Of a stretch of DNA of 64,000 nucleotides, positions 1 to 64,000 are shown one piece after another. A model generated the notes under the pieces. That model worked only from the letters and a program-made list of their open reading frames with translations, made no database searches and was not told where the DNA came from. Source of the stretch: a virus. The position numbers and the translations under genes are program-made. The stretch lies in IMG/VR virus record IMGVR_UViG_3300031368_000001, positions 44,286 to 108,285 of that record. One strand, 5' to 3'. The first letter of the stretch is position 1; the number at the start of each line of letters is the position of its first letter.

Positions 1-17
1 ATAACATTCATCCCGTC

Positions 18-524
18 ATGAGAGCATTCATCAGAGCAAGACCAAAATTACTCTTTGACTTTAGGCCTACTGGAGATATGACCAATTCTCCAACACCGCG
101 GACGGTCGCTCATGTAGGAAGATTATACGCAGATAAATATTCTACAGAGACAGAGTATGAACTTTACTCAGGCGCTGCAGGCGAAGGCTTTGCCGTAGAA
201 TTCCTGGCATTTTCAAAGATCTTTAGAAAGCTTGTCAGCCCTAAGAAAGTTATTCAGGACCCTGATAGCTTTGTTATCCCTTCTGAGCCTGATGTACTCT
301 ACGCACTCTGCGGAGCAGTAGCTAATCTTTCAAGCGAAGATACTATGAAGAGTATAGTTAAATTTGCAGAGAGATTAGCGGATAGCAATAACTTTGATAA
401 TGGAACAGCCAGGTCTGAATTTGCAGTGTTGCTAATTAGAGACAGCTGTAACCATGATAATGAATGTAGGAATACACGAGAATATATAGAATGGCAGACA
501 CAGAATCCAGATATCGTGGTGTAG
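18..524 (+). CDS. C-terminal part of a MoxR/CbbQ-like AAA+ ATPase (likely begins upstream of the window)
   Basis: SPTPRT motif (sensor-like 'TPRS/T') and a helical tail typical of phage AAA ATPases; lies just upstream of a DUF2201/vWA gene, the usual partner. Confidence 0.6.
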   Translation: MRAFIRARPKLLFDFRPTGDMTNSPTPRTVAHVGRLYADKYSTETEYELYSGAAGEGFAVEFLAFSKIFRKLVSPKKVIQDPDSFVIPSEPDVLYALCGAVANLSSEDTMKSIVKFAERLADSNNFDNGTARSEFAVLLIRDSCNHDNECRNTREYIEWQTQNPDIVV

Positions 525-555
525 GAAATGATGGTATAAGCCGCAGGGGAGTACT

Positions 556-924
556 ATGAAAAAGAAAAAACTATATTATGCTACAAAGGATAATTTTACA
601 GAACTAACATGGAATCCAGAACTTTTTGATAATTTTAGAGAAGCAAGCTCTCATGAAATCACATTAGAGCAGCTAGCAGACATGTTCGACCAGCACGCGG
701 AAAGTATTAATGCGCATGACTTCGTTACTACTCACCGTGCATTAGCAGCATTGCTTTATAAAAACTTTGGCAGGGAAATAGCAACCAAAGTATTAATATC
801 ACTTGTAGATTTTGAAGGTCTGCATGGTCTTACCGGGGTCGGTGGCAAAACAAATCCAGATGAACATGAAAAAGAATTACATGTACCATTGAATAACTGG
901 AAAGATTGGAGCTTAGGAATATAA
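556..924 (+). CDS. hypothetical protein
   Basis: 122-aa ORF with GGGGAG RBS. Confidence 0.6.
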   Translation: MKKKKLYYATKDNFTELTWNPELFDNFREASSHEITLEQLADMFDQHAESINAHDFVTTHRALAALLYKNFGREIATKVLISLVDFEGLHGLTGVGGKTNPDEHEKELHVPLNNWKDWSLGI

Positions 925-926
925 TT

Positions 927-2330
927 ATGAACCAAGACATTCTTACTAAAATAACCACAGCCCAAAAAATTCTCATTCTCGATTATTCATTCTGGGGAAG
1001 TCTCGCTCTGCGTCTTACTCTAAAAGAGGACGAAACCTGTAAGACCGGTTGGACTGATGGAGTTACTCTTGGGTATAATCCACACTGGATCGAGACTCTC
1101 TCACACAAAGGAACCGTGGCCTGGTGCGCTCATGAAGTATGCCATCCAATGTGTCAGCATCATACAAGAAGAGCTGGAAGAAATCATAGGTTATGGCAAA
1201 CGGCTGCTGATTATGTGGTTAACAGTATACTTGTAAAAGAAAAATTTGATTTACCCGGCCAGCCTCTCTACGATCCACGCTTCAATGGTATGAGTACAGA
1301 TGAGGTATATAGTATTTTAGAGAAAGAAATGGAGGAGGAAAGGGAAAATAGAAGGAAAGAAATCAATGAAAAAAATAAAAGTGAAAATAAAGGAGTTAAA
1401 GGAAATAACTTACCTGATAGCTCTACTGATCCTGGCAACGAGCCTATGGATGACAATTCAGATGATGGGAATGCTGGGAATGATAGAGACACCAACGATA
1501 ATGGTAAAGATGATGAAAAGAATCAAAAAGACAGCGGAGGTGATTTAGGGAATAACGCCAATAAGAGCAAAGATGATCCTGATGATAACGATCCTGATAA
1601 TAATGATCCTGATCCTGGCAACTGCGGAGAAGTAAGAGACTATCCAGGCAAGGATAATGACCCCTCCCCTTCTGACATGAAACAGCAAGAACAAGATTGG
1701 AAAATAGCAACTGTGCAAGCTGCAACACAAGCTAAACAACATGGCAACATGCCCGCAGGTCTCGATGCTGAAATTCAAAACATAGTAGAACCAAAAGTAG
1801 ATCCGCGAGATTTATTACAAAAATTTGTGGCCATGTCTGCTAAGAATGACTTCACGTGGTCCATGCCAAATAGAAAATATATTCCTCATGGATTATACCT
1901 ACCCAGTATGAAGAGTGAAGAACTGGGAACTGTGGTTTTAGTTTTAGATACATCGATTAGTATCGGTCAGAAAGAACTGGATAATTTTTCAGCGATCGTC
2001 TCAGCTATTCTGGAAACGTATATTATAGATGCGATTGTTCTTTACTGTGACACGAAAATATACGAACCTGAGTATTTCAAGAGAGAAGATTTACCCCTGA
2101 AACTAAAAATGAAAGGACGGGGTGGAACGAATTTTGCGCCACCTTTCTTGTTCGTAAAAGAACATGACATAGATCCGGTATGCCTGATTTATTTAACAGA
2201 TCTTGAATGTAATGACTATCCAGATTTTGAACCAAGTTATCCGGTGATGTGGATATGTACGGACCCACCGGAATATGTATATGATATACCACCATTCGGG
2301 GAAATAATATATATAGATTTAGAGAAGTGA
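927..2330 (+). CDS. DUF2201-type metallopeptidase + vWA domain protein
   Basis: TGWTDG and AHEVCH (HExxH) motifs, acidic D/N-rich linker, VLDTSISI (MIDAS DxSxS), GRGGTNF, IYLTDL; start taken at MNQDIL. Confidence 0.85.
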   Translation: MNQDILTKITTAQKILILDYSFWGSLALRLTLKEDETCKTGWTDGVTLGYNPHWIETLSHKGTVAWCAHEVCHPMCQHHTRRAGRNHRLWQTAADYVVNSILVKEKFDLPGQPLYDPRFNGMSTDEVYSILEKEMEEERENRRKEINEKNKSENKGVKGNNLPDSSTDPGNEPMDDNSDDGNAGNDRDTNDNGKDDEKNQKDSGGDLGNNANKSKDDPDDNDPDNNDPDPGNCGEVRDYPGKDNDPSPSDMKQQEQDWKIATVQAATQAKQHGNMPAGLDAEIQNIVEPKVDPRDLLQKFVAMSAKNDFTWSMPNRKYIPHGLYLPSMKSEELGTVVLVLDTSISIGQKELDNFSAIVSAILETYIIDAIVLYCDTKIYEPEYFKREDLPLKLKMKGRGGTNFAPPFLFVKEHDIDPVCLIYLTDLECNDYPDFEPSYPVMWICTDPPEYVYDIPPFGEIIYIDLEK

Positions 2331-2512
2331 TGATGCCTAAATATAAAGTAGTTTTGTTGTCGCCAATGCTAACCTGGGAGAAAGTAGATGCTGAATCAAC
2401 TGAAAAGGCTGAAGAAGAATGTTGGAATGATCCATGCCTTGATCGAATAGATTTGACAGACGGGCCATTTTATATGGCCGCAGAGGAAATTGAGGAGGAT
2501 GAAATTGAGTAA
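2327..2512 (+). CDS. hypothetical protein
   Basis: 61-aa ORF overlapping the upstream stop. Confidence 0.55.
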   Translation: MMMPKYKVVLLSPMLTWEKVDAESTEKAEEECWNDPCLDRIDLTDGPFYMAAEEIEEDEIE

Positions 2513-2611
2513 ACCTAATCTCCTTGTAGTTACCTTCTTATATCTTTACTTTGTTGTCCGCGCGTAACCTTTTTTTTAGAAATACTACCTAAAGAAAGAG
2601 AGAAAGAATAA

Positions 2612-2851
2612 ATGAAAATAGCCATAGTTAGCTCAAAAGACCTTGGCCTCAACTGCTGGTCACCAAAAAGATTTCTTGGATCCTGTGATCAGTGTGATAA
2701 AGTAATGAAATGTAAATTACCAGAAGCCCGAGCAGGGAGAATTAAGTTACTAAATGGTAAAATTACTGAAGCTCATAAAATAGTGAAAAAATTAGAAGAG
2801 CAGAGATTCCAGGAAGTGAAAGAAGGGTTGAGGGAAGAGAGTAAATTGTAA
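2612..2851 (+). CDS. hypothetical protein (Cys-containing)
   Basis: 79-aa ORF ending just before the attI-like site. Confidence 0.6.
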   Translation: MKIAIVSSKDLGLNCWSPKRFLGSCDQCDKVMKCKLPEARAGRIKLLNGKITEAHKIVKKLEEQRFQEVKEGLREESKL

Positions 2852-2854
2852 TTT

Positions 2855-2897
2855 GTTTATATACAGATATTTTTCTGGTTAATACTGTGCGTTATAC
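2855..2897 (+). mobile_element. attI-like primary recombination site A heading the left cassette array
   Basis: GTTTATATACAGATATTTTTCTGGTTAATACTGTGC/GTT; 36/39 identical to the reverse complement of 62076-62114; GTTATACGC (2891-2899) is the exact reverse complement of GCGTATAAC (3107-3115) closing cassette 1. Confidence 0.75.
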
Positions 2898-2915
2898 GCA
2901 AAAGGAAACTTAAAT

Positions 2916-3107
2916 ATGAAATATATATATGCTGTACTCAGGGAGACAGGTGGAGCACACAAAAGTATGGACGTAATGAGCGTGTGGACAAACAAAAAAC
3001 TCGCCCAGAAAGAGGCTAATAAATTGAATGTATTAGCATCGGAGGGCTATGAATGTGAAGTGCGTAGATGGATTGTAAATGAAACTGGTGATACAATTAA
3101 CTGGTAG
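2916..3107 (+). CDS. cassette A1 hypothetical protein
   Basis: 63-aa ORF between GTT 2891 and attC 3109. Confidence 0.7.
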   Translation: MKYIYAVLRETGGAHKSMDVMSVWTNKKLAQKEANKLNVLASEGYECEVRRWIVNETGDTINW

Positions 3108-3108
3108 C

Positions 3109-3167
3109 GTATAACCATGCCCCTGAAGCCAACAGCAAATAGCTGCGGCTTACCGGCGGCGTTAGGA
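3109..3167 (+). repeat. attC site A1
   Basis: GTATAAC-CATGCCCCTGAAGCC...GGCTTACCGGCGGC-GTTAGGA; nearly the same sequence as attC 61865-61923 (-). Confidence 0.88.
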
Positions 3168-3174
3168 GTCAACA

Positions 3175-3444
3175 ATGAGTGTTGTCACAGATATTATTTT
3201 GGTTACTGCTATTGAGGATGGCGCATATAGACCATCATTCGACTTAGTTAAAGTCGACCAATACGCAGGCGGAGGCAAGGCGGTACAGTGCGATGTGTTT
3301 ATGTCAGCCGTTAACTACTTGGTTTTAGAGGATTTACTTGATTGGTTCAAGTCTGTAAGATGGGAATATCCAGAACAGGTGCAACTTTTTGTTAAAGGCG
3401 AACACGACGACAAGTTTGCTGTGTACTGCCCTGAAAACTCCTAA
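3175..3444 (+). CDS. cassette A2 hypothetical protein
   Basis: 89-aa ORF; cassette starts GTTAGGAGT and ends ACTCCTAAC (9-bp perfect complement); the stop codon lies in the R'' box. Confidence 0.75.
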   Translation: MSVVTDIILVTAIEDGAYRPSFDLVKVDQYAGGGKAVQCDVFMSAVNYLVLEDLLDWFKSVRWEYPEQVQLFVKGEHDDKFAVYCPENS

Positions 3445-3505
3445 CCAATCGTTCAACAACCGACCGCCGATACAGCCCTGTGGCGGGTTAACTCAAACGT
3501 TAGGT
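3439..3505 (+). repeat. attC site A2
   Basis: TCCTAAC...CCGCC..GGCGG GTTAACTCAAAC GTTAGGT hairpin. Confidence 0.85.
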
Positions 3506-3669
3506 GGCAAGCATGAGAAAGCCTTTGACAGGGCATAGGCCATATCCGAGTGAAAGGATAGTACAGCCCATGGATAAGGCATCACACATGCAAGTCTGGT
3601 TGGCTATAACTATTATTGGCAATTAGCATTGCTGGTAGTTTAGGCAGTTCGATTCTGCCATTGCCACCT
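3503..3669 (+). ncRNA. ORF-less cassette A3 encoding a structured RNA with tRNA-like acceptor stem and T-arm
   Basis: GGTGGCAA/TTGCCACC terminal stem; GGCAG-TTCGATT-CTGCC T-arm; nested stems GCATG/CATGC, GCCTT/AAGGC, GGGC/GCCC, TATCC/GGATA. Confidence 0.6.
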
Positions 3670-3727
3670 AATAAATCCCTGAACCAGACGCCATAAAGCT
3701 CGGCGCTGGTTAGCTCAAGCGTTAAGG
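3666..3727 (+). repeat. attC site A3
   Basis: ACCTAAT...AACCAG-CGCC...GGCG-CTGGTTAGCTCAAGC-GTTAAGG. Confidence 0.82.
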
Positions 3728-3736
3728 AGGAAAAAA

Positions 3737-3895
3737 ATGAAAATGTCAGTAAAAGAGTTTGATTCATTGACAAAGAGAGATTTTGACAATGGAGCGGTTA
3801 GGGATGCTATTCGCAATAGCTTAAAAGAGTGTGAAAAATTGCTTGCCTCCCAACAAGTCGTTGAAGCAGACCGCGCTAATCGCACGACTGATTAA
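3737..3895 (+). CDS. cassette A4 hypothetical protein (52 aa, not in ORF track)
   Basis: AAGGAGG RBS immediately after GTT 3721; MKMSVKEFDSLTKRDFDNGAVRDAIRN...; reads into the attC. Confidence 0.65.
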   Translation: MKMSVKEFDSLTKRDFDNGAVRDAIRNSLKECEKLLASQQVVEADRANRTTD

Positions 3896-3909
3896 CTCAG
3901 GCGTTATAA
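3848..3909 (+). repeat. attC site A4
   Basis: TCCCAAC-AAGTCGTTGAAGCAGAC...TGATTAACTCAGGC-GTTATAA. Confidence 0.75.
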
Positions 3910-3922
3910 TTTAAGAGGAAAA

Positions 3923-4171
3923 ATGAAAGAAGAAAAAAAAATATGCGACATGATTTTAAGTACTGTTTCACGCTTCAATGATGCTCAAAGTATTGGGATT
4001 GAGGTTCTAGAGAAATATAAGAACATGGATAAAGGCATAGTTCCAGAGTTGCAAGAAATCGCTTTTCATGTTCAGAGTTTAGCACGAGGCTGGCGTTCTC
4101 AGCAAGATCGGGCAGATGAGTGTTATGAGAAATATGCTGCATATAAAAAATATTGCAATGAAAATCTATAA
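3923..4171 (+). CDS. cassette A5 hypothetical protein (attC reduced to R'' CTATAAC)
   Basis: 82-aa ORF after GTTATAATT, ending ATCTATAAC with no following hairpin. Confidence 0.65.
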   Translation: MKEEKKICDMILSTVSRFNDAQSIGIEVLEKYKNMDKGIVPELQEIAFHVQSLARGWRSQQDRADECYEKYAAYKKYCNENL

Positions 4172-4189
4172 CAATAAGGAGGAAAAACC

Positions 4190-4459
4190 ATGCCAGGAGT
4201 AATTAATTACACAAAGCTCCCAGAAAGTCTAAGAGGGGGAGCACAAAGATGGATAGAAAATGGAATAGTTCCAGGAAGTTTTCTCACAGCAGTGATCCGT
4301 AATGATCTAACAGAAAGCTTTGCACAAGCTGATTATATTAATATCACTAAATTACAAGATATTGTGCACTTCTTTTACTGGGAAGCTCCAAGCCAGTGCT
4401 GGGGCTCAAAGGAAAAGATGATTGCATGGGGGAAAAAATTTAATGAGATAAGACCATGA
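4190..4459 (+). CDS. conserved phage hypothetical protein
   Basis: PGSFLTAVIRNDL...A...APSQCWGS pattern seen in phage small proteins; AAGGAGG RBS. Confidence 0.7.
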   Translation: MPGVINYTKLPESLRGGAQRWIENGIVPGSFLTAVIRNDLTESFAQADYINITKLQDIVHFFYWEAPSQCWGSKEKMIAWGKKFNEIRP

Positions 4460-4719
4460 ATATGAGAAGCGCTATGGCCAGCGCAAGAGCGAGAACTTTA
4501 AATGAAAAATTCCATAAAAGTGCTGAAAACACTGTAAATAGATTACTAACAAGCCCCACACATTCAGCAAGAGTCTCTACAAAGTTAGCTAAACATATTT
4601 TGATACAACATGAAACTCTCTTATATAATGGAATAGTATATTCTACTCACGTAAGAAATATAGGCGCTGGTGTAAAGGAATTATATTTAAAGGAATTTCA
4701 TGAGGAGATAAGACCATGA
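4456..4719 (+). CDS. hypothetical protein
   Basis: ATGA-coupled to the upstream ORF. Confidence 0.65.
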   Translation: MNMRSAMASARARTLNEKFHKSAENTVNRLLTSPTHSARVSTKLAKHILIQHETLLYNGIVYSTHVRNIGAGVKELYLKEFHEEIRP

Positions 4720-4988
4720 CTGATAATGATGCCATGACCGACAATAACACCATCCGTGATGTAAACACCGTCCGTGATGTAAACACCGTCCGTGATGTAA
4801 ACACCGTCCGTGATGTAATAAAATTTAAAGTACATGTGATAAGAACAGGCTGGGCAAGTTTGGATATTGCTATCGCTGCAAAAGATAAGGATAGTGCAAA
4901 AACAAAAATTATGGATACTATTGGAGACTATGAATTCTCAGAATATGATGCTGAGTATGAAATAGAATCTATGGAGATAATACCATGA
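4716..4988 (+). CDS. hypothetical protein with NTVRDV repeats
   Basis: ATGA-coupled; contains an 18-bp tandem repeat. Confidence 0.6.
   Translation: MTDNDAMTDNNTIRDVNTVRDVNTVRDVNTVRDVIKFKVHVIRTGWASLDIAIAAKDKDSAKTKIMDTIGDYEFSEYDAEYEIESMEIIP
4746..4817 (+). repeat. 18-bp tandem repeat AACACCGTCCGTGATGTA x4 (extra copy at 5042-5059)
   Basis: Read directly from sequence. Confidence 0.9.
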
Positions 4989-5212
4989 CTGACAATACTA
5001 TGACTGATAATACCATGACCGATAATAATATGACTGATAATAACACCGTCCGTGATGTAATGAAAGATCGTATCCGGGATCTGTTGGCTGGATATTTTAG
5101 GATAGATAATTTAGATGTAGACGCTGATCTCGTAGCCAATATAGCTGATGAAGCTTTTTCGGTGACAGGGATAAGTGAGAAAGAACAGGATGAGGAGTGG
5201 AAAATTTTATAG
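4985..5212 (+). CDS. hypothetical protein with MTDNT repeats
   Basis: ATGA-coupled; N-terminus shares repeats with the previous ORF. Confidence 0.6.
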   Translation: MTDNTMTDNTMTDNNMTDNNTVRDVMKDRIRDLLAGYFRIDNLDVDADLVANIADEAFSVTGISEKEQDEEWKIL

Positions 5213-5407
5213 AGGTTAGCTAATACAGGCAGTGATTATAAAGAGCCCCAAGAAGGAACCTGGTGTGGTTTTAATCATTGCCTGTATTTTTATGTCTGGG
5301 TTTTCTCTTGTTCTAAGAGATCAAAAATGAAAAATAAAAGCCGGTCCTTTAGGAAATCCTTAATGGTTGTGAGAAAAAGTAGCTGTGAGAAAAAAAAAGA
5401 AAATATC

Positions 5408-5587
5408 ATGAATACTTACATAGGCACTTACCAGGATATGATAGAAAGAACTGTAGAGCTGATCCTTGCCGCGGCAGAAAAAATTCATAATAAAGATGCT
5501 ATAAGTCGGATTTACACGGCCAACAGAGAGGTTGACACAAAAATTGGCAATATTATGGAGAATATCAGAAAGAAGAAGAGATCATGA
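5408..5587 (+). CDS. hypothetical protein
   Basis: ORF 5327-5587 in track; internal ATG (MNTYIG) is the more plausible start. Confidence 0.5.
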   Translation: MNTYIGTYQDMIERTVELILAAAEKIHNKDAISRIYTANREVDTKIGNIMENIRKKKRS

Positions 5588-5799
5588 CTAAACAGGAAAA
5601 GCGTAAGTACTGCATCGGCTGTAGAGACAATTTCTACAACGGCAATAATCCATATGGCATTAAGGAATGCTGGAATCTTAAAGATGCAAAATTCGTGAAA
5701 AGAAAAAAGATTCCTATAGATTTGAGCCCACCTTATGATCATATAAAAAAACAGAAAGTTTTGAGCTGCTATGGCCAAAAGGGGTATGTATATTGGTAG
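5584..5799 (+). CDS. small Cys-rich phage protein
   Basis: KYCIGCRDNFYNGNNPYGIKECW motif; ATGA-coupled. Confidence 0.7.
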   Translation: MTKQEKRKYCIGCRDNFYNGNNPYGIKECWNLKDAKFVKRKKIPIDLSPPYDHIKKQKVLSCYGQKGYVYW

Positions 5800-5802
5800 T
5801 TA

Positions 5803-5897
5803 GGTGGTAAATGCTGCTTATAAGCAGAGGGTCAGCTTGTATCTGACGTTTGATAGTAAACAAAACTATCATGCAGGGTTAAATCTGTATACCACCT
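5803..5897 (+). ncRNA. ORF-less cassette encoding a tRNA-like cloverleaf (TGT in anticodon position, long variable arm)
   Basis: GGTGGTA/TACCACC acceptor; CTGCT-TATA-AGCAG D-like arm; GTCAG-CTTGTAT-CTGAC anticodon arm; TGATAGT/ACTATCA extra arm; TGCAG-GGTTAAAT-CTGTA T-like arm; flanked by GTTA/TAAC. Confidence 0.65.
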
Positions 5898-5951
5898 AAC
5901 CAACCCACTAAGCTCGATAGCTAAAATTGCTGGTTAATTCAAGCGTTAGAT
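5894..5951 (+). repeat. attC site after the tRNA-like cassette
   Basis: ACCTAAC...CTGGTTAATTCAAGC-GTTAGAT; right arm resembles attC A3. Confidence 0.75.
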
Positions 5952-5968
5952 TCATCAAGGAGGTAAAC

Positions 5969-6166
5969 ATGGAAATAGACGAAATTATAAATAACTTGGG
6001 CAAAAAAATATCAACTCCAAAAGGAAATCAATTATTAGCTGGTTTTCAAATTGCAGTGTTAATGGAAAACAATAAATTAAAAGCATATCCTCAATCAATA
6101 TCATTAATCTGTTGGTCAGATAATGGTGGAAAATATATGCATTGGGCAATTGATTGTAAAAAATAA
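5969..6166 (+). CDS. cassette hypothetical protein
   Basis: AAGGAGGT RBS, MEIDEII..., stop codon within AAATAAC. Confidence 0.65.
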   Translation: MEIDEIINNLGKKISTPKGNQLLAGFQIAVLMENNKLKAYPQSISLICWSDNGGKYMHWAIDCKK

Positions 6167-6221
6167 CAAGCCGGTTGAGTCTAACGCTCATAAACTCGCG
6201 TGTCTTACCTCACCATTATAC
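6161..6221 (+). repeat. degenerate attC site
   Basis: AAATAAC-AAGCCGGTTGAG...CTTACCTCACC-ATTATAC (GTT mutated to ATT). Confidence 0.5.
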
Positions 6222-6254
6222 ATCCTAATAGCGTCTTAACGAAAGGAAAATACC

Positions 6255-6404
6255 ATGAAAGTAGACCTAATAGCTATTGGCTATGAATGGATCTGTCTGA
6301 AGTGTGGACATCTTAATAATGAGTTCGAGATATTAAAAGAAGTTACCTGCGTAGAATGCGGTGAGATTTATGAAGTAGGTGAGACAGAACATGCGTGTGG
6401 GTGA
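6255..6404 (+). CDS. small zinc-ribbon protein (49 aa, not in ORF track)
   Basis: MKVDLIAIGYEWICLKCGHLN...TCVECGEIY, two CxxC motifs. Confidence 0.6.
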   Translation: MKVDLIAIGYEWICLKCGHLNNEFEILKEVTCVECGEIYEVGETEHACG

Positions 6405-6465
6405 GACAGAACATGCGTGTGGGTGAGGCAGAACATGCTTATAGGTGAGACAGAACATACTTATA
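6378..6465 (+). repeat. 22-bp tandem repeat GGTGAGACAGAACATGCGTGTG x4
   Basis: Read directly; the last two copies have diverged. Confidence 0.9.
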
Positions 6466-6498
6466 GATAAAAAAGCAAAATAGAGGAGGTGAGTATAC

Positions 6499-6738
6499 AT
6501 GAATAACACAATTTTCATATCGATAAAGGGCGGAGTTATCCAGAGTATCAATGTTACGGATGACCTGGATAGTATAAAAGCTGTGGTTATTGATTTTGAT
6601 GTTCAAGGAATAGAGGATTCAACGCTCAATCTTGTGGATGGTCAGTGGGCAGTAATTTTTAATTACGGAGTAGAAAAAATAGCGGACGGAGATGTGGAGC
6701 ATTTTGAGGGGATAGTGAAGAAGGGGACTAAGGGATGA
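6499..6738 (+). CDS. hypothetical protein
   Basis: GGAGGTG RBS; I.I.GGVIQ...V.VIDFD pattern common in phage small proteins. Confidence 0.7.
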   Translation: MNNTIFISIKGGVIQSINVTDDLDSIKAVVIDFDVQGIEDSTLNLVDGQWAVIFNYGVEKIADGDVEHFEGIVKKGTKG

Positions 6739-7249
6739 TTTTTTAGTAATGACAGCTAGATTTACTTGGATACTGTTTTTTGAGAAACTGTTTTCTTTGA
6801 AGATTTTCTATGTCGCTTCTTTTTATAATTCTCCAGACTTCTGATAAAATCCGGGTCAAAGTAAAGTGGTTTCTTTTTAGGCAGTAAATTCTTACCAAAG
6901 TCTCCAAAGTTAGTCATTATAATTTTTCCCTATAACTCTTCCTTCTTTTTTAGCTTAAATTATATCATATTTATCAACTAAAAGCTAATATTATTTTAGA
7001 CATATAGAAAAAATGTGGAAAATAGTAAAAATAAATAAGAACTTAGGAAAACACAGCAATTTAAAGCAATTTAAAGCATTTCAAAGCAATCCATCAGATC
7101 GGATATTTGGGGCCATCAAAAATCAACAAAAATTTTTATTAATGATTCTATATACTTATATTAAAAATGATGGGGATGATTTTTTCTGATTCTTAAAAAT
7201 CTCTGCAAAATTTTTCCTGGATAATCACGGAAAATAGCAAAAAGGTTTT

Positions 7250-7710
7250 TTGGGTAGTAACACTATCTTATTTAGAGTACCCGGTAAGTACCTGAAATTA
7301 CTCAAAGAGTAACGGCAGAAAACCTTGGTGTTACTGGCCTAAGGGGTTGAAATAACTAAAAAAAACCCCTATATGGTAACGGGTACACCTGTTTTGAAAA
7401 CTTTTTCTTGGAATTTTTAGCGTACCAGAAAAGTTTTATTTTTTATAATTCAGCCGTTACTGTTACCGGGGACGTCTAGCATTTAGTACTCTAAGTTATT
7501 GAAATGACTGAAGAAAAAAGGTTACAAACAGCGAAAACAGCGATTTTTTGAAAAGCTGAGAGCTACGTGATTTCAGGTACTTACGTCAACTAGTTAATAG
7601 TAACGTTTAACTATTTCTGGAGTACCTGTTTCAATGATTTCAGGTACTTAGCAGTACACGGCTGATTTTCTGCCGTTACTGTGTAAGTTATACTGTAAGT
7701 GTTGTAAGTT
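7250..7710. other. candidate replication origin (non-coding region with direct and inverted repeats)
   Basis: TAAGTACCTGAAAT (7285) inverted at 7570 and 7637; AGTAACGGCAGAAAA (7308) inverted at 7666; many GTAAC/GTTAC motifs; lies downstream of the primase gene. Confidence 0.45.
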
Positions 7711-7979
7711 AGACCAAAAAAGTACTGGTGAGGAGGTTAAAAATGGCAACTAAACGTAATGTGGGTTTTATCCCTATATTTAGAAAGAAGGATGGTGCTG
7801 TGTATTGCAGACCCTCTCCTATTTTTAGTGATAAGCGATCGGCCAGGATAGGTGTAGCAAAAAAAGGATGGTTGGACAAAGATAATTTTTTAACTATAGG
7901 CAAGGTGGTATTCAGAACGGAGGCAGAAAATAGTGCGGAGGGTTAACGTATAAAAAATGCTCGAATTATGAACTATGAA

Positions 7980-9323
7980 TTATGAACTGAACGACTCTCT
8001 CCACACTGCATCGAAAGAGCGATACCAGACGCGGAGATGCATTTGCTTGACAGTTCTAAGTTCGTTACGAAAACCAAGGGTTCTTAATATTCGGCCTACA
8101 TCCTTACGAGTAATCCTTTCTTTCTCTGCATTAGCCATATTAAGAAGAGTCTCCATACGAAGATAAATAACTTCACCATTCACCACAATTCTACTACCTA
8201 TCCATTTGATATCCTTCATCACACCTTCTGAATAAACTTCTGAATTAATTAATCTTAAAATTAATCCAGTTAATGTCTCATCCATGGTAAGCTGAATAAT
8301 TTCAGCTTCAGCCAAAGCTTTATTAACCATGTTTTCCCATGTTAGCTGTTTTACTGGTTTTGGAATCCTACCGGCTAGCTCACAAAATTTAATTTTAAAC
8401 ATGGAAAAAATAACCAATTCGTTTGTATTCATCTCAACTGATTCATCACTATGATTAGCTAAAAAAACTCTATATTTTCTTGCGCTATCGGGTGGAGGAT
8501 ATTTCAAAATTTGAATTTTACTAATCTTTTCACCAACAGTTTTCCCCATTGCTTCTCGACCTTCTCGATCAGCAACTGATTTTATAGTACGTTTAATTTC
8601 TTTCCAGTCTAAAGGAGGAGTATTTCTTTCATTCCAATTCTCAAGAATTATTTCAGTTTGTGTAATATCACCATTAAAAATTCGTAAATAATAACCAGCA
8701 AGCTTGGTACAAACAGCATTTCGACTACCTTCCTTTACGCCCATAAGAGCTTCCTGTACCCAACCTTCAGGATTTTTTGAAACTCCGGTTATTCCCTGAT
8801 CGGCTACAAGCTTATCCTTAACATCACTTGGCAAATCCATAAGATCATCAAGGTCCATCTCAATAGGATCAATATCCCATTTATACTGAGTGCCATTAGG
8901 ATGAATAGAAGGAGCTACTACAATATATCCTCCATCAGCACGAACATCCACATCAGGGAATAAACCAACTCTATTCTGATATTTTTGGTCTCGAGGATGT
9001 TTAAATAAAAGATGAAGAGATCCTTTTTTGCCTGTGGTTTGAGTAATAGTACCGTGAAGGTCGCCAAAGGCCGCAATATAATTCTCACGACCTATTTGTG
9101 AATCTAAATCTAATACAATAAGATCCGAAACAAAACCAGTAACAAGACCAATATTAGCATCAGGCCATTTTTTCCACCAATGTTTTATTTGATCATCTGT
9201 TGCTTTCTCTTTTTGAAATTTTTCCCATGTTTTTAGCATAGGACTTTTTTCTCCAGGCCGAATTGGAAAAACAGACCATCCCAAACGAGCATATGCTAAA
9301 GCATACTCAGCTAAAGTTTTCAC
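7980..9323 (-). CDS. bifunctional DNA primase/polymerase (Prim-Pol + PriCT)
   Basis: ALAYARLGWSVFPI..K.P, ANIGLVTG..SDLIVLDLD, LHLLFK, DVRADGGYIVVAPSIHP, EGSRN...PPL..KEI; GTG start with AAGGAGG RBS. Confidence 0.92.
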   Translation of the reverse strand: MKTLAEYALAYARLGWSVFPIRPGEKSPMLKTWEKFQKEKATDDQIKHWWKKWPDANIGLVTGFVSDLIVLDLDSQIGRENYIAAFGDLHGTITQTTGKKGSLHLLFKHPRDQKYQNRVGLFPDVDVRADGGYIVVAPSIHPNGTQYKWDIDPIEMDLDDLMDLPSDVKDKLVADQGITGVSKNPEGWVQEALMGVKEGSRNAVCTKLAGYYLRIFNGDITQTEIILENWNERNTPPLDWKEIKRTIKSVADREGREAMGKTVGEKISKIQILKYPPPDSARKYRVFLANHSDESVEMNTNELVIFSMFKIKFCELAGRIPKPVKQLTWENMVNKALAEAEIIQLTMDETLTGLILRLINSEVYSEGVMKDIKWIGSRIVVNGEVIYLRMETLLNMANAEKERITRKDVGRILRTLGFRNELRTVKQMHLRVWYRSFDAVWRESFSS

Positions 9324-9420
9324 AGATCCTCCTTGATTTTCCCGAACAAAAAAATGAGGTTTTAAATAATTGAATATATTGAATTATTTAGAACTATAAA
9401 TTTCTTTCGAGTAGAAAAAA

Positions 9421-9603
9421 CTATTTCAGAAATTCTTTTTTAGCTTTTGCCAACTCCTCTGGATCATTAGATTTGTATAGAGCCCGTGGCATAGCTATTG
9501 AAATTAACGAATGATTTATCTCTAAAATACTTTTGTTTTGCTTAAGAATTTCTTTTGATAATTCCATTAAATCTTGATCTGGTCTAATTTGTTCAATTTC
9601 CAT
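9421..9603 (-). CDS. hypothetical protein
   Basis: 60-aa ORF with GGAGG RBS. Confidence 0.5.
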   Translation of the reverse strand: MEIEQIRPDQDLMELSKEILKQNKSILEINHSLISIAMPRALYKSNDPEELAKAKKEFLK

Positions 9604-9816
9604 CTAATCCTCCAAAAAAAATTGCCGCTTCTCTCAGACTACGCTCGAAGCTGGGCACTCCGCCCCGTGCCTCACGACATAGGGAATCTAAAAGAAAGCG
9701 GCAAAATGTATTTGATTCTTACCTCACCCAGCTCTTGGCGTTTTATACTCATTTAACTTATAATCTATTTATTAAAGTCCAATTATTACATTTTTTTAAT
9801 TCATTATCCATGTTTT

Positions 9817-10140
9817 TTAATTCATTATCCATGTTTTTTTTAATTCACTGTCCATATCCTTTATCAATTTTTTTGTATCATCCAAGGATCTACCAACTAT
9901 AGCTTTTCCCTCAGCTATTTTGACATCACGCATAAAGATAGCCTGGAGTTTACTTGGTTTATCATATCCTACTTTAACTTCAATAGACCCAAATAAACTC
10001 CGATAACAAAAAATAATATCTATTACTCCACGATTTCCCCAGGGACCAGGATAAACGGGAAAGGCCTTGCAGAAAGAAAGAGAGTTAAGAAACTTTAAAG
10101 TGTCTCTTACAAGATCAGTATGTTTGGTGCTTCTAGCCAT
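9817..10140 (-). CDS. VRR-NUC / PD-(D/E)xK nuclease
   Basis: GVIDII...SIEVK...KPSKLQ..F motif. Confidence 0.85.
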   Translation of the reverse strand: MARSTKHTDLVRDTLKFLNSLSFCKAFPVYPGPWGNRGVIDIIFCYRSLFGSIEVKVGYDKPSKLQAIFMRDVKIAEGKAIVGRSLDDTKKLIKDMDSELKKTWIMN

Positions 10141-10651
10141 GAATAATCTCCTGCGATGTACACTTCAGTGCAGTCGCTATTTTTTGAGCCGTGAAAAGAG
10201 ATGTTTGTTGTTTTATAAATAAAAAAGATATGCTCTGACGAGTAAGTCCTATTTTCTCCGCTAGCCTACTTTGATTATATTTTAAAAGAATCATTTCTTG
10301 TTTAATTTTATCAACATCTATCTTAGTTTTAAATTTATTAACAGATTCTTTTGCAACAGAGAGCTCGTAAATAATATCAGAAATATGGTAGAATCCTTTA
10401 TTCTTAAGATTCCGAATAAAAATTTTTATATCCCGAGTAGAGGTAAACCATCCTGTTTTTTTTACCCTTGAATTGTTGAAAAATAAATAGATTTTTTGTT
10501 TTGCTGTATGATCGTTCTCTGTGTTGATAATCTTTAGACAAAGCAGTTTCTTTGAAGAACCAGCTTGAAGCTTTTGAATTCGTGCATCAATATTTGTAGC
10601 AATCCCAATTCTGACGGGTGTACCTCGTTGTTGTTTGATAAAATAAATCAT
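10133..10651 (-). CDS. GIY-YIG/T5orf172-like domain fused to a C-terminal XRE HTH
   Basis: MIYFI...VRIGIATNIDARIQKLQAG...GWF; NQSRLAEKIGLTRQSIS...KIATAL. Confidence 0.75.
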   Translation of the reverse strand: MIYFIKQQRGTPVRIGIATNIDARIQKLQAGSSKKLLCLKIINTENDHTAKQKIYLFFNNSRVKKTGWFTSTRDIKIFIRNLKNKGFYHISDIIYELSVAKESVNKFKTKIDVDKIKQEMILLKYNQSRLAEKIGLTRQSISFLFIKQQTSLFTAQKIATALKCTSQEIIHG

Positions 10652-10657
10652 GAATAT

Positions 10658-10686
10658 AGAATAAACCTAAAAAAAAATGAAGTCAA
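10658..10686 (-). promoter_or_regulatory. sigma70-type promoter TTGACT-17-TATTCT (probably leaderless mRNA)
   Basis: The -10 box ends 6 nt before the ATG of 10133-10651. Confidence 0.55.
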
Positions 10687-10709
10687 GTCATTTTTTATAC
10701 ATTTTTTTG

Positions 10710-10738
10710 TTGACATTCATTTTCTAATAAAATATACT
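10710..10738 (+). promoter_or_regulatory. sigma70-type promoter TTGACA-17-TATACT
   Basis: Near-consensus, divergent, upstream of the SNF2 helicase operon. Confidence 0.75.
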
Positions 10739-10822
10739 GTATTCGACTAAGTAAAAAACTCTGTCAAGCAAAGAAAGAGAAAATAAAACATCAAGGAATG
10801 AAACATCAAGGAAAAAGGCACT

Positions 10823-12436
10823 ATGGAAATAAGCATCAAGGAATCTAAAAAAAAGGATAGACACCTCATTCTTCAATTTGACTATGATCCAGATATAATT
10901 TCTCAAGTGAAATCCATCGGGATGAGATGGAGCCCGGCTAAAAAAATCTGGCATAGTAAAATCACCAAGCTTTTTGTTAGTTCCTTCCTTAAATTATTTC
11001 CTGAATTTCAAGATGAGTTAGAAGGATATGCTTTACAACCAGCCATAAACACTAATTATTTACCTTCAGAATATCTCAGGAATCATCAAAGAGAATCAGC
11101 TGCTTTAGAAAATCCGAGATACGGTGTATGGCACGATATTGGCTGTGGAAAGACCGTTTTGGCCATAGAGCTAATGAAACAGAAGGATGTAAAGACTATG
11201 GTAGTTTGTCCACTATCTATCATTGAAACAACTTGGTTAGAGCTAATAGAAAAATTTGATCCTGAACGTTTTAAGTATACAATAAATCTCTGGGCACTAA
11301 AACAAAAAAATTCACCAGCTGGAAGACGGGCTTATGAAGAAGGCTTAAAAAATTGTAAAACCGCACTTATAAATTTTGAGTCTTTTAGGACTATTCAAAA
11401 AGATTTAGAACAAGCAGACTTTCGGATGCTGCTGATTGACGAATCAACCTACTGTAAAAACCCTCGCTCCAAAATTACCGAGGCATTACTAGATTTTGGA
11501 GAAAATATGGATTTTGCATATCCTCTTTCTGGCAACCCTGCACCTAATTCTGAAATGGAATATTGGTCACAGACTCAGTTAATAGATCCAACTTTATTCG
11601 GAACTAACTTTTACGCTTTCAGAGCTCGTTATTTCTATAGCCATGGTTATGGAAATTTTAAGTGGTCAATGAAAAAAGATAAGCGAGAGGATTTTCTGGG
11701 AAAATTAGCTGGTATATCTGAAGCGGTACGAAAAGAAGATGTACTTGATTTACCTGAGAAGACAGAAAATGTTAGAAAGATATATTTGAATGTCACTGAG
11801 AGAAAAGCTTATGAAGATATGAAGAAGCATCTGGTTATCGAGTTCGGCGATCAAGAAATTATTGCCGCAAATGCTGCGGTTAAACTTATGAAGTTAAGAG
11901 AAGGTACAAGTGGTTTCTACTTAGATCAAGAAAAAAACGCAATTCATGTTGGAGACTCAAAGCTAAATGAACTTGAAAAATTACTAGAAGAAGCAAGAAA
12001 TAATCAGATGATTATCTGGACACATTTTCATTATGAAGCAGATCAAATTGAAAGACTATTCCGAAAAATATTGAAACAAAGATCAATAACCTGGGGTCGG
12101 GTTGATGGAACAATCAATAAGCAAGAGACTAAAAATCAGACGATTAAAGAATTCAAGGAAGGGAGACTCCAGTATTTAGTAGCTCATCCAGGTTCCCTTG
12201 GTCGCGGACAAAACCTATACAATTGTTCTTACATGACATTTTTCAGCCTCAGTCATAGCTATGACTTATTCGATCAGTGTGGAGGACGAATATATCGAGA
12301 TGGCCAAGTAAACAAATGTTCTTACTATTTTTTAATCGCTGATCGTTCTGTGGATGAAGTAATTATGAAAGCATTATTAGAGAAAGGTAAAGTGGTTGAG
12401 GCGGTATTTGAATATATTAAGAAGGGAGGGAAATGA
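10823..12436 (+). CDS. SNF2-family (DEAD/DEAH-like) helicase with N-terminal HARP-like segment
   Basis: HDIGCGKT (Walker A), VVCPLS, LLIDES, LSGNPAPN, G.GQNL..C, Q..GRIYRDGQ. Confidence 0.92.
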   Translation: MEISIKESKKKDRHLILQFDYDPDIISQVKSIGMRWSPAKKIWHSKITKLFVSSFLKLFPEFQDELEGYALQPAINTNYLPSEYLRNHQRESAALENPRYGVWHDIGCGKTVLAIELMKQKDVKTMVVCPLSIIETTWLELIEKFDPERFKYTINLWALKQKNSPAGRRAYEEGLKNCKTALINFESFRTIQKDLEQADFRMLLIDESTYCKNPRSKITEALLDFGENMDFAYPLSGNPAPNSEMEYWSQTQLIDPTLFGTNFYAFRARYFYSHGYGNFKWSMKKDKREDFLGKLAGISEAVRKEDVLDLPEKTENVRKIYLNVTERKAYEDMKKHLVIEFGDQEIIAANAAVKLMKLREGTSGFYLDQEKNAIHVGDSKLNELEKLLEEARNNQMIIWTHFHYEADQIERLFRKILKQRSITWGRVDGTINKQETKNQTIKEFKEGRLQYLVAHPGSLGRGQNLYNCSYMTFFSLSHSYDLFDQCGGRIYRDGQVNKCSYYFLIADRSVDEVIMKALLEKGKVVEAVFEYIKKGGK

Positions 12437-12625
12437 ATGAAGAAAACATATTGTGATATCTGTGATAAGGAAATTCGAGGTGAAGATAATCGGAGTACTA
12501 TATACATTAAGGAAAGGGATGCTTATTCAGGCGAAATTCTTTTTTCTGAAGTTTGTAGTACTTGTACAAGGAAAGTAATAGATTTTATAAACGAGATTAC
12601 GGAACATCGACGGGAGAAAAAATAA
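12437..12625 (+). CDS. small zinc-finger protein
   Basis: YCDICDKEI...VCSTC. Confidence 0.65.
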   Translation: MKKTYCDICDKEIRGEDNRSTIYIKERDAYSGEILFSEVCSTCTRKVIDFINEITEHRREKK

Positions 12626-12800
12626 CAATGACAAAAATTCAGTACTTAGGTCTTTTTCTATTATTCCTTGCACATTATTTCAACCACTGGCCTTACTTTA
12701 AAAAGAATGAATTTTCTTGTAGATTGATAGCTTGGATCTGTTTTACTGGTGCTAGTTTATGCTTAGGATTTGTTTTATTTGGTTAACAAGGATTAGAACA

Positions 12801-12998
12801 ATGACTGATATTGATACCATCGAACTCTCAGGCGAAATAACAGCCGATACGGATCTGGCTATCCTATTCACTGACAGCATAACCGAAGCATGGATAGCGA
12901 GATCTTTGATTGAGATTGAAACTGACTTTTACAAATTCGGAGAACCAATAACGATAATTATGCCGAGATGGGTAGCAGAAAAAGAAGGATTTATATGA
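12801..12998 (+). CDS. conserved phage hypothetical protein
   Basis: DTDLAILF...WIARSLIE...IIMPRWVAEKEG pattern. Confidence 0.65.
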   Translation: MTDIDTIELSGEITADTDLAILFTDSITEAWIARSLIEIETDFYKFGEPITIIMPRWVAEKEGFI

Positions 12999-13147
12999 AT
13001 TCAAAAGAAGCTATAAAAGAAATACAGAAAGAAATGAATGAATTGGAACTTCAAACTGAATTAGTCTGGATACTTATAGCAGTTTTAACAGTTTTATATT
13101 TTATCTACCCTTTATTTATTATCTAAAAACTTTAACAAGGAGGAATT

Positions 13148-13591
13148 ATGACCGAAGAAAAAGATCTAACCAAATTATTCACCGAAGAAAAAAAATCTAC
13201 CCCGGAGCTTCAGCAGCACGTAAAAGAGTTTTATGACCTTGTTATAAAAGAACGCGCTCTCAAGAAAGACCTCGATGAATTACAGGAAAAGCGTATGGCA
13301 GCTGAGGAGACTCTCTACAGCAGTTTAGAAGATGCTAACTTTGAACTCATAAGAACCGAGAACGGAACTTTTTCCAGACGAATCGATCTCTATGCCAACT
13401 TCGAGCCTGGAAAAAAAGAAGAGGGTTTTGCATGGCTTAAAGAACAGGGTTTTGGAGATCTGATCTACGAGACCGTAAACTCGAGAACATTCTCTGCATT
13501 TATTAAAGATTTTAAGAAAGATGAAATGGCGGAGTTACCGGAGTTTGTGAATACTTCGATTAAGAAGAAAATAGGTTTTAGGAAGAAGTAA
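13148..13591 (+). CDS. phage replication-module protein (gp33-like)
   Basis: Coiled coil followed by FAWLKEQGFGDLIYETVNSRTFSAFIK, typical of SNF2/VRR-NUC modules; AAGGAGG RBS. Confidence 0.65.
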   Translation: MTEEKDLTKLFTEEKKSTPELQQHVKEFYDLVIKERALKKDLDELQEKRMAAEETLYSSLEDANFELIRTENGTFSRRIDLYANFEPGKKEEGFAWLKEQGFGDLIYETVNSRTFSAFIKDFKKDEMAELPEFVNTSIKKKIGFRKK

Positions 13592-13602
13592 GGAGATTAA
13601 TC

Positions 13603-13878
13603 ATGCCAAAACTCTACACACACAAAGTGCATGTTTCACCTCTCAGTGGTACTTTTACACCTTTCCCTATTGATATGTTGAGATATGATTGTCTGTGTCC
13701 GAATTCAGAGGAAGATTCTGGAAAAATTATAGAAAATTTTAGTGTTCCATGGGATTTCATGAAAGCAAGAGAAAGTCTTATCATCACTCTCGAGCGTGAA
13801 GGCTGGAAAACCTGGGAACCAACTTATGAAAGATGGAAAAGTTTTTCGTGGACAGTTGTAGGGCATGAGGTAATTTAA
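13603..13878 (+). CDS. conserved phage hypothetical protein
   Basis: FPIDMLRYD...PT..RW.SF.W motif. Confidence 0.7.
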   Translation: MPKLYTHKVHVSPLSGTFTPFPIDMLRYDCLCPNSEEDSGKIIENFSVPWDFMKARESLIITLEREGWKTWEPTYERWKSFSWTVVGHEVI

Positions 13879-14088
13879 TGCCCGCACCATCTCACGCAAA
13901 AACTTTATTAAGCATTAACAAAACTTGGAGTGAATCTAAACTGAGGTTTAAATGCACAAACTGTGGTTATAAAGGTCATGTCAGTGAGCTATTATGTGTG
14001 GACGAAGAAAAAACTTTATGGTGTCCGAGATGTTCAACAGCAAATACTGTGTGGGAAAGAGATTTGATAGAAGAGGGGGGAATGAAAA

Positions 14089-14328
14089 ATGGAGCTCAGC
14101 GAAATCATAGAAAAAGAACTTTGGGGAAAGAAAGTAAAGATAAAACCATGGCAATACTGTAAATGTCAAATCTGTACACAGAGATTTGGTTTTATAGATA
14201 GCATAGAGAGACCTTCACTTTGGAAAAGAAACCACGGACCGCAAGAAGACATAATTTATGTAAGATCTTCCTCTGAACCTAATGGAGAAATACAGGGATT
14301 TCTGACTGATCGTGTAGAGCTTTTATAA
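14089..14328 (+). CDS. hypothetical protein
   Basis: 79-aa ORF with GGGGG RBS. Confidence 0.5.
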   Translation: MELSEIIEKELWGKKVKIKPWQYCKCQICTQRFGFIDSIERPSLWKRNHGPQEDIIYVRSSSEPNGEIQGFLTDRVELL

Positions 14329-14375
14329 CAAAAAAAAGAGTGAGATAATAATTAAAAAGAACGGGGAATGAGGTA

Positions 14376-14696
14376 ATGATGAAAACAACAAAATGGATAC
14401 CAAAAGTAGAATATTCATCTCGTGAAGATATGCTTGATTTTTTTTCTTTAGATAAAAGCGAGAATGAAAATTTAGGTGAGTTTGATAAATACAACGAAGT
14501 AGAAGTAGCTGTAATCAGAGAGGATAATAAAATAGGATTCGAGTCAGCTGGTTGGAACAGTAAAGATAAAATAATTTTATTTAGTTGCGATTTAGGTATG
14601 AAAGTTTCTAGTGACGAAGAAGCTGATAAAGATATTGAATGGTGGAGAAAAGTTGCAAACGTAATAGCAGATGCATTAAATAAAGAAAAACTATAG
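14376..14696 (+). CDS. hypothetical protein
   Basis: 106-aa ORF with GAGGT RBS. Confidence 0.65.
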   Translation: MMKTTKWIPKVEYSSREDMLDFFSLDKSENENLGEFDKYNEVEVAVIREDNKIGFESAGWNSKDKIILFSCDLGMKVSSDEEADKDIEWWRKVANVIADALNKEKL

Positions 14697-14780
14697 TTAA
14701 ATGAATAAAAATAAAGGAGGTGAATATTAAGCTAGGGGATTCAAAGTAATAATAACCTTAACATACAAGGACAAAAAACA

Positions 14781-15503
14781 ATGAATACAAAAAACAAAGA
14801 ATTAGCAACCAAAGAACAAAGTGAAGAAAATCTCCCGGCAGAGCTCAAAGCTAAATTTGACCTCAAGCAAAACATGGAAGGGGTCACACCGAGACTTCCA
14901 CAAATTTCCATCGTACATCAAGCTCAATTATTCACTTTTCCAGATGAGACTCAGGTAAAAAAGTTTGAAGGGATTATTCTGGACACTAGTCGAATAAATG
15001 CCTGGTGGGAACAAAGTTATGATGAGACTGGAGGCGGAACTCCACCTGATTGTTTTTCTATGAATGGAGTTGAACCTGATCTTAACTGTAACATGCCACA
15101 AGCCAAAAGGTGTGCAGAGTGTGAGAAGAATAAATTCGGAAGCGATGGTCGTGGTAAGGCTTGTAAGAACATGAAACGGGTGCATATCATGCTCGAAGAT
15201 GAAATGTTGCCCCTTAGACTTACACTTCCACCCTCAAATTTGAAAGCAATCGATATGTACATTTCTTTGCTGACTTCTAAAGGAATGCCGTACCAATTGG
15301 TTGTTACAAATTTTAAGCTTAAGAAAACTCAAAACAAGGACGGAATTGCCTTTTCAGAAATTAATCCAGAAAAGGTGAGGATCATAACAGATCCAGAAAA
15401 GGCTGAATTCTTGAGTAAAATGCTGAAAGAATTTAAACCTGTGATGAGAGGACAGGAAATTGTGATGGAGGAATATGGTAGTTCGGATACGGAAGAGATG
15501 TAG
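14781..15503 (+). CDS. putative ssDNA-binding/recombination protein of the phage replication module
   Basis: PPDCFS.NG..P...CAECEKNKFGS..GRGKACKN..R...LPPSNLK pattern; acidic C-terminal tail. Confidence 0.6.
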   Translation: MNTKNKELATKEQSEENLPAELKAKFDLKQNMEGVTPRLPQISIVHQAQLFTFPDETQVKKFEGIILDTSRINAWWEQSYDETGGGTPPDCFSMNGVEPDLNCNMPQAKRCAECEKNKFGSDGRGKACKNMKRVHIMLEDEMLPLRLTLPPSNLKAIDMYISLLTSKGMPYQLVVTNFKLKKTQNKDGIAFSEINPEKVRIITDPEKAEFLSKMLKEFKPVMRGQEIVMEEYGSSDTEEM

Positions 15504-15626
15504 ATAGCTGGGAAGTTATCAGTGAATTCAAGCCTGCCCTGTGCATATAGCACAAGAGGAAAATTAAACTCATTCAGAACAACCTCTTAGGGCAGGCTAA
15601 CTAAAAAAAATTGGCTGCTGGGGACA

Positions 15627-15953
15627 GTGGTAAAAAGAGGAGAAAAGGACAAATTTATGCGGTGTATATTCTGCCAGCTCCCAGAATTTCAGTTTGATTA
15701 TTTATCTCAACAAATCAAAGAAGCTAAATGCGCTAATGATGTCACTGAGATAATTTGTTCAAATTGTGTACAGAAAATTTTTAGTTTAAGCAAAGAACGT
15801 TTACAGGAGTTTCAAGAATTAAACCGGAGGAAGGAAAAGGCAAAAGCAGTAGACTACATTCAAAAAATATTATCTAGTGAAAAGGAGAAAATTGATGAAC
15901 CGGGAAAAAGATCACCTCACTCGAGATTTCCTAAAAGAAAAAAAAGTGCTTGA
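15627..15953 (+). CDS. hypothetical protein with CxxC pairs
   Basis: CIFC...CSNC. Confidence 0.55.
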   Translation: MVKRGEKDKFMRCIFCQLPEFQFDYLSQQIKEAKCANDVTEIICSNCVQKIFSLSKERLQEFQELNRRKEKAKAVDYIQKILSSEKEKIDEPGKRSPHSRFPKRKKSA

Positions 15954-16110
15954 ATTACTGGGAATCGTTGAAGGAACTCTTGAGAGGCTCATAAGAGAAA
16001 AGGATTTTCCGCACATAAAAATTGGCCAAGGAAGGCTATTTTATGAGCAGGATGTGATAAAGTGGCTGAGACTTCAAAAACGTGGGTACAATTCTAAGAA
16101 AAATGTATAA
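15895..16110 (+). CDS. excisionase/AlpA-like HTH protein
   Basis: FLKEKKVLELLGI..GTL.RLIR...FPHIKIG.GRLFY...V..WL. Confidence 0.75.
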   Translation: MNREKDHLTRDFLKEKKVLELLGIVEGTLERLIREKDFPHIKIGQGRLFYEQDVIKWLRLQKRGYNSKKNV

Positions 16111-16266
16111 GTTTTGTGTAAGTTTCGAAGAAGTTTGATTTGTTTTCAGTATAGTTTCGTAGGATTTTTTTTTAGCTAATGTCATCCTACCCACAAAAAT
16201 TGAAAGTCGCTCCACAGCGCTAAAAAAGGGCTTAAAGAGGAAATGGGATTTTTGAAAGGAGACAAG

Positions 16267-16518
16267 ATGAAACAAGAGCTTAAAATCGTTACTCCAACAG
16301 GCACTGGAACCGTACAGTATGGAGAGTTTATGCTTAACGATGGACGGAAAAAGAAATTCCATTGCTGGTGGAACGGGAGTGGCATAGGTGGCGATAGTGA
16401 TACCATAGAGGAGGCGAGAAAACATCTCATTGAATTTATCAAAATCAGATTAGCATCTGAACTTAATCAGCTTGAAGAACAATCAGCAAATATTCGATTG
16501 TTTTTGAGAGAAATATAA
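16267..16518 (+). CDS. hypothetical protein
   Basis: AAGGAG RBS before MKQELK. Confidence 0.55.
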   Translation: MKQELKIVTPTGTGTVQYGEFMLNDGRKKKFHCWWNGSGIGGDSDTIEEARKHLIEFIKIRLASELNQLEEQSANIRLFLREI

Positions 16519-16557
16519 TAATGGCGTTGAATCCAATGCCTAAGAATTAGTGCAGCT

Positions 16558-16764
16558 ATGGAAATAATCTTAAAACTAACCATACCGGATAAAACTATCA
16601 AGAATCTAGATGAAGCTTCGGAGAAACTGGGCTGGGGTCAAGATATATGCTGGTGGGACATAGTAGAGAGAAATGTTGATGAGGTAGTTGAGAGATTGGG
16701 AGGGACCTGGAGATTTATGAAGATAATCTCAAAGAAGAGAAGATGGAGATTTTTTAGGTGGTAA
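16558..16764 (+). CDS. hypothetical protein, paralog of 63499-63684
   Basis: MEIILKLTIPDK..K.LDE.SEKL...CWWDI shared with the paralog. Confidence 0.65.
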   Translation: MEIILKLTIPDKTIKNLDEASEKLGWGQDICWWDIVERNVDEVVERLGGTWRFMKIISKKRRWRFFRW

Positions 16765-17222
16765 GAAGATGAAGATATTAGCAACAATCAGTGATAATCC
16801 ACTAGCACAATAGAAAAAGAACCCGAATTAGTTAAAGCTTTTGATGTTACATCGTGCCTGACAATATTCTATCAACTCAAAGAAATTGCGGATCTAGTGA
16901 ATTCTTCTCCAAGTAGCTACTGTGAAGCAGCAAACCATATGGCTTATCTGATAAATCAAATAGAGAAATATATAAGATAATTTTTTTCAAAAGGAGGAAA
17001 ATCAATGTTAGAACTTAAAATCGAAATCAAAGATAGTGAAACCGGATACGCTGTCACAAAAATCAAAAATCTTTCACTTGGTACTGGAACAACTTTTCGA
17101 TTTGATACTGTTAGGCAGACATTATTAAATATAGTGGAGATGATTGTTCCAGCTTGTGAAAATCTCAAAGAAAAGTAATTTTTTAATTTGATATTTTTTG
17201 TATGATGTAGTAAACTTACCTC

Positions 17223-17414
17223 ATGGATAAAAAAACTATGAGCAACAAAATTACAGGCAACAAATTTCAAACTATAAAAATCTGGGAAAAAACATTCAAA
17301 CTATTATACTTTGTCAGAGCATATACTGGAGAATCTATCGTAGCTCTTTTTGATAGATTAGTGAATGAAGAATTAATTAGAGTACAAAGAGGGGATAAGC
17401 CATACAAGAAATAA
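17223..17414 (+). CDS. small DNA-binding (ribbon-helix-helix-like) protein
   Basis: FQTIKIWEKT.K.L....A.TGES...L.DRLV. Confidence 0.5.
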   Translation: MDKKTMSNKITGNKFQTIKIWEKTFKLLYFVRAYTGESIVALFDRLVNEELIRVQRGDKPYKK

Positions 17415-17472
17415 ATTTAAATGGATTGAGAGAGCCAATTGCTGCAACTGATTTGTAACGTTAAGCAACAAT

Positions 17473-17796
17473 ATGAGAATATCAGAACAAACAATAAAAA
17501 AGATTTTAGAAGATAATTTAGATCTATCAGATTTTCTACAAGATTATGATGAGTTGAAATATCGAATAGGGAATATGGGACGTGGTAAGACAAAAGGAAA
17601 ATCAAAATTCAAAGGAGTTGATTTTGATATCTGCAAAAAACAATGGAGGGCGCGAATCACAGAAAATTATTCTAGAAAATTTCTTGGTTATTTTGATTCT
17701 GAAGTAGAAGCAGCTAAAAAATATGATCAAGCGGCTCTATTGATATTTGGAAGATATGCTAGACTAAATCGTGAAATTTTTCCAGGTGAGTTTTAA
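17473..17796 (+). CDS. AP2-domain DNA-binding protein
   Basis: SKFKGV....KQWRARI......FLGYFDSEVEAAKKYDQAA...FG.YARLN. Confidence 0.85.
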   Translation: MRISEQTIKKILEDNLDLSDFLQDYDELKYRIGNMGRGKTKGKSKFKGVDFDICKKQWRARITENYSRKFLGYFDSEVEAAKKYDQAALLIFGRYARLNREIFPGEF

Positions 17797-18095
17797 TTGG
17801 TAAATTATCTTATAGGAAGAAACTATGAATCTCCTTCTCACACTACTTATAATTATCTTAGTCCTTGAAGGCATTAGCAGAACCGAAATCACTGTTCACT
17901 GTTGCATCACGGACTGTAACAATATAACAACATGGACACTGACTTACTGGCTTATAGCCTGTTTTTTTACCGTCAGTTGGCATCCTTATGTATGTGGAAA
18001 ACATTGGGAACTTTTTGAAGAAATAGGAAAAGAGGATGAGGTGAAACTTAGAGAAAAAGTGGAGAAGAAATAATAAACAAAGCAAGGAAAATTTA

Positions 18096-18470
18096 ATGTA
18101 TGGTATTTCTATAAAACAACCTTGGGCGAGCCTAATAATTACAGGAATAAAACCTATTGAAAACAGAACTTGGTCTACATCTTATCGGGGGCCTCTCTTA
18201 ATTCACGCTTCAAAAAAATGGGATAAGGATGGGGCTGAATTTATCACTGAATCACATCCAGAATTAAAAAATTTGGTTCAAACCAGCAGAAATCTTACTG
18301 GAGTATTTCTTGGACAAGTTTTAATGATCGATTGTGTTCAGAAACATAGTTCTGAATGGTTCTTTGGACCTTATGGATTTGTATTTATGCATTCCAGAGA
18401 ATTTTATAAACCTATTCCATACAAAGGTCACCTAAGAATTTTTAGTGTGCCTGATAATGTTTTGTACTAA
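18096..18470 (+). CDS. ASCH domain protein
   Basis: ISIKQPWASLIITGIKPIENRTWST.YRGPLLIHASK. Confidence 0.9.
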   Translation: MYGISIKQPWASLIITGIKPIENRTWSTSYRGPLLIHASKKWDKDGAEFITESHPELKNLVQTSRNLTGVFLGQVLMIDCVQKHSSEWFFGPYGFVFMHSREFYKPIPYKGHLRIFSVPDNVLY

Positions 18471-18502
18471 AAATACAGGCTAAAAATACAGGCTAAAAAT
18501 AC

Positions 18503-18928
18503 ATGAATCTCCCCAACTCTGAATCGATCAGTTACTGGAAAACAAGTCAATCTTCTCCGGATAAATGGATTGAACGAGCTAGTAGAGTTATCGAACAATA
18601 TGACGGTAAGGTGCTTGCTGAAGGATTTGGTAGCAACGCTAACAGCCATGCTGCGTATATGATTGGTTTTGAGATGCATGGTGAAAAATTCAAGGCAGTC
18701 TGGCCTGTACTTCCGTCAGATACGAAAAATGAAAGAGCAGCTAGGATTCAGGCAGCTACTTTGCTTTACCACGACATAAAAGCTAAGTGTATCTCAGCTA
18801 CGGTGCTAGGAGCCAGGGTAGCATTTTTTAGTTATCTTATGTTACCAGATGGAAGAACTGCTGGTGAGGCTACGGAGAAAGAATTGCTGGAAGGGATCCC
18901 GAAACAAATATTGTTGACAGAGATATGA
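18503..18928 (+). CDS. hypothetical protein
   Basis: 141-aa ORF in the operon. Confidence 0.65.
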   Translation: MNLPNSESISYWKTSQSSPDKWIERASRVIEQYDGKVLAEGFGSNANSHAAYMIGFEMHGEKFKAVWPVLPSDTKNERAARIQAATLLYHDIKAKCISATVLGARVAFFSYLMLPDGRTAGEATEKELLEGIPKQILLTEI

Positions 18929-19282
18929 GGAAAAGAGATGGAAGCTCGCATTAAAACAATTATATTTATTGGTTGGTTTTTGATTACAATAAGTTCTTCT
19001 ATTTGTGTCATGATAGAAGTATGGCGATGTAGGTGGATAGAATGTTTTCTGTACCTGGCATTAATTTTTATAATTAATGCTACTCTTAGAATTATCTCTA
19101 AAAAAAAGATAAAACAGAATGGCAAATAAAACAATCAAAACCATAGATCAATTTAGGAAGACATATTTTCCTAAAGAATATGAAAGACAGAAATTGAGTG
19201 AGATGTCATCCACAGAGCTTGGAGAGGACCTGGCAAAAAAGTTTATAATTAAGATCAGGAAAAAATATGGAAAAGAGATAAA

Positions 19283-19501
19283 ATGTTCTTCATTAAAGGT
19301 TACCACAACATAAAATTTGGTAAAGTTATTAAACCTAAGAAGGGTTTACCATATATCAAAATCATTTTGCTAAAACCAGGCGCACCGGATAAAACCATAG
19401 AAGCAGGCTCTGTGATCTGGGATCTCAAGAAAAAACAGTGGGAGTTGAGAACACGGAAAGAAACGGATGAATTAGTGAAAGAGATGGGGGGGGAGAGATG
19501 A
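19283..19501 (+). CDS. hypothetical protein
   Basis: 72-aa ORF in the operon. Confidence 0.5.
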   Translation: MFFIKGYHNIKFGKVIKPKKGLPYIKIILLKPGAPDKTIEAGSVIWDLKKKQWELRTRKETDELVKEMGGER

Positions 19502-19751
19502 CCTTCTTTTTTAAACAAAAAAATATATAGGCTTCGATCAGAAGGCGAAATTATCCCCCCGTGGTATTTTAGTCTTGTTTATATAGATTATATGCACAGA
19601 AAAGATATCTGGTGTCCAATTCCTTTGAATTATATTCTCAGAGCTATGAAATTTATAGAATACTCTTGGATAAATTTCGTTCAAAGCCTACATGGATAGA
19701 CAAAAGAGTCGAAAAGTATATAAGCAAAATTAATAAAGGAAGGAAAAACTA

Positions 19752-20156
19752 ATGTCTCGACCAAAAATAGACTGGGATGAGCTACTTGATGGTTATAATG
19801 AAATGTATGATTTTCACTTTAACACCATAGAAGAGTTTGTAAAGAGTTTGTATGATATTCATCGAATCGAGGAAGCCGCAAAAATTCTCGGAGTTTCTAC
19901 ATCAGTATTTCAGGAGAAAATGGCTGAACTAAAAATTCCTCGGGAACCAAAAGGACATCGAAAACCAACTAAGCTTGATAAGTTTAAGGCCTTAGATGAT
20001 AACGAAGCTTTTAAGTTACCTCTTGGAGAAACAGCTAAGTTAGTCAATGTTTCAGATAACCATGCACAGGTACTGCGATCATTGCGGAAAAGAGGATACG
20101 AATATTATGAAGGTCAGAAAAGAAAGAAGAAAAATGCTAGTTTTTCAAGATCCTGA
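19752..20156 (+). CDS. HTH-containing protein
   Basis: IEEAAKILGVSTS. Confidence 0.55.
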   Translation: MSRPKIDWDELLDGYNEMYDFHFNTIEEFVKSLYDIHRIEEAAKILGVSTSVFQEKMAELKIPREPKGHRKPTKLDKFKALDDNEAFKLPLGETAKLVNVSDNHAQVLRSLRKRGYEYYEGQKRKKKNASFSRS

Positions 20157-20339
20157 AAAACAAAAAAGGCTTGAGTGGATAGTAAACTATTTGGTTGAAG
20201 AAAATTTTCTACCTGAGCATTTAGATGCTATCATCAAAATAATCGGATTATTTAATGATTGTGAGGAATCAGAAACAGAAATATTTGAATTTGTTGATAA
20301 ATTAGAAACGAAATACTCAGAATAAAGGGAGGACACAAT

Positions 20340-20591
20340 ATGTCTGAACCAATTAAAAGTATAACTAAGTGTGAATTTTGCGGAGCTTCTATAGAAATAG
20401 TAAGTCCGCCACTGCACGAATATTATGAAGCTGGTCAAATTCAAATAGAAAAAGGAACAATTCTGCTGTCAGAGAAGATAATCAAAGCTCATCATAAAGA
20501 TGGATATTCAGATAGCCATTGTAAGCATATCGATGGATATTATTGTAATACTGCTTGTTTGATGGCAAAACTGAGAGAGATCTTGGTTTAA
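20340..20591 (+). CDS. small Cys-rich protein
   Basis: CEFCG...YYCNTAC; GGAGG RBS. Confidence 0.6.
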   Translation: MSEPIKSITKCEFCGASIEIVSPPLHEYYEAGQIQIEKGTILLSEKIIKAHHKDGYSDSHCKHIDGYYCNTACLMAKLREILV

Positions 20592-20889
20592 CACGAGTAT
20601 AAACCACTCACGAGTTAATTCAGGTATAGGAACAATTATGTATAAAATTACCGATGAAAAAATCAAGAAAGCCAAGCGGAAACTTGCAAAAATGTCTAAA
20701 GAAAAAAAGTGGGATTTAATAGAAAAATCTTTTGGGATGTGGGCAGATAATTCTCATACAGATGGGAACGCCGATTGGGATGGTTCTTTTCTAACAATTA
20801 ACTCAGTAAGCGTGAGGTGTGCTGAAACTCAATAATTAAAAGAAAAAAATGAACTAAAGATATCATAAGAATAGGAGGAAATTCAAATA

Positions 20890-21330
20890 ATGCTTAATGA
20901 AGAAAAACGATTTCAGTCAGTAGAACTAGAGGCCTTGAAATTTAAGATTGAAAAAACTTTTCCTACTATTCAGGAAGTGGATCCTAAATTCAGATTTGAT
21001 AGTATTTTACAACAAGGAATACTTGAACTCCAAACAAAAATTTGGGCTGAGTGTTTACAAACCAAGTCAAAAGTTGTAACCCATGAATTCTGCTTTCCAA
21101 GAACCTGGTGGCAACATCTCAAAAAAGAAAAATTTCCTGGGTGGCTTCTTAAAAAATTTCCTATCGACTTTAAAAAAGAAATTCAGAAAACGCGGATTAG
21201 ATTTCAGCAATATGCAAAATTTCCGAGCTTTAATTATAAATCTGACAAAAAATTTGAAAAGTTTGTCATTGAAGAGATTATGGACGCTAAAGAAATTCTA
21301 TCCGAGCATAAAATTGATAAGATCAAGTAG
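20890..21330 (+). CDS. conserved phage hypothetical protein
   Basis: FPRTWWQHLK...FP.WLL.KFP motif; AGGAGG RBS. Confidence 0.65.
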   Translation: MLNEEKRFQSVELEALKFKIEKTFPTIQEVDPKFRFDSILQQGILELQTKIWAECLQTKSKVVTHEFCFPRTWWQHLKKEKFPGWLLKKFPIDFKKEIQKTRIRFQQYAKFPSFNYKSDKKFEKFVIEEIMDAKEILSEHKIDKIK

Positions 21331-21619
21331 GTTCACTCTTCGTAAAACTTACGCTTGGTAAAAAGCGTTATGTGGAATTACTTTAAACAAAATTGGAAGC
21401 AAATAATTCATATCCTTTTTAGCACATACTATTTTGGAGTGAATAATAAGTGGTGGAGTTATTTTCCATCTATGTTTGGTATTCCTATCTGGAAAAGAAA
21501 TCCAAACCGAATCTGGAAGAATTATGAAGGAGCTAAGTTTCGAGCATTACATTGTTATTTTATACGTTCCAAAACAGCAAAGAAAATATTTCCGACTAAC
21601 TTCCGAGAATAATAACTAA

Positions 21620-22096
21620 TCACTCTTTCTTCTCCCCTGGTCCCGCACTCTTCTTCCATACCCATAAATCGGAATGATCTTGACGTGAAAGAGTAAAAAG
21701 TCCTTTCAGATGTTTACTATTCAATAAAAATTTCCAGAAATCATTCATGATGTAGAAAGTGGCCTTGCCTGATGTAAGTTGTCTCAGGTGCGAAGGAGTA
21801 GCTTTTGATATATTCCACCATCCTTTAGGATCAGGTTCCAGGTAGCTCTTATCCTCTTTTTCCTTTCCCCTCTCAAGCGCTCTCTCATCTGGGCATGGCG
21901 TCCATGATGCTGAGATTTCTTTATTCTCGATGGGATTGGAAGTCAGGGCAAAGGAGGTGATGGGATGATTTCTATCTACTGATAAATCAAAAAACACTCT
22001 CCAGAGAATGCGTGAAGCGCCTTCACGAATTACGTGTTGACCACGAAAAGTTTGTACGACTAAGCTAAAATTTACAGATTTTTCAGGAAGCTCCAT
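21620..22096 (-). CDS. hypothetical protein, possibly degenerate LigD 3'-phosphoesterase-like fold
   Basis: FSLVVQTF..., GKATF...KFLLNSKHLKGLFTL...LWVW resembles the LigD-PE beta-barrel layout. Confidence 0.4.
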   Translation of the reverse strand: MELPEKSVNFSLVVQTFRGQHVIREGASRILWRVFFDLSVDRNHPITSFALTSNPIENKEISASWTPCPDERALERGKEKEDKSYLEPDPKGWWNISKATPSHLRQLTSGKATFYIMNDFWKFLLNSKHLKGLFTLSRQDHSDLWVWKKSAGPGEKKE

Positions 22097-22108
22097 GATT
22101 ACTCTCCT

Positions 22109-25100
22109 TTATTCTTTACTGCTAAGTTCATCCAAAATAGCTATATGCATATTATAAATATCTTGCCAGCTCCTCTGTAGCCACATTCCTGACAGAAATC
22201 CAATCCCTGCTTTCTGTGCTTCCCAGGCTCGATACATTTGTTCAGCCTTTGCTCTTTTTACTTTCTTCGCAAGCTCATCCAATGATTTTCCTTCTTTCTC
22301 AGATTGAGGCATTTTTTTAATTTCTTCATCAATCATTTCTTTAGTTGGAAGTCCTCTGCTTTCCATAATACCATAGATGTAATGAATCTTTTGTGGACCC
22401 GGCGAGGTAACTGTTCCTACAAATTCTTTAAACATCCAGGAAGATACAGCATCAACCAATTGACCTTGTGGAATCACTGTTCTCCATTCTTCTTTTTCTG
22501 CTAATTGTAGCGGTGCGAGGACATATTTTTTCCATATAGGAAGCAAACCCAGCCAGTCATCTAAAAAATCGACTGTAACTTTTGCCCATGTAACCTTTTG
22601 TCGATCTAAATAATCCTGCATATTCTTGATTTTTGCTCTTGAAAAAATTCTTGTTCTATTCTCAACAGGAATTTTTTCCATCATTTTAATTTGTCCTTTT
22701 ATATTCGCATCTTGAGCTTCCCTCCATTTTGGCTCTCCATGATACTTTGTAAAGACTTTTATATATTTATAAGCAGAAAGCCAGGAAAGTGGGTTGAAAT
22801 AAGTTCCAGGAATCAAATACACTGGAACCATGGTCTTTATTGAAAAATTAACATTGCTTCCTGTCCGCTTGCTCCACCAGTTCCATACACCTCGAATAGC
22901 GCCTAATTTCCATGGATGGTACATAAAATCTTTTAGCCAGTAGGCGTTATTGCGAATGTTAAAGGTAAAGAAGGGAAAAATTCTCTCAAGTGAAACCTCA
23001 ACCGCCATCTTATTTTTATAATCAAAGAATACACGGTTCACTTCTTTGATTCCTTTTTCTCTCATTATTTCTGCAAAGTCATCCAGGATTTTTCCCTGTT
23101 TAAATAACTTTTTAGCATAAGCATCCACATAACCTGAAAAATACCATTCTCGTGCTTTTGTCTCCGGGCCTCCTAAAAGGGCTTCGTACAATACATTTCT
23201 ATGAGTTTGATACCAGTTTGTCTTTCCAAGCACCTCACTAAGTTCTGCTTCAGTTTTTACAAAAAAACTACCGCTGACTTCTTTTGGAATCGGGATAATC
23301 GGTGTTCCTCGCTTCCTCATTAGTGGCCAGAAAAACTCTCCTCTGAAAAATGAATTAAGTGATTCATTCATTGCTTTTAAAGTATTGTCAGCCATGTTGC
23401 GAATAGATACCCCAGGTGCATAGATAAGAACACAATCTTTCCAGAAAGACTTGAAATAATCTACTTCATCCAAAATAAATTTTCCAGCTTTAAGAGTATC
23501 ATAATTCATTTGTCCTTTGAATGTATCTATATTTGCCAATGCAGCTGTAATTCTATCTGCCAAGGTTTTACTTCGGAGAACTCTGGCTGAATAAAAACAT
23601 GAATTGATTATTCTTCTGAAAATTCCTGGCTCATATGGAGTTTGCATTTTTCCGCTTGGAAATAAGCCAATTTTGCTCTCTGGCACTACGCCCACATCCC
23701 CTATTCTTTTTGGTAGTTTTGTAAAAATTTTTAAAGCTTTGATTTGTGAAGCAAGCAGATTAAAAAAAAGTTTCGTTATTGGCTTAACAAAATTTAGAGT
23801 AACAACTTCTAAGATTAAATTTTTCATTCCACTTAATTGTTCTTCGACTTCAAGTACCTGACCTTCATTTAGGAGTCTTACAGCAATAGCATCTGCTTTA
23901 GCCATTAGGGGAGCTCTTTTTTTAGGGTTTAATGCAATCATTTCAAGCAGCGATAAATCTGCTGATTTTAAAACTTCCCGGACTGCTTGTTCATAAGCAA
24001 CTATAAAATCTTTGACTAATGGCTGTCCAGCCCAGATCATGAAAGCTTTATCTACCACATTCATATTACCAGTATCTACAACTAGGCTTTTTAATAACTC
24101 CTTGTATTCTAATAATAAAGAATGAACTACTCCCCACATAGATTTTATCTTCACATTTTTTTTATCTTTAATTAAAAGATTAGTAGCAGCATCGATCACC
24201 CATTGTGATTTATATAAATTTTTATCTTTCACAGGCAGAAATACATAATGTCTTCCTTCGCCTTTTTTTTCCCCGGGAAATTCTACTTCAAGTGATGGAT
24301 GGTCAGCTCCCTTGCATAAAATTTTTCCTTCTCCGGGATAAGTTGGAAGAGTATCTATGTTGAACGGTGATTTTGAGGCGAGATACAAACAATCGGGACA
24401 ATGATTCCAAATAATTTTTTCTTTCTTATCTTTCCCACCATAAGTACCCTTCCCGGGATTCCACCAAAATCTCAGGCTTTTTGGAGGATCATAGAATAAA
24501 GTAGATTTAATTTTAGAAAGTACCGATTTCGAAGGAACTTTAACCTTATCTATTTTTACTTCCCATGGGGTAACTACTCCTCCTATCGTAGTTTTCATCT
24601 CAGGTTTTTCTTTTCTTATATAGCTTAGGTGTCCTCGTGCAGCAAATTGTTCTGCATACTCTAATGCTACTTCTTTCTTTTTAATAGCATCTATCAATTC
24701 ATCTCTAATTTTATGAGCTTTCGATTGTTCCTTAATCTTCCAGTATTGATATTCAGAAGGGATTTGACTTCTGATTTTTTTGGGGAGGGCAGAAATTTCA
24801 GCAGGCGGATACCAGTGTTTTTTCAGAGCGCGGGGATCAAGGACATAAGGACCGGGATCGGCGAAGAAGGACATCCAGACTGTGTAGCCTTTTCCAGTTT
24901 TACTTTCAGCACCCTCTCCAATTGATTGCTGTCGCCATACGTTAGGAAGTAGGCGGAACGTTAGTCTGCCACTAAGTTTTTTGCCGGTAAGAAAATATTC
25001 AAAGAAATGAGGTTTGCGCGTGCCAAATTCTACAAATCCTTTATCAACAATTCCCATGTAGCCTTTTAAATTTTTTGTTGCTCCAATTGTTCCTTCAGGA

Positions 25101-25390
25101 AAGGTAGCCTTATCAATGGTAAGCCATTCCATTGGCTCAAGACTTTTTTTCTCAGAAACTGTTTTTTTCGTAGGATCAAGTAGAAGTTTAATCGCAGAAT
25201 TTAACTTTTTCTCTATAAGTTTTTCTGCATCTGAGTAATTTTTAGGATCAGATTCTATCGATAAAATCCAATTCAGGGTCCAGCCTTCTAGTCTTTGAGA
25301 GTCAATCTGAAGTCGAAGATCTCCGTGAACTGAGTTAAGACCGGCCCCTAGAATGCCATTGGAGCACCCATCTCCACTTTTTATTTTCAT
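22109..25390 (-). CDS. large multidomain protein: N-terminal LigD phosphoesterase-like domain + long helical virion/ejection-type region
   Basis: VHGDLRL...LEGWT...DKGFVEFG...FEYFLTGKKLSGRLTFR; C-terminal EVNRVFFDY...RIFPFFTF pattern of large phage internal proteins. Confidence 0.55.
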   Translation of the reverse strand: MKIKSGDGCSNGILGAGLNSVHGDLRLQIDSQRLEGWTLNWILSIESDPKNYSDAEKLIEKKLNSAIKLLLDPTKKTVSEKKSLEPMEWLTIDKATFPEGTIGATKNLKGYMGIVDKGFVEFGTRKPHFFEYFLTGKKLSGRLTFRLLPNVWRQQSIGEGAESKTGKGYTVWMSFFADPGPYVLDPRALKKHWYPPAEISALPKKIRSQIPSEYQYWKIKEQSKAHKIRDELIDAIKKKEVALEYAEQFAARGHLSYIRKEKPEMKTTIGGVVTPWEVKIDKVKVPSKSVLSKIKSTLFYDPPKSLRFWWNPGKGTYGGKDKKEKIIWNHCPDCLYLASKSPFNIDTLPTYPGEGKILCKGADHPSLEVEFPGEKKGEGRHYVFLPVKDKNLYKSQWVIDAATNLLIKDKKNVKIKSMWGVVHSLLLEYKELLKSLVVDTGNMNVVDKAFMIWAGQPLVKDFIVAYEQAVREVLKSADLSLLEMIALNPKKRAPLMAKADAIAVRLLNEGQVLEVEEQLSGMKNLILEVVTLNFVKPITKLFFNLLASQIKALKIFTKLPKRIGDVGVVPESKIGLFPSGKMQTPYEPGIFRRIINSCFYSARVLRSKTLADRITAALANIDTFKGQMNYDTLKAGKFILDEVDYFKSFWKDCVLIYAPGVSIRNMADNTLKAMNESLNSFFRGEFFWPLMRKRGTPIIPIPKEVSGSFFVKTEAELSEVLGKTNWYQTHRNVLYEALLGGPETKAREWYFSGYVDAYAKKLFKQGKILDDFAEIMREKGIKEVNRVFFDYKNKMAVEVSLERIFPFFTFNIRNNAYWLKDFMYHPWKLGAIRGVWNWWSKRTGSNVNFSIKTMVPVYLIPGTYFNPLSWLSAYKYIKVFTKYHGEPKWREAQDANIKGQIKMMEKIPVENRTRIFSRAKIKNMQDYLDRQKVTWAKVTVDFLDDWLGLLPIWKKYVLAPLQLAEKEEWRTVIPQGQLVDAVSSWMFKEFVGTVTSPGPQKIHYIYGIMESRGLPTKEMIDEEIKKMPQSEKEGKSLDELAKKVKRAKAEQMYRAWEAQKAGIGFLSGMWLQRSWQDIYNMHIAILDELSSKE

Positions 25391-25436
25391 TTGGATATGA
25401 AGATACGGAACCGATAAATCATCACCTCCTTTCCCA

Positions 25437-25673
25437 CTACCCTCTAATCAATAACGTTGTTAATGTTGCGCAGGCTGCAAATAATATACTGATAACTACT
25501 GTAACCACCCAGGGAGGCCTGGAATAAACTAATTGACTAATTTCATCCTGTCTATTACAAATTTGTATAATTTTAGTATCAATCCGTTTTTGAAAACCCG
25601 AAAATTCATTCTCCATAGATTTGACTTTTTGTACAACTCCAGCAACTTGTCTTCCAAGTTCATCATTGTCCAT
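25437..25673 (-). CDS. coiled-coil + single TM protein (holin/antiholin-like)
   Basis: C-terminal hydrophobic helix; adjacent to the lysin. Confidence 0.5.
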   Translation of the reverse strand: MDNDELGRQVAGVVQKVKSMENEFSGFQKRIDTKIIQICNRQDEISQLVYSRPPWVVTVVISILFAACATLTTLLIRG

Positions 25674-25679
25674 AATGGT

Positions 25680-26249
25680 TTACCTCTTGGATAGTTCTAT
25701 TCTCTTAGCCCAACCTCGCGCATACTTTTCTTGCAAAGAACTTTTTTTCATAATTTTAATAAAACGCATTCCTTGAAAAACATTCATCCAGATCAGTAAA
25801 TTTTCTGAACTATCTTTTTTGAGATAAGCCTCTAATGCACTCAGAGTTTTTGGGCCAATCACACCATCTTCTACGAGATCTAAAAACAAGAATTCATTAC
25901 GATTTAATAAGTTCAATGATTGCTGTAAAATTATAATTGCCTGATGATTTCCCATATTAACTGCTGTGTCAAAAAGTTCTTGTGCTACATCGAATGAAGA
26001 AATTTTATTACCCATAATTTCATCCCAAAACTTGAGACGATAAAATTTTTTGACAACATGAAATAATCTTTCCTCGAACTTGGCAGAAAACGGTGGGGTA
26101 TAAGAATCAATTACTTTCCATCCAGGCCAGCTGGGATGTTTGTTTCTAGAAATTCCCTTATAGGTCTCACCCCCAAAATCATCTGGGTCGTTTGAGTATA
26201 AACCCTCGTGTTTTAAAGTATTAGTTAAAATTTTTGTGAAGCTGTTCAT
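25680..26249 (-). CDS. endolysin, glycoside hydrolase family 108
   Basis: HEGLYSNDPDDFGGETYKGIS, LFDTAVNMG, DGVIGPKTL, KYARGWAKR. Confidence 0.92.
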   Translation of the reverse strand: MNSFTKILTNTLKHEGLYSNDPDDFGGETYKGISRNKHPSWPGWKVIDSYTPPFSAKFEERLFHVVKKFYRLKFWDEIMGNKISSFDVAQELFDTAVNMGNHQAIIILQQSLNLLNRNEFLFLDLVEDGVIGPKTLSALEAYLKKDSSENLLIWMNVFQGMRFIKIMKKSSLQEKYARGWAKRIELSKR

Positions 26250-26266
26250 GATTTAATCTAATCTGG

Positions 26267-26911
26267 CTATATTTTAATCCCAAGCGATAAAATTACTGAT
26301 AGTTCATTTTTTTCGTCAGTCTCTGGTCTCGATCTGTATTGATCAGTAAGTGATAATTTCAGTGATAAGCGTGCAGCAATTTTTTGCTTAATTGAAGCCT
26401 CTCCGGTAAAGATGTAGTCATCCAAATCTTCAAGATTTGGTTGGTAGAAAATCACTGCTTTGAATGATTTTACTTTACCTTTGAGTCTAAGTGAGAGTCG
26501 GTTTATATCCAAAGTATCACTCTCAATTTTTTGATGATGTTGTAAATAACCAATTGAGACAGAAAAGTTTTTACAGAAACTATATTTTGGACCACCTCCA
26601 AAGAAGTTTTCAAAATCTATTTTTCTGAGTTTATTATATCCAGCCTGGTCAAAAAACCAGAGAGACCATTTATCATTGAGCTTCGGATCGTATCCTAAAC
26701 GTAAGAAAGCTTTATTCTCGATTTCTAAGTCATTCCGCTCACCATAGTTTAGTTTACTCACCAAACTAATTTCCTTGATTTTAGTATCGAGTCCGAGGTA
26801 GAATGATTGTGAATCTGTAATTCCAGATTTAGCAGACAAGCCTATATCAAGATCTCCAGCGAGGGTCTGGAGTGGAAAAAATAAAATTAAAAATATTAGA
26901 AATCTTTTCAA
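26267..26911 (-). CDS. outer-membrane beta-barrel protein (DUF481-like)
   Basis: Signal peptide, alternating amphipathic strands, GGGPKY, YQPNLED..DY. Confidence 0.75.
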   Translation of the reverse strand: MKRFLIFLILFFPLQTLAGDLDIGLSAKSGITDSQSFYLGLDTKIKEISLVSKLNYGERNDLEIENKAFLRLGYDPKLNDKWSLWFFDQAGYNKLRKIDFENFFGGGPKYSFCKNFSVSIGYLQHHQKIESDTLDINRLSLRLKGKVKSFKAVIFYQPNLEDLDDYIFTGEASIKQKIAARLSLKLSLTDQYRSRPETDEKNELSVILSLGIKI

Positions 26912-27138
26912 TTGCTTTGTCCTGGCGGAACAATATTTCTTGGTTTTGGCATGATCTTTATACGATTTGAGAGATTAGTTCCAGAAAAGAGAAATTCAGG
27001 AATCATGACACAATCATATTGTTCAAGAATCGTATTAATCTCAGCTAAACATTTACTGGTTCTAACTTTATCATCACCCTCGATAAATTTGACATTATTA
27101 TGTTTTAAATTTTTGAGTTGGCTCTTTACACTTTTCAT
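26908..27138 (-). CDS. hypothetical protein
   Basis: 76-aa ORF overlapping the next gene. Confidence 0.55.
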   Translation of the reverse strand: MKSVKSQLKNLKHNNVKFIEGDDKVRTSKCLAEINTILEQYDCVMIPEFLFSGTNLSNRIKIMPKPRNIVPPGQSN

Positions 27139-27352
27139 AAATATTTTTCCTTATTTAAAGGTTTATTTTTCTTGAATTATTCTTAAAATTTTGTTTTTTC
27201 CAGCAGAAGTACAAAGATAGTTTTTAATTTCTTCAAAATCGGTAGAATTTTCGATAACTATAAACCTATCTGGAATGGGCTTTCTTTTTTTAATAAATTC
27301 CTGGATACATTTTTTGAAACAGTCTATTGGTATTATCGACATTATATCTTTC

Positions 27353-30300
27353 CTATTTAAAAATCACATTTTTTGGTAGGATCCACGCTTGAATCCCCTG
27401 TGGAACTTCTACTTCTCTCACTGGATCAAATTTCTCTATTACTTCAACTTCATACAAATATAAAGGATGCTGTTCATCCCACCACTCAATTCTTTCATAG
27501 TTCTCCACAAGATGCTCCTCATATCTTTCCTCAAATTCTTTCTGATTAATTTCTTTTGGTTCGGAAAGTTTAATAATTCCCCAGCAGTCTTTATCAGAAA
27601 TTAAGTAGAGAGGTTCATTGATGTGTTCAGTAAATTTTTTGGATTTTATTATGGCTGTTTTACTGCCATCCCAGATGTATTCAGAGTGTGGAGAAACTAG
27701 ATATAGCCCGGCTATCTCCTGATCTTTCTTAGCTTCGCCAATTTTTTGCAGAGTTTCGGGAAGTTTTTCTCTCACCAGACCATATAATTCTTTTGAAGTT
27801 TCCTTCATTTTTTCTGGTGAGAATGTGTAGTTCATCTTATCACTTTTAACTCGTTCTTTAATTTCTTTTATGATTTTTGTTGCATTCTCAAGTATTTGTT
27901 CTTTGGTAAATTTAATGCCTTTACCCTCAGTCTTCTTCCATGTAGAAAAATGCGCGCACACTATTCTAAAATCATCCCCAAGAACTTTATTGTCTACTCT
28001 AGATGGATCATAAGGAGTTTCATAAAAATTATCGTTTCTATAAAAATCATCGGGAAAGTTTTCTGCACTTTCTTCCTTTATTGTCTCGTTATAGGCAGTG
28101 AGAATTTTTTCTGCGAGTGAGTTCCACCATGTACTCCATTTTTCACCCTGATCGTTTCTTATTTTCCCAGCCACGCAGATTCTTGGTCTATTTCCCTGAC
28201 CAATATCGAATCCAACAAATAGATCAGATTGTTTTTTTAAGTTCGATACCATCTGTTCGTGAAGATCGTCATATTTTTCTGGCATTCTGAGCACGACAAA
28301 CGCAGGTCTGGATTCGCTTTTGCCTTCATCTGTTGATCTTATCTCAACTGGTAAATTATTGAGTTCCTCTAACCATTTTTCTTTGAGGCCTTCATCGACA
28401 GCTCTCCCTCTCCACATTTTTTTCGGAGCATCCGTTCTGCCAGACAAAAATTCTGCTGGTTTCTTATTATAGACTGTCTGATAAGCAAATGTTGGTGCAT
28501 TTATTTTTTCGCTGAATTCTTCTTCATTCTCAAATTTTTCCTCAAACTCTTCCTCCAGATCTATCTCTCCCCATTCTTCTCCTTCACTCGCTTCTTTTTT
28601 TTGTTGCAGCCATTCCCAGATTTTTTTCTGTTGTTCATTAGCAGTTCCGGCCTCGATATCTTTTTCAAGATTATCCATGTCTTTCCAGAGTAATCCTAGA
28701 TCAATTGCTTCAAAAATTGGTAATATTCCAGGCACAACTTTTAGAGTTCCTTTTAAAAACTTTGTGAGATTACCCAGGTGTTTTATTTTTAGCTTATTCA
28801 TTATTTGTTTAAGCAATCTTGCATTTAATTTTTCATCAATTTGTTTAACTGGAATTTCTTTTTTAAGTGCAGCATTAATGGAATGTTGTGTTCCTTTTGA
28901 GCCACCCTTTTGAATTGCTGTCATAGCATCTGCCTTACCAACTATATCCTTATTTCTGGTAAAAGCAGCCTGGCCATAAGAAATTTCTGAGACAGCTTTA
29001 CCTGTTTCTTTCGCAGCTCGTTTTACACCTGAATTTTCCACCACATTTGCTCCAAGATCTCTTACTTTTTTAAGAAGGGGCCTAACAGCAGCTGGCTGAC
29101 TTTCGATAGTTTTTGGTAAATAAACAGTTAATTTTTTACAGGCATTCTGTCGTAAGACTTCTCTGATTGATTCTTCATCTACTCCTTTCGCTCCGCCAGT
29201 TACAATCCCCCAGCCAGCATCAAGAGCTTTTTTGGTTTGGTAGCGTGTAGCTTGTAACATATTTGAAGTAGTTTCACGGGAACCGACTATAGCCATAGTT
29301 TTTATGGATGATATTTTTTTAAGTCCTGCCTCTCGAACTTCTGCCAGAATTTTACCCAGTTGATTTTGTCCTTTCCCTCCGCTCTTTCCCCAAAAAGTAT
29401 CTCCCCATGTATTATTTTCAACAATATCAATTCCTTTAGTGGCAATTAATTTTTCCATTAATTTTGGATTACTTTCAAATTTAGTCCTGACAATTCTTTT
29501 CATTACATCAGTCTTAATTTTTTCCCAGTCAGATCGAAGCGGAATTTTCCTTGCATATCTTTTAGCATCTCCTGGAGTCCTTAACTTTCTAATGGTTTCT
29601 CTGATTTCTGAATCCAATGTTTTTGCAGCTTGATAAGCATGTTCAGAAGTTGGATACACTTTTCCCTCGAATGAAGTTGGTGCTGGATGGAAATTTGATA
29701 AAAAATCATACTGACCACGGAAGGCTGAAGTCTCGGCAAAATCGTTGGTGAATTTTAATAGATCTTCAAACTCTTCACTACTCGATTCTGAGCTACTTGA
29801 TTCTTCATCTTCTTCAATAGTACCACTACTACTACTCATTTCTTCTTCAATATTCTCATAATCCTCTTCAAACCCTTCCGGTCCCACTACATGTATTAAT
29901 TCAACTTCTCCCTCTTCATGTTTCTCATAAATATAAATCGAGACATCGGCTGTCATTTTCTTGAGCCCCGGAATTGTCAGACCTCGACTCTTAAGAAAAT
30001 TTTTCAGCTTAGCCATATCCAAGGTTTCTTCAACCTTGATAAATCTTCCAAGTTTTTTCTTTTTGAGAGAATTAACCGCTGTTTTCTCGGAAACCACTTT
30101 GTAGTAAGCAGGAGTTCGCCTGAGAGAAAAGATATAACGAGTGGTTTCAACTTTCTTCATCCCAGTATCTTTAAGAACATCAGCCATAGCGCCCTGGATG
30201 GCTGAAATTTCTGAGTCCAGATCTTTGCGCGCCACTGGCGGGGTCTTGAAATAGTCCTCAAGTTTCTTCTTGGCTTTTCTCAGAGAGTCATGCAATGACT

Positions 30301-30544
30301 CGAGTTCTCTGAGTTTGGCTTTCGGAAGAATTTTCTTTTTTTCTTTTTTGACGAACTCGTCTATGTTGCCTTCAATAACATCATCAAACTTAGAAATATA
30401 TTCTTCCCAGGGGAAGTCTGAGCTGATGGTTTCTGTTGGCTCTTGACCTATTGGCTCTTGATCTGTTGGCTCTTCGCTGAGAACTTCAAGGTCTTGTTTA
30501 AGTGAGGTTATAAGATCTAACAAACGTTTTGCGAGATTTTTCAT
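27353..30544 (-). CDS. polyvalent protein: Gp157/Gam-like + NADAR + SLOG (DprA-like) + unknown + ASCH-like domains
   Basis: FRGQYDFLSNFH...SEHAYQAAK...WGDTFWG...NQLGKIL (NADAR); AIVGSR...IVTGGAKGVD...RNKDIV...SKGT (SLOG); GLYLVSPH...IWDGSKTAIIKS (ASCH-like); acidic Ser-rich linkers. Confidence 0.8.
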   Translation of the reverse strand: MKNLAKRLLDLITSLKQDLEVLSEEPTDQEPIGQEPTETISSDFPWEEYISKFDDVIEGNIDEFVKKEKKKILPKAKLRELESLHDSLRKAKKKLEDYFKTPPVARKDLDSEISAIQGAMADVLKDTGMKKVETTRYIFSLRRTPAYYKVVSEKTAVNSLKKKKLGRFIKVEETLDMAKLKNFLKSRGLTIPGLKKMTADVSIYIYEKHEEGEVELIHVVGPEGFEEDYENIEEEMSSSSGTIEEDEESSSSESSSEEFEDLLKFTNDFAETSAFRGQYDFLSNFHPAPTSFEGKVYPTSEHAYQAAKTLDSEIRETIRKLRTPGDAKRYARKIPLRSDWEKIKTDVMKRIVRTKFESNPKLMEKLIATKGIDIVENNTWGDTFWGKSGGKGQNQLGKILAEVREAGLKKISSIKTMAIVGSRETTSNMLQATRYQTKKALDAGWGIVTGGAKGVDEESIREVLRQNACKKLTVYLPKTIESQPAAVRPLLKKVRDLGANVVENSGVKRAAKETGKAVSEISYGQAAFTRNKDIVGKADAMTAIQKGGSKGTQHSINAALKKEIPVKQIDEKLNARLLKQIMNKLKIKHLGNLTKFLKGTLKVVPGILPIFEAIDLGLLWKDMDNLEKDIEAGTANEQQKKIWEWLQQKKEASEGEEWGEIDLEEEFEEKFENEEEFSEKINAPTFAYQTVYNKKPAEFLSGRTDAPKKMWRGRAVDEGLKEKWLEELNNLPVEIRSTDEGKSESRPAFVVLRMPEKYDDLHEQMVSNLKKQSDLFVGFDIGQGNRPRICVAGKIRNDQGEKWSTWWNSLAEKILTAYNETIKEESAENFPDDFYRNDNFYETPYDPSRVDNKVLGDDFRIVCAHFSTWKKTEGKGIKFTKEQILENATKIIKEIKERVKSDKMNYTFSPEKMKETSKELYGLVREKLPETLQKIGEAKKDQEIAGLYLVSPHSEYIWDGSKTAIIKSKKFTEHINEPLYLISDKDCWGIIKLSEPKEINQKEFEERYEEHLVENYERIEWWDEQHPLYLYEVEVIEKFDPVREVEVPQGIQAWILPKNVIFK

Positions 30545-30664
30545 GATAATGCCCTAGATTTTTTTTAGGTTGGAATCTAATTGAGGTAGATTATTCAGAA
30601 TTTTTCAGAAAAGATCAATCTTTTTTTTAGAACAAGTATAATAAAGACTGAGTTTATAGCTTAT

Positions 30665-31501
30665 TTACTGCTTTTTTTGTCTTCTCTGCTCTTTTTCAGC
30701 TCTTCGTTTTGCCTTCTCTTTTTCCTCAGCCTGCTTTTTTGCGGGAATAGTCTTATCCTTCAATTCCGTTGCCATTTGCGGATAGTATTTTCTGAGTAAC
30801 CTTTCTAGTCTGATAGTTACAGCTATTTCTCCAATACCTTCTCTGTCGAGGCCGTGAATTTCCCAGGCAATTGAATTTTGAGGGTGGAAGTGTACAACTC
30901 GGATTGGTTTTAGGCTTCTTGTAAATCTAGGTATAAATCCCGAACATCCTGTATTGTAGGTAGAATTAAGTAGCGAGATTCTCTTAGCATATTTTTCTGA
31001 GTTAAAAACTTTATTAAGAAGGGGTTCTTCTTTAGCTGCCTTGTCTTTTTCTAGTTGCCTTACGATCTCATCAACAATGTCTTTCGAGGATGGCTTCCAG
31101 AAAATACTGCCTCCATTCCATTTCGGATTGGAGTAGGAACAAGCCCCAACATCACCATCAAAAACTGGGCAATTAAACCATAAATTTTGCCACGTATCAA
31201 TGTCAGCTGAATAGATAACCTCATCAACTCTGTTGTTATCAAAAAGAAATTTTACCGCCCACATTTTCGAGCCAGAAAGACAAAAATCATTAAACTTTAT
31301 CTTTTCAGCTTTTATACCCATAAACTCAAAATCAAAATTGGCTAAAAGAATAATATCTTGTTTTTTCCAGCCAACTTCTAATAGATTATGAATTTGAGCC
31401 CTAAGCATAAGCTTAAGTCTTTCTGGATTATATCTCGATTTGCTATTTGGCTGTAAATTAGCGGCTATTAGACGTTTCATGAATTCTTTCTTCCCATCCA
31501 T
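30665..31501 (-). CDS. putative glycosyltransferase (nucleotide-diphospho-sugar transferase fold)
   Basis: YSADIDTWQ (DxD), WNGGSIF, EEP.LN, LNSTYN, VVHFHP. Confidence 0.6.
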   Translation of the reverse strand: MDGKKEFMKRLIAANLQPNSKSRYNPERLKLMLRAQIHNLLEVGWKKQDIILLANFDFEFMGIKAEKIKFNDFCLSGSKMWAVKFLFDNNRVDEVIYSADIDTWQNLWFNCPVFDGDVGACSYSNPKWNGGSIFWKPSSKDIVDEIVRQLEKDKAAKEEPLLNKVFNSEKYAKRISLLNSTYNTGCSGFIPRFTRSLKPIRVVHFHPQNSIAWEIHGLDREGIGEIAVTIRLERLLRKYYPQMATELKDKTIPAKKQAEEKEKAKRRAEKEQRRQKKQ

Positions 31502-31884
31502 ATTGCTGCTAATTTTAGATCAACAAAGACCTGTCCGCCATTATTTCTAACCATCCTTGCTACAGCGCCAAAGGATTTCCACTGACCGTCATTAAATTTT
31601 TCTTTACCATCATAACGAAGCATAACAAAGACAGTTTTTTCAGGTCGTTTATTGCTATCGTCTACAGTTTCAGCTAAGCTATAGACACCAGTCATTTTTG
31701 GTGTAATAGTATAAAGAACAAAATCACAAGTTTCACGTTCTCTTAGTTCATTTTTTTGAGCTTCTTCATTCCAATCATCAACGACTGGATCGAACCATTC
31801 TAGTCCTTCATCATGCAGAAATATTATCATATGTTTGCGCCATATTGATTCATTGCATGTTCCTCCGAGGTAGACCTTTTTCAT
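31477..31884 (-). CDS. nucleoside 2-deoxyribosyltransferase-like protein
   Basis: KVYLGGTCNES.WR...FDPVVDDW...CD..LYTITPKMTGVYS.AE. Confidence 0.8.
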   Translation of the reverse strand: MKKVYLGGTCNESIWRKHMIIFLHDEGLEWFDPVVDDWNEEAQKNELRERETCDFVLYTITPKMTGVYSLAETVDDSNKRPEKTVFVMLRYDGKEKFNDGQWKSFGAVARMVRNNGGQVFVDLKLAAIWMGRKNS

Positions 31885-32058
31885 AATTTTACCTCTTCAC
31901 TAGTTTAAAGCGTATAACTTTTTCACCTTCAAAATCTGCACCAATTACTCCAAGACCATTTTCATCAACACCGAAAAGCTCATTTAAAATTCCAACAAAA
32001 CCTACTACTGGAAAGTTTTAGCTAACAAACCAACTTGTACAGTAGAATGGTATTATCT

Positions 32059-32940
32059 CTATCCCTGAATTCCCGTTTCTATCTCCTCTGTAAAGTTCTT
32101 AACTAATTTAGCCTTCCCCCAGACTTTCTCTTCATTTGCTTTAAACCTTCCCAAAAGTAAATTTGAATAAGAAATAAATCTGTTTCTTCCTTCTGACTGC
32201 CACCAGGCTTCTGGATAATTTCCTTCTTGATGTTTTTTATGATCTGAAGTTCCTCTACTGAAATTTCCACCTTTTTGAAATGACATCATAGTAAAGCCTA
32301 ACTCCCAAGCTCGGTTCATCAAATCCACGTCATCTGAGCCATAGTGACGTAAATCTTCGTTGTATCCACCAAGCAGATCAATAAACTCTTTTTTGTAATA
32401 CCCCTGTCTTCCTCGTAATAACTGTCTACTCTTTGCAAATATAACTTTCTCAGATAATTGATTAGCAAGCTTATTGATATAAATAACGAAACCTCTATTG
32501 GTAAATCCATCGGCATCTACATTATTCACAATATCTCCAGAGGCAGCCTGAAAAGCAATATTCCGTGAGTGACCCATTTCAAAGTATTTGGGTTCGTCTG
32601 TCCTGATAAAAACAAGAATGCCTTTCTCAATGTATTCCATCATCTCTGATTTAATCCAGCCACCAATATCATCTATTTTACTTCCGTAGTCTATTACCAC
32701 AAACTCCACATTGGGATACTCGAGATTATCTTTGATATTCTGAGGAAGAGTCACTTTAAGATCTTTAAGTCTATCCATACAAGTTGTACAGATAGAAATT
32801 TTATAGTTCTTTGTAACCGGATTAGAATACTTCCCATCCCAAAATTTCATCTTTGGTAATCTGGCGCCACCCCAGGCAAATTCAAGTGGTCTGGCTAAAA
32901 CCTTAAAATCGATTTCGCATTCAGGATATTTTCTCGACAT
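32059..32940 (-). CDS. glycosyltransferase family 2 (GT-A)
   Basis: ISICTTCM, EFVVIDYGS, SRNIA, NVDAD, LGGYNE...YGSDDVDL. Confidence 0.88.
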   Translation of the reverse strand: MSRKYPECEIDFKVLARPLEFAWGGARLPKMKFWDGKYSNPVTKNYKISICTTCMDRLKDLKVTLPQNIKDNLEYPNVEFVVIDYGSKIDDIGGWIKSEMMEYIEKGILVFIRTDEPKYFEMGHSRNIAFQAASGDIVNNVDADGFTNRGFVIYINKLANQLSEKVIFAKSRQLLRGRQGYYKKEFIDLLGGYNEDLRHYGSDDVDLMNRAWELGFTMMSFQKGGNFSRGTSDHKKHQEGNYPEAWWQSEGRNRFISYSNLLLGRFKANEEKVWGKAKLVKNFTEEIETGIQG

Positions 32941-32959
32941 GGTTCCTCCTTACTTTTAG

Positions 32960-33532
32960 TTAATTCTTTCTCATCACTAACAGTGAGCCTTTAAACCACT
33001 TTCTCTCAGCAGCCTTCCTTAAAAACTTTGTCTTTTTTCTCTCAAGCCTGAATCCTCTTTTAATAAATTCAGCTATTACATACTCATTTGGCTGTTCGTT
33101 AAAATGTCCTGTTCCTCCCTGTCCTGGGATTCCCCAGCTCAATATCAAATTACTTTTAGCAAATTCAGAGACATTGTTAATAAAGACTTGTTCGTATTTT
33201 TTTGGGATGTGTTCACCGACTTCGAGGGAGATTACGAGATCGTAATAAATTTCTACCCATCTCCTTTTGGTAAGATCAAGAGTCATAATATCATTATAGA
33301 CAGCAATTTCTTGAATATTTGGTGTGCCTTCATAGCCATGGACTATTGGAATACCTTTTTCCTTCAGATATTTGCAGTAGTCTCCTTTGCCGCACCCAAG
33401 ATCTGCAACTGATTTAACAGATTTGTACATTGTAGCTATGTATTTTGCTAATTCTGGATCATATCTATGTCGTTTTTTTGCGGTCTCTAAATTCCAAATT
33501 CCGGTTTCAGCACAAATTGAGTTCTTTTTCAT
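32960..33532 (-). CDS. class I SAM-dependent methyltransferase
   Basis: VADLGCGKG, YDLVISLEVGEHIP, PGQGGTGHFN. Confidence 0.88.
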   Translation of the reverse strand: MKKNSICAETGIWNLETAKKRHRYDPELAKYIATMYKSVKSVADLGCGKGDYCKYLKEKGIPIVHGYEGTPNIQEIAVYNDIMTLDLTKRRWVEIYYDLVISLEVGEHIPKKYEQVFINNVSEFAKSNLILSWGIPGQGGTGHFNEQPNEYVIAEFIKRGFRLERKKTKFLRKAAERKWFKGSLLVMRKN

Positions 33533-33620
33533 ATTGCTTTTTACCCATTATAAATATCCTATTCCAACCGCTAATTTTTTTCACCGCCCAACAAAAACTT
33601 ATACCTCTTTTCATATCTCA

Positions 33621-34280
33621 TCATTTCTTTCTTATACAATAATGTCCATATCCCCCATCCATATTATAAGTATGGAAAGATATAATATGATTATTAAAAA
33701 TTTTTTTTATCCAATTATCATAATCGCTAAAACTTAACCAATCATCAAATGGGGTTTTTTGGGACTTGAAATGAATTTCCATACCAATATGCTGGGCATT
33801 TATCACTATTTCCTCTGACTTTTTATCCCCGATAATATACTTTTCTCCGCCCTCACAATCAAGTTTAATAAGATACCTATCACTTAATTTACAATTATAT
33901 TTTTCAAATAAAGATATTAAAGAAATAGATTCAACACTATAAGAATCTCCTTCACGCTTTGGCACGAACATGGAATCAAGAATATGCCCTCTGCTTAAAA
34001 GAAAAAATCTTTCGCCATTTCCTAAAGCCTTTTCTTCAAGTTCAATATTTAACATATTAATATTTTGTCTAAGATAATTACACACTTCTATACTAGGTTC
34101 AACAGCTACAATTCTAGTATATGGATGCTTCATTCTCATATAGACAGAAAAAAATCCTATATTTGCTCCTATATCAAATATAATATCAAAATAATTACTT
34201 TGATATTCTTTGACCCCATACAGATCCTTTGCAACTATATGTTTAAATTCATTTCCTTGGTTTTTATAATTACTTATCAT
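33621..34280 (-). CDS. FkbM-family methyltransferase
   Basis: IFDIGANIGFFS, VAVEP, IKLDCEGGE. Confidence 0.9.
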   Translation of the reverse strand: MISNYKNQGNEFKHIVAKDLYGVKEYQSNYFDIIFDIGANIGFFSVYMRMKHPYTRIVAVEPSIEVCNYLRQNINMLNIELEEKALGNGERFFLLSRGHILDSMFVPKREGDSYSVESISLISLFEKYNCKLSDRYLIKLDCEGGEKYIIGDKKSEEIVINAQHIGMEIHFKSQKTPFDDWLSFSDYDNWIKKIFNNHIISFHTYNMDGGYGHYCIRKK

Positions 34281-35008
34281 TTTAGATGCTCCTCTATAAG
34301 GATTTTATTCAAATAAGTATACCCATTCGAACTCTGTGGTTGGCAATTATTTCTCTTATAACAAACTTCTAAAACCCTTGGATGTTTCATCGCCTCAGCG
34401 AGAGCAAAACAAAGCGATTGATTTCCAATAAAAAGTTTTGATCCCTTTATAGCTTGTGCGATCTCAAAAGCATCACGGCATTGATACCATTGTACAGAAA
34501 GCATCTTAGAAAATTCTTTATACTCCCATTTATTACCAATAAAAGCTACAACTTCCTGATAAGGTTCTAACAATTTCCAATCTATCTCTTCTTTATCATG
34601 ATGTCGTAAAGTCCTATTAACAATTATAGATGTTATTGAATTAGATACTACTTCCGAAATCCATGATTGAGATAAGTCAAACTCAAGACCAAAAATATCC
34701 AAATGGTACTGTGCTAGATGTCTAACTCTTCCTGCTAAATGTCCCATCTTTTCCAGATGACGATATCTATCTAAATTACTTACTTTTTTGCCATCAGGAA
34801 GAACGACATTTTCAGCTCTACCATATTGCCACCTAGTACGAATAGAAGGAAATACATCAGAAATATACGGTTGTCGAGTTAAAAGATCTCTTAATATCTC
34901 AGAATGATCGGATTTCAAATACAATCCTCCGCCTCCTAGAGTTATAATAGCAGGAAGTGAATAAATAATGTCTCCTAATGAACCACTGTGCCAAAACTCT
35001 AATTCCAT
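34277..35008 (-). CDS. glycosyltransferase family 9-like protein
   Basis: HSGSLGDIIYSLP, AQAIKGSKLFIGNQS...ALAEA. Confidence 0.75.
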   Translation of the reverse strand: MELEFWHSGSLGDIIYSLPAIITLGGGGLYLKSDHSEILRDLLTRQPYISDVFPSIRTRWQYGRAENVVLPDGKKVSNLDRYRHLEKMGHLAGRVRHLAQYHLDIFGLEFDLSQSWISEVVSNSITSIIVNRTLRHHDKEEIDWKLLEPYQEVVAFIGNKWEYKEFSKMLSVQWYQCRDAFEIAQAIKGSKLFIGNQSLCFALAEAMKHPRVLEVCYKRNNCQPQSSNGYTYLNKILIEEHLK

Positions 35009-35015
35009 AAAATAT

Positions 35016-35147
35016 TTATACCCTTTTCATCCAGACCGTTTCTTCTAATAACTCTATGTTAGTCTGTCCAAAAACATCATTTACAGCTCTTTCGATATCT
35101 GGATACTTCTTATTTCCATAATCATGACCGCAAAGTATGCATCTCAC
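35016..35147 (-). pseudogene. C-terminal fragment of a Methyltransf_24-type methyltransferase
   Basis: Translates ILCGHDYGNKKYPDIERAVNDVFGQTNIELLEETVWMKRV; the N-terminal part is missing. Confidence 0.7.
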
Positions 35148-35187
35148 TAATATATTTCATATTTCTCCTATCCAATTATAACTTAAT

Positions 35188-35751
35188 CTAAACCCCATTC
35201 AATCTTTTAACCCAAACTGATCCAGGGTGTATGACCTCAATATTATCTCTGCCATAAATTTCATCAACTGCTTTTATCACTTCTTTTTCACGAGAAGCAT
35301 AATCATGTCCACACATAATTCCACCCTTTTTCACTAAAGGTTCCCATGTTAATATATCTCGTTTAACACTTTCATAGTCATGCTCTGCGTCTATAAAAAC
35401 AAGATCAAAATATTTTTCATTAACATATTTTTTATAATGATAAAAAAGTTTCGATGCCTCAACAGAAGTCATTCTAATTATTTTAAGTTGTGGAAAAAAA
35501 CACACATATCTATAAACATTCCAAGCTTCTTTATCAAAAAAATTCTGGTCTCTGCCTCCGATCCTATTGCACTCCGAATCTCTTGCATGCTTAGTACTCC
35601 AAGGATCTACCGCCCAATATTCTTTAATTATATTAGAACAATTTGATCTTAGTATTTCCCTTGTAGTTCTTCCACGTCCTACACCAATTTCAGCTACACG
35701 TTCCGCTTGTTGTTCCTTAATAAGATCTATCAGTATATTAGCTCGCCCCAT
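35188..35751 (-). CDS. class I SAM methyltransferase (Methyltransf_24-like)
   Basis: AEIGV, FDLVFIDAEHDYESV, GGIMCGHDY. Confidence 0.88.
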   Translation of the reverse strand: MGRANILIDLIKEQQAERVAEIGVGRGRTTREILRSNCSNIIKEYWAVDPWSTKHARDSECNRIGGRDQNFFDKEAWNVYRYVCFFPQLKIIRMTSVEASKLFYHYKKYVNEKYFDLVFIDAEHDYESVKRDILTWEPLVKKGGIMCGHDYASREKEVIKAVDEIYGRDNIEVIHPGSVWVKRLNGV

Positions 35752-35763
35752 TATTCCATCTCC

Positions 35764-35985
35764 TTACATTCTTTTCATCCATACAGTACTTTTTAATAAC
35801 TCTATATTATCCGCACCAAAAATTTCATCAACAGTTTTTTTAATCCCAGGAAATCTTTTATTACCATAGTCATGTCCTGTTAACAAACCATCTTTTTTAA
35901 CCAAAGTTTTCCATGAATAAATATCTTCTTTAACAGCATCATAAAAATGATCCGAATCTATAAATACTAAATCAAAATATTCTTT
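35764..35985 (-). pseudogene. C-terminal half of a Methyltransf_24-type methyltransferase
   Basis: KEYFDLVFIDSDHFYDAVKEDI...GLLTGHDYG...VWMKRM, in a shifted frame overlapping the end of 35967-36899, with no start. Confidence 0.75.
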
Positions 35986-36899
35986 GCACTTAATTCTCCT
36001 TCCACTATTTCTGTAAATTCTTTGACTCTTTGTTCAGTGCTGTGATATTTTCTAACAAATTCCATCCCGTTTTTTGCAATTCCTTCTCTTTCATTTTCAT
36101 TTTTAAGAAAATATTTTATTTTGTCTTCCAAATCACTAAAATCATTTTTATAAAGAACTAAATGCTCCCCATCTTTGTAACCAAGTCTTTCAAGGTCATC
36201 CGGTCTAGTTGTTAATAGAAAGGTTCCACAAGCCATTACTTCAGTATACTTACCGCTTAATTCATTATCCTCAGCGTTATATGTCACAAAAATTTTCGAT
36301 TCATTAATTTTTCTAACATATTCTTCAAACCAAACTTTTTCAAAAAAACTGTTTACATCCATTTCATGAATTATTTTTTTTAACTTTTTACGATTCGCAG
36401 CCTTATAACTTATTTGAAACGACGCCATAACATCAATGTTTTTCTCAATATAAAGTTTATGATGTTTATTAATATCAACAGACCACGGCAAAATATAATA
36501 CTTACTACCTATACCACGACTTTCCAAACTTCTCATTTGTGCTTTATATCTAGGAATTATAATATCATAACCAACTTTATTTAAATGACTGTCATAAATT
36601 TCAAAAGATTTTTCATTATAATCACCGCCAAAAATATGCACCTTTAAAACATTTTCCACATCCTCAAGCCCAGGCGATAAAGACTTATCTCTAAATTCAT
36701 AATGCGTTAACACAACATCTGTGTCTGGATACATAGTTAGAACATCCGGTACTGTTAATCTAGAATTATATCCCTCGTATCCAACACCAAAAAATATAAC
36801 ATCTTGTTGTCTAGCTAATTCTCTTCGAAACAATTCATGTTGCCAATTTCCTTTTTTTTTCCGCCCCATACGATTCCATGCTACAAGCAATATTTTCAT
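35967..36899 (-). CDS. glycosyltransferase (CgeB / GT-B Glyco_trans_1_2)
   Basis: INESKI...KYTEVMACGTFLLT...DGEHLVLY...IA.NG.EFV...HST. Confidence 0.88.
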   Translation of the reverse strand: MKILLVAWNRMGRKKKGNWQHELFRRELARQQDVIFFGVGYEGYNSRLTVPDVLTMYPDTDVVLTHYEFRDKSLSPGLEDVENVLKVHIFGGDYNEKSFEIYDSHLNKVGYDIIIPRYKAQMRSLESRGIGSKYYILPWSVDINKHHKLYIEKNIDVMASFQISYKAANRKKLKKIIHEMDVNSFFEKVWFEEYVRKINESKIFVTYNAEDNELSGKYTEVMACGTFLLTTRPDDLERLGYKDGEHLVLYKNDFSDLEDKIKYFLKNENEREGIAKNGMEFVRKYHSTEQRVKEFTEIVEGELSAKNILI

Positions 36900-36914
36900 A
36901 ATTTTTCAATCTCT

Positions 36915-37484
36915 TTATAATTCTTTAATCCATACACTATCACGTGCTTTTATTATTCCATCAAAACATTCTGTTATTGCTTTTACAACACCAGGATGAT
37001 GTTTATTACGATCATGTCCCATTATTAATCCGCCTTCTTTAATCAACGGCGACCAAGTTTTAATATTAGCCATTACAGATTCGTATTTATGATCAGCGTC
37101 TATAAATACTATATCAAAATATTTTTCAGGAAATAATCTAGCTGCTTCAAGAGAAGACATTCTTACAACACAAAGCTGAGGATACCAACGCATAAATTTA
37201 CATGCGTAAGCATATAACTCATCCCATTTCTCCATTGGTACATCTACATATGATGAATGATTACTAGGTTGCCAAAAATCTATTGCCCAATATTGCGATA
37301 TAATATCACCACAATCTTCTAAAACTCGTTTCATATTCGTAGAATCCCAAATACCTATTTCAGCTATTTTTAAATCTTTTCTATTAAAACTTTTCAAGAG
37401 GGCTGGTATTATATCCCAACGCCACCTAGTATTTTCTATAATCTTTAATATTTCTTCTTTAGTTCGCATCATCTTCTTCAACAT
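36915..37484 (-). CDS. class I SAM methyltransferase (Methyltransf_24-like)
   Basis: AEIGIW, FDIVFIDADHKYESV, GGLIMGHD. Confidence 0.88.
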   Translation of the reverse strand: MLKKMMRTKEEILKIIENTRWRWDIIPALLKSFNRKDLKIAEIGIWDSTNMKRVLEDCGDIISQYWAIDFWQPSNHSSYVDVPMEKWDELYAYACKFMRWYPQLCVVRMSSLEAARLFPEKYFDIVFIDADHKYESVMANIKTWSPLIKEGGLIMGHDRNKHHPGVVKAITECFDGIIKARDSVWIKEL

Positions 37485-38161
37485 CCTCCATACTGTCCTA
37501 ACTCAACAGCTATTTCATTAAATTCATTTAACGATGGAAAATCATTGTCTTTGACTTTTAATATAGTCACATATGTAAAATTCTTTCTCCCTGGTATATT
37601 ACTAGGCCAATATTTCTGTGTCATTTCCCTCACATCGACTATTTTGTATTTACAAAGTCTAGAAAGTTTTGTATAGAAAGCATGAGTATAATGAAATAGT
37701 CCATGATGTTTAGCAGGATTCCCGCCACTATATCTATCTGAAGGATTAGATCGTATTATAATACCACCAACTTTACATAAATTATGTATATTCTTGTTTA
37801 ATTCATATTGATTTTCTACATGTTCAGCTGTACCAAAATCGATTATAAAATCAAATTTACCTATCTTAGATGTAATAGGTTTAGCTAAATCGTATCGTAA
37901 TATAGTCTTTTTAGTGCGCTTTTCTGATTTTACAATGTCTTCATTTCCTATGCCTAAATCTATAACACTGACTTCAAAACCTTTACTCTCAAAATACTGA
38001 CTAGCCAAACGATGAGGCATATAATTATGTAGATCTAACCTAATCCATAAATCACCAAACTCGCACAATCTTAAACCATCAAAACTTCCAATGTATTCTT
38101 TATGTTTTAACCAATCAGTAATTTCTTCAAAATATTTTATATCTTTGAAATGTAGTCCCAC
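37478..38161 (-). CDS. class I SAM methyltransferase
   Basis: KFDFIIDFGTAEHV.NQ...NIHNLCKVGG. Confidence 0.8.
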   Translation of the reverse strand: MGLHFKDIKYFEEITDWLKHKEYIGSFDGLRLCEFGDLWIRLDLHNYMPHRLASQYFESKGFEVSVIDLGIGNEDIVKSEKRTKKTILRYDLAKPITSKIGKFDFIIDFGTAEHVENQYELNKNIHNLCKVGGIIIRSNPSDRYSGGNPAKHHGLFHYTHAFYTKLSRLCKYKIVDVREMTQKYWPSNIPGRKNFTYVTILKVKDNDFPSLNEFNEIAVELGQYGGC

Positions 38162-38802
38162 TAAATTTCCTCGGTAGATAATATTGTTAATTTCTTAATA
38201 ATATGGTTTTTAGCATGCCCTATCAATGCTACTCTAAGCTCTTTTTCTTCCTCTATAAGTTCCTTGCATCCTAAATCTATGAATTTCTTAGCCCAATATT
38301 CTCTAGTTTTTCCAGCATTAAGGTGCATATAACTAAAACTATACGCTGCGGTAAGTACTATTAGCCTAGAAGAAGCATTAATCATATTTGCAACAAAGAT
38401 GTCTTCTTCTTCTGGCAACAGATGCTCTGCAGCTTCTATAGAAAGAGCGCAATCCCATTTTCCATAATCAAGTTTTCTACCAATATGTCCTTTCTTAACA
38501 AATCCACGTACACGCTTCGGAATACACTCTCTTGCAATATCGGCTCCTATATCTATGCCTAACACTTTTTTAGTTTTCGCTTCAAGAGCACCTTCAATAT
38601 ACGACCCTAACCCGCAACCAAAATCAATTATAGATTCCAGATTAAGCATATCAGATAAAATTTTACCTGATCTCATTTCCCAATCCCTCATTTTTATTCT
38701 TTTACAACAGTAATGTTTACTATAAATATTTAACGGGTTTTCTTTATATAATTCCTGCACAGCAGGAATATCTTTTTTCCATCTTTCTTCAGTCCATCCC
38801 AT
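38161..38802 (-). CDS. class I SAM methyltransferase
   Basis: IIDFGCGLG, WDCALSIEAAEHL. Confidence 0.85.
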   Translation of the reverse strand: MGWTEERWKKDIPAVQELYKENPLNIYSKHYCCKRIKMRDWEMRSGKILSDMLNLESIIDFGCGLGSYIEGALEAKTKKVLGIDIGADIARECIPKRVRGFVKKGHIGRKLDYGKWDCALSIEAAEHLLPEEEDIFVANMINASSRLIVLTAAYSFSYMHLNAGKTREYWAKKFIDLGCKELIEEEKELRVALIGHAKNHIIKKLTILSTEEI

Positions 38803-38805
38803 CTA

Positions 38806-39351
38806 TTAAAGCCTCCCTATTTTTTTTACCCATACACTTGCGTCTAATAGTTCTATATTATCCGAGCCGAAAATTTCATCTACCGCTTGCTTAACACCAA
38901 TTTTCTTACCGCCATAATCATGTCCTGTCAGTAATCCTTCATACCCAACTAGCGGAAGCCAAGCTGTAATATCATTCAAAACAGATTCGTATTTATGATC
39001 AGCATCTATAAAAACCAAATCGAAATATTTTTCAGGAAATAATCTAGCTGCTTCAAGAGAAGACATTCGTAAAATATGTAATTGTGGAAACCAGCGCATC
39101 AGTCTACATGCTTTAAGATAACACGCATCCCAGAATTCGTGTGTACGAGATCTATAATTCCAATGGCTAGTAAATTCCCAAAAATCGATTGCCCAATATT
39201 GAGAAATAATATCTTTACATGTGCTTAAAACTCGTTTCGTAGTACTTGATTTCCAAATTCCTATCTCTGCGATTATCAAATCTTTTTTATTAAACTCTTT
39301 CAAAAGATCTATCAAAACTTCTGCTTGATTCTTATATTCTTTTTTTTCCAT
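38806..39351 (-). CDS. class I SAM methyltransferase (Methyltransf_24-like), paralog of 36915-37484
   Basis: RMSSLEAARLFPEKYFD.VFIDADHKYESV shared with the paralog. Confidence 0.88.
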   Translation of the reverse strand: MEKKEYKNQAEVLIDLLKEFNKKDLIIAEIGIWKSSTTKRVLSTCKDIISQYWAIDFWEFTSHWNYRSRTHEFWDACYLKACRLMRWFPQLHILRMSSLEAARLFPEKYFDLVFIDADHKYESVLNDITAWLPLVGYEGLLTGHDYGGKKIGVKQAVDEIFGSDNIELLDASVWVKKIGRL

Positions 39352-39522
39352 TTTACATCCTCACCACAAAAATGTTACAAAAGAAAGGTTTTTATTTCTT
39401 TCAGGGTCAAATATTTCACTACATCTCATTATAAGCTCTATTTGGATCCATCTTCATTACCATAGTTAGTCCACAATTCATAGCTGTACTTCCAATAAAA
39501 TCCTCAGAGCCCGTTACTAAGA

Positions 39523-40380
39523 TCATGATAACTCCGCATAGTCATTTTTTGATGTTGCTCCCTTAATCTCTTCCCAATCTCTGACTTCTCTAACTCGCTG
39601 ATTAACTTTTTCAGCAGCTCGAGCCATATCTACTTCAAGATTGTGTTCTTCTGCCCATCTTATGAAAGCATTAATATCTTTAGGAAAACATTTACCGCCC
39701 CAACCACGATAGGAATCAAATCCAGGAACATCAGTATGGCTATTACCAATTCTAAAATCTGCTAACCACATATTTCTCAGTTCATCGTAAGGCACACCAA
39801 TACTTTTTGTAATATCATACATTTCATTAAGAAACGAAATCTTAACAGAAAAGAAAATATTTGCCATGTATTTTACAACCTCAGCTCCTTCCCATGTTGT
39901 TCTGAATATCGGTGTATGCGAAAATCTAGTTCTGTATACTTCTTCAAGTTTTCCCAAAACATAATTATCATTTCCTCCAATAATGATTCTTGAAGTATTA
40001 ATGAAATCAAGCTTTGCAGAACGTTCAGTTAGGAACTCAGGATTAAAAATAAGTATATGATTTTTATATTTTTCAGCATAAGAACGGGTAGTTCCTGGTA
40101 CTACAGTACTTTTAATTACTATATTTTTCTGACTGAAAGCTACTCTATTAATTTCTTCAATGGTACTATCTATACTGGATAAATCTTGACTTCCATCTAA
40201 ATTCATTGGAGTGGGAAGACAAAGAAATAAAAAATCTGACTCATTCACAGTTACATAAAATGGATCATAAAAATCTGAATATTTATCAAAAATTTTAATA
40301 TCAGCATGCAGAGCAAAGCCATGACTGATTGCTGAACCAACAAAACCAAAACCGATTATTCCAATTCTGGGTTTTTTCAT
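39523..40380 (-). CDS. UDP-glucose/GDP-mannose dehydrogenase family (lacks C-terminal UDP-binding domain)
   Basis: IIGFGFVG, CLPTP, IKSTVVPGT, FNPEFL, AEVVKY..N, GGKCFPKD. Confidence 0.9.
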   Translation of the reverse strand: MKKPRIGIIGFGFVGSAISHGFALHADIKIFDKYSDFYDPFYVTVNESDFLFLCLPTPMNLDGSQDLSSIDSTIEEINRVAFSQKNIVIKSTVVPGTTRSYAEKYKNHILIFNPEFLTERSAKLDFINTSRIIIGGNDNYVLGKLEEVYRTRFSHTPIFRTTWEGAEVVKYMANIFFSVKISFLNEMYDITKSIGVPYDELRNMWLADFRIGNSHTDVPGFDSYRGWGGKCFPKDINAFIRWAEEHNLEVDMARAAEKVNQRVREVRDWEEIKGATSKNDYAELS

Positions 40381-40390
40381 ATTTTCTCCT

Positions 40391-40621
40391 CTATCCTTGT
40401 AATTCTACAATTTCTTTACCACTTCTTTTTGCTTCATCTTCACTCAACAATTTACCAGTGCCAGAATCAATGTCTTCTATCGCTCCACAATCAGCACATT
40501 TCATGAGTTTTCCTTTCATACGATTATCAAAAGCTTTTATCTCTTGATCCATCTCATTACCATCAGCCATTCCACCAGCTAACGGACTACCACATTTCAT
40601 ACAAAAAACATCCCAAGGCAT
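40391..40621 (-). CDS. zinc-ribbon protein
   Basis: CMKCG...CADCG. Confidence 0.6.
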   Translation of the reverse strand: MPWDVFCMKCGSPLAGGMADGNEMDQEIKAFDNRMKGKLMKCADCGAIEDIDSGTGKLLSEDEAKRSGKEIVELQG

Positions 40622-40642
40622 TATGCTGCCTCCTTAATGATT

Positions 40643-41047
40643 TTAAATGTATGATTCATATCTTTTCATTAAATCAGGATCAGCCTTTCCGCTAAATTCT
40701 CCTAGTAATCTGTAAGAATCTTCCTCAAAATGTTGAGTAGAAATTTCTAGGATTTTAGCATGTGTTAGTCCTGTGAAACGATGTAAAAGAAATGGACGTA
40801 TTCTAACTACATCGCCTTCTTGAATTACTTTAATAAGATTATCTAAGTATATATTACTACTTAATTCCATAATAATCTTACCTTCCAAAATATAGAATGT
40901 TTCATCTTTAATTTTGTGATAATGTAGACTACATCTCCGACCTTTATTTAGATAGAGAATTTTACCACAATACAAAGAAGTGTTAACAATCCATTTTTCA
41001 TAACCCCAAACTTTCTTGTGGATTTCACTCATATGAATGAAAATCAA
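40643..41047 (-). CDS. cupin (sugar isomerase-like)
   Basis: KVWGYE.W...CSLHYHKIKDETFY...HRF. Confidence 0.85.
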   Translation of the reverse strand: MIFIHMSEIHKKVWGYEKWIVNTSLYCGKILYLNKGRRCSLHYHKIKDETFYILEGKIIMELSSNIYLDNLIKVIQEGDVVRIRPFLLHRFTGLTHAKILEISTQHFEEDSYRLLGEFSGKADPDLMKRYESYI

Positions 41048-41067
41048 TAAATTCTAATGTAATTTTT

Positions 41068-43677
41068 TTAGGCATTTAAACACAACCTCTCAATTTCCTC
41101 TACCCACCTTGTTGGATCATAGTTTTTCCGCATATGTTCCTTTGCAGCAGCACCCATGCTATAACATAGATCAGTCTTACGTTCAAGAGTCTTCAGATGA
41201 AGAAGAATTTCGTCATAATGGCAGAAATAAAAACCCGTCTTGCCATGTTGCACCCGATCAGCAGGCCCATCACGATTTTCCACTATGGGACATAAACCCG
41301 TTGCCATTCCTTCTATCAGCCCCCTTGGAAGATTATCACGCCAAGCATTTGAAGTTCTGTAAAAATATACATGTCCACGTTCTAAAAAATGTTCTACGCT
41401 CATCGAATCCCATTTATGGAAAACCATTTGGGGATTATTCGGAAAAGCATTCACTAGTTCTTTATGAGCTTCCATAAACTCAAAACGCACATTGTTTTTT
41501 AGGTCTTTTAATAATCGTTTATAGAGTTTTTTATCGGTTTCTTTGTCGAACTTCTTTTGCCACAAATGTATTTTTTTACCCTGATTCACACTTTCCTCTG
41601 TTGTATATTTCCTATAATCTGGCATGCAATGTTTCAAAATAACAAATGGATCTCCTTTTTCTCGTTTTTGAACAGTTAATTCTAGATAGCGATTTATATC
41701 CACAGCTCCAAAGAGAACTATCAGTTCCGTCCCTACTTGTTCGCCGAGCTGGTCTTTTATATACTCATTTTTCTTTTCTTCATTCTGAAAAATCACCGCT
41801 CTCAACTTCCCACTCTTATGCAACCACCTACATTTTGGTAATCCAGCATTAATATAGTTAATCCCTACAATCAGCATCGAACTCTTTCCAACAATTTCCT
41901 CTCCTTGTTCCAAAAACCTTCCAATCTGATCATTAGCATAGAAAAGAAGCGGTACATTATTTACCATATTTTTTAGCATTCCGCCTTTAGCCACAATTTT
42001 ATCTCCAATATTTTTACTTTCAATATATTGTCTAAAAGTATATTTACTTTTCTTGATACTTTTATAATTTTCATGCACAGGTCCCCAAGGATAAAAATTA
42101 ACTTTCCAGCCAGCTTTTCTTAAAAGCTTAACAATCATACACGCACTTTGTTCTCCGCCTCCCTTACTACTAAGCGAGGCGAGCACATTAATTTCTTTCT
42201 CCACACTTCTCTCTACCACCTTACTTTTCACCAATTCAACTTTAGTCTTTTTCGATGTTACTGGATTCATATAGGTGTAGATATCACCATCATAATATTT
42301 CTCGATGGCTCGAATAACATCCTTGGCCGTTATAGAATCCATACAAGCAGGAATGGTTCGTCCTTCTACTGTTACCGGAAGTTTACAAAATCTTTTGTTC
42401 CTAGATGGATTCGTCTGGAGTGGCGTTACGCGAGATTCCCAACAACCCCCATTATCACAACAGCTCCAAGCCCCATTCGTATGCAAAACCTGATGGTTAC
42501 AATAAGCCGTAAAAGAAGTTGGCTCCCGTCCACCATAAATGGCTACACATGGTTTTCGTTCTAATCTCCATCTTGGTGGAACTGCCGCAGCTAAATGCAT
42601 AAGAAAAGTTACACCTGATACACACCCCTCTGCATGATAAACAAGAGGAAACATTCCTCTAACATCATTATTAAACTTATCAGTTAAATCTATTACGTTT
42701 TTGAGTTTTTCTATTATGTGATCACTTCGTCCAATTACCACAAATTTTATCATTCCCTCGAAATAATCTATAACTTCCTGAAATCTTCGGTAATCCCAAA
42801 TTTTACAAGTACAGTCTGACTTACCACCGGGAGCTACAATCCAGTATTTTATGTTCTCCCCATAAATATCAGTTATCATATTATAAGATTTTTCTTTTTC
42901 GGTGAGGTGAATATCTCCGCGCTGACGAGCAAATACACTACAGAATTTATCATTCTTACCAAAGACATCCTGAAGTTTCCGAGGTAGCCAATCAAGGCCT
43001 CCGGATGGTTTACGCTTGCTGTATTTAGCCAACCAATTTTTTACTTTTTCTGATTCCTCAGAATTCTTATCAGAGACCCCTAAATCATAATCTCCTACTT
43101 CTCCTCCGGAAAATGTAGCGGTAAATTCTCCGATGGACATAGGTAATGATTCATGAGCATCTACATCTGCAATCATGTTGAGAAGAAAACCCATTGTAAA
43201 ATGGGTATAGGAGTTATTTGAATTATTGATAATGGGATAGCCAACCTTGTAGAATTCTACTCCTGGATCGTCTTTTTTTAAAGATGTGTCAATATATGGA
43301 TTATTTTCCCAGACAGCAGGGAAATTATTTTCTATGTTGATTTGGATATCAGGAAATAATAATTTAAAGTCGCGGACCCCCGCAGAAAACATGAGAGCAT
43401 CGCCTATGGCACGGCCATGACCGAAGACAATTTTTCGTGGTGGGATAGATTTTATTTTGATATTTTTTAGAAGACCTAGTGGATCTACAGGAATTGGAAT
43501 GTTAGGGGTTGGAACATCAGGGGTTGGAACATCAGGGGTTAGAATGTCAGGAAGTTCTTTTTTCCCGATGGATTTAACCTTGATAAATTTTATTTCGGTA
43601 GGTTTATTTCCGACTTGTACTTTTTCCAAGGACTCAGGATGCTTCGTTCCCGCTGTCCTCTTCATTTTCAATTTCAA
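41068..43677 (-). CDS. fused glycosyltransferase (GT9/heptosyltransferase-like N-terminal + GT4-like C-terminal)
   Basis: AIGDALM...WENNPYI...GGKSD...GVTFLMHLAAA...GGREP; GGGEQS...PRGLIEGMATG. Confidence 0.8.
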   Translation of the reverse strand: MKLKMKRTAGTKHPESLEKVQVGNKPTEIKFIKVKSIGKKELPDILTPDVPTPDVPTPNIPIPVDPLGLLKNIKIKSIPPRKIVFGHGRAIGDALMFSAGVRDFKLLFPDIQINIENNFPAVWENNPYIDTSLKKDDPGVEFYKVGYPIINNSNNSYTHFTMGFLLNMIADVDAHESLPMSIGEFTATFSGGEVGDYDLGVSDKNSEESEKVKNWLAKYSKRKPSGGLDWLPRKLQDVFGKNDKFCSVFARQRGDIHLTEKEKSYNMITDIYGENIKYWIVAPGGKSDCTCKIWDYRRFQEVIDYFEGMIKFVVIGRSDHIIEKLKNVIDLTDKFNNDVRGMFPLVYHAEGCVSGVTFLMHLAAAVPPRWRLERKPCVAIYGGREPTSFTAYCNHQVLHTNGAWSCCDNGGCWESRVTPLQTNPSRNKRFCKLPVTVEGRTIPACMDSITAKDVIRAIEKYYDGDIYTYMNPVTSKKTKVELVKSKVVERSVEKEINVLASLSSKGGGEQSACMIVKLLRKAGWKVNFYPWGPVHENYKSIKKSKYTFRQYIESKNIGDKIVAKGGMLKNMVNNVPLLFYANDQIGRFLEQGEEIVGKSSMLIVGINYINAGLPKCRWLHKSGKLRAVIFQNEEKKNEYIKDQLGEQVGTELIVLFGAVDINRYLELTVQKREKGDPFVILKHCMPDYRKYTTEESVNQGKKIHLWQKKFDKETDKKLYKRLLKDLKNNVRFEFMEAHKELVNAFPNNPQMVFHKWDSMSVEHFLERGHVYFYRTSNAWRDNLPRGLIEGMATGLCPIVENRDGPADRVQHGKTGFYFCHYDEILLHLKTLERKTDLCYSMGAAAKEHMRKNYDPTRWVEEIERLCLNA

Positions 43678-43697
43678 TATTTGATTCCTTTGCTATA

Positions 43698-43874
43698 CTA
43701 TTTATTTTTGCATTTACAAAACATCCCACTAGAAAGCGATGGCCCAGATACACCTAGATCTGGGCATGAAATCTCTTTGATTCTATGACATTTTTCGCAG
43801 AGTATTATTTTGTATCCATATCTTTCATAATAAGATTTGTAATATAAAATACCTTCCTCTGAATTAGCTTCCAT
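43698..43874 (-). CDS. small Cys-containing protein (58 aa) flanked by 24-bp direct repeats
   Basis: MEANSEEGILYY...CEKC...FCKCKNK; TCAATATTTGATTCCTTTGCTATA at 43674 and 43896. Confidence 0.45.
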   Translation of the reverse strand: MEANSEEGILYYKSYYERYGYKIILCEKCHRIKEISCPDLGVSGPSLSSGMFCKCKNK

Positions 43875-44074
43875 TAACTTGCCTCTTCTTCAATCTCAAT
43901 ATTTGATTCCTTTGCTATAACTTTAATAAACTCCGCCATTAATGATTGATTCTTAGTTGGTCCGTGTACATGAAAATGATTGTTTTTATCTAGAGTCACC
44001 ACAAGGTGTTCCTGGAGCTGACTTTTTTTGTCAGGCTTGAGTTCTCTTTTATCTGAGCAAAAAGGACAGATCAT
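43874..44074 (-). CDS. hypothetical protein
   Basis: 66-aa ORF, MICPFC. Confidence 0.6.
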   Translation of the reverse strand: MICPFCSDKRELKPDKKSQLQEHLVVTLDKNNHFHVHGPTKNQSLMAEFIKVIAKESNIEIEEEAS

Positions 44075-44084
44075 AGTGTTAAAT

Positions 44085-44387
44085 TTAGATGTTCAAGCTT
44101 TCTTCTGGTATTGTATAAATTTTCATTCCCTGATCTGAATATGAAACAAGAGAAATTCCTGATACGTAATCCTTGACATTTATTATTCTACATTGAGTTA
44201 GTCTGAACATAGCATGACATTTATTACATCGTATAAATATTTTTTCCTTGGTTTTATCCACCAATATTGTCATCCTATGTTCTCTATCATTACATATAGG
44301 ACAAGCAATAGTTAATTCTGGTAATTTCTCTTCCATGATTTCTTCCTCAACTACTGGTGGATCAGGCCATTCTTTTGGTCTCTTCAT
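44085..44387 (-). CDS. zinc-ribbon protein, paralog of 44641-44931
   Basis: WPDPP...PEL.I.C...ND..HRM.I..DK.K...FI.C.KC shared with the paralog. Confidence 0.65.
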   Translation of the reverse strand: MKRPKEWPDPPVVEEEIMEEKLPELTIACPICNDREHRMTILVDKTKEKIFIRCNKCHAMFRLTQCRIINVKDYVSGISLVSYSDQGMKIYTIPEESLNI

Positions 44388-44640
44388 CTTTTTCTCCTTT
44401 CAGGATTCTCTTTCATAATTCTTTTCCCTGATTTATTTTCAAATAGATTACAAAAATATTTTTTATATCCCATATTTTTTCTGTTAACCTAACAATAAAG
44501 CAAACAACTGGAAAAGTAATCGGAAAAAATAAGATACGAATGATTATTGTAATTATTTTACTTATAACCCTGACTTTTTTTTGATAGTATTTTTTCCACT
44601 CTCGAATAAGATATTTCATATCTTCTCCTCCTCTAAAAAA

Positions 44641-44931
44641 CTACTTACTCACTACCTCCTCACCACTTTCTCCTGGCAAGTAATATTCTCTATCCTTTTC
44701 AATGATCTTAGTTCTCATTAGCTTAAATGTTCCACATTTATCACACTTTATAAAATAAGATTTTACAGAGTAGTCTTTCCCTTTTGCCTTATCCATAAAT
44801 ATCATCATCCTATGTTTTACATCATTACTCATAGAACATGGAATAAATAATTCTGGGAATTTTATTTCTGGTGGATCAGGCCAGGGATGCGGCCTTTCCA
44901 TTTTTTCAGAGTTAAATGTGTGCTCTTCCAT
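44641..44931 (-). CDS. zinc-ribbon protein, paralog of 44085-44387
   Basis: Same motif as the paralog; C-terminus YLPGESGEEVVSK matches the ligase gene end. Confidence 0.6.
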   Translation of the reverse strand: MEEHTFNSEKMERPHPWPDPPEIKFPELFIPCSMSNDVKHRMMIFMDKAKGKDYSVKSYFIKCDKCGTFKLMRTKIIEKDREYYLPGESGEEVVSK

Positions 44932-44944
44932 GATCTTCCTTAAA

Positions 44945-45307
44945 TTACGCTGTACCCTTTATAAACTTGTGATAACGATTGATACACCCTAACAAAGTTG
45001 AAGCCTTATTCCAAGCTCTATGTGTATTTGTTACAAAAATTATTTCTCCTTTAGAATTTTTTGATTTCCATACTGCAGGAGTTTCTTCACCATGAGGACC
45101 ATGATGCCAGACAGCTTTTCTGTACATCACAATTTTTCGTTCTTCTTCAGTTAGTGGAATTTTGTTTTCTCTCAGGATTTGGTAGGAGGATTTAGGGACT
45201 GAAAAATTAAAATGAGTAGATTTAACTGCTGGTAAATCCTTCTGCATATCAGAATAGTTAGAGCCTGTGCTGATATCCTCGCTAAATGGTTTGATTTGTT
45301 CTACCAT
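44945..45307 (-). CDS. hypothetical protein
   Basis: 120-aa ORF in the operon. Confidence 0.6.
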   Translation of the reverse strand: MVEQIKPFSEDISTGSNYSDMQKDLPAVKSTHFNFSVPKSSYQILRENKIPLTEEERKIVMYRKAVWHHGPHGEETPAVWKSKNSKGEIIFVTNTHRAWNKASTLLGCINRYHKFIKGTA

Positions 45308-45525
45308 GGCATAACCGATGGTGTTGATTTAGAAGTTGATCGAGCTTCAGCATAAATACATCCAAAATCTGGATCAATAAAAAATCCTTCGCAGTAGACA
45401 AGATGAATTAATCCAGATTCACCACGTATTTTGGGATTTATACAGTCCCATTTAGTATCAGGGTTTTTACCATCAGGGTCTGATAAATCATTTGACTTAT
45501 AGAATCTACAATCCTTACATTTCAC
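45301..45525 (-). CDS. small Cys-rich protein
   Basis: MKCKDCRFY...PDFGCI. Confidence 0.6.
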   Translation of the reverse strand: MKCKDCRFYKSNDLSDPDGKNPDTKWDCINPKIRGESGLIHLVYCEGFFIDPDFGCIYAEARSTSKSTPSVMPW

Positions 45526-48500
45526 TTACTTACTACCTCCTCACCGCTCTTTCCTGGCAAATAGTGTATCTTACCTTTTTTATCTATAATCTTTGCTTGA
45601 AATACATGATCTTTTATGGCCTGCCGTTCTATCTCATCTATAGTCTGAGGTTTCTTGTTTGTTATCCCGAGCATCCTTGGCGCCCATGCACTTAAATCAA
45701 AAGTTTTACTTCTGGCGTCATACGTGACATTGATTGTCTCAGCCTCAATAAGAATTCCAGATCCTTCGGCTGGATTTTCTTTTGTACTAAACGATTTCCC
45801 TACATGTACAGCTTTTTTTCCATTAATTTCTCGAGTATCCTTTTCTTCAATAACTCTATTGCCAGCCAGGATACCATATTCAAGGTTATACACCTCTTTT
45901 GTTTTAGTTTCAAGTGAATTCAACACAGTTGCGGTAAAAATAGTACTTACATGATATTTTATCCAAAGATTCTTTCTCCTATTTTTCAGGTCATAGGAAG
46001 AGGAGGCCTGTTTTGCTACATTTCCTTCAGAACCGTCTAACTTCCTCAATCTTTCCGTCTCTTTTTTCAATTCCTCTCGATTTTCATTTTTTGTATGTGG
46101 AATCAAATTCCAATTATGTTTCGGATCTGGAAGTTCAGTTTTTTGCGGAAAGTTTAATTTTTGCAGCAGCTCCCGGCGTTCTTCAAACGGGTTTTTATGA
46201 ATATCTTTATCGTAAAAAATCATGTCATAGACATTAAGAATAATACCATCTTCATTAGGATTTATTTTATGGATATTACCAGCTGCAACTTCGCGAGGAT
46301 AGTGCTGACCATCTTCCCACCATTCTGCTTCAGCTAAGAGAATCATATCATGCCCAGGAGATAACTTTTTGGCTTCTTCAATAGTCTGAGGGAAAGAACT
46401 AGTTTCGTCAACACCATCCTCTGTATAAACTATTACTTTACCATCTTTCGAGATGTGCCATTCTGTGTTTATACCATCGGCCTTCCTGGAAGAATTATGC
46501 GCTATAACTCCAGGAATATAACTTTCATCTTCAGTTTGGATGTTAAAAAGTTCTTCCTTATTTCTTGAAAGAAATTCGATGTCTAATATCGGAATCCAAA
46601 AATACTCTTCATCATCCCACCATTTCTGATAAGATCTTAATGGAGGATCTTTGATTTCTGGCCATTTAATTCGTTCAATTTGTTTTCCAGTTACTACAAC
46701 TTCCCATCCACCCAGAGAGCTACTTTTATAGCCATTCAGTTCAAAACTTTTAGGTGAAGTTCGATATTTTACAGCTAGAAGGTTTAATTGATTTAGTAGT
46801 ACCAAAAGTTGATTAGCAATAGTTTCTGAATGAGTTGAAAAACGAAAACCCGAGGCATGTAATGCACCATCACCTCGCCAATATCCATATAGAAATGCTA
46901 AAAGTTGTTCTTTAGAGAGATGAAATACGAAATCTGGAATTTTTTTATTTCGAGCACCAGTATTAAACAATTTGGCAAACGCCCTTGAGAGAACTGTTGA
47001 ATTAAGCTGTATTCTACAAGCATGATCTAAATAATAAATCTTTGGAGAACGAAAATATTTCTCACATAAATAACTTGTTTCTTCAATTAAATCAGTTTCA
47101 TGTAGACCAAATGAAAACCCAATACCTTTTCCTCCCCCTGCATCTCCTTCAGCTAAATATAAACCAAACAGCCTATAGAGATCAGATTCTCCGTGAATTC
47201 TAAAATTAAAAAAATCAATAACTTCATTTTTTTGAATATAACCCTTGCCTCGAGTTAAACTTTTCAATCCAGATATTTTTGCGAAATTAAAAGAGAATTT
47301 TTTTATTTGATTCCTGATTTTTGGTATAGCAAGAAAATCACCAGTTTCAAGAGAATTAGCTTCTATCCACTTAGCTTTATAATTTTTATATCGATGCTGA
47401 CATCCGTACTTCTGCTCACCACAATTTTTTCTACAGACAAGATGTTTACGATTAGACCATGAACATTTTTGAGATTTGATTGCCAAAAATTTGTGATCAG
47501 CAGAGCAGATAAGTGGATCTTGTTGATTTAATAATTTAATTTTTCGTAGAGAGCGATCATCTATAGTTGAAAATATCCCTAACACTTCTTGCAATTTTCC
47601 AGACTTGGAATAAACTTTATCACCAATTTGTATCTCTTGAATTTTTTTGAATTTTTTGCCCCAGACTATTGTATCTCTATGAAAACAATATACAGGAAAT
47701 TGGTCATCAGTCCAGAGTGAAAGAAAGGATTCAAGCGATTGAGCTTGACCTGGCAAAAATCCGCGTTTTGGCTTCATGGCTAAAATAAACTCATTAAAAG
47801 TAACTTTATCATTTTTTGCTGCTTTGTTTGCTTCAGCTTGTTGCTTATTAGTATTCTTTGTTCTTAGTTTTATCTCAGCTTTCACATCCAACTCTCCGAC
47901 ATCTAACTCTTCCATCTTCACAATCTCTGCATCAGGAATTCTTTCCATGATTAGACGATAAAGTGGAAGATAGCTTGTAAACGGGCTCATCCCTCCTTTT
48001 TCTTCTGTAAGTAATTGTAATCTATTTTGTAAATTTTTGGGAAACATTCGATGAATTCTAAATTCAATAATTCGTTTAAGTTCCTCTTCAGATGGAATAG
48101 TCAAGAGAATATCCGCATCATTCTTTGTTCCTTCCGGATGAGTAATTATTCCTCCGACTATCCATGATACTGGATCACATACCTCAAAATCTTTGAAGTA
48201 AGGTTCAATATCTTTAAGTTGTATTACCGTTCCTAATTTTTCTCCACTGGGACCAACCGGGGCGTACTCTGCATCTTTCTCCGGTAAAGGCAAAATTTCT
48301 TTAACTTTATCGTGGTTAATTTTTTCAATTTGGTAAATAGCTTTTTCTTTATGATTATCACACACTGGAATAAAAGCTCGTCCTTCTGCCCAAACAATTG
48401 CTAGTGTAGCAGACTTGCTGCAGTATTTGCATTTATGCGGTCTTTGCAAAGAACTCTCTCGAAATGTATGCTCAGTTGGAATAATTGGTAATGTCTTAAT

Positions 48501-48737
48501 TTTCGCTATCTCACTCAGCATTTTTGCTTCAAGATCGAGATCAGTTTCTTTAAATGGCAAAGACTTTTTTCGTTTTTTGAGCTCTGCTTTAATTAACAGA
48601 AATTTATTTATAATTTTTTCATCCTGGGAATTAAGATGATCAGCTTTCCATTTAGTATAATCTTCACGGAGTTTCTCAACCTCTGCTCTTAGTTGGGTGA
48701 CTGACTTTTTAGTGTCTGATAATTCATCAAGATTCAT
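45522..48737 (-). CDS. multidomain ATP-dependent DNA ligase-like protein (Zn finger + minimal nucleotidyltransferase-like + ligase adenylation/OB) containing an intein
   Basis: After splicing: FPVY|SSRKADG (motif I), LLAEA (III), VYDMI (IIIa), SEGNVAK (IV), WIKY (V); N-terminal CKYC...CDNH and VGGI...NDADILL. Confidence 0.8.
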   Translation of the reverse strand: MNLDELSDTKKSVTQLRAEVEKLREDYTKWKADHLNSQDEKIINKFLLIKAELKKRKKSLPFKETDLDLEAKMLSEIAKIKTLPIIPTEHTFRESSLQRPHKCKYCSKSATLAIVWAEGRAFIPVCDNHKEKAIYQIEKINHDKVKEILPLPEKDAEYAPVGPSGEKLGTVIQLKDIEPYFKDFEVCDPVSWIVGGIITHPEGTKNDADILLTIPSEEELKRIIEFRIHRMFPKNLQNRLQLLTEEKGGMSPFTSYLPLYRLIMERIPDAEIVKMEELDVGELDVKAEIKLRTKNTNKQQAEANKAAKNDKVTFNEFILAMKPKRGFLPGQAQSLESFLSLWTDDQFPVYCFHRDTIVWGKKFKKIQEIQIGDKVYSKSGKLQEVLGIFSTIDDRSLRKIKLLNQQDPLICSADHKFLAIKSQKCSWSNRKHLVCRKNCGEQKYGCQHRYKNYKAKWIEANSLETGDFLAIPKIRNQIKKFSFNFAKISGLKSLTRGKGYIQKNEVIDFFNFRIHGESDLYRLFGLYLAEGDAGGGKGIGFSFGLHETDLIEETSYLCEKYFRSPKIYYLDHACRIQLNSTVLSRAFAKLFNTGARNKKIPDFVFHLSKEQLLAFLYGYWRGDGALHASGFRFSTHSETIANQLLVLLNQLNLLAVKYRTSPKSFELNGYKSSSLGGWEVVVTGKQIERIKWPEIKDPPLRSYQKWWDDEEYFWIPILDIEFLSRNKEELFNIQTEDESYIPGVIAHNSSRKADGINTEWHISKDGKVIVYTEDGVDETSSFPQTIEEAKKLSPGHDMILLAEAEWWEDGQHYPREVAAGNIHKINPNEDGIILNVYDMIFYDKDIHKNPFEERRELLQKLNFPQKTELPDPKHNWNLIPHTKNENREELKKETERLRKLDGSEGNVAKQASSSYDLKNRRKNLWIKYHVSTIFTATVLNSLETKTKEVYNLEYGILAGNRVIEEKDTREINGKKAVHVGKSFSTKENPAEGSGILIEAETINVTYDARSKTFDLSAWAPRMLGITNKKPQTIDEIERQAIKDHVFQAKIIDKKGKIHYLPGKSGEEVVSK
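46494..47687 (-). mobile_element. intein with LAGLIDADG homing endonuclease (398 aa)
   Basis: Starts CFHRDTIV, block B CSADHKFL, LFGLYLAEGD and FLYGYWRGDG motifs, ends LFNIQTEDESY...AHN followed by Ser. Confidence 0.92.
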
Positions 48738-50374
48738 TATTTTTTTAACTCCTCCACTAATTGTTTTAATGCCTCACCAAAGACCTCCTCGATATTTTCA
48801 GGCTTAATCCTTACTTCTATATAGGTCTTGACTTTTTTTGCCAGTCTGAATGCTTTTTTATCATCAAATTTATCTTTTAGTATTTTTTTGATGGGGCCTA
48901 CATTTATGGGCTCTGGAGATTGTTTTCTCTCATAATTTTTCAACACAGAACTCTTTACACGTTCAAAAGTTTTCTTAAGCTCTGCAGTAACTTCGGTTTC
49001 TTCTGGAACTATTTCCTTTTTTGGTTTTTCCGGAACTATCTTTTTTTCCGGAACTATCTTTTCTTCCGGAATTATTGGTGCACCTATTAGCTCTTCAGGA
49101 ACTTCTTCAGGAACTTCTTCAGGAACTTCTTCAGGAATTGGTTCCGTTGGCTTTTCAGGAATCTTAGCTATCGGTACTTTCTTTCTAGCAATCTCTGTAT
49201 CTTTTCCAGTAAATGTTTTCATTATAAACTGAGGATAGATATCGGTAACAAAATTGAAGTCAACGAGTCTCCTTACCAGTTGTTGCTGTATTACATCCGA
49301 AATTTCAACTACATCTGCCTCTACCCTCTCACGTCTGACTTCAGAGTGCGCCCTAGATAATGCATAAGAACCGCGCCTGCCTTCTTCCACGGTCTGAGTT
49401 GCACCAAGTATAGCTTTTGATATTTCAGCATTGCATGCATCGGCAAGATCTCGATAAGAAACAGTTCCTGCATGAGAAGCTTCCAGAAAAGAAATATTCA
49501 TTCCATCTGGAATTATTATTCCAGTCTCTTCCTGAATTGTTTCTACTATATCAAGGAGTTTTGTTTGCTCCGAGGGCTTTGTACTCTTTGGATATTTTCC
49601 AACTGCAGTTGGTGTACCATATTTATTAAGGAAAACAATCCAGGATTTCCATCCTTCTTTCTTAAACCAGTAAAAGTAATAACATGGTTTAAAAGCAGCT
49701 TTTCCATATAAATTATCTTCAGCATCATAAGCAAAATGAATAATTTTTTCCCAGGGAACAGGTTTACCCCGCATTACCGAATCTCCAAAAAGAACTACGC
49801 TCTCATCAGATTTATGCCAACGTTTATCTTTGAAAAACCAATATTTTTGTTTGTGAAAAAGTAGCTCATCAAGCATATACTTGCCTTTCCATCTTCCTTT
49901 TTCAACTAACTTCCATACAATTTCCAGGATAGAAAATCCCTTACCAATTGCATCGAGAAGTTGTTTAATGTCCTCTGCAAAAGTACCTTTACAATCATCA
50001 ATCGCGGTAAAAACAAAATCAGCAATTTCTCTTGCCCGATCACTATCATCACCAGGATAAATTTCCCATGGTGTCATTGCTATAGCAAGTTTACGAGTTT
50101 GATATACAGAATAAACATGGGTATCCTTAGCCTCCATCTCATCATAAATTTTAACCCCTTGTTTTTTCAGGATTTCATCTGGATTTGCATCAGCAGCTCC
50201 CAGAATTCCAGCCATGCTTTTTATGCTGGTAGTATCAATTGTATCTGTGGGAGGTTTCTTGATATCTGCTGTTTTATCAGATTTTGTTTTGTCAGATTCT
50301 TTGAATCGTGATAATAATCCTTTTGATAATAGCCCCTTTGGTAAAAAATTCACAAACGTTGAGCGGAGTGTCAT
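48737..50374 (-). CDS. portal protein (DUF935, Mu gp29-like)
   Basis: IYDEME.KD.HV...TRKLAI, LLDAIGKGFSILEIVW, KYGTP..VGKY, NAEISKAILG.T, GSYALS..H.EVR; follows terL. Confidence 0.9.
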   Translation of the reverse strand: MTLRSTFVNFLPKGLLSKGLLSRFKESDKTKSDKTADIKKPPTDTIDTTSIKSMAGILGAADANPDEILKKQGVKIYDEMEAKDTHVYSVYQTRKLAIAMTPWEIYPGDDSDRAREIADFVFTAIDDCKGTFAEDIKQLLDAIGKGFSILEIVWKLVEKGRWKGKYMLDELLFHKQKYWFFKDKRWHKSDESVVLFGDSVMRGKPVPWEKIIHFAYDAEDNLYGKAAFKPCYYFYWFKKEGWKSWIVFLNKYGTPTAVGKYPKSTKPSEQTKLLDIVETIQEETGIIIPDGMNISFLEASHAGTVSYRDLADACNAEISKAILGATQTVEEGRRGSYALSRAHSEVRRERVEADVVEISDVIQQQLVRRLVDFNFVTDIYPQFIMKTFTGKDTEIARKKVPIAKIPEKPTEPIPEEVPEEVPEEVPEELIGAPIIPEEKIVPEKKIVPEKPKKEIVPEETEVTAELKKTFERVKSSVLKNYERKQSPEPINVGPIKKILKDKFDDKKAFRLAKKVKTYIEVRIKPENIEEVFGEALKQLVEELKK

Positions 50375-50387
50375 GATAGTACCTCCA

Positions 50388-51836
50388 TTAATATTCTTCT
50401 AATCCAGCAAAAATTTCACGTTTTTTTCCAGTTGTTTGATATTCAATACTACTTTCAGCTGTTGACTGTAAAGCATCATTAGCGAGAGCGGTTGAAAATA
50501 AAAAGTCATCTTCAGCGCCTTCTTCTCCTGGTTTATGAACTGTCAGCAATTTTCCTTTTACTTCCTGTTCTGCATCAAGAAATTGTCTAATAAAATTTCT
50601 GGCTTCCGGACTCTCGTCATCAAAGTACTGAAATCTGGAAGGCACTGCTGTTATCTCTGTATGAAGATTTGTAAAAATCTTATCTTTGTAAGGTGCAGAC
50701 ATAAATTTATGGTGAACCACATCATCTCCAAATTCTGCTGCTAATCTTGTTGTTAAAGGATCTCCAGAACCAGTTGACTCAGAGAAAATTGTTTGAATAT
50801 TAGGATATTCATTTAAAAATGGAATTATATATTGAAACTGATAATCCCAATCGCCTTTAATCTCAAATAAATCTACAACAGCCGCAAGTTCTTGTTTACC
50901 TTCAAGTACAGTTATCGTAGTTGCAGAAGTAACTTTACCCCAATCGACTCCAGCTACAAGTCGTCCACCATCAGAATTTCGCTTACCTGATCCTAGTTTT
51001 AGAAACTGAGCAAAGTCAATGAAATGTCCTTCTGCAATTAACCATTCAAGCAAATAATTCATCCTGAAGAATGGATTCTTTACTCCACCAGGCAGGCGAT
51101 CAATCTCTGCGTCTATATACGAAGCATAATCTTTCGAGTAGGGGATGACCCCAGTATAAGGAATTTCTTGATGGAGATGAGGGAATTTACGTTTATTGTA
51201 ATCAATAGCAGTAAGGAAGGGACATTTCTTCCGTCCGGGTGTTCCGGTAAGGCTCAGAAGCCCATCAACGTGTGCAATCATTGGACTTAGTATCTTGTAG
51301 AGAGAGAAAGGACTCAGCAGACTTGCTTCGTCCACCAAAAGTATTTCAGCGCCTGGTCCTTCGTTAGCTGCTGTTTCAGAACCGCTAAAAGCAGTAGATG
51401 TCGAACCATTTGACAGTTCAAATTGAACTGAGTTTGAGGCGATTACCTGTAAATCTAACGAGTTAAGAATATCGGTAAATTTTTTTTGTCTAGCTTGTCT
51501 TCGCAGTCGAATAAATGGAATTTTAGCTATACTTTCTTTCGGACCAGCAAAGGCTATATTTATCCCGTCTCTAAAAAGTTTTAGGCGTGGAAATTCTTTT
51601 GCCAGATAGGTCTTAGCAAGCTCAGGCAAAAGTGTCATTAGCGAAAGCATTGTGGCTTTAAGCATCTCGCTCTTCCCACTTTTTCTCGACCAAAGCGTTG
51701 ACCATTGTCCGGGCTCATGTAACACAACAGCTTTAACTATCTGGCCAGCCCGTTTTCGTTGATATGGTCTGTACTTAAAACCATTAATTTTTTCGCCAAA
51801 ATTTAAAATTTTGTTTACAAGGTTATTGATTCTCAT
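50388..51836 (-). CDS. terL: terminase large subunit
   Basis: RPYQ, WSRKSGKSE (Walker A), LLVDEAS (Walker B), LTGTP, AGVDWGK, DDFLFSTALA. Confidence 0.9.
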   Translation of the reverse strand: MRINNLVNKILNFGEKINGFKYRPYQRKRAGQIVKAVVLHEPGQWSTLWSRKSGKSEMLKATMLSLMTLLPELAKTYLAKEFPRLKLFRDGINIAFAGPKESIAKIPFIRLRRQARQKKFTDILNSLDLQVIASNSVQFELSNGSTSTAFSGSETAANEGPGAEILLVDEASLLSPFSLYKILSPMIAHVDGLLSLTGTPGRKKCPFLTAIDYNKRKFPHLHQEIPYTGVIPYSKDYASYIDAEIDRLPGGVKNPFFRMNYLLEWLIAEGHFIDFAQFLKLGSGKRNSDGGRLVAGVDWGKVTSATTITVLEGKQELAAVVDLFEIKGDWDYQFQYIIPFLNEYPNIQTIFSESTGSGDPLTTRLAAEFGDDVVHHKFMSAPYKDKIFTNLHTEITAVPSRFQYFDDESPEARNFIRQFLDAEQEVKGKLLTVHKPGEEGAEDDFLFSTALANDALQSTAESSIEYQTTGKKREIFAGLEEY

Positions 51837-51853
51837 TGTTAGCTATAATTTTT

Positions 51854-52255
51854 TCAGATTCGTTTTTTTTCAGACTCATCTTCTTCGAGTTCATCTTTGT
51901 CTTCTCCATCTCCCATAATTTTGAGCAGCTCACTCTCCGGATCAGTTTTTTCTTTTTCTAGACTTTCAAGATGGGTTGTAGCACGTTCAAAAACATTCAT
52001 TGCATCTTTCATAGATGTAAAACCTTTTCCTTTTAAGTATTCAAGAGCATTTTTAGCTATGTCCTTCCAGACCATTTCTTGTTCTTTGAAATCTTTATAA
52101 TCCGAAATTTTTTTCCAACCAAACTTCTTTACCCATTCATAAATCGTATTTATACGCTGGATACTGAGCTGTTTCGCAATTTTCGGAGCAGTTATTCCGC
52201 GTTCAAACAAAACTTTTGCTTGTTGAATCAAAGATTCAGAATATTTTTTTGTCAT
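51854..52255 (-). CDS. terS: terminase small subunit (N-terminal HTH)
   Basis: AKVLFERG.T..KIAKQLSI...TIYEWVKKFGW; directly upstream of terL. Confidence 0.75.
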   Translation of the reverse strand: MTKKYSESLIQQAKVLFERGITAPKIAKQLSIQRINTIYEWVKKFGWKKISDYKDFKEQEMVWKDIAKNALEYLKGKGFTSMKDAMNVFERATTHLESLEKEKTDPESELLKIMGDGEDKDELEEDESEKKRI

Positions 52256-52692
52256 GTTTTTAGTTTTTTTACTATAGTGACTTTTTTTTAAATAACTGAG
52301 TTGAAAGAAAAAGGCAAGAAATAAGTTATAGGGGGGTAGTTAAGAGAAGTAGTTAAGATAAAAATGGATAGTTTTGATTGAGGTAATAATTAAGATGGAT
52401 GAACGAGACGGAGTGAGCAAAATGGGTGATTGAGGTAGATGAACGAAATAAATGAGCGAGGTAGATGAGCAAGGTAGATGAGTGTATATAGCAATTGAAC
52501 TGGCAGACGTGACATCCAGTCTTGTCGAAAGGAGTCTAACCCAAGCCAAACATTTTTACAGCACAAACCTGAATCAGCCCGCATTGCTACCAACGAGATA
52601 AAAATGATTGTGCCTAACCTCTAGGGAGAGGGTGAAGTGGAAAATTATTATAAAGAATTTAATTTATTAGTATATTTTTGAGCATTGTTTTA

Positions 52693-52917
52693 TTATATTT
52701 CAATAAGCTCAAGTTCAACAATCTTTTTATCATGATTCCATTTTAATTCATCCAAATACTTTTGTGCTAGTCCTTTATCCTTAAAGGCCGGATGAAAAGT
52801 CTCCATTCCAATTCCTTCCACTACGGAGTGAAGATATTGACATATGCTAAGTTCACTACGATAATCTCCATGTCCAGAATTTTCATTTTTGAGCGTCGCT
52901 ATTGCATAAATTTTCAT
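52693..52917 (-). CDS. hypothetical protein
   Basis: AAGGA RBS before MKIYAI. Confidence 0.55.
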   Translation of the reverse strand: MKIYAIATLKNENSGHGDYRSELSICQYLHSVVEGIGMETFHPAFKDKGLAQKYLDELKWNHDKKIVELELIEI

Positions 52918-52940
52918 ATCGTTGTATCCTTTTTTCTTAA

Positions 52941-53072
52941 TGGAGAGCACCTAGTTTTTTTAATGATAGGCTCTTCACCATCTCATCTGGTCCCTGACAC
53001 CTAAACCTTGTAATGTCGTGTCAGAACGTATTCAAGGTTTGAATCGACCAAGCAAAAATTAAGCGCTCTCCA
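52941..53072 (-). ncRNA. candidate structured ncRNA with pseudoknot
   Basis: Terminal stem TGGAGAGC/GCTCTCCA; TGGTC/GACCA enclosing crossed helices CTGACAC/GTGTCAG and AAACCTTG/CAAGGTTT. Confidence 0.55.
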
Positions 53073-53084
53073 GAATATTTTAAG

Positions 53085-53158
53085 TCCGGGTGGCTGGATT
53101 TGAACCAGCGACTTTCTGCTCCCAAAGCAGGCGCTCAACCAGACTGAGCTACACCCAG
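53085..53158 (-). tRNA. trnP: tRNA-Pro(TGG)
   Basis: CTGGGTGTAGCTCAGTCTGGTTGAGCGCCTGCTTTGGGAGCAGAAAGTCGCTGGTTCAAATCCAGCCACCCGGA; CCA not encoded. Confidence 0.93.
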
Positions 53159-53325
53159 ATATTATCGTTTTCTTTTCTGAGTTTTGAAATTTGTATGGTC
53201 TAATGGTGTTCTATCAACCAAATCGTCTAGTAGATCTATTATCGTTTGTAACTGACGCCCAATGATAATAGTTAGTACACCTATATAAACTGCACACAGA
53301 ATAATTATGAAAAAAATCTGATTAC

Positions 53326-53655
53326 TCATTTCTTCTTCCTCTTCTTCAACCGCTTCTTTTCCAACTTAGTTTTTCCGACCCAGGCTTTCAAGGTACTCTT
53401 CTTTTCCAAAGATCTAAATGCAGTCTTATCAATCCCATACTTCTTAAATAACTTTTCTCTAAAATCATCAGCATTGTAATCTAAAGTAAAACAAACTCCA
53501 CGAAATGTGTTAATATCAATTTCATCGCTTAAGAACCATCGCAGAGCACTCTTCCGAATTCTGCTGCTTGGTGAAGACAAATCCTTTATTGCTCTTTTTA
53601 GTACTGCTGTCCAAGTCCATTTATAAAATTCATGATACAAGTAGTATTGACCCAA
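53326..53655 (-). CDS. conserved phage hypothetical protein
   Basis: W.AVL..AI.D......A..WF......TF..VC..L motif. Confidence 0.65.
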   Translation of the reverse strand: MGQYYLYHEFYKWTWTAVLKRAIKDLSSPSSRIRKSALRWFLSDEIDINTFRGVCFTLDYNADDFREKLFKKYGIDKTAFRSLEKKSTLKAWVGKTKLEKKRLKKRKKK

Positions 53656-53932
53656 GAAAAGTTATAGCTAGCATTCATATAACTTTTTTTCACTCAAGTC
53701 AAATTCTGACAGTTATTTAAATGGTCGGCATTATATCATTTAATTTTTTTGAGTATTCAAGCTCTGTAATTTTAAAGTGCATTCGGAATTTTTTTCGCCC
53801 ATATGTAACTACCACTCGAGCATATGGTGGTTTTAAAAACTCCACATATCCTGATCGAGAAAGATTTGATGCTGTACCAAGTATTGCTGGAAATGTAACC
53901 CAATCACCTTCTTTTATATTTACGTTATTTAT

Positions 53933-54316
53933 TTATTTCTCCTTCAAACTTTCCTTGAGTTTCTCCCCGTAATCTACTTTTTGTTTAGCTCGATCTTTTA
54001 TCTCTTGCGGAATTTCCCATTCTAAGTTGTTTTTTTCTGGAATTACTTCTAGTATTTTTCTTAAAGTCTTTTTCTCAATTCCGAGAAACTTGCAGAAGTC
54101 TATAAAACTTATGCTTTCTCCTTTGATGGTGGAAATAATATCATACCAGCCGGAAAAAGAAAGTTCCTCTTTAGATTTATTATAAGATACTCTTATCCCA
54201 GAACTAGAATCTATAAAAAAGCTTAGCCGTTGCTTAGTCTCGATTATCATCGTATTTTTTTGCGCGAAGCGTTTTTCGTATTTTTCTTTTAATAACCCTA
54301 AATTCGTCTGCATCAA
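53933..54316 (-). CDS. hypothetical protein
   Basis: 127-aa ORF. Confidence 0.5.
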   Translation of the reverse strand: MMQTNLGLLKEKYEKRFAQKNTMIIETKQRLSFFIDSSSGIRVSYNKSKEELSFSGWYDIISTIKGESISFIDFCKFLGIEKKTLRKILEVIPEKNNLEWEIPQEIKDRAKQKVDYGEKLKESLKEK

Positions 54317-54498
54317 TCCAAAGATTCAAAGTTTTTCCAATAAAAGCTCTAACATCTTTTCTTTTTGATTTACAAAGAATCTCAATATATTCAGTTGTCA
54401 GAGCTTCAATCCAATTACTTTTGGTTAGACCAAGTACTTTGACTTTCATTATTCTTCGACTTGTTTTTTTGTTATTCCTCGATCTTACTTTTTTTTTG

Positions 54499-54687
54499 TT
54501 ATTCCTCAGCTCCACCTTTCATAACATCCTCAATATAAAAGATCGAGAGGGTAATGTTTTCTTCACATTCACTTTGTGTAGTAAACTTTACTTTAATATC
54601 AGGATGATCTGAAAACCATTCATTAACCATCTCTTCAAAAGTCTTTGTTCTATCTACATCAGCTGTAAAAAATATTTTGACATTCAT
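54499..54687 (-). CDS. hypothetical protein
   Basis: 62-aa ORF with GGAGG RBS. Confidence 0.55.
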   Translation of the reverse strand: MNVKIFFTADVDRTKTFEEMVNEWFSDHPDIKVKFTTQSECEENITLSIFYIEDVMKGGAEE

Positions 54688-54961
54688 TTTTCCTCCTTTT
54701 GCGGAAGCATATAATCTTTAATTTTTTGTGAAAGAAGAGGAGTAAGTTCATATCCATTCTTTTCAAGCCAGTGAAATCTTTCTATTACAACTTCGTTGAT
54801 CTTTAATTGTGAACGCCAGATCGGGATATCAGGACTCTTTTTCAGTAGAGCATTATTGATATCAACTTGCAAATTCCAGCTGGACTTATTTTGATAGCTG
54901 AAATAGAAAAGGATTCCGATTAGGATAAAGACAATAACAAAAAGGATTCTTTGTTCTGAAA

Positions 54962-55315
54962 TTATATTATATTTTCTCTCCATAATTCTTCTTCCTTTAT
55001 AATATGCTTCCCCGCATGACACTTCTCACACAAAACCTCACTGTTACTAACATCCCATAATTCTCTACACTTCCTGGCATCTTTCAAAGTTAATATTTTT
55101 TTTTCATCAATTATTTTACTCAATGATTTTTTATGATGAACCTGAATTAACTTTCTTCTCCCGCAGCTCTGACATTTACCTCGATCTCTTTCCAGTATTT
55201 TTACCGCCCATTCTACATACTCCCTGGAGAGGCGAATTTTGCCTGCTATACTCCTGGTTTTATTCAGAGTGTGTGAATCAAGAATTCGGATTCCGTGTTT
55301 ATTGAAAACGAGCAT
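54962..55315 (-). CDS. HNH endonuclease
   Basis: W...ILERDRGKCQSCG....QVHHK...N.EVLCEKCH...H. Confidence 0.88.
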   Translation of the reverse strand: MLVFNKHGIRILDSHTLNKTRSIAGKIRLSREYVEWAVKILERDRGKCQSCGRRKLIQVHHKKSLSKIIDEKKILTLKDARKCRELWDVSNSEVLCEKCHAGKHIIKEEELWRENII

Positions 55316-55317
55316 GT

Positions 55318-55785
55318 TTAATAAAATATTATTCTCAATAGATCTTTAGCTGTCATATTTCGTTCTTTAGGATCAGTAATTTTGTATCTATTATTCAAAA
55401 ACATTGTCATGTCATTAATGTAGATACGCTCAAGATCTTTATCAGTTTCAAGGGCATCGTGTATTACTTTTCGGGCATTCGTGATATCCTGTTTTTCTAC
55501 AGAGTTTTTCAGATTAGAAAATCTCATTTTAGAAACTGTCTGATTTATGATTTTCTGTGCTGTTTCTACTGCTTTTAATACCGATTCCTTTCCGTGCTTG
55601 AACCCATGCTCAAAAGCTGTTTTGTAATGAAATTCAATAACGGCTAGTTTCTTTTCTTCTGTGCTAAAAGGTTCAGCTGGTTCTTCACCTGCTATCAATA
55701 CTCCTTTTACATAATTCCAGTGTTCATCACATAATTTTTTAACTTCTGCTTTTAAAGTTTCTGGGTCTTTAGTTTTCTCTTCCAT
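55318..55785 (-). CDS. hypothetical protein
   Basis: 155-aa ORF with GGGGAG RBS. Confidence 0.65.
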   Translation of the reverse strand: MEEKTKDPETLKAEVKKLCDEHWNYVKGVLIAGEEPAEPFSTEEKKLAVIEFHYKTAFEHGFKHGKESVLKAVETAQKIINQTVSKMRFSNLKNSVEKQDITNARKVIHDALETDKDLERIYINDMTMFLNNRYKITDPKERNMTAKDLLRIIFY

Positions 55786-55802
55786 ACTAATTCTCCCCTT
55801 CT

Positions 55803-56036
55803 TTATCCTACTACAAATCTATTTCGTCTTAGCATATCTTCATTTTGTTCATCCGTAAACTTATCCCATCCTACCTTATTACGTATTTCCTCAGCTTCAA
55901 TAGGGTCTGCTGATTCAACATAATTCGCTAAGGCTTCACGGTAATCTTCTTCTGTTTCTTCTGAATCAAGCTTTCTGAATTTGTGAACTCTTGCAGCCAT
56001 TTTTAGGCTCTTCATATCTGAAAAATTCATAGGCAT
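55803..56036 (-). CDS. hypothetical protein
   Basis: 77-aa ORF in the operon. Confidence 0.6.
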   Translation of the reverse strand: MPMNFSDMKSLKMAARVHKFRKLDSEETEEDYREALANYVESADPIEAEEIRNKVGWDKFTDEQNEDMLRRNRFVVG

Positions 56037-56435
56037 AATTTAATTTTCCTTTTTAAATATTGTCTCAACAAAATTTAATTGTGATAACAACTCTTTGCGA
56101 AGCTCATGCATTTTATCGTATTCTGCTGTAGGGTAATCACTAAGTCCTACTTGACCATAAACAAGTGAGTTATACTTCACGTAGGCCTCAACAAATTCAA
56201 TCAGAACTTCTCCTAATGTCATGTCTTTAGGTTTCATCTCAAAATCCTTTCTTTAACAAAATCATTCGCCATCCAAACAATAATGGTATGTGTTTCTTAT
56301 AACCATAACGCTCAGAAAAAAATAATGGTGTTTGTCCAAAGGCTAGTTCATAATTTTTTTTAATTCGGATCCAGATCAATTTCTGGCTTATGAACCCATA
56401 GAGTAGTTTCCAGTTAAAATCTTTCATAGAGTTTT

Positions 56436-56687
56436 CTAGTATCCTTTTGATATTCTCTGATCACCTCTCCATTCATTTTCGGGTAGCATTTCGCCTATCG
56501 AACCTCGTCGATTATATAACTGAGTAGGTGTTGGCAATCCATGTAGGTAGTTTTCTCTGGTACAAAATTCATAAGCCTTCTCGTATCCCTTATCCCAGAC
56601 CTCAGTGCATTTTTTATGCCAGGTGGAATTGAATCCTGTTCTCTGCCAAGGCCAAATTGTTTTTTTACATGCAAAACATTTATTCAT
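56436..56687 (-). CDS. hypothetical protein
   Basis: 83-aa ORF, CFACKKTIWPWQ. Confidence 0.6.
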   Translation of the reverse strand: MNKCFACKKTIWPWQRTGFNSTWHKKCTEVWDKGYEKAYEFCTRENYLHGLPTPTQLYNRRGSIGEMLPENEWRGDQRISKGY

Positions 56688-56723
56688 AGCTATTTTTCTC
56701 CTCTATCTTATCAAATATTTCCT

Positions 56724-58268
56724 CTACATCCCCCATACCTGTCCTTTTATTCCATAACTATTAAGCAATCCTACACTTTCCTTGGCTCTAGTAATTCCTA
56801 CATAAGCTACCCTGACTTCATCGTAAAATTGTTCTACATTGTTAATACAGCTTCGTAGACATTCCGGTGAGGTTCCCATATCCAACCAGACGTGATCCGC
56901 TTCTCCTCCCTTAACCGAGTGAAAAGTACCTAAAATTACCTTTGGCTCTTCCATCACATCTTCACAGTTCTTTAGCATTTCTCCACTCTGACCAACTAAC
57001 TTAAAAACTTCCTCCAGGGTTTTTTCAAAAGTTAAAAATTCTTTCGTAAATATTCCAGATGATATTACTCCGAACATATCTATCTCTTTATCGAGCTTCA
57101 TATCTTCAACCTGAGTCTTCATTCCTCTTATAATATTTCCATCTGCAATCACGTTCCGAGTCATATGTATAAAATCATTGGAGTTTATTACCTCTCCTCT
57201 TCCTAATTTTACATAGTTCCTGGCTGCTCTCCATACCTTAGTATTTAAAGGATTATAGACCATATCTCTAGGTCTATAGGGATTGTGCCACATAACTCTA
57301 TTTCTCAACAGATAATGTCGCCAGCGGTTAAGATGATAATTACATCTCCCCAAAATCATATGAGTTCCATCTAAACTCAAATCTGGTTCTGTGCATCTTA
57401 TTACTGAGCCCTCTATCCTAGTTGGTTCATATGTTACATCTTCCCTATTTTTTATTTGACTGATTACCTCCATGGCATACTCATGAACTTTTTTAGGCAC
57501 CCTGTAGGATTTACCTAGAATCTTCATCCATGTATGATTTAAGTTTACAAAGGCTTCGGGTACTGCCCCCGCGAATCTCAGAATTGCCTGATCAGAATCA
57601 CCTACATAGACCGTTGAAACTGTATCTTTTCCCCACATTTCTAATAAATTTACAGATAATCTGGACATATCCTGTGCTTCATCTACCATAAGGATATCTA
57701 TATCTGGCCCAAGCTTTGATTCTAAAGTTTTTTCGAGCATTCCAGTAAAGTCTGTATAATCATTTTCTCTCATCCAGTTCTGCCAATCCGTGTACATACT
57801 TTTAAGACGTAGATCCGACCATTCTTTGAAAGGTACCATCTGATGTCTCAGCATTTGAATTTCAGCAAACCGGCGTTTATTCTGTTCTGGGGTATGTTTG
57901 TCGGTATCTTCCTTAAATTCATCCCTCTCAGTTATTTCTACATTGAGAGGCATTCTCCATTCAGGGTAAGCTTCATTGAATTCCTTGATCTTTTTGTCTG
58001 CTACCTTTTCTTTTTTTAGCTCAAGAAGATTAAAACATGTGGAGTGTATGGTACGAATATTTTTAGCAGCTTCTCTGGGCAGGCCCGTCTGTTTTTTTAC
58101 CCGGTCTCTCATTTCTTCGATTGCTGCATTGGTTAGAGATACGGCACCTATTCGTTCAGGATCATATCTTTTAGCGGCCTGCTCGATGAGTTTAAGAAGG
58201 TAGGTGGTCTTGCCTGTTCCGGGGGCACCTACGACTTTAGCTCTTTTGTGGGTTTTGTGATGGGTCAT
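56724..58268 (-). CDS. UvrD/Rep-like superfamily 1 helicase
   Basis: GAPGTGKT, SLTNAA, TIHS, VDEAQD, VGDSDQAI..F.GA, SYR, TFHSVKGGEAD, YVGITRAK. Confidence 0.93.
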   Translation of the reverse strand: MTHHKTHKRAKVVGAPGTGKTTYLLKLIEQAAKRYDPERIGAVSLTNAAIEEMRDRVKKQTGLPREAAKNIRTIHSTCFNLLELKKEKVADKKIKEFNEAYPEWRMPLNVEITERDEFKEDTDKHTPEQNKRRFAEIQMLRHQMVPFKEWSDLRLKSMYTDWQNWMRENDYTDFTGMLEKTLESKLGPDIDILMVDEAQDMSRLSVNLLEMWGKDTVSTVYVGDSDQAILRFAGAVPEAFVNLNHTWMKILGKSYRVPKKVHEYAMEVISQIKNREDVTYEPTRIEGSVIRCTEPDLSLDGTHMILGRCNYHLNRWRHYLLRNRVMWHNPYRPRDMVYNPLNTKVWRAARNYVKLGRGEVINSNDFIHMTRNVIADGNIIRGMKTQVEDMKLDKEIDMFGVISSGIFTKEFLTFEKTLEEVFKLVGQSGEMLKNCEDVMEEPKVILGTFHSVKGGEADHVWLDMGTSPECLRSCINNVEQFYDEVRVAYVGITRAKESVGLLNSYGIKGQVWGM

Positions 58269-58290
58269 AAGAATTAACTTTCAGTGTTTT

Positions 58291-58659
58291 CTAGTTCTTT
58301 AGGTTACTCTTTTCTTTTTTTTTACTGCTTCCTACTTCCTTAATATATTTTTCAAGCACTTGTGCAATAGCATCAGGGATAGACTTTACTAAGCCTTTTC
58401 CTACATAAAGAGGCTTATCATCCATAATATCTTTTAATTGTTTAATAATATCTTCAAGAGGGATACTATTCCTGAGAGCTAACGAGCAAAGTCTGCCTAT
58501 TGTTTCAGATTTTGCCATTAAACTCCCACCACTTTTTCCCATAAATGCAAATACTTCAAATGGTTTATCCTCTTTAAAAGTTACGTTTACATAAAGATTG
58601 CCATAGCCTGTCTTGATTTTAGTTGTTTTACTTGGCAATGTTTCTGGTCTATCTTCCAT
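58291..58659 (-). CDS. stand-alone TSCPD domain (C-terminal module of class II ribonucleotide reductase)
   Basis: RPETL...T.KIKTGYGNLYV.V...KPFEVF..MGKSG...GRLCSLALR...SIPDAIA. Confidence 0.85.
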   Translation of the reverse strand: MEDRPETLPSKTTKIKTGYGNLYVNVTFKEDKPFEVFAFMGKSGGSLMAKSETIGRLCSLALRNSIPLEDIIKQLKDIMDDKPLYVGKGLVKSIPDAIAQVLEKYIKEVGSSKKKEKSNLKN

Positions 58660-58703
58660 TACTTATCTCCTAACGCCGCTAATAACCTGCCCAAAATAGC
58701 AGT

Positions 58704-58892
58704 TTATTTTGGGTCAAAGTTCATTTGTTTGTTAGATGGATGATTAAGAAGTTTTTCAGTGCTTTTCACTATCTGCTGAAAAAAATTAAGCAAAAATTCT
58801 AAATCCCTTTTGGTAAACTGGCCTTCTTTCATTGCCACCATGATTTGTCTACAAGCATTTTCTATAATTTCTGCACTTATCATATTGTCCAT
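58704..58892 (-). CDS. cassette B11 hypothetical protein
   Basis: Cassette GTTAGATGGA...TCCATCTAAC (10-bp perfect complement); the ORF reads into the attC. Confidence 0.65.
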   Translation of the reverse strand: MDNMISAEIIENACRQIMVAMKEGQFTKRDLEFLLNFFQQIVKSTEKLLNHPSNKQMNFDPK

Positions 58893-58945
58893 CTAACGCC
58901 TGAGATAACCCGCCTGCGATTAGCAGATCGGAGTTCAGAGACTGG

Positions 58946-59167
58946 TTATGCATCTTTGCAACTTTCAATAAGAACCATTCTAAGCGCGTCCATTTCCTGA
59001 GTAGCATGGTAATAGAACTGTTTGATTTTTGCTAACAGTCTTTCTTCAACAAATTGCATCTGAATTTGTACTTCTTTGCTACCACGAAAATCACCTATTT
59101 CCTCTATTTTCCGTTCAAGACTGATTCGCTGTCTCACATATTGTTCATATGCTTCTTTATCAAACAT
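58946..59167 (-). CDS. cassette B10 hypothetical protein
   Basis: ATTATGCA...TGCATAAC ends; stop codon in R''. Confidence 0.65.
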   Translation of the reverse strand: MFDKEAYEQYVRQRISLERKIEEIGDFRGSKEVQIQMQFVEERLLAKIKQFYYHATQEMDALRMVLIESCKDA

Positions 59168-59208
59168 GGTCTGGAACCTTCTTTCTTAAATCTGCATAAT
59201 GCCAAGCA

Positions 59209-59493
59209 TCACTCGCCAGCGTTTTTACTGGTCGAGTGAATGCTATCGTTAGCGACATTTTTATGGTGCTCGCTAAATTGCTCAAACAAAACATCAAGTT
59301 TGCTCTCCATTTTTCTATCACAATCCTCGCACAGATAAGTATGTCGCCTCTTATTTTCGGTCGACACAAGATGATAATGCTGCGAGCATGCTTCCTTTCC
59401 GCAGGACCAGCACGTAAGGATGGTATGCAAATCGTCTTCTCTTGCACCGCAAATATCACAATATTTAACTTCAACTTCCTCTTTTTTCCTCAT
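59209..59493 (-). CDS. cassette B9 zinc-finger protein
   Basis: CDIC...CWSC...CSQH...CEDC; AAGGAGG RBS. Confidence 0.7.
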   Translation of the reverse strand: MRKKEEVEVKYCDICGAREDDLHTILTCWSCGKEACSQHYHLVSTENKRRHTYLCEDCDRKMESKLDVLFEQFSEHHKNVANDSIHSTSKNAGE

Positions 59494-59570
59494 CTACTAT
59501 CCTCCTTTTAAGGATTGCTAACGCCTGACCTAACCCGCCCAGCTATGCTGGGTCGGAGTTGAGTGAATTG

Positions 59571-59783
59571 TTATAAAGATTTTTTTAGTTTTATCATTGA
59601 TGAAACACCTATTAAAAAAGGCATAACTGCACCAACAAAAGGCATCCATATTGCATCCCACCAAGTAATTAAATAAGGATCTTCTGTCATTGTACCGACT
59701 TTAGCAACCAGTAAACCATAGAAAAAAGCACACCAAGCTATTCCTAAAATAAATGTTGGCCAATCTACTCTATCTTTAAACAT
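59571..59783 (-). CDS. cassette B8 two-TM membrane protein
   Basis: Two hydrophobic helices; 16-bp perfect end complementarity GTTATAAAGATTTTTT. Confidence 0.7.
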   Translation of the reverse strand: MFKDRVDWPTFILGIAWCAFFYGLLVAKVGTMTEDPYLITWWDAIWMPFVGAVMPFLIGVSSMIKLKKSL

Positions 59784-59858
59784 TATTTAAACCTCCTAAA
59801 AAATCTTTATAACGCCGCCGGTAAGCCGCGCTTTATTGCGTCGGCTGGAGTAGCCTTG

Positions 59859-60404
59859 TTATATTCGTTTTTGTCCATAATCCTTCTTTTTGATTTTTCC
59901 CATTCTTCCATCAGGGTGGTGAAATACGATTCCTTCAATGTCCTTATCTTTCATGAAATCGGATATACCTTCAAATGTTCTCTGCACGGTTTTAAATACT
60001 TGAGCTTTCTCATGTTTCACAAGGGCATGAACATTATATCCCTCTGGATTCCCTTGAATTTTTGGCCCGACAAGCTCATATGTGCCATCAGATAGCTTTT
60101 CTGAGAAAGTTTCCATGTGCCACCGGTCTTCTTTAAGGCTTCGATCTACTGGAACCCAACCAACACGCTTCCCTGTATTTTCATCAAATTCTTCTTCAAT
60201 AAAATTATTTGGTGCAACCCTACCCTTTTTTACTTCTCTGCGTTTGAAATAATTCCCGTTTTCTATTTTTACGCATGTGCCGTCATATTTTCGAGTCGCC
60301 ACGCCTTCACCATTAAAAACCCATTCACAATCAAGATGATGTTCATGAAGGATTTCACGCATATTCTCAGGGTTCCTTTTAAAGATTGTTGGTATTTTCC
60401 TCAT
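59859..60404 (-). CDS. cassette B7 RNA-ligase-like protein (DUF5565/RLIG1-like)
   Basis: ATRKYDGTC (motif I KxDG), TYELVGPKIQGNP, IEGIVFHH..G.M.KIK. Confidence 0.75.
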   Translation of the reverse strand: MRKIPTIFKRNPENMREILHEHHLDCEWVFNGEGVATRKYDGTCVKIENGNYFKRREVKKGRVAPNNFIEEEFDENTGKRVGWVPVDRSLKEDRWHMETFSEKLSDGTYELVGPKIQGNPEGYNVHALVKHEKAQVFKTVQRTFEGISDFMKDKDIEGIVFHHPDGRMGKIKKKDYGQKRI

Positions 60405-60482
60405 GACTCTTCCTCCTTTCAAAGAATATAACGCTTGAGCTAACCAGCCGTGTGATTAGCACGGTCTGAGTTGAGTGATTCG

Positions 60483-60707
60483 TTATAATTGTCCAGCATC
60501 TTGTAATATTTCTGGTGTTACATCTTTTTTCTCAATATACTCACACCGGAGATACCCCCCTCCTTGGTCAATTCTATTTACCAATATAAACCTACAGCTT
60601 TCTTTGCTCAAGGCTGTTTCAATAAGTTTATGTTCAATGTATGCATTGGCCGGAGTAATGTCCCATTGACTCAATGCAGCCCATCCGTATCTTTCACCTG
60701 TATTCAT
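60483..60707 (-). CDS. cassette B6 hypothetical protein
   Basis: GTTATAATT...AATTATAAC ends; GGAGG RBS. Confidence 0.65.
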   Translation of the reverse strand: MNTGERYGWAALSQWDITPANAYIEHKLIETALSKESCRFILVNRIDQGGGYLRCEYIEKKDVTPEILQDAGQL

Positions 60708-60751
60708 TTTGACCCTCCCTAAATTATAACGCCTGCGATCAGCCGCAGCGG

Positions 60752-60952
60752 TTAGCTGTCGGCTTCAGAGGCCTGGTTATCTGTTTTCTCTATCAATACT
60801 TTTATCTCGTCTACACGTCGCTTGACATCTAAATCGCCTTTATATGACAACGTACCATAGAATGTTGGGTCAAGTCCTTTGGGTACAATCTTTACCCAAT
60901 CTGGAACAAATGACATTAAATATTTGCATGCCTCCAATAGATCGCTTTGCAT
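60752..60952 (-). CDS. cassette B5 hypothetical protein
   Basis: GTTATCTGT...ACAGATAAC ends; AAGGAG RBS before MQSDLL. Confidence 0.65.
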   Translation of the reverse strand: MQSDLLEACKYLMSFVPDWVKIVPKGLDPTFYGTLSYKGDLDVKRRVDEIKVLIEKTDNQASEADS

Positions 60953-61017
60953 TATTTTAATCTCCTTTACAGATAACGCCTGAGCTAACCCACCCAAAAT
61001 AGCGTAGCTATTGAGGG

Positions 61018-61239
61018 TCAGAGTTCAGGGGCCTGGTTATGTGATTCAATTATTTCTTTGATACCATTCAGAACATGCCTCATATTACTTGCTGAAATTG
61101 CATCAAGGGTCATACCGTGCTGTTTCAAAACTTTATGCGCTTTCTTAAAATCAGGCTCAGGGAAAACGCTTAATGGATACGCATTAATCCAAGTTTTAAT
61201 TTTACGCATCTTATCTTGTAATTCTTCTAATTCGCTCAT
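61018..61239 (-). CDS. cassette B4 conserved phage hypothetical protein
   Basis: W.NAYPL.VFPEPD..KA..VL...GMTLDAISAS.MRH. Confidence 0.7.
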   Translation of the reverse strand: MSELEELQDKMRKIKTWINAYPLSVFPEPDFKKAHKVLKQHGMTLDAISASNMRHVLNGIKEIIESHNQAPEL

Positions 61240-61312
61240 TTTCCCTCCGTATAACGCCTGAGCTCACCAGCCAGATTAGCAAAGCTATATCTGGTCGGAG
61301 TTCAGGTATTTG

Positions 61313-61522
61313 TTATATTCCATCTTTCCATTGCTTATAATGTAAATCAACTTTCTTTTGGTCATACTCGAAAGAATTTATAGGAGTTCTACGAAGCTGC
61401 ATAAGTTTTATTAATATATGCTCATACGCAGTCTCAGCTTTCCCTGTTCCGTTATCCATTACAGAACATACTATGTCGATAATTTCTTCATCATTACTAC
61501 GGTCAATATAATTAACGCTCAT
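61313..61522 (-). CDS. cassette B3 hypothetical protein
   Basis: GGAGG RBS; stop codon in R''. Confidence 0.65.
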   Translation of the reverse strand: MSVNYIDRSNDEEIIDIVCSVMDNGTGKAETAYEHILIKLMQLRRTPINSFEYDQKKVDLHYKQWKDGI

Positions 61523-61603
61523 AACCTACCTCCAATTCATTAGAAATTTAACGCCTGACCTAACCAGCGGGCGTTTTACTAGCCCGTCTGGTTTAGGGAT
61601 TTG

Positions 61604-61849
61604 TTAGCCACGATTTTGTGGCCTCTCCTGATTGTCTTTTTCAATAGCTTCCATCAAATTTTGTAATGACTTTCGAGTATTTAATGATTGCCCGCCACCC
61701 GACAAAGTACAGAATTCAGCATTTTGTATGAAATGCTTTGATTCTTTTCGGTCGGGAATGATGGATACAATCATATCTCCATCATCTTGCTGACATATAA
61801 CCAACCGCCCTGTTGGACTCATATCTTCGTATCGTTCAACTTGCTTCAC
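61604..61849 (-). CDS. cassette B2 hypothetical protein
   Basis: GTG start after AAGGAGG; REDMSP.G.L....DDGD.IV...EFC..GGG.S. Confidence 0.65.
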   Translation of the reverse strand: MKQVERYEDMSPTGRLVICQQDDGDMIVSIIPDRKESKHFIQNAEFCTLSGGGQSLNTRKSLQNLMEAIEKDNQERPQNRG

Positions 61850-61889
61850 TTTATCCTCCTTGGTGCCTAACGCCGCCGATAAGCCGCAG

Positions 61890-62057
61890 CTATTCACTGT
61901 CGGCTTCAGTGGCTTGGTTAGATTTTTCTTCTTTTTCTACACATTCAAGGCATTTCTCTTCATTAAAATCGAATTCATCTGCCTCAAAAAGCTCCCAACA
62001 TTCAGTACAACGATATAATTTTGGAATGCCGGTATCATTAAACCAATTAGTCGCCAT
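61890..62057 (-). CDS. cassette B1 zinc-ribbon protein (55 aa, not in ORF track)
   Basis: MATNWFNDTGIPKLYRCTECWE...KCLECVE; AGGAGG RBS; reads into the attC. Confidence 0.6.
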   Translation of the reverse strand: MATNWFNDTGIPKLYRCTECWELFEADEFDFNEEKCLECVEKEEKSNQATEADSE

Positions 62058-62071
62058 AATTACCTCCTAAA

Positions 62072-62114
62072 ACCCAACGTACATTATTAACCAGAAAAAT
62101 ATCTATATATAAAC
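62072..62114 (-). mobile_element. attI-like primary recombination site B heading array B
   Basis: Minus strand GTTTATATATAGATATTTTTCTGGTTAATAATGTAC/GTT, 36/39 identical to 2855-2893. Confidence 0.75.
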
Positions 62115-62139
62115 TAAGATATAAAAAACTTACTCATAT

Positions 62140-62490
62140 TTATTTTTCATCGACCCACCTATCATTTTCATCTTTCACCTCAATTTTCAAATTCTCAGGT
62201 TTCATCGCTTTATCGATTCTTTGTTCCATAGTCTTGCCTGAATCAATTTCATAAGCAAGCCAATTAAGCCACAACTTGAATTTTCCTGAAGCAGCAAGCC
62301 GACGTAAAGCAAGACCTTTATTACGGTACTGACTCCTATCTGTGTGACTTTCGCCAATAGCGCCAGAAGCTCGGTGAATTATACGAACTGCTGAATCTGT
62401 CTTATTAATTTTTTGTCCACCATGTCCGCTGGACTTAAAGGTCTGAACGATAAAATCCTTTTTAGTGAGTGTAATCAGATGTTCTCTCAT
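62140..62490 (-). CDS. peptide chain release factor-like protein (RF-1 GGQ domain; ArfB/PrfH-like)
   Basis: FKSSGHGGQKINKTDSAVRIIH..SG......RSQ.RNK..AL.RL. Confidence 0.88.
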   Translation of the reverse strand: MREHLITLTKKDFIVQTFKSSGHGGQKINKTDSAVRIIHRASGAIGESHTDRSQYRNKGLALRRLAASGKFKLWLNWLAYEIDSGKTMEQRIDKAMKPENLKIEVKDENDRWVDEK

Positions 62491-62639
62491 TTTTATCTCT
62501 TCTCAATAACCATCTTAAGTCCTTTTGTTATCGCGTCTTGAATCGATTTGATTTTTCTTTCTTCCTGTAGTCTTCTAAGCTTAAGCCACATTTCATGAGT
62601 AATTCTTACCGTGAGGGGATGTTTGTTATTAGACATATA

Positions 62640-62840
62640 TTATCGAGGCTCCGTCCGATAAGGCTGAAGCTGAGGTGTTGTAATAATTTCTTCTAGCCAA
62701 TAAACAAGAATGCTATCATCCTCAATAGTGTATTCTGTTCCGCAATGTTTACACTTCACTTTCTTATCATCAATATTCCATGCAATAAACTTTCCACACT
62801 TACACTTATTTCGTCTGTCTTTCATAATTTTATTCCTCAA
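62640..62840 (-). CDS. zinc-ribbon protein
   Basis: CKCG...CKHCG. Confidence 0.55.
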   Translation of the reverse strand: MRNKIMKDRRNKCKCGKFIAWNIDDKKVKCKHCGTEYTIEDDSILVYWLEEIITTPQLQPYRTEPR

Positions 62841-63188
62841 TATTCTTTAGTATGACAATTCTCACACTCATAATAATATCCACCATATCTAGACTGATAG
62901 TGCATAAATCCACCACACTCGCATTGCTTTCCAAATGCATCACAGCAGCCGGTCGGTCTATTCGTTGTATACTTCATTTCATCCATTATGAGTGTTACGA
63001 CTTTATCTTTATTTTTAGTTTCTTTATCCCATAATTTTTTCTAATTTCTATCCTATCACATCTGATACCATGGTGCAATAAAAAAGTGAAATTTTTTTAT
63101 TTTTTTTTAAGTGCTTTTTGCAAAACTGAATCTTGAGCTTTGGAAAATATATTTTCTTTTTTTATCTCTTTTCTTTTTATTATAAAAA

Positions 63189-63416
63189 CTACATACATAT
63201 TTTATCTATTCGTTTTCTTATTTCTTTTAACCTCTCTTGTTCAGGTTGACACTCCACAGGTAATAAATTCTCTGCTGCCTGGATAAGGTCTTGAGCAAAC
63301 AATAACGACTCCTCTTCAGCCATTATCTCTGCTATTTTCTGCAAAAAGGTATCCTGCCAGATGATTATCTTTTTTTTGTTATCTTTTTTCACTTTTTCTA
63401 CTGTGATTGTTATCAT
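63189..63416 (-). CDS. hypothetical protein
   Basis: AGGAGG RBS. Confidence 0.55.
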   Translation of the reverse strand: MITITVEKVKKDNKKKIIIWQDTFLQKIAEIMAEEESLLFAQDLIQAAENLLPVECQPEQERLKEIRKRIDKICM

Positions 63417-63498
63417 GGAGACCTCCTATGAATTTATTGTCACCAATAATTGTGAATTCACGAGTCGACTTTACTGACCTAGCTATTATATAACAGTA

Positions 63499-63684
63499 TT
63501 ACTTCCACCATCTCTTTTTTATTATCTTCACAAACTCTATCTTTCCTCCAACAATCTTACTCATATCTTGCAGTATTCTATTTATTATATCCCACCAACA
63601 ATATTCAGGCCATAATTTTTCTGAAGTTTCATCGAGTTTCTTTACCAGTTTATCCGGGAGTGTTAGTTTGAGTAAGATTTGCAT
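63499..63684 (-). CDS. hypothetical protein, paralog of 16558-16764
   Basis: MQILLKLTLPDK..KKLDETSEKL...CWWDII. Confidence 0.6.
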   Translation of the reverse strand: MQILLKLTLPDKLVKKLDETSEKLWPEYCWWDIINRILQDMSKIVGGKIEFVKIIKKRWWK

Positions 63685-63851
63685 GGTGGATTTTTTCCCA
63701 AGACATACCATTCAACAAGAAGAATTAAAGGAATTATTATTAATAAAATTTTAAACCAAAAAAACCAACTAATTATATTACCTGGAGTAATGACTGTTAA
63801 ACAACAGCTGATCCAATATATCCACAGATATTCTTTCAGAAATTCTTTCAT
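63663..63851 (-). CDS. small membrane protein
   Basis: Two hydrophobic segments. Confidence 0.5.
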   Translation of the reverse strand: MKEFLKEYLWIYWISCCLTVITPGNIISWFFWFKILLIIIPLILLVEWYVLGKNPPCKSYSN

Positions 63852-63878
63852 TTAAGCCTCTCTTTTTATATTAATCTC

Positions 63879-63907
63879 ACTATATCCTATTATTTTATCC
63901 ATGTCAA
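63879..63907 (-). promoter_or_regulatory. sigma70-type promoter TTGACA-17-TATAGT
   Basis: Near-consensus, upstream of the minus-strand early genes leading into array B. Confidence 0.65.
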
Positions 63908-64000
63908 AAGAAAAACGCAATATGTCTGACTTGACAATAACTTTATCCACCAACTCGATCTCCGCGTCTGGTATCGCTCTTTCGATGCAGTGTGGAGAGA

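Follow-up and report, generated by a model that had tools for sequence, protein, structure and literature searches.

A 36-nt attI-like unit heads integron-type cassette arrays on opposite strands of a tailed phage genome and in unrelated phages

Two arrays of small gene cassettes that lie on opposite strands of one phage genome begin with the same 36-nt sequence unit, and arrays in unrelated phages are headed by the same module. The unit is probably an attI-type docking module at which cassettes are exchanged by an enzyme of the IntI type, most likely that of the host. Integron cassettes in phages were first reported only in 2023 (PMC9892861); what appears to be new here is a defined, seemingly portable head module that is common to unrelated phages, is present twice per genome, and occurs inside an array and in tandem. 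With the unit there is a concrete, testable sequence on which to examine whether phages make use of the host's integron integrase to gather and exchange small accessory genes, and if the module works, the phage and bacterial cassette pools would be directly linked.

Two copies of the unit in one phage record

The stretch of DNA analysed, here called the window, comprises 64,000 nucleotides, bases 44286-108285 of a 108,285-bp IMG/VR record (phage G000) that is linear and 77% complete by CheckV. G000 is assigned to the tailed phages because its genes include those of a portal, a large terminase, helicases and a primase-polymerase. It is present in Logan contigs from 2019 salt-marsh metagenomes. 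Among GenBank phages there was no match, near or distant, and since the relatives found through its helicase share at most 30% identity, there are no close relatives for a comparison of arrays.

A first-pass annotation of the window had reported a site of 39 nt with 36 positions matching between 2855-2893 (+) and 62076-62114 (-), and this match was confirmed with its three mismatches; two matches of the 39-mer arose in none of 100 dinucleotide shuffles. With a repeat finder the pair grows to 42 nt at 90% identity (2852-2893 and 62076-62117). Pairwise alignment with 120-nt flanks reveals no likeness upstream or past the GTT triplet, and bears out the earlier statement that identity ends at that triplet. 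The left copy of the 36-nt attI-like unit occupies 2858-2893 (+), with a GTT before it at 2855-2857 and the crossover triplet GTT at 2891-2893; the right copy occupies 62076-62111 (-), with a minus-strand GTT before it at 62114-62112 and the crossover GTT at 62078-62076. The left copy is the top scorer among all copies against a profile built from eight of them (E 3e-10), and no third copy was found in the 108,285-bp record, either at 8 mismatches in 30 nt or by search with the unit profile.

Each unit has a co-oriented gene upstream. The left one is an ORF of 79 aa that belongs to no known family; the right one, at 62140-62490 (-), encodes a 116-aa RF-1 domain (GGQ) protein resembling peptidyl-tRNA hydrolases, a factor that is to our knowledge unusual in a phage. 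Past the right unit the record continues for 1.9 kb. An inverted repeat of 55 nt (91%) connects 7996-8050, at the 3' end of the primase-polymerase gene, with 63946-64000, the final bases of the contig; it may run past the end of the record and could reflect a terminal or an assembly feature.

The right-hand junction is spanned with zero differences by independent Logan contigs (61949-62253) from a run that is not flagged as the source sample, and is therefore not an assembly artefact. In the Logan contigs of the right array, the attC halves are common to many other contigs of the same salt-marsh runs, and loose ends adjoin the G|TT crossovers of cassettes 6 and 10. These contigs yielded no informative joint at the unit, the joints seen there being explained by the paralogous left array.

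The bases that follow the GTT were said to pair with the inverse core of the respective first cassette, and this holds fully on the left only: the opening 9 bases of the left first cassette, counted with the GTT, are exactly complementary to its own inverse core at ~3106-3114, and pairing in the right first cassette is weaker, at 8/10, the remaining two being G.T pairs.

Cassettes and attC hairpins

Behind both units small ORFs stand in rows, separated by imperfect hairpins of 57-70 nt that start ...TAAC and end GCGTTA. The window holds 15 such attC sites, ten on the minus strand between 61922 and 58668 and five clear ones on the plus strand between 3110 and 5951. In the left array, cassette 1 (2892-3161, +) carries an ORF at 2916-3107 and an attC at 3110-3167 that matches the attC profile with E 9e-10. 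Cassettes 2-4 (3162-3903, +) are recognized by the profile together with the complementarity of their own ends and have attCs at 3441-3505, 3667-3725 and 3850-3909, the first of which was found by the profile though outside its training set. Two further cassettes (5799-6210, +), identified by the same two features, lie past a 1.9-kb operon-like block. One of them (5799-5945) is without an ORF, has its attC at 5895-5951 and an own-end complement of 11 nt, and is preceded by a GTT with neither attC nor unit; this lone cassette looks like a secondary insertion of the attG type, and no RNA was called in it by ARAGORN or Rfam. The other begins at 5945 (+) and has a decayed attC at ~6163-6210, with 8/9 own-end complement. 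In the right array, cassette 1 (61871-62077, -) has an ORF at 61890-62057 and an attC at 61922-61866, followed by cassettes 2-10 (58668-61870, -), whose attCs have their end-G at 61552, 61255, 60977, 60730, 60432, 59813, 59522, 58897 and 58674. These nine attCs match the profile with E 1e-8 to 1e-12, and own-end complement runs of 9-12 nt are found in five of the cassettes.

The attC profile (nhmmer) was trained solely on phage hairpins and was tested against two class 1 integrons from a plasmid collection. It recovered all six known attC places, the aadA1 attC of R100 In2 and five of pSTM6-275, at full length, on the correct strand and with E 1e-9 to 6e-7, and gave no other match in the 18 kb of R100 In2 and pSTM6-275. 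In 13 of 14 sites the complementarity of a cassette's own ends equals or exceeds that to the next cassette (exact runs of 9-12 nt in six), which is the signature of exchange at G|TT. In the folds of the attC bottom strands the R-box stem is followed by an unpaired spacer and then by an L-box stem with extrahelical bases; most show a bulged T on the 3' arm, and the second bulge is A or T where the textbook has G. Single-sequence folds were used; a MAFFT-based consensus fold of the set was uninformative, the alignment not being structural. On the strength of the profile matches, the own-end complementarity and the folds, the hairpins behind both units are, judged by sequence, genuine integron attC sites of the canonical kind. 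Both arrays fit the description of a CALIN, with at least two close attC sites and no integron integrase nearby. A complete integron, with intI, attI and Pc in one locus, was not found, there being no intI and no flagged consensus promoter.

The attC of right cassette 1 (61866-61922) is 89% identical to that of left cassette 1 (3110-3167), and a similar attC (342-398) belongs to the first cassette behind the unit of metagenome contig L058; the ORFs of these first cassettes are unrelated. Such near-identical first-cassette attCs may mark a preferred partner of the unit or may have arisen by gene conversion.

Ten small cassette ORFs of the window gave no Pfam match, and Rfam and ARAGORN called nothing in the arrays. 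One cassette of G000 carries an RNA-ligase-like domain. An ORF-less cassette in the left array (3499-3721, +) has tRNA-like ends with a GGTGGCAA...TTGCCACC closing stem, and another, at 1062-1190 of phage contig L031, has the T-loop motif GGTTCGAATCC. ORF-less cassettes with tRNA-like ends recur in the arrays of different phages, and ARAGORN finds no tRNA in them. The first cassette behind the unit of L058 (125-346) shows a likeness to Lar-type restriction-alleviation proteins at 27.8 bits, the Pfam cut-off being 28.6; this hints at cassettes that carry counter-defence genes.

The unit in other phages

A motif scan of IMG/VR for attC sites and then a search with the attC profile led to contigs with related arrays, in which the same head sequence was read, and pattern scans added more. 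Eight full copies of the unit are known from five contigs, two in G000 and six in four others. One copy is in L058, found by a pattern scan with the 23-nt core. A tandem pair is in the IMG/VR phage G001 (L026; 32.6 kb, 85% complete), whose genes include an endolysin and a TerL from a different family; one copy lies inside an array in G002 (L031; 50 kb, 44% complete), which has a helicase and a primase; and two copies in G003 (L076; 48.9 kb, 53% complete) head two arrays that diverge and lie 4.6 kb apart. The gene sets of G000, G001 and G002 differ, so the carriers are distinct phages. An alignment of the eight copies has 21 invariant columns out of 36 between flanks that are unrelated on both sides, and gives AATATACAGAnnTTTTTCTGGTTAATACTnTGCGTT as the majority consensus.

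In seven of the eight copies a different cassette, with an inverse core that complements its start, follows directly after the GTT. The complementary runs are exact in the left copy of the window (9 nt), L058 (12), the second unit of L026 (13), L031 (11) and the minus-strand unit of L076 (10), and inexact in the plus-strand unit of L076 (8/9), as in the right copy of the window. Since these runs exceed the 4-5 bases that are fixed by the consensus, they are not due to chance, and the variety of cassettes at the GTT of the unit indicates that the junction has formed anew many times and with changing partners, as happens at an attI. The eighth copy, the first of the G001 pair, has the second unit after its GTT. 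In G002 the unit comes directly after the GTT of an attC, with further cassettes upstream of it. A GTT also stands at the 5' border of the unit in four of the eight copies, including both of the window.

Two outcomes would have told against the first-pass proposal, namely a motif that is common as a simple promoter or operator, and relatives in which cassettes are never inserted at its GTT. Neither was seen: the two copies of G000 are at array heads and the full-length copies elsewhere are at cassette borders, and in the other genomes different cassettes are joined exactly at the GTT, with matching inverse cores in runs of 10-13 nt.

The collection scans require exact words and miss diverged copies of the unit. 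With this proviso, a 19-mer of the site, searched as an exact pattern, had no match in IMG/VR, and the exact 23-nt core is absent from bacterial genomes taken one for each of 185,579 species. The description of the unit as phage-specific is apt only in so far as these exact-pattern scans returned no bacterial copy. Two more metagenome matches to the 23-nt core, one within a coding region (L060) and one in AT-rich intergenic DNA without an attC (L059), are treated as chance or uncertain. A 17-mer core in six further IMG/VR contigs comes without the 5' half of the unit and without attCs, at about the number expected by chance on a rough estimate. The six matches of an attC type-A pattern in bacterial genomes all lie within genes and are due to chance, so that no host integron was identified in this way, and the Desulforapulum plasmid pHRM2a has generic attC sites and no unit.

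Anatomy of the unit

The last 20 nt of the unit consist of CTGGTTA, 7 bases and GCGTTA, and many local attC 3' halves have the same blocks with a 6-nt spacer. The GGTTA box noted earlier is accordingly real, as it forms part of an arrangement that mirrors the 3' half of those attCs. In sequence the unit thus resembles the L'-R' half of an attC in duplex form, with two direct GTTA cores 13 nt apart. It is not detected by the attC profile, the likeness being too short. Its single-strand folding is minimal (-1.0 kcal/mol, z -0.2, for the right copy), as expected of a site that is used as duplex DNA.

The unit has no sequence similarity to attI1, as is expected for sites of different integrases. 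It holds the position of an attI at the head of an array, with the first cassette directly after the GTT, in 7/8 copies. No cognate intI was found next to the unit, and neither IntI nor another tyrosine recombinase was found anywhere in the 108 kb of the record.

A weak sigma-70-like pattern can be read in the invariant positions: the first hexamer agrees at 4/6, the spacer measures 17 nt, and the second hexamer has its T, its A and its last T. The sigma-70 consensus scan reached at most 8/12 and called the unit in neither the window nor L026, and the terminator scan did not call it either; the three terminator-like calls of the left region all lie on the opposite strand. A promoter role for the unit is conceivable; its AT-rich 5' half may provide added accessory sites for the integrase or a weak promoter for promoterless cassettes.

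The recombinase

Six-frame searches of G000, G001 and G002 found no Phage_integrase domain, no member of the integron-integrase family and no resolvase. The first-pass annotation had noted that no intI gene adjoins the site, and this extends to the whole 108 kb, where the searches detected neither an integron integrase nor any further recombinase of the tyrosine or serine type. In G003 a tyrosine recombinase of 380 aa is encoded between the two units. Its divergent gene was missed by the PF00589 six-frame scan, an indication of the limits of such searches; searches with phrog_1 and with the G003 protein itself found it, as a positive control, and found nothing in G000, G001 or G002.

The G003 recombinase is unlikely to be the cognate enzyme. 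It is 26% identical to IntI1 over 157 residues and lacks ~45 residues at the extra domain of IntI1, and for its structural model (pLDDT 83) the best PDB match is the full-length lambda integrase, arm-binding domain included, with IntI4 at rank 22. The predicted fold would most simply be that of a lysogeny integrase, and the family has 17 metagenome members in a set of 5.8 billion proteins. The region between the divergent unit-headed arrays of G003 (L076 3665-6260) also encodes an N6/N4 DNA methylase.

As no cognate integron integrase was found on any of the four phages, the records of which are all incomplete (77, 85, 44 and 53% for G000 to G003), a host integron integrase acting in trans is probably the enzyme and is the most economical inference.

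Relation to known systems

Clusters of attC sites without an integrase are known from virulent phages, and IntI1 can recombine such sites (Qi et al. 2023, PMC9892861). The arrays described here resemble those phage CALINs in having canonical attCs in phage genomes without an integrase, and differ in their defined, conserved head that recurs between phages, with two platforms per genome in G000 and also in G003. The attI of that study is confined to a cryptic Shewanella prophage, M16-3, where an attI of the Shewanella type, that is of the known type of the host, heads a CALIN. In comparison with integron attI sites (attI1 of R100, the attI of M16-3), the unit is alike in its place at the promoter-proximal end of the array with the first cassette directly after it, in the terminal G|TT crossover shared with attC R' boxes, and in being a non-palindromic duplex, with another core of the GTTA type a short way upstream and an AT-rich stretch farther up. 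It differs in lacking both an intI beside it or in the record and any likeness to attI1, and in being a discrete element of 36 nt that is common to unrelated phages, once in an array and once in tandem.

The attG secondary sites of integron integrases (10.1101/2022.09.11.507474) are comparable in that cassettes are inserted outside a classical integron at G(A/T)T with no local integrase gene; however, an attG consists of GWT with weak flanking motifs and is scattered, whereas the unit is a conserved 36-nt module reused in seven junctions. Large phages of the T4 type have PeSL elements (PMC2839356, PMC4122927), which are likewise short, repeated and non-coding; they flank small accessory ORFs in plastic genome regions, and a role in the shuffling of modules has been proposed for them. 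In contrast to PeSLs, which are promoter-terminator composites recombined by homology, the hairpins here are attC-like without a T-tract and are accompanied by own-end complementarity, which only site-specific exchange at G|TT produces. The early promoter with terminator-like stem-loop that defines a PeSL was not found, since neither a promoter nor a terminator was called at the unit, and the likeness may be regarded as a functional analogy only.

A docking module and competing explanations

Read as an attI, the 36-nt unit would be a double-stranded docking module for integron gene cassettes, with its two GTTA cores placed in the manner of the L' and R' boxes in the attCs nearby and with strand exchange at the terminal G|TT, to which the junctions point. 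Cassettes, each an ORF with a folded attC, would be inserted and removed there by an integron-type tyrosine recombinase, which is probably not encoded by the phage and would most likely be borrowed from a host integron during infection. We infer recombination at the unit from the arrangement of the junctions. The attI proposal of the first-pass annotation appears to be supported by the confinement of the unit to cassette borders and by the different cassettes at its GTT elsewhere. Several points count against it. Canonical attI sites adjoin intI and are specific to their own integrase, and we know of no description of a textbook attI inside an array (as in L031) or in tandem (as in L026). The imperfect pairing of the right first cassette counts against it, as does the weak sigma-70-like fit, by which part of the conservation could serve transcription. 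The absence of the 23-nt core from the bacterial species scanned weighs in the same direction, a host integron with such an attI not being documented. It is conceivable, but on balance doubtful, that the unit is a portable attI that is itself moved by the integrase, a circle of unit and cassettes being excised and entering any attC, attI or bare GTT and thereby seeding platforms in unrelated phages. The GTT that precedes the unit (that of an attC in G002, that of the first unit in G001, and in both copies of the window) suggests that the 5' border may also be a crossover and the unit possibly mobile. If so, the new platforms would exchange accessory cassettes, possibly ones for counter-defence, by means of integron integrases of the host, and the unit may also carry a promoter that expresses them.

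It seems unlikely that the unit is mainly a promoter or operator for promoterless cassettes, which abuts a cassette merely through a GTT usable as a secondary site. The sigma-70-like invariant positions at 17-nt spacing would place a predicted start near the GTT, internal and tandem units are normal for promoters, and a bare GWT site is enough for integron integrases to insert a cassette (Loot et al., 10.1101/2022.09.11.507474); yet the consensus scan raised no flag, the unit is not used elsewhere in the 108-kb phage, it travels with attC arrays across unrelated phages and not with any phage gene, and its 3' half copies the L'-R' layout of an attC. A fossil origin, in which the 3' half of an attC became fused to AT-rich DNA and has since been inherited or copied by homologous recombination without working any longer, is given rather little credence. 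It would account for the two short blocks common to the unit and attC 3' halves and for the lack of an integrase at hand, and arrays without an integrase are often considered remnants (discussed in Loot et al., 10.1101/2022.09.11.507474). However, seven different cassettes joined precisely at the GTT in five contigs mean that the junction was repeatedly remade, and 21 of 36 invariant positions between unrelated flanks point to selection on the unit itself. The unit might also be a true attI that is served not by the host but by a recombinase encoded in the missing 23% of G000 or by a co-infecting phage, an arrangement that we think improbable. The record does end shortly past the right unit, and G003 has its tyrosine recombinase gene between two unit-headed arrays, but that enzyme has the three-domain fold of the lambda-Int type and is short at the extra domain of IntI1, and no homologue of it was found in G000, G001 or G002. 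A gene lying in the missing part of all three would have about a 2% chance, if the CheckV completeness figures hold. Finally, the array heads could be random GWT secondary sites of the attG type that resemble each other through local duplication. Such insertions are frequent in experiments (Loot et al., 10.1101/2022.09.11.507474), and the lone cassette at 5799-5945 resembles one; nevertheless, the 36-nt unit recurs between unrelated flanks in four further contigs that come from other data sets, and the similarity within the window is limited to 42 nt, which makes this explanation very improbable.

Other features of the window

The 474-aa protein encoded at 906-2330 (+) bears the PHROGs label HNH endonuclease, which is not sustained by Pfam, where it matches DUF2201 (metallopeptidase-like) and a VWA-like domain, neither a nuclease nor a recombinase. 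Repeats of 15 and 18 nt lie within small ORFs at 4707-5077, and four tandem 22-nt repeats at 6375-6480 overlap short predicted ORFs. A tRNA-Pro (TGG) gene is located at 53084-53158 (-), in the structural region.

Follow-up and report, generated by a model that had tools for sequence, protein, structure and literature searches.

A probable integron cassette array without a nearby integrase among the accessory genes of a large phage

Cassette rows in the phage genome

The window, the 64,000-nt stretch analysed here, is the final 64 kb of an IMG/VR record of 108,285 bp that is classed as linear and 77% complete. The record encodes a portal, a large terminase, a primase-polymerase and helicases, and has a GC content of 36.9%. 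A nucleotide search with the start of the window detected no near relative of this phage among the GenBank phages, and neither the GenBank phages nor the PLSDB plasmids gave a nucleotide match to the window start or to array A, the row of small units described first. Searches of IMG/VR with the helicase and the portal returned relatives at ≤30% and 52–54% only, on fragments that lack attCs. Array A lies in a region of accessory genes and consists of the following features:

2855..2893, + strand: 39-nt box at the head of array A, ending in the crossover triplet GTT (2891–2893)
2892..3161, + strand: cassette A1; ORF 2916–3107 (63 aa, orphan); attC 3109–3167
3162..3499, + strand: cassette A2; ORF 3175–3444 (89 aa); attC 3439–3505
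3500..3721, + strand: cassette A3; probably ORF-less, with a structured RNA at 3503–3670; attC 3666–3727
3722..3903, + strand: cassette A4; ORF 3737–3895 (52 aa, orphan), ending inside attC 3848–3909
3904..4172, + strand: terminal unit A5; ORF 3923–4171 (82 aa), without an attC behind it

The four attCs lie on the + strand exactly where a sequence-only reading of this DNA had placed them, all within 0.8 kb. Each has one small + strand ORF before or overlapping it, with the exception of the probably ORF-less A3, and the cassette ORFs (A3 excepted) have a Shine-Dalgarno sequence near the preceding GTT.

The proteins of array A are poorly represented in databases: Pfam and PHROG gave nothing above threshold for the ORFs of A1, A2, A4 and A5. 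The A1 protein has just four distant relatives among 1.8 billion representatives. Relatives of A2 share 48–55% identity and were followed to eight metagenome loci, where two (L069 and L071) are cassettes bounded by attCs of other types and have matched ends, one shows an attC on the upstream side only, and five are attC-free. The structure model of A2 is poor (pLDDT 67), and Foldseek found no PDB entry at E ≤ 0.001. Relatives of A5 (69–95% identity) lie on short metagenome contigs; no relative of A2 or A5 was found in IMG/VR.

Two further rows of cassettes are present in the window:

58668..62114, − strand: array B; the box (62076–62114) is followed by 11 attC-bounded cassettes
59859–60404, − strand: RNA ligase (phrog_14301, E 5e-58), carried by B7, the seventh cassette of array B
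5800..6245, + strand: array C, without a box; two cassettes
5800–5945, + strand: cassette C1, ORF-less, 146 bp, directly after a stop codon; attC 5894–5951
5969–6166, + strand: ORF of cassette C2 (65 aa), with a degenerate attC near 6176–6245

All three arrays sit between phage genes. The pooled cassette ORFs have a GC content of 37.1%, against 36.9% for the phage. We considered an assembly chimera and rejected it on these two grounds, the placement of the arrays at three loci amid phage genes and the agreement in GC.

Two of the cassettes appear to have RNA cargo. A3 probably encodes a structured RNA, as judged from its predicted fold (−61.8 kcal/mol, z −3.9, 0 of 200 shuffles as good), which has a T-arm-like hairpin and a closing stem formed by the cassette ends; the alternative is an ORF of 37–40 aa (3504/3513–3626). 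The RNA of C1 is predicted to fold into a cloverleaf-like form (z −4.8). ARAGORN at default thresholds called nothing in either cassette and called A3 at a relaxed threshold only, and an Rfam search of 2500–6500, which covers both, gave no match at E ≤ 1.

attC anatomy and exchange between G and TT

The attCs are 58–72 nt long and have a GC content of about 50% in AT-rich surroundings. The R'' (AAC) and R' (GTT) cores are present in 4/4 sites of array A and 10/11 sites of array B; the exceptions are B9, which has ATT and thus a mutated crossover triplet, and A3, whose R'' ends in AAT. The bottom strands of these 15 sites align with TAAC...GTT ends (again excepting B9 and A3) around a covarying stem. 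Eight stem pairs were predicted from the 15-site alignment, and five of the eight show compensatory changes. A 14-pair structure has 86% of its cells paired, compared with 23–41% when the partners are slid, and none of 500 shuffles is as good; seven of its pairs carry compensatory changes and 23 cells are altered on both sides. On the bottom strand, the 3' arm contains one unpaired T at 15/15 sites. Classical attCs have their extrahelical bases on that same side; no position was assigned confidently to a second extrahelical base, of the G type.

In integrons, the G and the TT of the core flank the point of exchange. It follows that the bases behind a GTT in an array derive from the cassette downstream and are expected to be complementary to the R'' of that same cassette. 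For the 15 sites we counted matches at the nine positions beyond the AAC/GTT core, comparing each R'' with the start of its own cassette and with the adjacent start. Complementarity reaches 93/135 with the own start and 52/135 with the adjacent start; under random re-pairing the average is 52.4 with a standard deviation of 5.7, and a value of 93 is never attained in 20,000 permutations. Array A alone gives 26/36 against 15/36. The matched cassette ends that had been claimed for this array are also seen when the ends are read directly, at 9/9 for A1, 9/9 for A2 and 11/12 for A3, the last to be taken with the caveat that the same match is the closing stem of the structured RNA. For the first cassettes, R'' matches the bases behind the box GTT at 7/9 positions in A1 and 5/9 in B1. 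The cassettes of array A have been joined to their neighbours by integron-type exchange between G and TT. The substrate of such exchange would have been the attC bottom strand in its folded form.

R1, a covariance model derived solely from the 15 phage sites, scores the attCs of array A at 51.3 (A1), 46.2 (A2), 60.3 (A3) and 54.5 bits (A4). Run on the 108-kb record, R1 recovered the 15 sites and one extra at 5894–5951, the attC of C1 (27.4 bits; cassette ends matched 11/11), with nothing further below E 0.8. The genome has 16–17 attCs in three rows.

R1 found no attC downstream of A5, and the end of that unit is just R''-like (5/9 matching, not significant). A5 is either a phage gene that originally stood behind the box or a cassette whose attC was lost. 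Loss of attCs by replication slippage has been described, as has the insertion of cassettes at non-att genomic sites, termed attG (Loot et al., bioRxiv 10.1101/2022.09.11.507474). Since slippage easily removes attCs, it may explain why A5 is without one. Array C, which starts at an ordinary GTT after a stop codon and has no box, resembles attG insertion and would have entered by that route; the route was shown in E. coli chromosomes, whereas the setting here is a phage genome for which no integrase source was found.

Rfam lacks an attC family. To place the sites among known attCs, a 20-nt degenerate motif derived from them was matched to 42 bacterial loci. R1 recognised 144 attCs in the bacterial loci, laid out as arrays. 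A Luteimonas MAG (L027, L030 and L042) has dozens of 60-nt sites that score 50–58 bits, equal to the phage's own, and IntI was detected above the curated cut-off in three of five such bacterial genomes (469, 449 and 436 bits). In 480 kb of DNA from 80 other viral loci, R1 found no site. This cross-detection of bacterial arrays, together with the silence in viral loci, indicates that the phage sites are ordinary short Xanthomonadales-like attCs. They are like those of sedentary chromosomal integrons of the Xanthomonadales type in length, core boxes and stem. They differ in uniformity: over the model columns the phage sites share 57% identity among themselves and 57% with the bacterial sites, and lie in DNA of 37% GC, whereas the Luteimonas array is 87% uniform and belongs to a genome with IntI.

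The 39-nt box and kinship across phage contigs

The box occurs twice only in the 108-kb record, at the head of array A and at the head of array B, and the two copies are 36/39 identical. Their similarity begins and ends at a GTT, and both arrays start right behind it. The attCs of the two arrays are related as well. The sequence-only reading had called the attC of A1 nearly the same as that of B1, a fair description of 50 identities in 59 positions (85%), the highest of 120 pairs with a mean of 63%. A1, B1, B5 and B7 form an attC subfamily with 72–85% identity.

An attC-motif scan of IMG/VR returned eight viral contigs with 1–9 R1 sites in the stretch fetched. Five of them were searched over the whole record, and no tyrosine recombinase was found in these, one of which is a 44-kb contig with terminal repeats (G313). 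The most informative contig is L175 (record G312; 50 kb, 39% GC), which has no protein-level similarity to this phage at E 1e-6. One G312 attC is 92% identical to that of B11 over 65 nt, and further ones are 80–85% identical to the B4 and the A1/B1 type, with unrelated genes adjoining. An ORF-less G312 cassette passes the Rfam tRNA threshold (33.5 against 29 bits), with a 66-nt insert.

G312 also carries a third copy of the box (33/39; L175:722–760), directly 5' of a cassette start: the GTT that ends it begins a cassette with 10/10 matched ends. This copy lies inside an array, which is not the textbook position of attI, and its first GTT is the R' of a shortened, defective attC. No copy turned up in four further viral contigs with attCs or in 97 genomes from the order of genome G007, nor was an exact 19-nt core of the box found in IMG/VR. 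Beside bacterial intI loci the best match is 25/39, near the best of five shuffled loci (18–22/39), and a sigma-70 consensus scan called no promoter in the box.

These observations suggest that the box travels with cassette arrays across phage lineages, given the two copies in this phage and the one in G312. Whether it serves as an attI-like docking site for incoming cassettes or as a leader, bounded by two crossover points, that moves along with the arrays we regard as about evenly balanced. The head-of-array position in A and B and the cassette start in G312 fit an attI; the mid-array location in G312 and the lack of a match on the intI side do not. A phage system with a known Shewanella attI is similar in that one docking sequence heads two arrays in one genome. 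It differs in possessing an IntI gene, whereas none was found here and the box matches no attI that was fetched.

The proposal that arrays A and B draw on one cassette pool stands, on the evidence of the A1/B1/B5/B7 subfamily, the common box, and the presence of box and attCs in the unrelated contig G312. The data support the view that the cassettes of both arrays come from a pool common to at least one unrelated phage. The accompanying proposal, that attCs are being attached to phage-type genes in this phage, is reasonable but goes beyond the data; the ORFs of array A have no match to a phage family. Best matches were not confined to bacterial sedentary integrons.

Recombinase, cargo and the origin of the cassettes

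No recombinase was detected in the record. TIGR02249, PF00589 (E ≤ 1), PF00239 and PF01797, which cover tyrosine and serine recombinases and the Y1 transposase, have no match in the 108 kb, and tblastn with three bacterial IntI proteins gave no hit below E 0.2; the 50 kb of G312 likewise yielded no recombinase. An intI next to an attI, the mark of a complete integron, was not found in the 108 kb of a record that is 77% complete. With at least two close attCs and no integrase found in 108 kb, array A is by definition a CALIN. We consider it highly probable that it is a true series of integron gene cassettes, with no integrase close by, residing among the accessory genes of a large phage. An infected host that bears an integron would have provided the recombinase in trans, or the enzyme may be encoded in the unsequenced ~23%. 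As no recombinase was found in 108 kb, the arrays could also be inert relics.

CALINs occur in virulent phages, and IntI1 recombines their attCs (Qi et al. 2023, PMC9892861). Among the 17 CALINs of that study, the arrays in Tetrasphaera phage TJE1 and Pseudoalteromonas phage PH101 are similar to ours in their co-oriented, one-gene, attC-bounded cassettes, the lack of an integrase and the bacterial type of their attCs. Three attCs are stated for TJE1, compared with the 16–17 in three rows found here, two of them headed by one conserved box. The cargo here comprises an RNA ligase and ORF-less structured RNAs in place of methyltransferases. A phage CALIN as such has already been published; what appears new is the size, the head box common to A and B, the kinship between unrelated phages, and the cargo of RNA and RNA ligase.

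The strongest argument for cargo of phage type is the RNA ligase of array B; the evidence from array A is thin. The B7 RNA ligase is full-length. No attC was found beside its homologues (phrog_14301) in 80 viral, 3 GenBank-phage and 3 Planctomycetota chromosome loci, and the portal of this phage is not common to the hosts of the closest viral B7 homologues. As the RNA ligase is attC-free in these 86 other loci, at least part of the cargo belongs to a type normally native to phages. As to where the cassettes were made, we infer from sequence that they may reasonably have been built around phage genes in this phage. A more far-reaching reading, which we consider less likely than not, is that phages of unrelated lineages own a common cassette pool, marked by the 39-nt box and a few attC subfamilies, with cassettes that would have been built around phage genes.

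A rather unlikely explanation is a one-off capture, in which pieces of a host chromosomal integron (attI and cassettes) were taken up by illegitimate or homologous recombination and remain as passive cargo that has ceased to recombine. It would account for a record without an integrase and for the relatives of A2 that are cassettes in metagenome contigs of non-phage appearance; the donor array would have passed on its own-end signature, and the mutated crossover triplet of B9 and the degenerate attC of C2 also fit. Against it stand three separate loci, one without a box, and cassettes with the GC of the phage. The phage attCs are heterogeneous, differing among themselves as much as they do from bacterial sites, while the sampled chromosomal array is 87% uniform; this speaks against an origin as a piece of a single homogeneous host array. 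Moreover, the RNA ligase is otherwise a cassette-free phage gene, and the box and attC subfamilies are common to an unrelated phage contig and not to any bacterial locus fetched.

That the phage has an integron of its own, with a recombinase (IntI or a small Xer-like one) in the missing ~23%, the box as its attI and cassettes made from phage genes, seems to us improbable. A box found at the head of two arrays and again in another phage would suit it, as would the match in GC and a phage-like cargo of RNA ligase and structured, partly tRNA-like RNAs, including the G312 cassette that passes the tRNA threshold. It is set against the failure to find a recombinase here or in G312, the ordinary bacterial kind of the attCs, which in bacteria are found beside IntI, and the example of G313, which has terminal repeats and attCs and is without a tyrosine recombinase.

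The notion that the hairpins are intergenic terminators or repeat elements and not recombination sites draws on their location between co-oriented small genes and their GC-richness in AT-rich DNA, and can be dismissed almost entirely, since neither kind of element leaves an own-end signature, the complementarity reaches beyond the hairpin, the AAC/GTT cores are kept (except in B9 and A3), the sites cross-detect bacterial integron arrays, no T-run terminators are called at them, and they occur in three clusters only within the 108 kb.

The arrays bring together an unusual pairing of classical attCs with genes of phage composition, one of them from a phage family that is cassette-free in 86 loci, and show that phage CALINs can be large. 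They bear on two open questions of the field, where integron cassettes arise and how an attC joins a gene. The box, which is shared with an unrelated phage, offers a defined sequence by which a cassette pool linked to phages could be followed through metagenomes. If the reading of a common phage-owned pool is true, a cargo of RNA ligase and tRNA-like RNA would suit a role in mending or replacing tRNAs that host defences have cleaved, and phages would be a place of cassette genesis and exchange, beyond carrying the cassettes of bacteria.

ORF-less cassettes with tRNA-like features

Two of the cassettes contain no ORF and have the features of structured RNAs. The first belongs to array C, a row of attC-bounded integron cassettes in the window, and the second lies in L175, a stretch of an unrelated 50-kb viral contig that also has attC sites.

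5800-5951 (window, plus strand): ORF-less cassette, 146 bp, four-arm cloverleaf fold
L175:1061-1187: ORF-less cassette, Rfam tRNA match

The cloverleaf of the array C cassette has a z-score of -4.8 in RNA folding, and the two cassette ends pair with each other into its 7-bp closing stem. This element has no match in Rfam and is not called by ARAGORN at default settings. The L175 cassette matches the Rfam tRNA family with 33.5 bits, above the gathering score, and its anticodon region holds a 66-nt insert. It is a tRNA-like gene borne as an integron cassette.

attC-related units on other contigs

The viral contig L173 (record G313, 44,461 bp), which has direct terminal repeats, contains three long (~120-nt) attC sites, and no tyrosine recombinase was found in this record. 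A relative of A2, the second cassette of array A, is located on a 36.7-kb metagenome contig (L067:7900-8400), where the GTT-start and AAC-end motifs match and no hairpin is present beyond the AAC end. The last unit of array A (3904-4172) has a similar appearance.

Tandem repeats and paralogues in the window

Two neighbouring small ORFs (4716-5212) each open with tandem repeats (15- and 18-nt units), encoding repeated MTDN and NTVRDV peptides. A 22-nt unit in 4-5 tandem copies (6375-6480) spans the end of a zinc-ribbon-like ORF. The region 35000-39400 (minus strand) encodes a paralogous family with products of ~190-240 aa, among which DNA segments are 65-80% identical (repeat families D1, D2, D4, and D5).

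Genes flanking array B

58291-58659, minus strand: stand-alone TSCPD domain protein, corresponding to the C-terminal part of class II ribonucleotide reductase
62140-62490, minus strand: RF-1 domain protein with GGQ motif, phrog_3122, ArfB/peptidyl-tRNA hydrolase-like

The TSCPD gene comes after the final attC site in array B, and no attC lies behind the gene itself. The RF-1 domain gene is immediately upstream of the box, the 39-nt sequence that heads the array. Together with the RNA ligase encoded by the seventh cassette of array B and the tRNA-like cassettes, the RF-1 domain protein suggests a translation-repair theme.

Follow-up and report, generated by a model that had tools for sequence, protein, structure and literature searches.

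Some integron cassettes are without a recognisable gene, and so far only promoters and, once, an sRNA have been assigned to them (PMC8876359, PMC6557892, PMC11014356). The question of what such a cassette may carry is raised by a small unit in a 64,000-nucleotide stretch of viral DNA (hereafter the window), which comprises bases 44286-108285 of a 108,285-bp IMG/VR virus record that CheckV rates as 77% complete. An initial annotation had described the unit as an ORF-less cassette encoding a tRNA-mimicking RNA, and as one member of a family of such cassettes. The first part of this description stands in so far as the unit is of integron type, has its own attC and holds no convincing protein gene, but it has to be qualified, as a 37-codon frame starting with ATG is present. 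The unit belongs to an attC array borne by the phage and is itself a mobile cassette of integron type. With regard to its cargo, the reading preferred here, on balance and tentatively, is that of a non-decoding, highly structured tRNA-like RNA of about 165 nt, and not of a protein gene. The features on which this reading draws are collected in Table 1, and the alternatives are weighed below where the evidence bears on them.

Table 1. Positions of the cassette, its predicted RNA elements and related features, in coordinates of the window.
Feature	Position	Strand	Remarks
attI-like array head	2855..2893	+	Conserved in sister phages, but followed there by other cassettes
Integron-type gene cassette, 222 nt	3500..3721	+	G/TT crossovers at 3499/3500 and 3721/3722; attC-flanked
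Closing stem, 5' strand	3499..3510	+	R' core GTTAGGT plus 5-nt extension GGCAA; pairs with 3661-3672 in the MFE and centroid structures
81-nt interrupted long arm	3511..3591	+	Nested stems of 5+2+5+2+4+2+5 bp
37-codon ORF	3513..3626	+	From ATG; 40 codons from GTG at 3504
Weak 4-bp hairpin, loop UGGUU	3593..3605	+	In the MFE and centroid structures; not in the initial annotation
12-bp hairpin, loop UAGC, four G.U pairs	3612..3639	+	Class II variable-arm position, just 5' of the T-arm
T-arm-like hairpin, GGCAG-UUCGAUU-CUGCC	3643..3659	+	G53-C61-type closing pair; canonical T-loop letters
Closing stem, 3' strand	3661..3672	+	5-nt extension TTGCC plus R'' core ACCTAAT of the cassette's own attC
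The cassette's own attC	3666..3727	+	R'' ACCTAAT, L''/L' stem with one bulged base, R' GTTAAGG
Second ORF-poor cassette	5800..5945	+	11-bp closing stem with T-like hairpin directly abutting; same layout, no sequence homology

The contig, its attC arrays and the mobility of their cassettes

The contig carries phage genes, including those for a Mu-type portal, a terminase, a primase-polymerase and helicases, and its sole canonical tRNA, a tRNA-Pro, lies 49 kb from the cassette. Two attC arrays are found, one at each end of the window, in which small units are split by imperfect palindromes of about 60 bp. These palindromes terminate in ...GGTTARCTCARGC-GTTAR and match the classical integron 59-base elements in architecture and almost in sequence. 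About 16 attC sites belonging to one family are distributed over both arrays, and the flanking sites are 59-be-like (...GGTTARCTCARGCGTTAR). No match to PF00589, the domain of the tyrosine recombinases that include IntI, was found in the 108-kb contig (77% complete), and the arrays therefore represent CALINs rather than a complete integron.

Evidence for cassette exchange comes from related phages. A metagenome search with the upstream DUF2201 protein gene (906-2330) retrieved at least three sister contigs with flanks that are 77-90% identical. In two of them, L048 and L050, the attI-like site (at ~3900-3940 and ~1840-1877, respectively) and its flanks are as in the window, and the cassettes behind are entirely different. 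The occurrence of different cassettes behind one attI-like site in sister phages indicates that the phage array is really shuffled. Word scans of IMG/VR with the attI-like site gave either nothing or chance matches among the matches listed.

Some other features of these genomes were recorded in passing. On the minus strand of the window, a 1071-aa ORF (45522-48737) contains ATP-dependent DNA ligase and LAGLIDADG domains and may represent an intein or a homing-endonuclease insertion, and a 1063-aa fusion (27353-30544) joins a Pam3 gp33-like/Gam-like N-terminal region to NADAR and DprA-like domains. Small early genes at 4716-5050 of the window and at 5800-5872 of L048 have short tandem repeats inside (ACCGTCCGTGATGTAAAC units in the one style, ATGACTGAT/ATGACCGAC, equivalent to Met-Thr-Asp units, in the other), and a 14-nt tandem repeat of L048, CCAGCTAGTTATTA, continues to the end of that contig.

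The cassette at 3500-3721 and the nature of its closing stem

The attC of the cassette presents the architecture by which integron cassettes are recognised, that is, an imperfect R''-L''...L'-R' palindrome (RYYYAAC...GTTRRRY) with a bulged base and a G/TT crossover, and in the fold of its bottom strand the L-box stem is bulged. Within 3500-3721, a scan with a sigma-70-like consensus detected no promoter-like site on either strand, and no terminator-like site is found in the same interval. The G+C content of the interior reaches 45%, versus 28-42% in the neighbouring cassettes.

The complementary ends of the unit had been interpreted as an acceptor-like stem, an interpretation that loses much of its force when the layout of the array is considered. 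The first base of the cassette follows directly on the G of the R' core upstream (G/TTAGGT), and the cassette carries its own R'' (ACCTAAY); a cassette laid out in this way always has first bases that complement its own R''. Here, this complement extends over 12 bp, including a terminal G.U pair, and GGTGGCAA/TTGCCACC correspond to its positions 3503-3510/3661-3668. The stem is thus largely the R'/R'' complement (GTTAGGT/ACCTAA) with 5 bp added, and the perfect complement of protein-coding cassettes covers a range of 3-16 bp, with many at 8-10 bp and others at 3-6 bp. A protein-coding cassette from another viral contig, unrelated and GC-rich (L005), even has identical GTTAGGTGG...CCACCTAAC ends. 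Given that protein cassettes can have such long R'/R'' complements, the shared GGTGGYA...TRCCACC ends, from which kinship between two cassettes of the window had been proposed, are weak evidence of kinship and mostly reflect attC. As a general caution, complementarity between the 5' and 3' ends in cassette arrays stems from the recombination site and does not by itself make an RNA acceptor stem.

The predicted RNA fold

The structural part of the initial annotation held up well, since the closing stem, the interrupted arm, the long hairpin and the T-arm were all recovered where they had been placed. The hairpin at 3643-3659 has the 5-bp stem, the G53-C61 pair and the UUCRANY loop of a tRNA T-arm. 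Unlike in real tRNAs, one unpaired base, A3660, intervenes between this hairpin and the closing stem, which has 12 bp rather than the 7 of an acceptor stem stacked on a T-stem and doubles as the R'/R'' complement. The loop of the additional hairpin at 3593-3605, a hairpin that is weak alone, possibly supplies a D-loop-like GG according to the predicted fold.

The stability of the fold was compared with that of shuffled sequences. The whole element has a predicted energy of -65.8 kcal/mol and a z-score of -4.93, equalled by 0 of 200 shuffles, and it reaches z -4.0 on the minus strand. When the closing stem is left out, the interior gives z -2.48 on the plus strand (4 of 200 shuffles are as good) and -1.36 on the minus strand. 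Among the parts, the 81-nt arm by itself has z -3.86 (0 of 200 shuffles as good) and the 12-bp hairpin plus the T-arm z -3.30; the same statistic yields -0.8 and +0.2 for the two adjacent coding cassettes. The element contains seven G.U pairs, four of them in the helix at 3612-3639, and on the minus strand, where G.U turns into A.C, this helix breaks up. Collectively, these calculations support the view that the element is unusually structured on the transcribed (+) strand. As for the T-arm motif, chance alone would produce 0.56 copies per contig of a perfect 5-bp stem enclosing a TTCRANY loop, and three are observed in the 108 kb, one in the tRNA-Pro and two elsewhere, including 3643-3659.

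Stems of this kind could also act at the level of DNA, as hairpins for recombination, either in the form of an extended folded attC or as a T-arm-shaped core site, with 5-bp inverted repeats and a 7-bp spacer, for a tyrosine recombinase directed at tRNA genes, as known from tRNA-linked insertion modules. The outer stem is indeed an attC feature, and perfect stems fold on either strand. However, the structure is clearly better on the plus strand and attC recombination relies on the bottom one, and no recombinase is found in the contig. Moreover, the 23-nt word formed by the T-arm plus the acceptor strand, which an attP/attB pair would share, occurs in no genome among 185,579 species. A DNA-level role of the folds is accordingly rated as very unlikely. 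The idea that the 3' end of the RNA might be an attP-like copy of a host tRNA was considered separately and is left unsupported by the absence of that word.

The 37-codon reading frame

An SD-like AGGTGG (3502-3507), situated within the 5' strand of the closing stem, precedes the ATG at 3513 by 5 nt, and the frame that follows lies on the coding strand of the array. The cassette might hence be one for a small protein, with a 37-aa peptide translated from the R'-embedded AGGTGG and with folds that are incidental or regulatory. Similar starts exist in other cassettes: the ORF of L048 cassette 1 begins behind GTTAGGTGA, where an R'-embedded AGGTGA serves as SD, and that of the L005 cassette behind GTTAGGTGG. 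The AGGTGG is, however, largely dictated by the R' core, and in the cassette at 5800 the same AGGTGG is followed, as judged by eye, by just an 11-codon ATG frame. The codon score of the 37-codon ORF, 0.04, falls in the lowest 2.3% of true-gene windows, compared with 0.19-0.23 for the neighbouring small cassette genes, and the frame ends 39 nt short of R'', whereas other cassette ORFs extend into attC. In the predicted fold, both the SD and the AUG would be sequestered by base pairing.

No homologue of the peptide was found in a word-indexed set of 5.8 billion clusters, at near or longer lengths, or in 1.84 billion representatives, all of which were scanned with phmmer. One phmmer match to the ORF, P0001, was discarded as an artefact of a 17-fold tandem repeat. 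A small-protein cassette would, in addition, leave the T-arm and the z-scores unexplained. On these sequence criteria, the cassette appears to be without a convincing protein gene and coding by the 37-codon frame is unlikely; as an account of the cassette as a whole, with its folds, a small-protein function is regarded as quite improbable.

Searches for relatives of the RNA

The RNA had been likened to tmRNA and to Y-RNA-like molecules, and a comparison with Rfam had been suggested; neither led to a known family. Rfam, including its tRNA, tmRNA and Y-RNA-like models, returned nothing relevant at gathering thresholds or, on narrow slices (241 nt), at E<=10, and ARAGORN with default settings recognised no tRNA and no tmRNA in the element, its tmRNA mode giving none even at a 70% threshold. 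The lone Rfam match (14.9 bits, minus strand) was dismissed, as it corresponds to the T-arm read backwards. Only poor tRNA solutions were obtained from ARAGORN at thresholds of 70-80%, among which a 'tRNA-Ala with 59-nt intron' at 80% was rejected as unconvincing. In silico deletion of the 81-nt arm yields merely a poor cloverleaf at the 80% threshold.

Searches for the sequence itself were likewise negative. No relative of the RNA was detected by blastn against phages and plasmids, and exact and gapped patterns run on IMG/VR, JGI metagenomes and GTDB genomes revealed no copy of it among the matches listed. A looser pattern (T-loop plus TGCCACMTAA) produced, among the matches listed, two chance matches in coding sequences and an element from a Hufsiella prophage, described below. 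A covariance model of 3499-3672 matched only itself in 489 kb of sequence, in which the sister contigs and 39 viral loci with attC sites were included, with no match to the 5800 cassette or to L050, and a T-arm motif scan of the attC-bearing viral loci found no cassette-borne T-arms. The RNA of the cassette is consequently a single sequence in all the collections searched.

With regard to possible partner proteins, the incomplete contig contains no detectable CCA enzyme, RtcB or Rnl2-type ligase and no Ro (TROVE) protein. A retron ncRNA was considered and rejected, as the sole RVT_1 signal (15.6 bits) falls in a glycosyltransferase and no RT was found.

Other tRNA-like cassettes in the lineage

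Architecture, rather than sequence, speaks for a class of such cassettes. In a census of 21 cassettes, made up of arrays A and B of the window, L048 and L050, the ORFs of 17 reach at least 52 aa, and in none of these 17 does a T-like hairpin lie beside R''; three of them have weak 4-bp hairpins, with non-T loops only. The ORFs of the other 4 of the 21 do not exceed 40 aa, and three of these four ORF-poor cassettes combine a closing stem of 11-12 bp, a T-loop-like hairpin placed 0-1 nt from that stem and a helix just 5' of it. Their stems are the longest closing stems but one.

Apart from the cassette at 3500-3721, the layout is found in the cassette at 5800-5945 and in the first cassette of L050. 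The 5800 unit has no attC upstream and starts at a GTT (5797-5805) right after the stop codon of the ORF at 5584-5799, as if it had been inserted at a secondary site or had lost its upstream attC. L050 cassette 1 (1875-2157 of contig Ga0315541_1019709) was found via a neighbouring protein, independently of any RNA pattern, and is ORF-less. It starts with G/TTATGTGGCAG and ends with ...GCAGGTTCGAATCCTCCTGCCACATAAC, which gives a 12-bp closing stem overlapping R'/R'', and its hairpin, with the T-loop TTCGAAT adjoining TGCCACATAAC, lies directly against this stem. The 5' part of the cassette, GTGGCGGAATTGG..., is presumably the D-arm of a tRNA-Leu-type gene. If 65 nt lying between ATTGG repeats are dropped, GCG-GAATTGGTAGA-CGC is restored, and ARAGORN then reports a cloverleaf provided that a second insert, of 68 nt, is allowed in the anticodon loop. 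From its sequence, L050 cassette 1 looks like a tRNA-derived element, namely a tRNA-Leu-type gene whose D-loop is interrupted by a 65-nt insert and which contains a further insert of ~68 nt.

A comparable element exists outside the arrays, in a prophage of Hufsiella ginkgonis (184 nt; L054:7669-7852, minus strand, in NZ_WVHS01000003.1, and also in the provirus record L052). It has a good acceptor stem, the start of a D-arm, a T-arm and ~125 nt of inserts, scores 27.1 bits with the Rfam tRNA model, just below the 29-bit threshold, goes undetected by ARAGORN and occurs in only one of 201 genomes of its order. L050 cassette 1 resembles this element, with a local alignment that was beaten by 1 of 500 shuffles. 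When the R boxes are left out of the comparison, the RNA of 3500-3721 is not significantly similar to the 5800 unit (their local alignment scores below the shuffle mean) or to the other tRNA-like units. The proposal of a family of tRNA-mimic cassettes is therefore retained only in part, as the layout recurs in 5800-5945 and L050 1875-2157, and in 0 of the 17 ORF cassettes, but sequence homology is lacking. What these comparisons support is the idea of a class that would be defined by architecture and by the apparent tRNA ancestry of at least one member, with no sequence homology among members.

The resemblance of L050 cassette 1 to a tRNA gene with two large inserts also suggests a relic, in which a former tRNA or tRNA-like gene would now be a decaying, insertion-riddled pseudogene without present function. 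In agreement with this, the RNA of 3500-3721 is without D-stem and anticodon arm and fails every tRNA model, no homologue, and hence no conservation signal, is seen in the collections searched, and L050 cassette 2 (2158-2297) is ORF-less (its largest ORF has 20 codons) with an interior that is not notably structured (z ~ -0.1). Nevertheless, decay would erode features such as the T-arm and the closing stem, both of which are perfect, and it accords poorly with the z-score of the 81-nt arm and with a G.U-rich helix retained on the transcribed strand only. For these reasons, a relic is considered unlikely.

Finally, an orphan junk cassette could fold well and contain a T-loop-like hairpin by accident. 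The chance expectation for the T-arm motif and the 4 of 200 shuffles that match the interior are in line with this, as is the fact that the element was picked by eye among many windows. An accident is hard to reconcile, however, with the placement of the hairpin exactly against the closing stem, and with the recurrence of the arrangement in two other ORF-poor cassettes, one of them from an independently retrieved sister phage, when no ORF cassette has it. Chance is thus seen as a highly improbable explanation.

A proposed function for the cassette

At the level of the lineage, the most parsimonious view is that RNAs derived from tRNAs or mimicking them, and bearing large expansion arms, are carried as cassette cargo. 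The preferred reading for the present unit, that of a non-decoding tRNA-like RNA, can be developed into a tentative mechanism. The RNA would copy certain parts of a tRNA, namely a canonical T-arm one base away from a long closing helix and a long helix in the position of the variable arm. The small GG-loop hairpin may replace the D-loop, the 81-nt arm would be an addition, and there is no anticodon arm, so that the RNA cannot decode. The closing helix would play a dual role, as the R'/R'' complement in DNA and as an acceptor-like stem in RNA. With neither a promoter nor a terminator inside it, the cassette would be read through within a polycistronic transcript of the array. In such a transcript, the closing helix and the T-arm may form a tRNA-like minihelix with an elbow, which the tRNA-processing machinery of the host (RNase P for the 5' side, together with 3' trimming) could recognise. 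These two elements are the part of a tRNA that is read by RNase P and by the 3' processing enzymes, which makes the excision of the RNA and the punctuation of the polycistron plausible. The products of processing would be a stable RNA without decoding capacity and a polycistron severed at this site. As a speculation, the freed RNA might behave as a tRNA mimic, for instance as a decoy for a host factor that binds tRNAs.

A broader version of this proposal applies to the lineage as a whole, which would exchange, as attC cassettes, anticodon-less class II tRNA-like RNAs, each with a closing stem, a variable-arm-like helix, a T-arm and large expansion arms, that are excised from the array transcript by tRNA-processing enzymes and act as mimics, for instance as decoys against tRNA-targeting host defences, or as substrates for anticodon-independent synthetases. 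It is put forward as a rather doubtful extension. The evidence for a function of the RNA is thin, because it consists of one sequence without relatives. If the proposal were true, 'empty' cassettes would gain an RNA function and the R'/R'' stem would double as an RNA acceptor stem. A tRNA-shaped RNA as the cargo of a mobile phage cassette would add a new type to the known functions of cassettes, and would tie integron-style gene shuffling to the conflicts between phages and hosts over tRNAs.

The cassette pool of the contig also includes an RLIG1-type RNA ligase, carried by a mobile cassette of the second array on the minus strand (59859-60422; 186 aa, PF17720, 41 bits with a cut-off of 25, KYDG motif), which hints, though weakly, at themes of RNA or tRNA repair.

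Comparison with known systems

Clusters of attC sites without integrase (CALINs) have already been described in phage genomes (PMC9892861), in a paper where tRNA is mentioned 0 times. The arrays studied here agree with them in being integrase-less and in having cassettes in one orientation; they differ in that two arrays are present with a common attI-like head, and in that the cassette content varies between sister phages. The ORF-less integron cassettes known so far, which include that of sRNA-Xcc1 of Xanthomonas and the promoter-bearing ones of Treponema and Vibrio, share with the present unit a classical 3' attC and the absence of a convincing ORF. In contrast to them, the unit has no promoter-like site, its cargo would be tRNA-shaped instead of a linear sRNA, and it belongs to a phage and not to a bacterial array. 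None of the papers in the collection searched unites integron, attC and tRNA-like.

Among RNAs, the closest shapes are those of the class II tRNAs and their non-canonical kin, such as tRNA-Leu, tRNA-Ser, tRNA-Sec and the allo-tRNAs. Like them, the RNA has canonical T-loop letters, a closing stem of acceptor-like character and, directly 5' of the T-arm, a long helix. It departs from them in having neither an anticodon arm nor a proper D-stem, in its 81-nt extra arm and in the unpaired A3660, and it fails the Rfam tRNA model (RF00005) at E<=10 as well as default ARAGORN.

In tmRNA and the bacterial Y-RNA-like YrlA, mimicry of the acceptor and T-arm is joined to a large non-tRNA domain in a non-decoding RNA, a combination that the predicted fold of the window RNA shares. 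It has no tag-peptide architecture and no ARAGORN or Rfam match, unlike tmRNA. The ends of YrlA form a Ro-binding helix; the topology of the window RNA is unlike that of YrlA, and the contig contains no Ro/TROVE protein. Lastly, species 1 and 2 RNAs of T4 are small, stable, structured phage RNAs that are processed together with tRNAs. Like them, the element would be a small structured RNA from an early or accessory region of a phage genome, but it is distinguished from them by being a mobile attC cassette located outside any tRNA cluster.

Follow-up and report, generated by a model that had tools for sequence, protein, structure and literature searches.

The usual cargo of integron cassettes is taken to be protein genes, apart from a few cassettes that carry a promoter or a small RNA. 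Stable RNAs or processing signals with a tRNA-like shape are known from the species 1 and 2 RNAs of T4, mascRNA and the tRNA punctuation of mitochondrial transcripts; none of these is a mobile cassette or has flanking recombination sites, and their processing has been demonstrated. For cassettes without an open reading frame (ORF), promoter activity has been documented (PMC6557892; bioRxiv 10.1101/2023.11.21.568050), and sRNA-Xcc1 of Xanthomonas, named in integron papers, is the precedent for an RNA as a cassette product. No cassette holding only a tRNA-shaped RNA appears in the listed integron papers on ORF-less cassettes. Arrays of attC sites in phages, with small cassettes in the same direction and no IntI in the record, were described as phage CALINs by Qi et al. 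2023 (PMC9892861), a paper in which tRNA is not mentioned. The closest tRNA forms in outline are tRNA-Sec and the allo-tRNAs, which combine a long, tetraloop-capped D stem, a lengthened anticodon stem and a long extra arm with an acceptor branch of 12 bp (Mukai et al. 2017, PMC5389517). For tRNA-Sec and allo-tRNAs together, this branch is split 8/4, 9/3 or 8/5 and followed by a discriminator G73 or U73; for allo-tRNAs the split is 8/4 or 9/3, again with G73 or U73. Allo-tRNAs are picked up by the tRNA-Sec covariance model, and some of them, located in mobile or toxin-antitoxin contexts, may not decode (PMC5389517).

The window, that is, the whole stretch of DNA analysed here (64,000 nucleotides), is the last 64 kb of the 108,285-bp IMG/VR virus contig IMGVR_UViG_3300031368_000001. 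Its gene content comprises replication and helicase functions, a single true tRNA-Pro and runs of small genes that are tightly packed. Repeats of the attC type are present on both strands, and two integron-type cassette arrays were found, one on the + strand (2891-4172) and one on the - strand (62078-58674). Each array cassette comprises a single small gene, provided with a strong ribosome-binding site, and behind it an attC-like imperfect palindrome of 58-70 bp. Both arrays are headed by an identical 39-bp AT-rich site (2855-2893, +; 62076-62114, -), which ends at the GTT where the array starts. No match to the integron integrase (TIGR02249) or to other tyrosine recombinases (PF00589) was obtained in the 108-kb contig, which is 77% complete. 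These arrays share with the phage CALINs (PMC9892861) the traits listed above, and differ from them in being two and opposed, in having the same 39-bp head site, in a pairing of 9-16 bp between the cassette start and R'', and in including cassettes that appear to hold RNA only. The cassette proteins gave no functional hint, with the exception of a 187-aa protein encoded by cassette 59859-60422 (-), which matched an RNA ligase 1 (RLIG1) domain with an E value of 1e-10. Outside the arrays, the small ORFs at 4456-5212 contain in-frame tandem repeats of 15 and 18 nt (4707-5077), and four tandem copies of a 22-nt repeat lie behind ORF 6255-6404 (region 6375-6480).

The element under study (hereafter the 5799 element) occupies a cassette of 146 bases at 5800-5945 of the window (Table 1). 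This is a genuine integron-type cassette without a gene, and it stands, together with one further cassette, at a bare GTT behind a conserved phage early gene. The GTT overlaps the stop codon of that gene, ORF 5584-5799, which ends on G5799. The product is a 71-aa Cys-rich phage protein with 45 relatives, present in at least 43 viral contigs and in identical copy in five contigs; its family (70-80 aa, in which four cysteines and an NFYNGNN-type motif are invariant) has no Pfam match. In the closest fetched relative of this gene (L011, 73% identity) the next gene follows directly, without an element, and none of the 43 viral loci with relatives of the 71-aa protein showed an element behind the gene. 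An attC had been placed after the element by the first-pass annotation, and such a site was indeed found there; it matches the pattern of an inverse core RYYYAAC and a core GTTRRRY that flank an imperfect palindrome with bulged bases and unpaired spacers, and its right arm belongs to repeat family D6. Its bottom-strand fold is weak (-5.2 kcal/mol, z -0.9); the sister sites fold typically. A BLAST search of one attC against plasmids gave no match. Reading of the sequence upstream of the cassette revealed neither an attC nor an attI and, since the contig also has no integrase, the cassette is of the CALIN type and lies off any integron platform. The likeness to known ORF-less integron cassettes lies in the short attC-bounded unit without a protein gene in a cassette array; the differences are its position in a phage, outside any attI, and a promoter content no better than chance. 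The description of the unit as ORF-less, given from the start, holds in that no credible gene is present, but it is not strictly free of ORFs, as a GTG frame of 31 codons, without a ribosome-binding site, runs from 5804 to 5899 and ends in a TAA at 5897-5899.

Table 1. Features of the 5799 cassette and its neighbours (window coordinates).
Feature	Position	Strand	Remarks
Cassette start and 5' strand of closing helix	5799..5809	+	Crossover between G5799 and T5800
Putative mature tRNA-shaped RNA	5804..5896	+	About 93 nt, G5804 to discriminator-like C5896; ends predicted, if cut like a tRNA precursor
D-like hairpin	5814-5827	+	RNAfold: 5 bp, 4-nt loop, no GG
Anticodon-like arm	5828-5850; core 5831-5847	+	5 bp, 7-nt loop 5836-5842, TGT 5838-5840
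Long hairpin in class II variable-arm position	5851-5871	+	RNAfold: 7 bp, 7-nt loop
Degenerate T-like hairpin	5872-5889	+	6 bp, two of them G-T, with a 6-nt loop; 8-nt loop if read as 5 bp
3' strand of closing helix	5890..5900	+	Overlaps R'' of own attC
attC-type site of the 5799 cassette	5894-5951	+	58 bp; R'' 5894-5900, R' 5945-5951; crossover between G5945 and T5946
Next cassette of two-cassette mini-array	5945..6221	+	ORF 5969-6166; decayed attC, core ATT not GTT (6215-6221)
Sister ORF-less cassette in + array	3499..3721 (element 3499-3672)	+	12-bp closing helix, inner multi-stem domain of about 80 nt, 12-bp hairpin, T arm

The fold of the element was evaluated with RNAfold on bases 5799-5900. 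The minimum free energy (MFE) structure, identical to the centroid, has a value of -38.4 kcal/mol (z -5.8), and none of 200 shuffled sequences was as stable. The closing stem is made of 11 Watson-Crick pairs out of 11 and encloses four hairpins with perfect, mismatch-free stems, so that sequence and RNAfold both bear out the four-arm cloverleaf described earlier (arms of 5 bp with a 4-nt loop and of 5 bp with a 7-nt loop, a long arm of 7 bp and a T-like arm). In the anticodon-like arm, the stem is formed by 5831-5835 and 5843-5847, two extra pairs follow beyond a G/G mismatch, and the loop carries the T33-like and A37-like bases of the U33/R37 pattern. Most of the fold signal comes from the closing stem, as the inner 80 nt without it gave a z of only -2.5, with 8 of 300 shuffles as stable; among 80-nt windows of matched GC content from this phage genome, the inner part falls in the top 0.9% and is moderately unusual, not extreme. 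The cloverleaf persists in a context of 196 nt, both as RNA and as bottom-strand DNA, and the two strands of the element fold well (z -5.8 and -5.9). In the context folds, the closing helix outcompetes the R box of the attC; in the bottom-strand DNA the cloverleaf forms and the attC retains only its inner stem.

The extension of the closing helix by the recombination boxes, also proposed at first sight, was confirmed, and its 3' strand overlaps R''. The naming of this helix as an acceptor stem was weighed against the general geometry of the cassettes, for which the length of pairing between the first bases of each cassette and its own R'' end was measured. The first bases of the 5799 cassette are the complement of its own inverse core in all 11 pairs. 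In ORF-bearing cassettes whose sites are intact, the pairings measured 9, 9, 9, 9, 9, 10, 10 and 16 bp, and in the three ORF-less cassettes (5799, 3499 and that of the L010 contig described below, the last read from the sequence) 11, 12 and 12 bp, respectively. Across the array cassettes, the values ranged from 3 to 16 with a median of 9, and non-cognate pairs averaged 4.3 bp. Since cassettes with ORFs also pair over 9-16 bp, about nine of the 11 "acceptor" pairs of the 5799 element are accounted for by cassette geometry: the helix is real, but it is mostly the generic pairing of cassette ends. Textbook attC core sites measure 7 bp. The 9-16 bp of start/R'' pairing in the 2891-4172 and 58674-62078 arrays exceed this length and may reflect the binding needs of the integrase.

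Direct searches did not recognise the element as a tRNA. ARAGORN called none at this position with default settings, and at ps40-80, with or without introns, no low-score call coincided with the proposed cloverleaf. In Rfam, no tRNA, tRNA-Sec, tmRNA or other family reached the gathering score on the element and, at E<=10, slices of 501 and 111 nt gave no match to RF00005 or to any other tRNA-clan family here, and the 111-nt slice none to any Rfam family. The ARAGORN searches, down to ps40, and those with the Rfam tRNA, tRNA-Sec and tmRNA models, at E<=10, thus weaken the tRNA reading, as do the mostly generic closing stem and the moderate inner fold. The bases involved in tertiary contacts, U8, G18/G19 and C56, are missing. 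When G5804 is taken as position +1, the base after the 7-nt acceptor strand is A5811 rather than U. No G is present in the 4-nt D loop, and the T-like loop includes TT and AAA, with an A at the position of C56 and a length of 6 or 8 nt instead of 7. A tRNA elbow is thus doubtful, the T loop having no C56 and the wrong length and the D loop no GG. The only canonical tRNA feature is the anticodon-type loop (7 nt, U33, purine 37, on a 5-bp stem). The helices of the acceptor branch can be read as 6+6 or 7+5, with C5896 or T5897 as the discriminator-like base depending on the register. The D stem and long extra arm resemble those of tRNA-Sec and allo-tRNAs only in outline; the lengthened anticodon stem and, if the helices are read in this way, the 12-bp branch also recall both, whereas the absence of any score with the Rfam tRNA and tRNA-Sec models and the odd T loop set the element apart from allo-tRNAs, as the 6/6 or 7/5 reading of the branch may do. 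A decayed pseudogene of an ordinary tRNA was rejected, because there is no alignment to the tRNA model and the stems are without mismatches.

A tRNA origin is supported by two sister cassettes without an ORF. In the + array of the window, the 3499 cassette contains a perfect T arm (about 3646-3662), with a 5-bp stem and a canonical 7-nt loop, which adjoins the 3' closing strand and is preceded by the 12-bp hairpin; its attC is at 3666-3727. No Rfam tRNA match was obtained for this cassette, and a peptide gene in its frame of 37-40 codons was rejected, as the frame has no homologue and no Pfam match. The other sister was retrieved by an attC-type scan of viral contigs, on the 50-kb phage contig IMGVR_UViG_3300031864_000003 (L010). 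This phage has no genes in common with that of the window, but their attC sites are up to 92% identical and the same 39-bp array-head site is present. Its ORF-less cassette lies between two attC sites at L010:1056-1256 (element 1056-1191). The Rfam tRNA model scored 33.5 bits at L010:1061-1187, above the cut-off of 29, with acceptor, D arm and T arm aligned and a 66-nt insert in place of the anticodon region; ARAGORN also calls this element once introns are allowed. The score above the cut-off in L010 and the T arm in 3499 show that tRNA-derived RNAs packaged as attC cassettes exist, and this result at the level of the family is firmer than the assignment of the 5799 element itself. The 39-bp site of the L010 contig (737-760) lies in the middle of the array, directly 3' of an attC; from this placement, it behaves as a mini-cassette of 36 bp would, or as a portable attI or promoter. 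Upstream of the array in the same contig, a tRNA-looking sequence was observed (L074:500-590) that has a T-loop motif and encodes its CCA end, with no Rfam report at the gathering score.

The three ORF-less cassettes have in common the start GTTAK followed by GTGGYA and a matching 3' end that runs into R''. Their first 11-12 bases are the same up to one compensated pair, T-A in 5799 and C-G in both sisters, and this start was found in none of the ORF-bearing cassettes of the two arrays of the window. In all three elements, 12 stacked base pairs, composed of the T or T-like stem and the closing helix, end at the G after the first five cassette bases, which is position +1 of the tRNA in the Rfam alignment of the L010 element; by analogy with the latter, the acceptor-like part of the 5799 element may be taken to start at G5804. 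A covariance model built from the 5799 sequence alone (R1) found its best foreign match in the L010 element, with 18.7 bits and a rough E value of about 0.04 in 650 kb, and the alignment covers the closing helix, the extra-arm hairpin and the T arm. The T-like hairpin of 5799, although its loop is non-canonical, aligned to the L010 T arm with a p of 0.0044 against shuffles, in a comparison that was chosen after looking. The links between 5799 and its sisters are in general short stretches picked after looking, and their E values are rough. The sense strand is the more stable one in all three elements, with 3, 7 and 7 G-U pairs on the sense strand against 0, 4 and 2 on the antisense strand, respectively.

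Homologues of the 5799 element were sought in several collections. The closing-stem pattern gave none in viral contigs, recovered only the L010 contig again from metagenome contigs, and produced only chance matches and palindromes in GTDB genomes. Searches with blastn of the 5799 and 3499 cassettes against INPHARED phages and PLSDB plasmids returned nothing, and blastn and nhmmer against 53 fetched loci revealed no homologue of 5799. Two patterns anchored on the T loop recovered the L010 cassette as the only one in viral contigs, an attI-like pattern found only L010, and the 65-aa protein encoded downstream has no relative in viral contigs. With no homologue in the collections searched, no covariation could be obtained. 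A second copy in the genome was rejected, the only other R1 match in the contig being an unrelated 30-nt tandem repeat, and so was a terminator, as no T-tract or terminator-like site is present. The searches also led to a group I intron (L005:2354-2702; 76 bits in Rfam) on an unrelated viral contig that the attC pattern had retrieved, and to palindromes of about 41 nt with perfect stems in an Anaerovoracaceae MAG (L081:4674-4941), 75 nt apart with near-identical spacers, which are not a CRISPR array. An AT-rich unit of 30 nt is repeated in tandem about six times at L084:19695-19880 (contig bases, minus strand), 3' of a gene; this long, hairpin-prone block looks iteron-like or origin-like.

The explanation favoured here, though tentatively, is that the 5799 element is a strongly diverged tRNA-derived RNA cassette that is co-transcribed and probably cut out by tRNA-processing enzymes, and that it does not act as a normal decoder. 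It would then belong with 3499-3672 and L010:1056-1191 in a small group of tRNA-derived RNA cassettes, a grouping suggested by the sequence likenesses described above. The cassette would be transcribed on its sense strand within an early polycistronic RNA, and the transcript would fold into the compact four-arm structure, in which the closing helix would be the usual R'/R'' pairing of cassette ends, prolonged by a short acceptor-like helix. Host enzymes that process tRNA ends (RNase P, RNase Z or RNase E, and the CCA-adding enzyme) may recognise the stacked 12-bp unit of closing helix and T-like stem, and cleavage would separate the transcript of the neighbouring genes and release a presumably stable RNA of about 93 nt, which would not be a normal decoding tRNA. 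The likeness to the T4 species 1 and 2 RNAs, mascRNA and the mitochondrial punctuation is that of a non-decoding tRNA shape within a longer transcript, right after a stop codon; processing, demonstrated for those RNAs, is predicted for the 5799 element. Of the first-pass proposal of a mobile non-canonical tRNA or tRNA mimic, the attC-bounded cassette, the cloverleaf-like fold on the sense strand and the tRNA ancestry of two sisters with shared ends have been retained, and the tRNA identity of the element has not, for want of a tRNA match and of the contact bases.

Among the rival explanations, an absence of any RNA role is unlikely: the element would be a remnant eroding within a stranded cassette, or else a feature of single-stranded DNA in which the 11-bp helix, by outcompeting the R-box pairing of the attC, locks the cassette in place. 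The stability of both strands, the formation of the cloverleaf in bottom-strand DNA with the attC reduced to its inner stem, the weakness of the cassette's own attC, the decay of the neighbouring sites, and the fact that without an upstream attC or attI the cassette cannot leave by attC x attC recombination are all consistent with this explanation. However, neutral decay would hardly leave four stems without one mismatch, the G-T pairs point to the sense strand, and the sisters carry unmistakable tRNA parts with no known role in DNA. Slightly less probable still is a working non-canonical tRNA, allo-tRNA-like, reading ACA and charged with Ser, Thr or another amino acid, or else a decoy or spare target for anticodon nucleases, supplied as a cassette. 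Such a function is suggested by the 7-nt loop with U33, UGU and A37 on a 5-bp stem, and by a tetraloop-capped D stem of 5 bp and a long extra arm, which together give the look of tRNA-Sec and allo-tRNAs (PMC5389517); of the three ORF-less cassettes, only the 5799 element has its anticodon-type arm (UGU) intact. No Thr codon is used more often in the phage than ACA (37%, joint first), its single true tRNA reads CCA, which makes up 41% of its Pro codons, and the RNA-ligase-like cassette of the other array would fit a theme of tRNA damage. Allo-tRNAs are found by their likeness to the tRNA-Sec model (PMC5389517), whereas the 5799 element matched neither the tRNA nor the tRNA-Sec model of Rfam at E<=10; it lacks U8, G18/G19 and C56, its discriminator-like base is a C where Ser identity needs G or U, and no anticodon nuclease or synthetase context was found. 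Neither sister has a normal anticodon arm, and decoding is therefore not the common trait of the group. Aminoacylation, mistranslation or a decoy role for the 5799 element is speculation. The wider proposal, that integron recombination in phages moves tRNA-derived RNAs and that the 5799 element is a functional tRNA-Thr mimic, acting against a host anticodon nuclease as a decoy or replacement target or serving as an allo-tRNA-like adaptor that recodes ACA, swapped between phages and hosts through the host integrase, is improbable as a whole.

The documented promoter activity of ORF-less cassettes (PMC6557892; bioRxiv 10.1101/2023.11.21.568050) and a sigma-70-like match of 9/12 at 5843-5872 would be compatible with a regulatory cassette, in which an internal promoter or another cis signal drives the cassette gene 5969-6166. 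This is quite improbable, given that the six promoter-like sites of the region show no excess over shuffles (4.4 +/- 1.8), that the hexamers sit within stems, and that no terminator-like site is present; the four hairpins and the ends shared with the tRNA-derived cassettes would also be left unexplained. The least probable explanation, to which very little credence can be given, is a micro-protein of 31 residues translated from the GTG at 5804. The frame is open and, like those of several ORF cassettes in the two arrays, ends with a stop codon inside R'', but every ORF cassette read has a strong ribosome-binding site 5-9 nt before its ATG, and there is none here. By our own estimate, chance alone would leave 31 codons open in one of three frames in a sizeable fraction of stretches like this one. 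The same GTG opens 40 codons in 3499, with no homologue, and about 17 in L010 by our own reading, and with lengths that differ among the sisters the frame is not conserved.

ORF-less cassettes, clusters of attC sites in phages and tRNA-like RNAs in phages are already known, and what appears to be new is a cassette that contains a tRNA-shaped RNA and nothing else. The reading of the 5799 element as a diverged tRNA-derived RNA cassette is directly testable, because the locus is small and self-contained. Together with its two sisters, the element indicates that tRNA-derived RNAs can be packaged in units that are bounded by attC sites and mobile on their own, and that phages collect such RNA cassettes beside their early genes. 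These cassettes may move small RNAs, with a function that, for the 5799 element, is putative. If the RNA is made and processed, the finding would open a route of horizontal exchange for phage tRNA-like RNAs, the roles of which are mostly unknown, and would add a new class of cargo to integrons.
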